Made by a program: the position numbers and the translations under genes
The notes under the pieces: generated by a model
Database searches by the model: none
Seen by the model: only the letters and a program-made list of their open reading frames with translations
Told to the model about the DNA's origin: nothing
NCBI GenBank assembly: GCA_044342325.1
Contig: JBIIPZ010000061.1
Coordinates: 1 to 13,097, forward strand
Reading direction: 5' to 3'
Length of the DNA stretch: 13,097 nt
Source: Terrimicrobiaceae bacterium
GTDB lineage: Bacteria; Verrucomicrobiota; Verrucomicrobiia; Chthoniobacterales; Terrimicrobiaceae
In this document: in pieces, positions 1 to 13,097 of the stretch
Layout: every line of letters starts with the position of its first letter
How positions within the stretch are numbered: the first letter of the stretch is position 1

Positions 1-93
1 CACAACCGTCTCGGCCGCGCCCTCTATGGCAAACTCAAGGTTTACGCCGGCGCTGAGCACCCGCACACCGCACAGAACCCACAAGCAGCCTGA
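1..93 (+). CDS. rplM: 50S ribosomal protein L13, C-terminal part (truncated by window start)
   Basis: Manual frame-1 translation [37 protein letters not shown]-x-EHPH-x-AQ-x-P is the L13 C-terminal signature. It lies 8 nt upstream of rpsI, the conserved rplM-rpsI order. Confidence 0.96.
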
Positions 94-101
94 TTTTTCG
101 T

Positions 102-497
102 ATGAGCAAAGCAGAACCCATCCAAACTACAGGCCGCCGCAAGACCTCCGTGGCAAGCATCCGTCTCCAGCCCGGCTCCGGAGCGATCAAAGTCAACGGC
201 CGTGACTTCACCGACTACTTCCCAAGCCTCTCGGTTCAAAACCAGATTCTCCGCCCGCTGGAAATCGCCAACGCTGTCCACACCTACGACCTCACCGTCA
301 AGACCGTCGGCGGCGGCGTCAACGGCCAAGCCGGCGCCCTGCGCCTCGCCATCAGCCGCGCGCTCATCGAGATCGATGAGGCCCTGCGCATCCCGCTCAA
401 ACAGGAAGGCCTCCTCACACGCGACCCTCGCATGAAGGAACGCAAAAAGCCCGGCCAGCCCGGCGCCCGCAAACGCTTCCAGTTCTCGAAGCGTTAA
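102..497 (+). CDS. rpsI: 30S ribosomal protein S9
   Basis: 131 aa with TGRRKTSVA, GGGVNGQAGALRLAISRAL, LLTRDPRMKERKKPG and terminal ARKRFQFSKR, all S9 motifs. Confidence 0.99.
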   Translation: MSKAEPIQTTGRRKTSVASIRLQPGSGAIKVNGRDFTDYFPSLSVQNQILRPLEIANAVHTYDLTVKTVGGGVNGQAGALRLAISRALIEIDEALRIPLKQEGLLTRDPRMKERKKPGQPGARKRFQFSKR

Positions 498-515
498 TCC
501 GCTTTCCCTTCCAAC

Positions 516-549
516 AAAAAAGCCGCCTCGCGAGAGGCGGCTTTTTTTT
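516..549. terminator. Bidirectional intrinsic terminator
   Basis: A6-GCCGCCTC-gcga-GAGGCGGC-T8: perfect 8-bp stem, GNRA loop, T-tracts on both strands, between convergent rpsI and the EpsI-like gene. Confidence 0.93.
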
Positions 550-562
550 CGTCAACGAGTCA

Positions 563-1282
563 CTACGACTCCGGCATGATTTGCGGAGCAAGTTCGGCAA
601 TGGCGGCGTCAACACGGGCACTCGTTTGCTGAAGATTCTTTCCGCCGGGAACAAAGCCCTCGAGCACCGGCGCGTTCACGATGACATAGGCCCAGCGGTG
701 GTTTGTATTGTGCAGTAGCATGTCGAGATTCGTCTTGAGCACTCTCACAAAATGGTGCGGCGTCGTGGCGTGCTTCCCGATGAACCAGTAGCAGAAGATC
801 GATGTCAGATCGCGCTGCACGCCGTTGTTAAGCGTGACTGGCCTGACAACTGCAAGCTTCATGACTTCCAAAACTCTTCCATCGGCCAGCTTCACCGGCA
901 CGACTTCGCCGGATTTAATAGTCCACCCCTGCGCGGGCAGGCAGACCTCAGGACGGTGAATGCTGCGCTTTTCCGCTCCGGCTAAAACGATCTGGCAGTG
1001 AATGTCGCTACCCAGGCCGTCGGAGTAGATTTTTTTTGCGAATTCGGTGTCCGCCGGAAGGATGACCTTCTCCGCCTCGGAGATAGGCTGGTCGCTGCCC
1101 CACAAGCCAACCAATGTGCTAGGCAACTCCATCACGACACCCGGCTCGGATTTTGTCGCCGGTGCAGTGCCCCACAGGCAAGCAACGATAGTGAAGGCGG
1201 CGAGTGCCACAATCACAACGCCGCGCCAGATCGGAATCGAGCCGCTCTCAGCCGACGAAACAGAAGTGGTTGGCGCTTGCAT
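563..1282 (-). CDS. Exosortase-associated EpsI-family (DUF3485-like) protein
   Basis: N-terminal hydrophobic anchor (GVVIVALAAFTIVACLW), then the motif SIHRPEVCLPAQGW and YWF typical of EpsI-family proteins. ATG at 1282 preferred over TTG at 1318, giving 239 aa. Confidence 0.8.
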   Translation of the reverse strand: MQAPTTSVSSAESGSIPIWRGVVIVALAAFTIVACLWGTAPATKSEPGVVMELPSTLVGLWGSDQPISEAEKVILPADTEFAKKIYSDGLGSDIHCQIVLAGAEKRSIHRPEVCLPAQGWTIKSGEVVPVKLADGRVLEVMKLAVVRPVTLNNGVQRDLTSIFCYWFIGKHATTPHHFVRVLKTNLDMLLHNTNHRWAYVIVNAPVLEGFVPGGKNLQQTSARVDAAIAELAPQIMPES

Positions 1283-1289
1283 GCCCGTT

Positions 1290-1318
1290 GCTTTACACCG
1301 AGTGCACCGCTTGGGCAA
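1290..1318 (-). promoter_or_regulatory. Putative sigma70-type promoter of the EpsI-like gene
   Basis: Minus strand TTGCCC-17 nt-TAAAGC, 7 nt before the ATG at 1282. The -10 is imperfect and there is no SD. Confidence 0.35.
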
Positions 1319-1400
1319 CCTGTGAAGTTTTTTTCAGCAAATGGAAAGAAAACGATGAATCCTTGCACGCAACTCGAATTGATAGAAGGATGCCCTCGTT

Positions 1401-1895
1401 ATGGTGACAGGAAATTCCCCCCAATGGTATCTCCGCAAACATGCGGACAGAGAAATTTTTGGCCCGGTGGCTTTTGAGCAAATCCGCGAATGGGCGATGT
1501 CCGCCCAGATTCATCCGCAGGATGCCGTTTCAAATGATGGCCGCACTTGGAACAAGGCGCCGATGCTTGAGGAACTGCACATGGACTGGCTTGTGGAAGT
1601 CCCCGGGCAGCCGCTCTACGGCCCCACCACAGCGGGAACCCTGCTGGAATTCCTGAACATCGGAGAAATCTCGGCAGAAACAAAAATCCTAAATTGCTGC
1701 TCGGGTGAAAAAATGCGGCTGGGAGACGCCTCCTTTTTCCCGAGCCCCACTGCATACGGTGAGGACAGCAACCTGAAGGAAAGCCTCCAAAACCGGATTC
1801 TGGAACTCGAAACAGAGCTCCTGCACAAACAGACAGAACTCAACTTCGCATTGGATAAGATCACCCGTCTGGAGCGGCGCTTGCAGGACTTGTAG
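1401..1895 (+). CDS. Tandem GYF_2 (DUF4339)-like domain protein with C-terminal coiled coil
   Basis: Two repeats of W-x(7-9)-[FY]GP-x4-[IL]-x2-[WF]: WYLRKHADREIFGPVAFEQIREW and WLVEVPGQPLYGPTTAGTLLEF. Leu-heptad tail LKESLQNRILELETELL...LERRLQDL. AAGGA at 1386-1390. Confidence 0.7.
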   Translation: MVTGNSPQWYLRKHADREIFGPVAFEQIREWAMSAQIHPQDAVSNDGRTWNKAPMLEELHMDWLVEVPGQPLYGPTTAGTLLEFLNIGEISAETKILNCCSGEKMRLGDASFFPSPTAYGEDSNLKESLQNRILELETELLHKQTELNFALDKITRLERRLQDL

Positions 1896-1947
1896 TCCAC
1901 CAACGCCTGAGACTCCGGCTCCGCACGGAAATGTGACAGACTGTTCA

Positions 1948-1975
1948 TTGCGCGGACTACTCCCTTTGCTACAGT
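1948..1975 (+). promoter_or_regulatory. Putative sigma70-type promoter of the protease operon
   Basis: TTGCGC (1948-1953), 16 nt, TACAGT (1970-1975) with extended TG. ATG follows 7 nt later and there is no SD. Confidence 0.5.
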
Positions 1976-1982
1976 CGCCGCA

Positions 1983-3428
1983 ATGTCCCGTTTTCCTCTG
2001 ATTGCCCTCGCCTTCCTCTGCTCGGTCGCCGCGCTGAATGCCGTGGAAATTTCGAAAAGCCTCGTCCGGATCGAGGCGACTTCGCAAGAACCGAACTACA
2101 AAACCCCATGGAGCCCCGGGGATGTTTCCTCGGGAGTAGGCGCGGGATTTGTTGTTGATGGCAAACGCATCATGACGAACGCCCATGTCGTAAGTAACGC
2201 GCGCTTCCTCACCGTCTCTAAGGAAGGGGATCCGAACCCGTATCTCGCGAAAGTCCTCCACATCGCCCACGACTGCGACCTCGCCCTACTGAGCGTGGAA
2301 AACCCGGCATTCTTCAAAAGCACCGCCCCTCTGGAATTCGGCGGCATACCAGATATTGAATCCGTCGTGTCCGCCTATGGATACCCGGTCGGCGGCACAC
2401 GCCTGTCCGTGACGCGTGGCATTGTGTCACGCATCGACTTCCAGCCCTACTCGCACTCCGGCATGGATTCCCACCTCGCCATACAGATCGATGCAGCCAT
2501 CAATCCCGGCAACAGCGGTGGACCAGTGATGCAGAATAGCAAGGTCGTAGGCGTCGCATTTCAAGGCTACAGCGGAGATGTCGCACAGAATGTGGGCTAT
2601 ATGATTCCCACACCGGTGATCCAGCGGTTTTTGAAGGATGTGCAGGATGGCCACTACGACCACTATGTGGATTTGGCCCTGACCTACCGCAACCTCTTCA
2701 ATCCCGCCTCCCGCCGTGCGCTGGGCCTCGAAGATGAGACCACCGGCGTCCAAGTGTGCAGCGTTTACAGCGGAGGCGCAGCCGATGGCATCCTAAAGCC
2801 TGGTGATGTGATTTTGAAAATCGACGGGCACACCGTGTCGAGCGATGGCACCATTCCGCTGGAGAACGAGGCCGTGCCATTGGACGAGGTGGTGGAGAGG
2901 AAATTCAAAGGCGACAAGGTCGAACTCGAAATCCTCCGCAAGGGGAAACCCATGTCTGTCACCGTGCAACTCAATGAACCCTGGCCATTCAAACTCCAAA
3001 GCAACCTCTACGACGAGAAGCCCCGCTTCGTCGTCGCAGGCGGCCTGGTCTTCCAGCCGGTGGATCAGAATTTCATGGATGCGCACGACCCGTCCGACCA
3101 GCGCTTGAACTACATTTTCGACTACTTCATTGCCGATCAATTGCACACCAACCGCCCGGAGATCGTTGTTCTCAGCAACATCCTGCCCGATCCCGTGAAC
3201 GCCTACGCCGAGGAATTCCGCTACTCCGTCGTAGACGAAGTCAACGGCCGCCGCATCAAAAGCATCGAAGACATCGCCTCAGCCTTCGACGAGCAGGCCG
3301 ACTGCTATGTCATCAAATTCGCTGGCGGAGGACGCCCACTTGTCCTGGAGCGCAAAGCCATAGAAGAGGCCCGCCCGCGCATTCGCGAGCGCTACGATGT
3401 CACGGCGGAGAAAAACCTCAAAAAATGA
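1983..3428 (+). CDS. Exported trypsin-like serine protease, HtrA/Deg family (Deg2/Deg9-like, protease plus two PDZ-type domains)
   Basis: Signal peptide MSRFPLIALAFLCSVAALNA. Intact triad: TNAHV (H68), DCDLA (D99), DAAINPGNSGGP (S178). PDZ motif LKPGDVILKIDG and second-PDZ motif GGLVFQP. Confidence 0.93.
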   Translation: MSRFPLIALAFLCSVAALNAVEISKSLVRIEATSQEPNYKTPWSPGDVSSGVGAGFVVDGKRIMTNAHVVSNARFLTVSKEGDPNPYLAKVLHIAHDCDLALLSVENPAFFKSTAPLEFGGIPDIESVVSAYGYPVGGTRLSVTRGIVSRIDFQPYSHSGMDSHLAIQIDAAINPGNSGGPVMQNSKVVGVAFQGYSGDVAQNVGYMIPTPVIQRFLKDVQDGHYDHYVDLALTYRNLFNPASRRALGLEDETTGVQVCSVYSGGAADGILKPGDVILKIDGHTVSSDGTIPLENEAVPLDEVVERKFKGDKVELEILRKGKPMSVTVQLNEPWPFKLQSNLYDEKPRFVVAGGLVFQPVDQNFMDAHDPSDQRLNYIFDYFIADQLHTNRPEIVVLSNILPDPVNAYAEEFRYSVVDEVNGRRIKSIEDIASAFDEQADCYVIKFAGGGRPLVLERKAIEEARPRIRERYDVTAEKNLKK

Positions 3429-4915
3429 AATCCATCCACCTCCAGCGAGCCGCCTGGCTTGCCCTCGTCCTTTTACTGGCCATTCAGTCGGCACCTGCGG
3501 ATGACGATAACTCCGCGTCGGCATCTGCCTCGAAATCCCTGCTACGCGTGAACTCGACGAATCAGGTTTACGAGTTTTTCCAACCATGGATTAAAAAGCC
3601 CCCCTTCAGCAGGCGCGGAATCGGCGCACTGATTGATGGCGGTCGCATTCTGGTCACAGCCGAACTCGTGGCGAACTCGACATTCATCGAGCTTGAAAAA
3701 CCCGCCACAGCCGAAAAATCCACCGCCACTGTGGAGCTCGTCGATTACGACTGTAACCTCGCCGTCCTACGCCCCGCAGATTCCGCCTTCCTCGCCGACA
3801 TGCAACCCCTCACTTTGAACGGGCCCTTGAAGGTCGGCGACGAGGCCACCATCCTCCAACTTGAGCCAAATGGAGACATCGCTCAAACCCTCGGCCGCAT
3901 CACTTCCATCAGCGTCGCCGGTTATCCCTCCGAGTCGGGATCCCTCCTCCTCTTAAAACTCGGAGCACCCATCCAACAAAGGGATGGCAGCTTCACCCTG
4001 CCCGCAGTTCGGGATGGCCGCCTCATCGGCATGGTCATGCGCTACGACGCCCGAAACCAATCTGCAGACATCGTTCCAACCGCTGTGATCCGCCATTTTC
4101 TGGCTGAAGTCGATTCACCAACCTACCAAGGCTTCGCCCGCCTCGGCGTGGCCTTCGCCCCGCTCCGCGATCCGCAACTCCGCCGCTACATCGGCCTCAA
4201 AGAACCAGGAGGCATCTATGTCGCCGATATCACCCCGCGAGGCTCAGCCGATGCCGCAGGGATCAAAAAAGGCGATGTGATCCTGGCGGTGGATGGACTT
4301 CCTCTCGACCAAGACGGCAACTACGAGGACCCGGACTACGGCCGCATCCTCTTCAGCCATCTCACCAACACCATCAAACACCCCGGCGCCGTCCTCCCGC
4401 TCAAAATCCTCCGCGACGGCAAGACACTCGAGATTCCCGTCACCATGCAGGTCGCAAATCGAGACCACGCCATCAGCGAGACCCACCTCTCCGACGAGGC
4501 CCCGAAATATGTCATCTTAGGCGGCCTCGTTTTCATCGAACTCTCGCGCCCCTACCTCAAGGAATGGGGAAGCAAATGGGCATCCACCGCACCGCAGCGC
4601 CTGGTTTACTATGATGCCTTCCAAAACGAACTCCCCGCCGACCGTGGCCGCATCATCATCCTCTCCCAAGTCCTCCCCACCCCCGATACCATCGGCTACG
4701 AAGACCTCGAGAATATCGTCGTCACCAAAGTGAACGGCCAGCCGATCAAAAGCCTCGCCGACTTGTCCGAAGCCGCAAAAAAACCGGTCGATGGATTCCA
4801 TAAAATCGAGTTTGAAGAAGACCCGAAACTCCTCTTTCTCGACGCCAATTCAATTCAATCCAATGCCGACGAACTGAAAAAACATTACTCACTCCCCGCA
4901 TTGGAACGCCTTTGA
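3425..4915 (+). CDS. Exported Deg/HtrA paralogue with degenerate catalytic triad (probable pseudoprotease) and PDZ domains
   Basis: Collinear with the upstream protease (SKSLLRVNST vs SKSLVRIEAT; IKKGDVILAVDG; GGLVFIEL), but has VTAELV for TNAHV, DCNLA for DCDLA and RDGSFTLP for PGNSGGP. It has its own signal peptide and an ATGA overlap with the upstream stop. Confidence 0.88.
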   Translation: MKSIHLQRAAWLALVLLLAIQSAPADDDNSASASASKSLLRVNSTNQVYEFFQPWIKKPPFSRRGIGALIDGGRILVTAELVANSTFIELEKPATAEKSTATVELVDYDCNLAVLRPADSAFLADMQPLTLNGPLKVGDEATILQLEPNGDIAQTLGRITSISVAGYPSESGSLLLLKLGAPIQQRDGSFTLPAVRDGRLIGMVMRYDARNQSADIVPTAVIRHFLAEVDSPTYQGFARLGVAFAPLRDPQLRRYIGLKEPGGIYVADITPRGSADAAGIKKGDVILAVDGLPLDQDGNYEDPDYGRILFSHLTNTIKHPGAVLPLKILRDGKTLEIPVTMQVANRDHAISETHLSDEAPKYVILGGLVFIELSRPYLKEWGSKWASTAPQRLVYYDAFQNELPADRGRIIILSQVLPTPDTIGYEDLENIVVTKVNGQPIKSLADLSEAAKKPVDGFHKIEFEEDPKLLFLDANSIQSNADELKKHYSLPALERL

Positions 4916-4921
4916 TCAACC

Positions 4922-5785
4922 ATGAAAACCGCACTCACCCTACTCCTCCTCGCCGCACTCACCCTGCACGCCGACGAATCGCTGCAGACATTTCCAAGCT
5001 GCACACTCGTGGAGGCAGATTGGGCGGATGGCGACAGCTTCCCGGTTAAGCTTCCCGATGGACGCCAGATTACTGCCCGCCTCTACGGCGCGGACTGCAT
5101 CGAGTGGCATGTGAACGACGAATCCCTCGCCCGCCGCCTCCGCGCCCAGCGGCGCTATTTCGGCATCGCGGACACCGATGCCACCTCATCGATGAAAACC
5201 GCCCGCGATTTCGGAAAGCAAGCCGCCCTCCGCACCCGCGAACTCCTCGCCAAACCCTTCACCGTCCACACCGCATTCGCCGGAGCCCGGGGCAACGGAG
5301 AAAAAGAACGCGCCTACGCCTTTGTCACCACAGCCGAAGGTAAAGACCTCGCAACCATCCTCGTGGAAGATGGGCTGGCACGCGCCTTCGGCGTCACCCG
5401 CCAACTTCCAGACGGCACATCCGGCAACGAATACCGGGACGCACTCGCCGACCTCGAACTCACTGCCGCCGCCGCCAAAAAAGGCATCTGGGCCGTCACC
5501 GACTGGACCCACATTGCAAAAGACCGCGCCGAGGAACGCCGCGAATCCGCCGATCTCCAAACAGTCCTGAAAGACTCCCAATCCACCACCGCCATCAACC
5601 CGAATACCGCCACAGCCGAGGAACTCGAATCCCTCCCCGGTATCGGCAAAAAACTCGCCGAACGCATCATAGAGGCCCGAACCACAAAACCCCTCACCTC
5701 AATCGACGACCTTCTCGCCATCAAAGGCATCACCCCAAAACTCATCGAATCCCTCACGCCAAAAATCCAGTTCACCACCCCATAA
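4922..5785 (+). CDS. Exported thermonuclease (SNase-like) fused to a ComEA-type helix-hairpin-helix DNA-binding domain
   Basis: Signal peptide MKTALTLLLLAALTLHA. SNase motifs DGDSF, RLYGADCIE, RAYAFV, LVEDGLA and KKGIW. C-terminal INPNTATAEELESLPGIGKKLAERII...LLAIKGI is a ComEA HhH pair. Confidence 0.88.
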   Translation: MKTALTLLLLAALTLHADESLQTFPSCTLVEADWADGDSFPVKLPDGRQITARLYGADCIEWHVNDESLARRLRAQRRYFGIADTDATSSMKTARDFGKQAALRTRELLAKPFTVHTAFAGARGNGEKERAYAFVTTAEGKDLATILVEDGLARAFGVTRQLPDGTSGNEYRDALADLELTAAAAKKGIWAVTDWTHIAKDRAEERRESADLQTVLKDSQSTTAINPNTATAEELESLPGIGKKLAERIIEARTTKPLTSIDDLLAIKGITPKLIESLTPKIQFTTP

Positions 5786-5981
5786 CGCCCCGCGTGTCAG
5801 CGCGTATCGTCGATGGGAGGACCATCGTCCCACATGGCCCATATTTCAGCCGCGCAGCGGCGTCTGTCTTCGCGTGGCATCGAAAAAAATCCCCGCACTC
5901 CGTGTCAAAATTTGGGCCATGCCGGAGGATGGCCCTCCAAAATTCACAAATCGTCAACCACCCCATTTTCCTCACGGGCCC

Positions 5982-6009
5982 TTGCGTTTCATCAATGCTG
6001 CCGTAGTCT
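5982..6009 (+). promoter_or_regulatory. Putative sigma70-type promoter of the leader/Cys-rich peptide unit
   Basis: TTGCGT (5982-5987), 16 nt, TAGTCT (6004-6009), 6 nt before GTG 6016. No SD. Confidence 0.5.
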
Positions 6010-6015
6010 GAATTC

Positions 6016-6354
6016 GTGAATTGGCATCTGCGCGCAGGAATGGTTTGTATGGCTCTTATCGCCGTATCGGTGCTGGGCATTGCATTGCCGACCGAGATGC
6101 TTTCGAGTCCAGTCGTGGAGGTCGCGTCCTGTTGCTGCCCCGGGCTTCATTCCCCACCGGCGGCGAGCGCGGCGTCCGCATCCTCCTGTGCGTGCCATGT
6201 CTGCCCGGTTGCGCCCCATTTGCTTGCTGTCGTTGCGATGCAGGATTTCAAGCTCTCGCCGCCGCTGGTCGCGCATTGCTGGACCAACCGCGACGAATCC
6301 GCTCCGGGCTTCTGCCCCGAGCCGGCCACACCACCACCGCGCACGGCAGCCTGA
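6016..6354 (+). CDS. Cys-rich exported leader protein with C-terminal Pro-rich motif (CutF/CruR/DUF2946-like putative arrest peptide)
   Basis: 112 aa: signal/TM segment (MNWHLRAGMVCMALIAVSVLGIA), CCC and CACHVC clusters, about 38-aa linker, terminal PEPATPPPRTAA. Alternative in-frame ATGs at 6040 and 6049. Confidence 0.7.
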   Translation: MNWHLRAGMVCMALIAVSVLGIALPTEMLSSPVVEVASCCCPGLHSPPAASAASASSCACHVCPVAPHLLAVVAMQDFKLSPPLVAHCWTNRDESAPGFCPEPATPPPRTAA

Positions 6355-6418
6355 CTTTGCGCCGGGGCCTGATTCTTTTTCAGGCCGTCACTTCTCAAAA
6401 ATTCCATTCAGAAAGGAA
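6343..6418 (+). promoter_or_regulatory. Putative translational switch: alternative stems and SD of the downstream gene
   Basis: TCAGGCC(GT) 6380-6388 can pair with GGCCTGA 6366-6372 or with ACGG-cag-CCTGA 6343-6354. TTCTTTTT 6373-6380 can pair (2 G-U) with GAAAGGAA 6411-6418, which contains the SD. Confidence 0.5.
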
Positions 6419-6422
6419 AATT

Positions 6423-6578
6423 ATGAAATCATTCATTCTCGCCATCGCTCTGGCCTGCGCCGCAGTGGTTGGTTCTGTTCAAGCCGCCGGGACTTCGTGC
6501 CCGAAATGCTGCAAGGACAAGGACTGCGCCACCTGCTGCAAAGGCAAGTGCTCCGAGTGCAAACAGTGCAATAAGTAA
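6423..6578 (+). CDS. Small exported Cys-rich, metallothionein-like peptide (51 aa)
   Basis: MKSFILAIALACAAVVGSVQA|AGTSCPKCCKDKDCATCCKGKCSECKQCNK. Clear SD (GAAAGGA 6411-6417), Sec signal with VQA cleavage site, 9 Cys in 30 mature residues, downstream terminator. Confidence 0.85.
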   Translation: MKSFILAIALACAAVVGSVQAAGTSCPKCCKDKDCATCCKGKCSECKQCNK

Positions 6579-6603
6579 CGCGCTCGAAATGGCATAAATC
6601 GCC

Positions 6604-6641
6604 AACGCGGCTCTCCGAAAGGGGGGCCGCGTTTATTTTTT
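6604..6641 (+). terminator. Intrinsic terminator
   Basis: AACGCGGCTCTCC-gaaa-GGGGGGCCGCGTT (13 bp including 2 G-U, GNRA loop) followed by TATTTTTT. Confidence 0.88.
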
Positions 6642-6671
6642 GGCCGATGCACAAGATCGCGAGCCGACCAT

Positions 6672-6701
6672 TCGACAAAGAGGCAGGCGTTGCGGTATTG
6701 T
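6672..6701 (+). promoter_or_regulatory. Putative sigma70-type promoter of dnaE
   Basis: TCGACA (6672-6677), 18 nt, TATTGT (6696-6701), 6 nt before ATG 6708. No SD. Confidence 0.5.
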
Positions 6702-6707
6702 CCCGGG

Positions 6708-9700
6708 ATGTCATTCGTTCACCTGCATTGCCACTCCGAGTTTTCCCTTCTGGACGGAGCTGTGCGGTTGGATGAATTGGTAAAAAAAGCGGCGGGATTC
6801 GGGATGCCGGCCGTGGCCGTGACGGATCACGGCAACCTGCATGCGGCGGTGCCGTTTTATCAGCAAGCTGAGAAGAAAGGGATCAAGCCGATCATCGGAT
6901 GCGAGATGTATGTCGCACCGGGCTCGATGACCGATAAGAGCGGCTCCTCTGCGAAGGATGCCGCATTTCATCTCACGCTGTTGGCGACAAACGACGAAGG
7001 TTACCGGAATCTCGTGAAGCTCTCCACGGCTGGGTATCTCGAGGGCTTTTACTACAAACCCCGCGTAGACAGAGAGCGTTTGGCCGCGCATTCGAAAGGC
7101 ATTATCGCCCTCAGTGGCTGCCTGAAGGGCGAGGTCGCGACGCTATTGCAATCGGGACGCTTCGACGAGGCGCAGGCGACGGCGGCGGCCTATCGGGAAA
7201 TTTTCGGCGCAGAGAACTACTTCATCGAACTCCACGATTTCGGCCTTGATGCGCAGCGGCGAATCAATCCCGACCTGGTGAAAATCGCGCGCAACCTCGA
7301 TCTCGGCTTGGTTGCCGCGAACGATGTCCACTTTCTGGAGAAGTCGCACCACGAAGCCCACGATGTGCTCATCTGCATCGGCACCGCATCGAATGTTGTG
7401 GATGAAAGGCGCATGCGCTACAGCCCCGAACTGTATTTCAAATCCCCCGAGGAGATGCGCGCCCTTTTCGCCGAGCTTCCCGAGGCGTGCGACAACACCC
7501 TACGCATTGCCGAGAGATGTGATTTCAAGATGGAATTCGGCAAACCGAAATACCCGAATTTCGACTCGCCCGACACGCGCAGCCGCGAGCAATACCTGCG
7601 CGATCTCTGCCATGAGGGTCTCCGCAAGCGGTTTGGCGAACGGGTGGATACCGATGCCGAGCTGAACAAGCGCCTCGATTACGAACTCTCGGTGATCGAG
7701 AAAACAGGATTCATCAGCTACTTTTTGATCGTCTGGGATTTCATCCGCCATGCGAAAGACAGCGGTATTCCCGTGGGCCCGGGGCGCGGCTCGGCGGCAG
7801 GCTCCCTCATCGCGTATGTGCTGGGAATCACGGATATCGACCCTCTCCGCTATGGACTGATTTTTGAAAGGTTCCTGAACCCCGAGCGCGTCAGCCCGCC
7901 GGATATCGATGTGGACTTCTGCATGGAACGCCGAGGCGAAGTCATCGAGTATGTGCGCCAAAAATACGGCGAACGAGCGGTGTCGCAGATCGTCACCTTC
8001 GGCACGCTGGGCGCGAAGAGCGTGATCCGCGATGTCGCCCGCGTGCTGGGCTGGAGCTACTCGGACGGCGACCGCGTGGCAAAGATGATCCCGAACGAGC
8101 TGAATATCGACCTCGAGAAGGCCCGCGAAAAGAACCCCGAACTCGACACAGCCATCGAAAACGAAGCGCCCGTTCGCCAACTCTGGGACTACGCCACCGT
8201 GCTCGAGGGCCTGAGCCGCAATACCGGCATCCACGCCGCCGGCGTCGTCATCGGCGATCGTCCGCTCGATGAATTCATTCCCCTCTGCCGAGGCAAGGAA
8301 AACGAAGTCGTCACGCAATACGCCATGGGCCCGCTCACCGATCTGGGAATGCTCAAGATGGACTTCCTCGGCCTGCGCACGCTCACGATCATGCAGGAGG
8401 CGGTGCGTCTGATCCACGCGAAGGTGCCGGACTTTAACATCGACCTCATCCCCAGCGACGACAAAACCTCCTTTGATATCTACAACCGGGGCGAAACACT
8501 CGGCGTCTTCCAGATGGAAAGCGGCGGCATCACGAATTGCTGCAAGCGCTTTGATGTCGGCTGCATCGAGGACATCATCGCCATCGGCGCGCTTTATCGG
8601 CCAGGCCCGATGCAGTTCATCGACGACTACATCGAGCGCAAAAAGGGCATCAAAAAGGTGGAATACCTGCATCCGCTCCTCGAAAAGGTCTGCTCCGAGA
8701 CGCACGGCATCATTGTCTATCAAGAGCAGGTGCAGATGGCTGCGAGCGTGCTTGCGGGCTACTCGCTCGGCGAGGCCGATTTGCTCCGCCGCGCGATGGG
8801 CAAGAAGGATGCCGAGAAGATGGAAAAGGAGCGCAAACGCTTCGTCGAAGGCTGCGGCACACACAACAACATTCCTCCCAAGGTCGCCGATGCCATCTTC
8901 GGCTTCATCGAAAAATTCGCGCAATACGGCTTCAACAAATCCCACAGCGCCGCCTATGGCTGGATTTCCTACCAGACCGCCTACCTCAAGGCCCACTTCC
9001 CGCGTGAGTTCATGTCCGCCATGCTCACCTTCGACGCCAACGATACCGACCGCCTGGCCGTTGTCATCGCCGAGTGCCGCCGCATGGAGATTCCCGTGCT
9101 GCCGCCAGACATCAACGCCAGTGCGCTGAAGTTCGCACCCGAGACCGACGGCCCAGGAATTCGCTTCGGGCTGGCATCCATAAAAAATGTAGGTGCGGGC
9201 GCGATGGAGTCCGCCATTGCCGAGAGGGAAAAAAACGGCGCCTTCCGCACGCTGGAGAATTTCTGCTCTCGCCTCGATTCCCGCACGGTGAACCGCAAAA
9301 TTCTCGAGAGCCTTGTGAAATGCGGCGCCTTCGACTGCCTCGACAAAAACCGAGCCGCACTCTTCGCCGAGATCGAATCCTCCATGGCCGCCGCCGCCTC
9401 ACTCCAGCGCGACCGCGCGAGCGGACAGTTCTCACTCTTTGGAGACACCCCACTCACACCGCCGAAAAAATCCTCCAGTGCAGCAAGGATCGAGCCTTGG
9501 AGCAATTTGGACACCCTCAAGCACGAGAAGGAACTCCTCGGCTACTATGTGAGCGGACACCCCCTCGACAGCTACGCAGGGAATTTTGACTCGGGAAAAT
9601 ACAACACCATAGCCCAAGCCCGCGAAGCTACCGAGCCCGGCACATTCAAGCTCGCGGGACTGATCATGTCCGTCGAGAAGCGCTTTTCCAAAAAGGACGG

Positions 9701-10115
9701 GAAGCCCTTCGGCATCCTCATCCTCGAAGACTTCACCGGCTCGCTGGAAATCACCGCCTGGGATGAAACCTTCTCCAAAAACGCCGCGCTTTTCGTCGCC
9801 GGCACAGCGGTGTCCATCAACACACGCATAACCCGCCGCGACGAGGCCATCCGCGCCACAGCGGGAGCCACAGTCGCACTAAAAGAAAAAACCTCCGTCC
9901 GCCCCGTCCGACTCCGCCTCGCCCACGAGCGCCTTGATGAAGCCGCCCTGCAAAAAATCCTCGCCGCCGTGAAAGCCAATCCCGGTCCTCGTCCCCTCAT
10001 CCTCGAGTTCGTGCGCCCCAACGGCCGCTCACTCGACATGCCCGCCGGCGAAGAATTCGACATCGGCGACGAACGCGCCTTGATCTCCGCCGTGAACGGA
10101 CTGGTTGTTACCTGA
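6708..10115 (+). CDS. dnaE: DNA polymerase III alpha subunit (DnaE1 type)
   Basis: MSFVHLHCHSEFSLLDG PHP start; GPGRGSAAGS; PDIDVDF; GIHAAG; KMDFLGL; ALYRPGP; YGFNKSH; clamp motif QFSLF; OB fold and C-terminal domain. 1135 aa from ATG 6708. Confidence 0.99.
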   Translation: MSFVHLHCHSEFSLLDGAVRLDELVKKAAGFGMPAVAVTDHGNLHAAVPFYQQAEKKGIKPIIGCEMYVAPGSMTDKSGSSAKDAAFHLTLLATNDEGYRNLVKLSTAGYLEGFYYKPRVDRERLAAHSKGIIALSGCLKGEVATLLQSGRFDEAQATAAAYREIFGAENYFIELHDFGLDAQRRINPDLVKIARNLDLGLVAANDVHFLEKSHHEAHDVLICIGTASNVVDERRMRYSPELYFKSPEEMRALFAELPEACDNTLRIAERCDFKMEFGKPKYPNFDSPDTRSREQYLRDLCHEGLRKRFGERVDTDAELNKRLDYELSVIEKTGFISYFLIVWDFIRHAKDSGIPVGPGRGSAAGSLIAYVLGITDIDPLRYGLIFERFLNPERVSPPDIDVDFCMERRGEVIEYVRQKYGERAVSQIVTFGTLGAKSVIRDVARVLGWSYSDGDRVAKMIPNELNIDLEKAREKNPELDTAIENEAPVRQLWDYATVLEGLSRNTGIHAAGVVIGDRPLDEFIPLCRGKENEVVTQYAMGPLTDLGMLKMDFLGLRTLTIMQEAVRLIHAKVPDFNIDLIPSDDKTSFDIYNRGETLGVFQMESGGITNCCKRFDVGCIEDIIAIGALYRPGPMQFIDDYIERKKGIKKVEYLHPLLEKVCSETHGIIVYQEQVQMAASVLAGYSLGEADLLRRAMGKKDAEKMEKERKRFVEGCGTHNNIPPKVADAIFGFIEKFAQYGFNKSHSAAYGWISYQTAYLKAHFPREFMSAMLTFDANDTDRLAVVIAECRRMEIPVLPPDINASALKFAPETDGPGIRFGLASIKNVGAGAMESAIAEREKNGAFRTLENFCSRLDSRTVNRKILESLVKCGAFDCLDKNRAALFAEIESSMAAAASLQRDRASGQFSLFGDTPLTPPKKSSSAARIEPWSNLDTLKHEKELLGYYVSGHPLDSYAGNFDSGKYNTIAQAREATEPGTFKLAGLIMSVEKRFSKKDGKPFGILILEDFTGSLEITAWDETFSKNAALFVAGTAVSINTRITRRDEAIRATAGATVALKEKTSVRPVRLRLAHERLDEAALQKILAAVKANPGPRPLILEFVRPNGRSLDMPAGEEFDIGDERALISAVNGLVVT

Positions 10116-10129
10116 ACAGGCATCAGGCG

Positions 10130-10303
10130 ATGTCGCAGCACATGACTTGGCAGCAGCGTCTCCGGAACGACATCAGCTCACCTTTCTTGTGCTTTTTCGT
10201 GCTGCAGGCAGCTTTCCTGCTCTTCTGTGTATTACACCCTGTGGCTGAGATCGGAATGTTCGATACCATTCACCAGATTGGTTCCTGGTTTATCCTTTTC
10301 TGA
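10130..10303 (+). CDS. Small hydrophobic ORF (57 aa), hypothetical membrane peptide or gene remnant
   Basis: Manual translation MSQHMTWQQRLRNDISSPFLCFFVLQAAFLLFCVLHPVAEIGMFDTIHQIGSWFILF*. It starts 14 nt after the dnaE stop and is below the ORF-track cut-off. Confidence 0.4.
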   Translation: MSQHMTWQQRLRNDISSPFLCFFVLQAAFLLFCVLHPVAEIGMFDTIHQIGSWFILF

Positions 10304-10443
10304 GGGGTCAGGAATTAATTATTGACCCGATCTTGTGATTGAACCTACCTCGCGCCATACCGAGACTTGCAGGCGTGAAACAAGAAAATCATGTCAATAA
10401 TTTATGCCCGACCCTTTTTCATCAATATTTTATGCCTGACCCC
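10304..10443. repeat. REP/MITE-like element: three 23-nt repeats, one inverted relative to two tandem copies
   Basis: GGGGTCAGGAATTAATTATTGAC (10304-10326). Its reverse complement matches GTCAATAATTTATGCCCGACCCT (10393-10415) and ATCAATATTTTATGCCTGACCCC (10421-10443) at 19/23 each. Confidence 0.8.
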
Positions 10444-10470
10444 TTTTATTCCCACGCGCAAATATGTCTC

Positions 10471-10509
10471 AAGAAAGGCCCTCGCCCACCGCAAGCAGCG
10501 GATGGGCGA
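10471..10509 (-). terminator. Probable intrinsic terminator of the minus-strand sugar operon
   Basis: TCGCCCA-CCGC-aagca-GCGG-a-TGGGCGA hairpin (10482-10509) 14 nt past the oxidoreductase stop. The minus-strand tail TTTCTT is short and offset from the stem. Confidence 0.55.
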
Positions 10510-10523
10510 TATGAGGGTTCGAA

Positions 10524-11636
10524 CTAAAGACGGCCTTTGATCAATCCGAGCGGAAGCGGTTCGGGCTGCGGCGGGTTGGATGCTATGGAAACGTGCTTCT
10601 TGAGGTCTGAAGACTTTTCAAAGGCATGCATGACTTCCAGCACGTGGTAAGCGAGCGCCCCGCTGCTGCGGTGGCTGCTCTTTCTGCTGTCATCAAGGAT
10701 CGCGTAGGCCATGTCAGCGGCTCCGATGCTGCGGCTGTTCTCGCTATACGGATGGCTCAGAGCCTGATTACGCCACTCGCCGGTAGTCTGTGTCCAAATC
10801 TCCAACGGACCGCCGAAGGTATTCGGATCCGGCACCTTCAACGAGCCTTCGCTGCCATAAAGCTCGATCGGGCTGTGCCCGTGGCCGTGCACATCGAATG
10901 AGATTGTCACCGTCACAATGGCTCCCGAATGAAACACGAGCGTGCCTGAGGAGTGGGTCGGAACGGAAACGGGGAGCATCTTTCCGAACTGCTCCTTGCA
11001 GGTGGCGATTCGTTCCTCGAAGGCGCGCGTGGTCACACCACTGACCTCCTTCACCGGTCCCAGAAGATGAACCAGTGCTGTGATGTAATAAGGGCCCATG
11101 TCGAACATGGGGCCGCCTCCAACCTCGTAGAAAAATGCGGGGTTCGGGTGCCAAGATTCCGGGCCGCGGGACATCATGAACGCCGTGCCGCTGAAAACTT
11201 TTCCGATCCATCCGTCGTCCACCATTTTCCGTGCGGTCTGGAGTCCGGCTCCGAGAAAGGTGTCCGGTGCGCAGCCCACGAGCAGCCCCTTTTCCCCGGC
11301 AAGGTCGATCACTTTTTTGGCATCCTCGAGATGGACCGCCAGCGGTTTTTCGCAATGCACATGCTTGCCGGCATTGAGCGCTGCAAGGCTGACCTCAGCA
11401 TGGACTGCAGGGATGGTGAGGTTGACGACCAAATCCACGTCGGGATTCGCCAACAACTCGTCCACCGTCTGGGCCACGCAGCCGTTTTCTGCGGCCTTGG
11501 CCTTGGCGGCTTCTGGGTTGAGATCGGCGCAGGCGACCACTTCGAGGACTTCGAAAAGTTTAGCCCCGTTGAAGTAGGCTTGGGAAATGTTTCCGCAACC
11601 GATAATGCCGACGCGGACTTTGGATTTGTTTTGCAT
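10524..11636 (-). CDS. Gfo/Idh/MocA family NAD(P)-dependent oxidoreductase
   Basis: Rossmann motif VGIIGCGNIS, GKHVHCEKPLA, GGGPMFDMGPYY. 370 aa. SD-like AAGGA upstream. Confidence 0.94.
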   Translation of the reverse strand: MQNKSKVRVGIIGCGNISQAYFNGAKLFEVLEVVACADLNPEAAKAKAAENGCVAQTVDELLANPDVDLVVNLTIPAVHAEVSLAALNAGKHVHCEKPLAVHLEDAKKVIDLAGEKGLLVGCAPDTFLGAGLQTARKMVDDGWIGKVFSGTAFMMSRGPESWHPNPAFFYEVGGGPMFDMGPYYITALVHLLGPVKEVSGVTTRAFEERIATCKEQFGKMLPVSVPTHSSGTLVFHSGAIVTVTISFDVHGHGHSPIELYGSEGSLKVPDPNTFGGPLEIWTQTTGEWRNQALSHPYSENSRSIGAADMAYAILDDSRKSSHRSSGALAYHVLEVMHAFEKSSDLKKHVSIASNPPQPEPLPLGLIKGRL

Positions 11637-11645
11637 GGTTTGTCC

Positions 11646-12461
11646 TTATTTGTTGCTGCGGGCGATGCCGGTGCTCGTGAGGTAATGGTAGCTTTCCTGA
11701 ATAGCCTTCACCATGTCGCCGGTGTAGCTGTCGAGTTCGACGGCGATGTATTTCGCGTAGGTTGCGGCTTTCGAGGCTGCTTGCAGGTCCACCTGGCCGG
11801 TGCCTGCCGGAAGGAAGGGTGAGGAATTGCTGACCATGATTTTGCCGCTCTCCGTCTCGGCCTCAGTGAAGGTGTCGGAGGCGCTGATGACTCCATCCTT
11901 GAAATGGAGCACCTTGCCGCGCGGGCCGATCTCATTGATGAAGGCGACGGGATCGAGCCCGGCCTTCGCGACCCAAAAGACGTCCGCTTCCCATAGGACG
12001 GTATCCGGCGTGTTCTCCAGAAAAATCCGGTAGCCTGGCGTTCCGTCGACATCGATCAGGTCCCAGTCGTGGTTATGATACCCGACCTGGAGTCCATGGG
12101 CGGCGGCGTTTGCAGCCGCTTCGCAATAAAGTTCCGCAATGGCCTTGACCGCATCAGACGATGAGAAATTCGCCTTAAAATCAGGCGGACAGCCGGTGAT
12201 GATCGCTTCGTGCCCGAGAAGCAGTGCCTCCTCGATCACAGCATTCTTTTGGTCGCCCACCGGCAGAGCGCCGTGGCAGGTTGGCGCCTTGAGGCCGAGT
12301 TCTTGGAATAGCTTTGCGGCCTTCGCTGCGGATGAGCCTGGATACCCCGCCGGTTCGACGCAGCCGAATCCCATGGCGGCAATGGCACGGATCGTGCCTT
12401 CGTAGTCGGCGGCAGCTTGGTCGCGGACGCTGTAAAGTTGAACGGTAATTTGTGGAATCAT
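11646..12461 (-). CDS. Sugar phosphate isomerase/epimerase, xylose-isomerase-like TIM barrel (AP_endonuc_2)
   Basis: VQLYSVRD, GFGCVE, GYHNH, EADVFW, LHFKD and VELD motifs. 9 nt from the oxidoreductase, so probably co-transcribed. Confidence 0.92.
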   Translation of the reverse strand: MIPQITVQLYSVRDQAAADYEGTIRAIAAMGFGCVEPAGYPGSSAAKAAKLFQELGLKAPTCHGALPVGDQKNAVIEEALLLGHEAIITGCPPDFKANFSSSDAVKAIAELYCEAAANAAAHGLQVGYHNHDWDLIDVDGTPGYRIFLENTPDTVLWEADVFWVAKAGLDPVAFINEIGPRGKVLHFKDGVISASDTFTEAETESGKIMVSNSSPFLPAGTGQVDLQAASKAATYAKYIAVELDSYTGDMVKAIQESYHYLTSTGIARSNK

Positions 12462-12558
12462 GCTGGGTTGTATTGTAGGAAGTTGATGAAAACAGGTCTG
12501 GCTTGGTGCGAGATCCTCACAATATCAGAATCTGACCGGGAGAAAATTGACAAAACCT

Positions 12559-13097
12559 ATGATTAATGGTGCTGGAGTGAAGACGGCCTTGGAGAGCGTG
12601 GGCCACTATATCAGCGGGCCTGGCGGGGCTGACAGGCCTTTGGTCGTTCCCGAGAATTTTCTGCTGTTCGAGCTGATCACCGAAGGGGCGGTTTATTCGC
12701 CTGGCGGAAACGATCTCCATGGCGTGGGAGCTGTATTCGCCCACAACACCGGTCAATCCACTGTCAGTCGAACGCCGGGGGATGGACACTACGCCTGTAT
12801 GACCGTGCGCTACAGTTTGGATCGGCTGTCGCAGCTGTTTGCCTGGCCGCGTGTTTTCCAGTGGGCGGTCGTAAGCCAGGCGTTGCGGTTTTCGGAGGAG
12901 ATTCTCTTCGCATTTCACCATACCGATCATGATCACGGAGTGCTTGGCGAACTGATCTGGAGCCAATTCCGTTTCCGGTTGGAGGAATTCCAGCGGAGCG
13001 TAAAGCACCGGTCGATTCCTCCGCTCGTGGCGAACGTGATGAGCCACATGGACCGCCACTACGCCGAACCGCTCGGCGTGGAGGATCTGGCCGCGCG
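12559..13097 (+). CDS. AraC family transcriptional regulator (3' end outside window)
   Basis: Open frame absent from the ORF track: MINGAGVKTALESVGHYISG...LFELITEGAVY...IPPLVANVMSHMDRHYAEPLGVEDLAA. The end matches the start of an AraC HTH domain, and it is divergent from the sugar operon. The start could be GTG 12577. Confidence 0.85.
   Translation, partial: MINGAGVKTALESVGHYISGPGGADRPLVVPENFLLFELITEGAVYSPGGNDLHGVGAVFAHNTGQSTVSRTPGDGHYACMTVRYSLDRLSQLFAWPRVFQWAVVSQALRFSEEILFAFHHTDHDHGVLGELIWSQFRFRLEEFQRSVKHRSIPPLVANVMSHMDRHYAEPLGVEDLAA

Follow-up and report, generated by a model that had tools for sequence, protein, structure and literature searches.

The segment at 5982–6643 of the window (the whole stretch of 13,097 nt analyzed) is best explained as an operon of two genes, complete in itself, from a Terrimicrobiaceae/Spartobacteria-like verrucomicrobium, in which a leader ORF, a spacer, a Cys-rich peptide ORF, and a terminator follow one another (Table 1). 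Both genes are real, conserved, and linked. As judged from the sequence, the arrest-like motif near the C-terminus of the leader matches that of CutF, and we assign a probability of approximately 0.55 to the explanation that the leader is a CutF-type regulatory nascent chain whose metal-prolonged arrest raises the output of an exported metal-sink peptide.

Organization and conservation of the unit

A previous sequence-only reading had described this region as a self-contained unit. All of its elements are found at the positions given in Table 1, and 10 of 10 related genome loci retain them as a set (leader frame, motifs, spacer, peptide, and terminator). The synteny between the leader and the peptide, which that reading had proposed to examine, is kept in all of these loci. 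The count refers to genome loci, and the contigs of more distant relatives (P0016–P0018) stand outside it. Upstream of the unit lies a ComEA/SNase gene or, as seen in L005, a PIN-Phd toxin-antitoxin insertion, and dnaE lies downstream. These flanks are unrelated to metals, and no metal genes were found in them. A conserved upstream block and a terminator belong to the unit itself; nine of the 13 pairs of the terminator stem (6604–6633) are G-C pairs, and TATTTTTT follows the stem. A search of 5700–6800 against Rfam gave two matches below the gathering score (E = 0.39 and 0.76), which were taken as chance. The expectation that annotation pipelines could miss both genes was overstated, since several sources call both as hypothetical proteins, with the leader usually called 11 codons short (101 aa).

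Table 1. Positions of the features of the two-gene unit in the window
Feature	Position	Strand	Description
Promoter-like block	5982–6009	+	TTGCGT (5982–5987), 16 nt, TAGTCT (6004–6009)
Leader ORF, 112 aa, GTG start	6016–6354	+	Frame conservation, dN/dS, codon-position variability
CCC motif (C39–C41)	6130–6138	+	Invariant
C58-x-C60-H-x-C63-P motif, CxxC inside	6187–6207	+	Cys and Pro invariant; CACHVC at 6187–6204
C-terminal segment E-S-A-P-G-F-C-P-E-P-A-T-P-P-P-R	6295–6342	+	Near-invariant; PEPATPPPR at 6316–6342; PPP codons at 6331–6339
Intergenic spacer, 68 nt	6355–6422	+	Approximately 90% identity between loci
Hairpin H1	6366–6386	+	GGCCUGA / 7-nt loop / UCAGGCC; predicted in every locus folded
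Weak 4-bp hairpin	6402–6418	+	UUCC (6402–6405) / GGAA (6415–6418); from folding; pairs invariant
Peptide precursor, 51 aa	6423–6578	+	Signal peptide (residues 1–21) and 30-aa mature part
Intrinsic terminator	6604–6643	+	13-bp stem, 4-nt loop, T-run; kept in all loci

The promoter-like motif proposed in the sequence-only reading stands only in part. It agrees with the sigma-70 consensus at six of 12 positions (our own count), and the block at 5982–6009 was not called in a promoter scan. On the other hand, it opens the block conserved across loci, in which conservation starts approximately 50 nt upstream of the GTG codon although the upstream neighbors differ. Since the promoter-like block ends 6 nt before the GTG start, the leader mRNA may be leaderless or nearly so.

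Coding evidence and conserved motifs of the leader

Twelve relatives of the leader were found in databases, at 46–89% identity. The dN/dS value is approximately 0.30, and the variable columns are distributed over the three codon positions as 41/32/70, the third positions varying most. In the last 20 codons, the distribution is 4/4/14, the changes being almost all synonymous. The pS value of the leader (0.30) is equal to that of dnaE (0.325). The 112-aa frame might be supposed to be a chance open frame in G+C-rich DNA, leaving the peptide as the sole gene, as two other plus-strand frames (185 aa and 164 aa) are open across the region and database entry P0012 is a mis-framed call. However, the third-position-biased variation, the dN/dS and pS values, and the motifs retained at 46% identity make this extremely improbable. 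The 11 codons before ATG 6049 are also conserved as protein, with synonymous changes, and locus L009 has ATA at the 6049 position.

The N-terminus of the leader is charged (His4 and Arg6) and is followed by an 18-residue hydrophobic core (15-residue Kyte-Doolittle maximum of 2.8 at residues 10–24) and then by P-T-E. This region, conserved at the protein level, could act either as a signal that is cleaved off or as a signal-anchor. The CCC motif, the CxCxxCP motif, and APGFxPEPxTPPPR with three residues behind it are retained even at 46% identity; loss of the frame or of these motifs in homologues, which the sequence-only reading had named among the findings that would speak against it, is not observed down to this level. 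PEPxxPPPR and three residues after the Arg are present in 23 of 23 sequences. In the unit itself, these are three codons (residues TAA) followed by the stop codon TGA (6352–6354). The distance from CxCxxC to PPP is also 42 residues in all 23 sequences, while the gap between CCC and CxC varies from 13 to 16 residues. The His residue of CxCHxCP is replaced in two of the 23. The motifs, the spacing, and the three-residue tail are under strong selection at the amino-acid level, and the sequence evidence supports the leader as a real, conserved, exported-looking, Cys-rich small protein.

Such a protein could also have a stable working role, for example as a metallochaperone in the periplasm or anchored in the membrane, as a partner in thiol redox reactions, or as a factor for immunity to the peptide or for its maturation, and be simply cotranscribed with the peptide gene, the proline-rich end being a structural or interaction motif. 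Purifying selection over the whole leader rather than its end alone (as the dN/dS value indicates) and the conservation of Phe78, Leu80-Ser-Pro82, and Trp89 in the middle of the leader are in line with this, and a chaperone role was first considered for CutF in 2021, according to the available text of the report (PMC8456105). Contrary to this explanation, conservation is strongest in the last 16–17 residues, and together with the fixed three-residue tail and the fixed 42-residue spacing this is the signature of a constraint by tunnel and translocon geometry. Furthermore, the CutF motif acts in cis by stalling, and CutF is undetectable as a protein, as far as the accessible part of the source describes (10.1101/2025.02.05.636593). 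We regard a stable working protein as rather improbable.

Family searches

With the leader as the query, neither Pfam (E ≤ 1) nor NCBIfam gave any family, and none of 13 leader-family members matched PF11162 (DUF2946) at E ≤ 10. One of the 13 matched Metallothio_11 with an E value of 0.18, which was treated as noise. A phmmer search against 1.84 billion representatives returned only the own cluster of the leader, and a profile search with the leader family (E ≤ 10), in which 6781 candidates were scored, kept 13 sequences, all from the same family, with only P0018 added. No match was found by tblastn in 72,556 plasmids. When the leader family was aligned with SilD of pMOL30 by hhalign, PPPR alone was aligned, at a probability of 0.5%. 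The nearest clusters in the ESM Atlas are unnamed (0.96), and DUF6660, at rank 20, is taken as a lead only. The comparison with the DUF2946 model that the sequence-only reading had suggested is therefore negative, and at the sequence level no homology of the leader to DUF2946, CutF, or SilD was detected.

Comparison with CutF and SilD

CutF of Rhodobacter capsulatus, encoded in the cutFOG operon, carries in its published numbering a C-terminal motif, P109-EPEGPPPRL-118, and a Cys/His motif, C69xxHC73; deletion of the C-terminal motif or its change to PAP abolishes Cu-dependent production of CutO, as given in the available portions of the sources (10.1101/2025.02.05.636593; PMC8456105). In the proposed model for CutF, a Sec-coupled arrest is prolonged by Cu (10.1101/2025.02.05.636593, as far as available). 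The CutF ending PEP-x-x-PPPR given in the sequence-only reading is correct; PEPEGPPPRL in CutF and PEPATPPPR-TAA in the leader share the same PEPxxPPPR. The leader further resembles CutF in its small size (112 versus 118 aa), in the distance between the Cys motif and PPP (42 versus 40 residues), in a putative N-terminal Sec-type signal with the Cys/His motif in the part predicted to be exported, in the position of PEPxxPPPR close to the stop codon, and in lying on the same strand directly upstream of a gene for an exported protein with an intergenic space of less than 100 nt.

The two differ in the following respects. No sequence similarity is detectable outside the motifs. The leader has CCC and CxCHxC instead of CxxHC, and three residues instead of one after the Arg. 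The hairpin in its spacer contains neither a Shine-Dalgarno nor an anti-Shine-Dalgarno sequence. The target is a 51-aa Cys-rich peptide instead of a multicopper oxidase, the leader starts with GTG on an mRNA that may be leaderless, and the host belongs to Verrucomicrobiota.

CutF-like proteins are defined by rules (Ozturk et al., PMC9973294), the candidates being drawn from CutF seeds by iterative jackhmmer and their N-terminal Sec signal peptides called with SignalP. As far as the available text gives these rules, the leader passes the applicable filters, with a length of 112 aa and PPP at residues 106–108, and the spacer, which measures 67 nt in L006 and 68 nt in the other 10 of the 11 sequences, lies within the intergenic rule. 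Of the features of CutF in the strict sense, the C-terminal P-E-P-x-x-P-P-P-R is found in the leader, whereas a stem-loop shielding the Shine-Dalgarno sequence of the target is absent from the spacer. The string "Verrucomicrob" has no occurrence in the main text of PMC9973294. The SilD, CusD, and CopL proteins, counted as CutF-like in the accessible text of that report, are likewise small exported Cys/His proteins with PPPR near the C-terminus at the head of a metal-resistance operon, their ORFs preceding genes for metal efflux or an oxidase. SilD of pMOL30 differs in having 10 more residues after PPPR and in that its gene precedes an RND efflux operon. Since SilD also lacks a Pfam match, a missing Pfam match alone is not disqualifying for a CutF-like protein.

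Spacer RNA

Hairpin H1 begins 11 nt past the leader stop codon and 27 nt upstream of the Shine-Dalgarno sequence of the peptide gene, the core of which is AAGGA at 6413–6417. Only the 4-bp UUCC/GGAA hairpin touches the Shine-Dalgarno sequence and would cover this core; its pairs are invariant and thus provide no covariation information. In H1, one pair appears as C-G, U-G, and U-A (6/3/2), which is not significant in comparison with shuffled alignments, and for three helices tested together the covariation score observed is reached in 107 of 500 shuffles. The structured spacer of the sequence-only reading is thereby narrowed to one conserved 7-bp hairpin, the folding energy of the spacer being ordinary (z = −0.31; 70 of 200 shuffles fold as well).

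A ribosome footprint forced at Pro108 or at the stop codon left the predicted accessibility of the Shine-Dalgarno sequence essentially unchanged in seven of eight loci folded (in the window, 0.48 both before and after), and the largest change, in L003, was from 0.45 to 0.54 with the ribosome at the stop codon. The stem-loop logic of CutF is not reproduced here because H1 leaves the peptide gene's Shine-Dalgarno sequence uncovered. Coupling by a stalled ribosome that melts a stem-loop over the Shine-Dalgarno sequence, as in cutF-cutO, is probably not used according to these folding models. Protection of the transcript from Rho or decay, or processing at H1, could provide the coupling instead. 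The signal for a Rho site in the spacer is not strong, with a C/G ratio at most at the 86th percentile.

Comparison with CruR and secretion monitors

Secretion-monitoring arrest peptides include the RAPP-type ApcA, ApdA, and ApdP as well as SecM, VemP, and MifM. In CruR (Bp2923), the DUF2946 protein of Bordetella pertussis, the distance from CXXC to RAPP is 45 (±1–2) residues, and three residues follow RAPP; copper relieves the arrest and triggers Rho-dependent termination before the gene of a copper-uptake receptor, as described in the available text (PMC9426467). Rho acts in a C-rich spacer of 162 nt, and both the signal peptide and EF-P are dispensable in the accessible accounts (PMC9426467; 10.1101/2025.02.05.636593). 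Compared with these descriptions, the leader is likewise encoded upstream of its target and combines a putative export signal, a CxxC sequence (C60-H-V-C63, the Cys residues invariant in 23 of 23 sequences), a proline-containing arrest-like motif, a three-residue tail, and a conserved spacing. However, it has A-T-P-P-P-R in place of RAPP and no Pfam match, its spacing of 42 residues (Cys63 to the first Pro of PPP; 40 residues to A-T-P-P) is outside 45 ± 2, and the 68-nt spacer is not C-rich.

These features bear on regulation of the opposite sign, in which a default stall protects the transcript and metal relieves the arrest, so that Rho-dependent termination or decay can take place in the spacer. 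Production of the peptide would then occur under metal scarcity and would serve metallophore-like capture instead of detoxification. The action of copper on CruR, the true CxxC, and the three-residue tail as after RAPP of CruR point in this direction, and the folding without a switch that unmasks the Shine-Dalgarno sequence leaves room for a mechanism at the level of transcription or decay. We nevertheless consider such regulation unlikely: the motif of the leader is of the CutF type (PEPxxPPPR), the spacer is short compared with that of CruR and unremarkable in its C/G ratio, and the stretch closest to the stop codon is taken up by H1.

In SecM, VemP, and MifM, too, a nascent chain directed to Sec carries an arrest segment at its C-terminus, close to the stop codon, and controls the next cistron, according to the available part of the source (10.1101/2025.02.05.636593). 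Whereas they sense export and control components of Sec or YidC, the leader precedes a gene for a Cys-rich peptide and carries motifs like metal ligands.

Properties of the Cys-rich peptide

The signal sequence of the peptide, MKSFILAIALACAAVVGSVQA, is of type I (residues 1–21), with putative cleavage between VQA and AG. The mature peptide of 30 residues contains nine Cys, seven Lys, and three acidic residues and no aromatic residue or His. All nine Cys residues are invariant in six of six sequences, and the dN/dS and pS values are 0.18 and 0.10, respectively. The small size, the Cys content of approximately 30% in CC/CxC/CxxC arrays, and the lack of Phe, Trp, Tyr, and His agree with the composition of bacterial metallothioneins, though the peptide has no sequence match to any metallothionein family. 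No metallothionein family model or structure was obtained for it: Pfam gave only a weak match at the signal peptide (DUF4148, E = 0.18), NCBIfam gave none, and the mature peptide had one chance-level match (E = 2.2) among the sequences of solved structures in the PDB. The nearest ESM Atlas clusters are unnamed (0.83–0.85), and the AlphaFold2 model from six sequences is too poor (mean pLDDT of 57.6). A lipoprotein was rejected because P0016 and P0017 lack the Cys residue that the signal peptide contains here. A RiPP precursor was rejected because the peptide has a Sec signal and a modifying enzyme is absent nearby.

To our knowledge, the known bacterial metallothioneins (SmtA/BmtA, PmtA, and MymT) are cytosolic and have no signal peptides. 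Cys-based copper storage outside the cytoplasm exists in exported proteins of the Csp1 type. Unlike the 30-residue Sec peptide here, the Csp proteins are four-helix bundles of approximately 120 aa exported by Tat. Where the periplasm is oxidizing, thiols may be engaged in disulfides and not bind metal, which counts against the metal-sink explanation.

Defensin-type peptides are also cationic and Cys-rich. The mature peptide, with its excess of Lys over acidic residues, its Cys content, and its Sec signal, might accordingly be a disulfide-rich cationic antimicrobial or envelope product, with a leader that monitors secretion or oxidative folding instead of metal. Arrest peptides sensing the pulling force of Sec are well known, and disulfides in the exported Cys motifs of the leader could supply such a force, as far as the accessible text on these peptides indicates (10.1101/2025.02.05.636593). 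This role is quite unlikely in our view, since genes for immunity, a transporter, a Sec component, or Dsb are absent from the unit and its flanks, the Cys/His motif at a CutF-like spacing argues for a metal ligand, and both hydrophobic and aromatic residues are missing from the peptide.

The sequence-only reading had considered the peptide a type of target not known to have been described. This is borne out as far as the downstream neighbor classes named in the available text of PMC9973294 are concerned, among which, its supplementary neighbor table aside, a small exported Cys-rich peptide does not appear. The word "Metallothionein" has no occurrence in the main text of that report.

Possible mechanism and implications

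For the CutF-type explanation, the N-terminal signal or anchor of the leader would direct the ribosome with its nascent chain to the Sec translocon. Once the PPP codons are reached, CxCHxCP, 42 residues back, would be close to the exit of SecY on the periplasmic side, with the CCC motif already outside. Binding of a thiophilic metal by the leader (Cu(I) most likely; Ag, Cd, Zn, and Hg possible) would reduce the pulling force and prolong the arrest at APGFCPEPATPPPR, and the arrest would raise the output of the downstream gene. The peptide exported by Sec would be a periplasmic or extracellular metallothionein-like metal sink. The export of the leader and the peptide, the stalling, the metal ligand, the ON direction, and the chelation are what we infer here. 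The pairing with a gene for a Cys-rich peptide suggests metal-controlled production of a periplasmic metal-binding peptide. The logic of CutF and CruR that had been proposed for the leader is retained with respect to PEPxxPPPR, the fixed spacing, and the exported-looking Cys-rich protein, but not with respect to membership in DUF2946 or a stem-loop shielding the Shine-Dalgarno sequence.

More tentatively, the unit may be a minimal autonomous metal-defense module in which an arrest peptide directed to Sec, perhaps from a leaderless mRNA, detects thiophilic metal in the periplasm and turns on a dedicated exported metallothionein-like peptide, and in which the coupling, unlike that of both known DUF2946-type systems, is neither unmasking of the Shine-Dalgarno sequence nor classical Rho polarity, a possibility that we hold to be doubtful. 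In such a module, the arrest could keep the bicistronic mRNA tethered at the translocon, or processing at H1 could yield a stable mRNA for the peptide with a hairpin at each end. If this were true, PEPxxPPPR shared with an otherwise dissimilar alphaproteobacterial protein would be a very ancient or a convergent solution for force-sensitive arrest.

The two experimentally studied cases of metal sensing by a nascent chain, CutF and CruR, are both from Pseudomonadota and were recently described. As a CutF-type system, the unit would extend this sensing to Verrucomicrobiota and would add a class of output, a secreted metallothionein-like peptide, a target unnamed in the accessible text of the CutF and CruR papers. 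The same PEPxxPPPR and a near-identical spacing from Cys to PPP in otherwise unalignable proteins bear on which residues the ribosome tunnel reads. As no stem-loop lies over the ribosome-binding site, arrest may be linked to expression in a third way. With two genes in approximately 660 bp and its own putative promoter and terminator, the unit offers a natural test bed of very small size. For an oxidizing compartment, a thiolate peptide of 30 residues exported by Sec would be unusual as a metal buffer.

Organization of the leader–peptide unit

The unit most likely comprises a CutF-type, Sec-coupled, metal-sensitive arrest leader that would control an exported metallothionein-like peptide (probability about 0.55). 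Its features are listed in the table. The leader reads M(GTG)NWHLRAG-MVCMALIAVSVLGIAL-PTEMLSS...CCC...CACHVCP...ESAPGFCPEPATPPPRTAA, and the peptide precursor is MKSFILAIALACAAVVGSVQA followed by AGTSCPKCCKDKDCATCCKGKCSECKQCNK. The anatomy proposed in the sequence-only reading is present and conserved in relatives.

Features of the leader–peptide unit (positions in the window)
Feature	Position	Strand	Remarks
Leader ORF, 112 aa	GTG 6016 to TGA 6352-6354	+	unit within 5982-6643
Spacer, 68 nt	6355-6422	+	between leader and peptide ORFs
Peptide ORF, 51 aa	ATG 6423 to TAA 6576-6578	+	AAGGA 6413-6417 just 5'
Intrinsic terminator	6604-6633	+	13 pairs (9 G-C), 4-nt loop, then TATTTTTT

Ribosomal protein S9, an EpsI-like protein, a GYF-domain protein, two PDZ proteases, and a secreted SNase/ComEA-HhH fusion are encoded upstream of the unit in the window, and dnaE, a Gfo/Idh/MocA oxidoreductase, and a TIM-barrel protein downstream; none of these flanking genes has a link to metals. 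The PDZ proteases (1983-4915) are tandem paralogues that share about 28% identity, carry PDZ and PDZ_3 domains, and are encoded by genes overlapping by 4 nt. A trypsin-like domain is clear in the first; the second has no trypsin-domain match at E<=1e-5 and thus may be a degenerate protease. The fusion protein (4922-5785) has a signal peptide and joins a staphylococcal-nuclease-like domain to a ComEA-type helix-hairpin-helix DNA-binding domain. The dnaE ORF is listed from TTG 6690, but its residues 1-6 differ among loci and it is conserved only from M7 onward (MSFVHLH), which makes ATG 6708 the probable start.

Conservation of the leader frame

Two further plus-strand frames (185 and 164 aa) are open over the leader DNA, so openness alone is no proof and conservation has to decide. 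Of 39 candidates from a word-indexed search of 5.8 billion proteins, 12 are leader relatives, 11 of which are colinear with the leader at 69-89% identity, and a family profile search added P0018 (46% identity). In a scan of 185,579 species genomes, 10 of the 119 pattern matches encode a leader relative, all of them MAGs of Terrimicrobiaceae, Spartobacteria, or Verrucomicrobia. All ten loci (L001-L010) have, in order after the leader, a spacer of 67-68 nt, the peptide gene, and the terminator, with dnaE coming next; the leader–peptide synteny, which had been suggested as a check, is therefore kept.

The pooled pairwise dN/dS of the leader is about 0.30, and its pS (0.30) matches that of dnaE (0.325). 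The frame, on whose conservation the earlier claim depended, is kept in homologues with variation biased to third positions: variable alignment columns number 41, 32, and 70 at codon positions 1, 2, and 3, and 4, 4, and 14 in the final 20 codons. Between related genomes, neighboring proteins are 85-98% identical and the leader 65-88%; the leader evolves fast except at its motifs. The relatives, the locus conservation, dN/dS, and the codon-position bias together indicate that the leader frame is translated and under purifying selection. A chance ORF is very improbable.

The twelfth relative from the protein search, P0012 (a 166-aa "hypothetical protein"), is a frameshifted gene call: its first part is the leader, after which it reads through the spacer and the peptide gene in a different frame. 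The entry illustrates how the unit comes to be mis-annotated.

Start, signal region, and upstream block of the leader

Most databases call the leader as a 101-aa protein from ATG 6049. The 11 codons 5' of this ATG (V-N-R/W-H-L-R-A-G-M-V-C) are conserved at the protein level, their changes being synonymous or conservative (CTG/TTA, CGC/CGA, GGA/GGG, TGT/TGC), L009 has ATA at the equivalent position, and GTG 6016 is found in the window and nine of the ten loci. These observations favor GTG 6016. The codons before 6049 give the positive charges of the signal n-region, and an 18-residue hydrophobic core follows (KD maximum 2.8), the signal peptide being assessed by charge and hydropathy only. In L010 (positions 1-200), the leader has no N-terminal signal region, and unrelated sequence lies upstream of the M28-equivalent codon; the match begins 125 nt from the contig end, and this leader either lacks the signal naturally or results from an assembly join.

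Conservation among loci starts only about 50 nt 5' of the leader GTG, despite differing upstream neighbors. In the window, L003, L004, and L007, that neighbor is the ComEA-like gene. L005 carries an insertion between this gene and the conserved block, a PIN/Phd toxin–antitoxin pair (5206-5879; PIN-domain toxin, E 6.9e-8; antitoxin resembling Phd/YefM, E 7.6e-4, which misses the Pfam cut-off), and the upstream sequence is the same in L001, L006, L008, and L009. The insertion delimits the unit on its 5' side. The block includes TTGCGT, 16 nt, and TA(G/T)nnT, and ends 6 nt 5' of GTG. The promoter-like motif noted from sequence alone thus lies in a conserved block, but it matches the sigma-70 consensus poorly (6/12 positions) and was not called by a promoter scan. 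No Shine-Dalgarno sequence is found 5' of the leader GTG, and the leader mRNA would be leaderless or near-leaderless.

Leader motifs and comparison with known arrest leaders

In the leader family, C39-C40-C41, H45, C58-x-C60-H-x-C63-P64, W89, and A96-P-G-F-x-P-E-P-x-T-P-P-P-R109 are invariant or nearly so. In 23 sequences, taken with possible overlap from the window, the ten loci, and 12 database proteins, C63 and the first Pro of PPP are always 42 residues apart, and exactly three residues always follow the motif Arg, while the CCC-to-CxC gap varies from 13 to 16 and the motif His is replaced in two. The Cys and PPPR motifs are therefore kept in homologues, as the earlier claim required. Such fixed distances to the stop and the Cys motif, with about 17 invariant C-terminal residues, are what a translocation-coupled nascent-chain arrest element would show. 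Alternatively, the conserved leader product could be a stable partner protein and not a regulatory leader, which we consider unlikely. An 8-bp hairpin (6301-6322; GCUC-CGGGC...GCCC-GAGC) lies within the A-P-G-F-C-P-E codons, just behind the site of a PPP-stalled ribosome; it is present in 11/11 sequences, two of which have one unpaired cell each, and is inseparable from the amino-acid constraint.

CutF of Rhodobacter capsulatus is described as a 118-residue protein with a cleavable Sec signal, C69xxHC73, and the C-terminal P109-EPEGPPPRL-118, and Cu-dependent CutO production is abolished by loss of its ten C-terminal residues or by PPP->PAP (PMC8456105; 10.1101/2025.02.05.636593). Its arrest, according to PMC9973294 and 10.1101/2025.02.05.636593, is prolonged by Cu on the exported motif during SRP/Sec-coupled export. 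The PEP-x-x-PPPR pattern of the leader is identical to that of CutF, and the sequence-only reading gave the CutF pattern correctly in view of the published C-terminus. The Cys-to-PPP spacing is 42 in the leader and 40 in CutF by published residue numbers, and the CxxC of the leader lies inside CxCHxC. The leader also has the length, PP within 15 C-terminal residues, same-strand neighbor within 100 nt, and Cys motif of the rule-based CutF-like filters.

CruR of Bordetella pertussis, the DUF2946 founder, has CXXC and, three residues from the end, RAPP, with 45 residues between (PMC9426467). The suggested DUF2946 search did not place the leader: PF11162 matches 0/13 family members even at E<=10, and the leader has no match in Pfam or NCBIfam. 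Searching 1.84 billion representatives with phmmer gave one protein, from the leader's own cluster; the leader-family profile scored 6781 candidates and retained 13, none from outside its own family, and tblastn on plasmids gave no match. Judged by sequence, the leader is not placeable in DUF2946 and fails the Pfam/CruR definition. Published work puts this lack of matches in perspective. In the 2021 rule-based search, one filter demanded no known Pfam domain match, and BLAST with CutF is reported to find relatives in only 10 genomes (PMC8456105). SilD of pMOL30, a small protein labelled on the CutF-like network of PMC9973294, likewise has no Pfam match, and aligns to the leader family over PPPR only.

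Spacer RNA and the proposed link from arrest to expression

The spacer is about 90% identical among loci, against a neutral divergence of about 30% (pS of dnaE and the leader). Its sole robust structure is H1, a 7-bp hairpin (6366-6372 with 6380-6386) starting 11 nt past the leader stop and predicted in every locus folded. One H1 pair varies as C-G, U-G, and U-A (6/3/2); 107/500 shuffles equal or exceed the covariation score, so the structure is statistically not demonstrated. The whole spacer folds no better than shuffles (z = -0.31; 70/200 fold as well). Of the "structured spacer" proposed earlier, one predicted hairpin remains, and the folding energy is ordinary.

H1 excludes the Shine-Dalgarno sequence of the peptide gene, and the sole pairing touching it is an invariant 4-bp UUCC/GGAA. 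When a 28-nt footprint of a stalled ribosome was forced unpaired in eight loci, with P108 or A112 in the P-site, the predicted Shine-Dalgarno accessibility was essentially unchanged in seven (0.48 to 0.48 in the window), the biggest shift (0.45 to 0.54) occurring in L003 for a ribosome placed at the stop. Stalled at PPP (6331-6339), a ribosome would extend no further than approximately the leader stop codon. Rfam gave nothing above threshold. Since H1 lies off the Shine-Dalgarno sequence, accessibility is essentially unchanged in seven of the eight loci, and spacer folding is ordinary, the CutF stem-loop mechanism is, in these predictions, not reproduced here.

In CruR, copper relieves the arrest, leading to Rho-dependent termination in a 162-nt C-rich spacer (PMC9426467). 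The C/G ratio of the present spacer rises at most to the 86th percentile for the window, giving no strong Rho-site signature, and CruR-like control, of opposite sign, is a doubtful alternative. For the preferred CutF-type reading, the link from arrest to expression probably differs from that of CutF.

The Cys-rich peptide

The mature peptide has nine Cys, seven Lys, and three acidic residues, with no aromatic residue or His. All nine mature Cys are kept in five relatives (65-98% identity). This composition is compatible with a metallothionein; the Sec signal and net positive charge are equally compatible with a disulfide-rich secreted peptide. They fit a rival in which the leader senses secretion or oxidative folding and such a peptide is the product, which we regard as improbable. 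No family or structure match was found in Pfam, NCBIfam, the ESM Atlas, or solved-structure sequences, and the AlphaFold2 model is uninformative (pLDDT 57.6).

The peptide dN/dS is 0.18, but its pS is only 0.10, and third positions vary in 10/51 codons versus 70/112 in the leader, so nucleotide-level constraint acts on the peptide ORF as it does on the spacer. Such constraint could come from codon bias for high expression or from an RNA-level role. The Cys codons are all TGC. At silent or non-coding sites, the spacer and peptide ORF (6355-6578 and the L001-L010 equivalents) evolve at about one-third the rate of the leader or dnaE.

Csp-type exported copper storage proteins exist. Among the papers listed for periplasmic, secreted, exported, or extracellular metallothioneins, the sole bacterial one concerns the Pseudomonas metallothionein PmtA, and those listed for bacterial metallothioneins with signal peptides and for the CutF-like/DUF2946 literature include no exported bacterial metallothionein or such a target. 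The neighbor classes of CutF-like proteins given in PMC9973294 include efflux components, TonB-like proteins, PCuAC chaperones, CusF, HupE/UreJ, and nitrous-oxide reductase genes; its main text contains neither "Metallothionein" nor "Verrucomicrob" (0 occurrences of each). If the preferred reading is true, the unit would bring, in Verrucomicrobiota, a phylum unmentioned in that main text, a target class new for CutF-type leaders.

Follow-up and report, generated by a model that had tools for sequence, protein, structure and literature searches.

Metallothioneins are defined operationally by a low molecular weight, about 30% Cys in CC, CxxC or CxC patterns and few or no aromatic residues or His. 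In the vertebrate β-domain, about 30 Lys-rich residues, free of aromatics and His, carry nine Cys that hold an M3(SCys)9 or a Cu(I)6 cluster. To our knowledge, only a small number of metallothioneins have been described in bacteria, and as cytoplasmic proteins; oxidases, efflux pumps and chaperones of the CusF type are regarded as the mainstay of defence against copper in the periplasm. PmtA of Pseudomonas aeruginosa belongs to the SmtA/BmtA type. This bacterial metallothionein has been reported at the cell surface (PMC11237414). SmtA/BmtA and MymT, the latter of ~5 kDa and predicted to bind up to six Cu(I), are described in PMC7558416 as cytoplasmic and lacking a signal peptide. The original prediction on the locus studied here, that known bacterial metallothioneins reside in the cytoplasm, is correct for SmtA/BmtA and MymT but needs a caveat: the Csp1 copper-storage proteins, pre-folded four-helix bundles that form tetramers and bind 13 Cu(I) per monomer, are Tat-exported, so that storage of Cu(I) in an exported, Cys-lined protein is not without example in Gram-negatives (PMC7558416).

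The second set of systems relevant to this locus is regulatory. CutF-like proteins are defined in PMC9973294 by a length below 150 aa, a signal peptide at the N-terminus, a Cys/His metal site and a PP in the last 15 residues; their genes have a same-strand neighbour mostly <100 nt downstream, and the members with a Cys motif mostly head copper-homeostasis genes (PMC9973294). In CutF of Rhodobacter capsulatus the arrest motif is P109-EPEGPPPRL-118, of which the PPP is required for Cu-induced stalling (bioRxiv 10.1101/2025.02.05.636593). The CutF/CruR field is only a few years old, and its bioinformatic survey was dominated by Pseudomonadota and Bacteroidota.

The locus described here lies in a Terrimicrobiaceae genome, within a window (the whole stretch of DNA that was analysed) of 13,097 nt. 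It holds the following features:

5982-6009, + strand: promoter-like element, with -35 TTGCGT at 5982-5987, a 16-nt spacer and -10 TAGTCT at 6004-6009
6016-6354, + strand: leader, a putative sensor ORF of 112 aa from GTG, by translation; TGA at 6352-6354
Leader residues 9-25, + strand: hydrophobic N-terminal signal, a basic residue and then a 17-residue hydrophobic stretch, by inspection
6130-6138, + strand: CCC motif of the leader, residues 39-41, by translation
6187-6207, + strand: CxCxxCP motif of the leader, residues 58-64, by translation
6316-6342, + strand: PEPATPPPR at the C-terminus of the leader, followed by three codons more and the TGA
6366-6386, + strand: intercistronic stem-loop, a 7-bp stem (GGCCUGA/UCAGGCC) with a 7-nt loop, 11 nt past the leader stop
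6411-6417, + strand: Shine-Dalgarno-like GAAAGGA of the peptide gene, 5 nt before the ATG
6423-6578, + strand: peptide ORF (51-aa precursor), by translation
6423-6485, + strand: predicted signal peptide, residues 1-21, with MK n-region, hydrophobic core and VQA cleavage motif
6486-6578, + strand: mature 30-aa peptide (CxxCC / CxxCC / CxxCxxC) and stop codon
6604-6643, + strand: intrinsic terminator with a 13-bp GC-rich stem, GAAA loop and T-run (stem and T-run called at 6604-6633), closing the cassette before dnaE

Our tentative reading of the locus is that of a cassette complete in itself: a sensor leader of the CutF kind would control a metallothionein-like thiolate peptide of the periplasm, with Cu(I) as its probable metal. 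We favour this reading while stopping just short of believing it.

The peptide gene and its relatives

Translation of 6423-6578 (+) bears out the peptide as it was originally proposed: the last 30 residues of the 51-aa product contain 9 Cys, 7 Lys and zero F, W, Y or H, and CxxCCKxK occurs twice before a CxxCxxC. The proposed signal peptide agrees equally well with inspection of the precursor, which starts with MK, continues with a hydrophobic core of ~16 residues and ends in V-Q-A, a cleavage site (after residue 21) that obeys the -3/-1 rule. M1, K2 and A21 are invariant in a 20-sequence alignment. The precursor has no twin-arginine motif and no conserved lipobox, its Cys at residue 12 not being kept among orthologues. 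By inspection the precursor has the features of a Sec (SPase I) substrate, and by all sequence criteria the peptide would be exported.

The ORF is a genuine gene, conserved and under selection. Of the 24 further species genomes of the genus, 19 yielded full-length orthologues in a six-frame search (E 1.6e-28 to 4.4e-10); among the remaining five, two gave no match and three only chance-level matches (E 0.2-0.8), and the completeness of these five is 61-89% for four and 98% for one. In a second draw the gene was found in 12 of 13 genus genomes. It is single-copy in the source genome, where the search for paralogues returned nothing but one chance match (E 1.65). Nine Cys, four Lys, the starting MK and the Ala at -1 are invariant in all 20 genus sequences aligned, six of the nine Cys codons show synonymous TGC/TGT variation among the genus orthologues, and for the region that encodes the mature peptide the median dN/dS comes to 0.22, with dS at a median of ~1 (34 of 36 pairs computable). 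A purine-rich GAAAGGA-like element before the ATG is conserved in orthologues as well, and a hairpin with a T-run lies 3' of the stop codon in 20/20 orthologues inspected. The locus is also present in contigs from three metatranscriptomic libraries of different studies: X1 (6241-6585, ~93% alike) bridges the 3' end of the leader and the peptide, X3 covers 6391-6562 with 1 mismatch and X5 covers 6346-6468; such contigs document presence in RNA libraries and are no proof of transcription, expression levels or transcript ends. The RNA runs hold only ~5% of the sampled words and served solely for contig coverage, not for habitat.

Because the open length upstream of the gene ranges from 4 to 170 codons among orthologues and gives no Pfam match, we reject a 185-aa reading of the same frame (6021-6578) and place the start at 6423. 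Nor did we retain dnaE or the SNase-ComEA-like gene as functional partners, since synteny with them is seen only among the closest relatives.

The peptide family is rare, unnamed and so far found only in Verrucomicrobiota. Profile searches returned 27 matches from 5.8 billion clustered proteins and 32 from 1.84 billion representatives, all of them 30-111 aa long, devoid of Pfam domains and 'hypothetical' where named at all, with the taxon labels Terrimicrobiaceae and Verrucomicrobiaceae. The 35 species genomes with close relatives, all uncultured MAGs, are labelled Terrimicrobiaceae, Spartobacteria, Verrucomicrobia, Chthoniobacter or Luteolibacter, plus two unclassified. A draw of 401 phylum genomes, for which part of the first-look candidates were scored so that members may be missing, gave at least eight matches: five true nine-Cys peptides, one seven-Cys variant and two false. 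Matches in G059, G306, G648 and G555 were rejected as peptides, being without a Cys-rich ORF. Exactly nine Cys are found in 29 of 30 family representatives (eleven in the other), and F, W, Y and H are absent from the Cys core in 29 of 30 members. The distant members consist of three CxxCC repeats, the commonest layout; across the family the third repeat varies (CxxCxxC, CxxCC or CxxxCC). An odd number thus persists through rearrangements of the final triad, an indication that the Cys count itself matters.

How far can this peptide be called metallothionein-like, as in the original prediction? The compositional half of the term stands: with 30 aa, 9 Cys and no F, W, Y or H, the peptide has the make-up of a metallothionein, and it resembles the vertebrate β-domain in length, in its nine Cys, in Lys-richness and in the lack of aromatics and His. 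It differs from that domain in having CxxCC rather than CxC, a Sec signal and a bacterial origin, in being a stand-alone 30-mer and in showing no detectable sequence relationship. Family membership has to be given up: metallothionein Pfam models, that of SmtA included, match 0/30 members at E <= 10, a threshold at which HMMER filters may still drop weak matches. Like SmtA/BmtA and MymT the peptide is small, Cys-rich and bacterial, with metal binding known for those proteins and probable here. Unlike it, they are controlled by transcription factors and not by an arrest-peptide leader, and no SmtA/BmtA-type model, the type of PmtA, matches the peptide. Nor is it a Csp1, a ~120-aa four-helix bundle with a Tat signal (PMC7558416): the peptide has 30 aa and a Sec-type signal with no RR. 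Wider searches with the window peptide gave zero Pfam families at E <= 0.01, only one sub-threshold, signal-peptide-like match in NCBIfam and no PDB sequence match at E <= 10; in the ESM Atlas the best score was 0.85, to unnamed clusters. Its AlphaFold2 model, of moderate confidence (pLDDT 66), places a short helical turn on each Cys triad, three in all, and has no fold match in the PDB by Foldseek. Since membership of any metallothionein family, and for the leader that of DUF2946 (see below), was tested and not found, we would say that peptide and leader 'work like' such proteins, not that they are 'members of' these families.

The upstream leader and the cassette

The peptide gene does not stand alone. 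Even where genomic surroundings differ, the 150 nt before it are conserved, and they are the 3' end of a conserved ORF (6016-6354) that the original prediction had overlooked; an alternative start at ATG 6040 gives a 101-aa form, as called in databases. Translation of 6016-6354 shows that the encoded protein ends in PEPATPPPRTAA. This leader precedes the peptide gene in 20/20 genus loci and in 35/35 loci of the species-genome collection, and it is also found with the distant peptides (nine or eleven Cys) of G055, G072 and G027, which represent three further genera. Two other distant members depart from this arrangement: G663 has a different Cys/His ORF with a PP-containing tail 234 nt upstream, and no such leader lies upstream in G060.

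The body of the leader evolves fast, with 18-31% identity outside the closest kin. CCC, CxC (mostly CxCxxCP) and PxxPPP are invariant in 16/16 aligned leaders, three genus loci outside the alignment carrying CCH or HCC instead of CCC, and the N-terminal basic and hydrophobic segment is fixed. PxxPPPR or PxxPPPK ends 1-5 residues before the stop in 35/35 loci and in 16/16 aligned sequences. The leader matches no Pfam family. In particular, DUF2946 (PF11162) gave no match to the window leader at E <= 10 and none at E <= 1 to six other partner ORFs or to the upstream ORF of G663, and a six-frame genome search with it at E <= 0.1 misses the leader locus. Only 19 database relatives were found, all hypothetical; in the ESM Atlas the leader scores 0.96 to unnamed ~110-aa clusters and 0.95 to DUF6660, of which we found no mention in the literature searched.

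What the leader shares with the CutF/CruR/CopL group is therefore an architecture and one motif: (i), it is shorter than 150 aa (~110 aa) and has an N-terminal signal, by inspection; (ii), PP/PPP falls within its last 15 residues, in a PEPxxPPPR tail; (iii), a Cys motif (CCC, CxC), putatively metal-binding, sits in the part predicted to be exported; (iv), a same-strand gene with a predicted exported product follows after a short spacer that contains a stem-loop. The PEPxxPPPR match is short but, at the level of sequence, specific. On these grounds we read the leader as a sensor of the CutF/CruR type, and not as an enzyme or a structural partner, with the proviso that homology to CutF would rest on architecture and one short motif, as there is no DUF2946 match. 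It differs from DUF2946 leaders by CCC and CxCxxCP in place of CxxxC or CxxC, and its target would be of another kind: an oxidase, efflux pump, chaperone or TonB receptor in the CutF-like systems, a nine-Cys mini-peptide here.

The intercistronic region holds a covarying stem-loop. The spacer from leader stop to peptide ATG measures 60-73 nt in nearly all loci, and the stem begins 10-13 nt past the leader stop in the loci inspected by eye. Of the 6 pairs that RNAalifold gave for 21 loci, 5 show compensatory double changes, and the stem-loop also appears in single-sequence folds; a known RNA family for the upstream conserved region was rejected (best Rfam E 0.2, below every gathering score). 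The hairpin of CutF hides the Shine-Dalgarno (SD), whereas the stem-loop of the leader holds neither SD nor anti-SD: the SD of the peptide gene lies 25 nt 3' of the stem, and a shielding model was rejected because, in the 17 loci folded, removal of the 5' arm leaves the predicted unpaired probability of the SD as it was. A ribosome paused on the PPP would stand ~27 nt from the stem, and only a terminating ribosome would abut it.

Upstream, the promoter-like element stops 6 nt before the leader GTG, so the mRNA would be near-leaderless. A consensus promoter scan did not pick up this TTGCGT/TAGTCT element; by eye, a TTGC(A/G/C)T ... TA(G)nnT pair recurs at the same distance from the leader start in most of 15 loci from different contexts. 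The outer neighbours of the gene pair fall into at least eight unrelated contexts, among them dnaE; BacA and ABC-F; Mfd-SurA and shikimate dehydrogenase; AbiE and OEP; PIN; IS200; a chromate transporter; DUF4185 and TetR; HSP20; LytB; and a transhydrogenase. In the loci examined, no metal operon, copper gene, maturase or dedicated transporter is a conserved neighbour. The earlier observation that no modification enzyme of the RiPP kind is adjacent extends accordingly to the orthologues: the maturase, protease and transporter of a RiPP or bacteriocin locus are not found next to the gene, and the neighbours are housekeeping genes that differ between genomes. Given that the pair has its own promoter-like element and terminator, we read promoter, leader, stem-loop, peptide gene and terminator as a mobile cassette of ~660 bp.

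Envelope context and the function of the peptide

The state of the nine Cys depends on the envelope in which the peptide would reside, and this context was searched in the own genome together with four to five near-complete genus genomes. DsbA (PF01323) matched in 0/6 genomes, Thioredoxin_4 (PF13462) and VKOR in 0/5 each, and DsbB in 1/5; heme-copper oxidase subunit I (COX1) was found in 5/5, with 2-4 genes per genome. The genus is aerobic yet without detectable DsbA and VKOR and, in 4/5 genomes, DsbB. A survey of one genome, with a crude home-made signal-peptide predictor and without a positive-control genome, gave an even-Cys fraction of 44-49% for predicted exported proteins at four stringencies (n=71-492 Cys-containing) and of 50% for cytoplasmic ones; the Cys content of the predicted exported proteins was lower overall. 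A pattern without even-Cys preference is, as Dutton et al. 2008 are said to have found, that of bacteria that do not make structural disulfides. Together, the Dsb-family results and the missing even-Cys bias shift the odds away from a disulfide-knotted fold and towards a thiolate state, neither being proven. The organism being aerobic, an exported or released peptide could still oxidise spontaneously.

These results bear on an explanation that we consider unlikely, in which the peptide would be a disulfide-knotted cationic secreted product (a bacteriocin, a defensin-like peptide or a signal) and the protein encoded upstream, Cys-rich and membrane-anchored, would serve it in immunity, folding or docking. 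The peptide is indeed small, Lys-rich, Cys-rich and predicted to be Sec-exported, its composition resembles that of hepcidin or defensin-type peptides, two family members match the Pfam scorpion short-toxin model weakly (best E 0.036, sub-threshold), and a two-gene module is typical of toxin-immunity pairs. Against this, the Cys number is odd and invariant at nine, DsbA, DsbB and VKOR are missing in most genomes and exported proteins show no even-Cys bias. Linked processing, transport or maturase genes were not found, and a single-copy gene in nearly every species of the genus is unlike the patchy bacteriocins. A partner that evolves fast save for its CCC, its CxC and a PPP tail at a fixed distance from a hairpin also fits a regulatory leader better than an immunity protein.

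If the thiolates do bind copper, the same cassette and the same chemistry could instead serve copper supply, the peptide acting as a periplasmic or secreted scavenger, store or chaperone that feeds the heme-copper oxidases, and the leader as a CruR-like off-switch when copper is plentiful. We regard this, too, as improbable, although several observations speak for it: the 2-4 COX1 genes per genome, lake water as named by run labels (in small shares), and the near-universal presence of the gene in the genus, as for a housekeeping function. Moreover, uptake genes are repressed by CruR-type leaders upon Cu sensing (PMC9426467), and the unshielded SD is easier to reconcile with a mechanism based on Rho or termination than with that of CutF. 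It is weakened by the lack of any linked Sco, PCuAC or transporter gene and by the arrest motif of the leader, which is of the CutF type (PPPR) and not the RAPP of CruR. Thiolate clusters also release Cu(I) slowly.

A peptide that is 30% Cys, in an oxygen-respiring cell that has no classical Dsb machinery, might also be a periplasmic thiol buffer, an exported sacrificial reductant or a scavenger of oxidants and electrophiles that replaces exported glutathione or Dsb-type redox control; we find this very unlikely, since a bulk reductant needs no strict nine-Cys count and spacing, no recycling reductase is linked, and the Cys motifs and arrest tail of the leader would, by analogy, point to metal sensing. 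Very unlikely to us, too, is a stable pair in which the membrane-anchored CCC/CxC protein and the soluble peptide use their thiols to relay a soft metal (Hg, Cd, As, Cu) to or through the inner membrane, much as MerP and MerT do, for obligate co-inheritance (35/35 loci) and vicinal cysteines in two products both predicted to face the periplasm are set against a partner with a single hydrophobic segment and no channel-like helices, a PPP tail with fixed hairpin spacing and a strongly diverged body (18-31% identity outside the closest kin), and against the absence of a linked reductase or regulator.

We return to the metal-responsive cassette. Because the gene is real and conserved and a leader that resembles known copper-sensing leaders in its build always precedes it, the peptide is probably metal-binding outside the cytoplasm. 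The metal-thiolate interpretation put forward in the original prediction appears better supported now than at first look, if still only partly: nine Cys are kept despite the change in layout (29/30), Dsb and VKOR enzymes are scarce, and the leader is CutF-like. In the mechanism that we propose, the Cys-rich part of the leader would be threaded into the periplasm during translation, where a thiophilic metal, most likely copper, would bind it and alter the length of the ribosome pause on the PPPR. The pause would in turn, by way of the stem-loop at its fixed distance past the stop codon, set the output of the downstream peptide, in one direction or the other. The pause might be transmitted through re-initiation, through processing of the RNA or, as in CruR (PMC9426467), through access of Rho. 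The peptide itself would be exported by Sec, cleaved after VQA and kept reduced in an envelope without detectable disulfide-forming machinery, so that its nine thiolates (three triads) might wrap several soft metal ions in a metallothionein-like cluster. By the stoichiometry of the vertebrate β-domain, nine thiolates would correspond to ~3 divalent ions or up to 6 Cu(I).

Why would such a peptide be useful to these bacteria? Multicopper oxidase and CusF are usual components of periplasmic copper defence, and each was found in 0/5 genus genomes. Their absence from these genomes would leave the niche of a periplasmic copper buffer vacant, a circumstantial argument, and the peptide may buffer or detoxify periplasmic metal there. 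In its boldest form, which we hold to be doubtful though worth stating, the peptide would be the first periplasmic bacterial metallothionein, a Sec-exported 30-mer that carries a β-domain-like nine-thiolate cluster with copper or another soft metal. Its translation would be set by a new CCC-type arrest-peptide sensor, unrelated to DUF2946 or diverged from it beyond recognition, and aerobic freshwater Verrucomicrobia that do without Dsb-type disulfide formation, multicopper oxidase and CusF would rely on the cassette as their chief protection against copper in the periplasm.

The literature searched included the main text of PMC9973294, where the word 'metallothionein' does not appear; in it we came across neither a metallothionein-like peptide that bacteria export nor a CutF-like leader with a target of this kind. 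If the proposal is true, an exported thiolate 'sponge' peptide would be a new component of periplasmic copper defence, and the target range of co-translational metal sensors of the CutF/CruR type would be widened. The small size of the system, a self-contained cassette of ~660 bp and a 30-mer, makes both the regulation and the peptide directly tractable. That enzymes for disulfide formation are apparently missing from an aerobic genus deserves attention in its own right. As a side observation, the labels of the run records point to lake water as a habitat, in small shares only.

Start of the cassette and a possible alternative leader

The following was assigned from sequence at the start of the cassette, which encodes a putative leader and a nine-Cys peptide predicted to be exported:
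5982-6016, forward strand: promoter-like element and GTG start codon of the leader

The promoter-like -10 element ends only 6 nt 5' of the GTG; therefore the leader mRNA would be near-leaderless and initiated at a non-AUG codon, which, if true, would be unusual. An alternative start is the ATG at 6040, which is used by the database gene calls (101-aa forms). In L055, a locus of the wider family, a different ORF lies upstream:
G663:C51, 234 nt upstream of the nine-Cys peptide gene: ORF of 137 aa; N-terminus signal-like, motifs CPACH and HCPCC, PP close to the C-terminus

This ORF falls within the published CutF-like definition (PMC9973294) and is matched by no Pfam model. It suggests that different leader types were recruited to one peptide family.

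Relatives of the nine-Cys peptide

A further family member is probably represented in one RNA library (run X3): a 251-nt contig (record 5) matches the window only at 6507-6545, the conserved Cys core, and the sequence 5' of this match is unrelated. A related peptide is found in another family of the same class (locus L053 / L056):
G645:C11, around 849515-849661: related secreted peptide with seven Cys

Its cysteines are ordered CxxCxxCxxCC...CxC and followed by a long Lys/Glu-rich tail; it possibly represents a second kind of exported Cys/Lys peptide. HSP20 genes lie ~2-3 kb from this peptide gene and ~1 kb from the cassette in genome G010, a proximity that may be due to chance.

Envelope thiols and respiration in the genus

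The genus is aerobic, and family searches of its genomes found 2-4 COX1 genes per genome. The family searches covered the window's own genome (G000) and genus genomes G008, G046, G183, G211 and G259; they detected DsbA in 0 of 6 genomes, Thioredoxin_4-type DsbA in 0 of 5 and VKOR in 0 of 5, and matched DsbB in only 1 of 5 (G259), within a 466-codon open frame. Predicted exported proteins showed no even-cysteine bias, as assessed with a home-made signal-peptide predictor and no positive-control genome.

Other genes near the cassette

Domain matches assign the neighbouring genes as follows:
563-1318, reverse strand: DUF3485 (EpsI-like, exosortase-associated) protein, adjoining rpsI
1401-1895, forward strand: GYF_2-domain protein, adjoining rpsI
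1983-3428, forward strand: DegP/HtrA-like, trypsin and PDZ domains
3425-4915, forward strand: DegP/HtrA-like, PDZ domains only
4922-5785, forward strand: staphylococcal-nuclease-like domain fused to a ComEA-type helix-hairpin-helix DNA-binding domain

The DegP/HtrA-like genes are in tandem and overlap. Because the second carries PDZ domains only, with no protease-domain match in the domain family search of the window, it is possibly a paralogue that has degenerated or lacks catalytic activity. Finally, strand bias is strong at 5300-5750, where GC skew falls as low as -0.37 and AT skew reaches +0.43.
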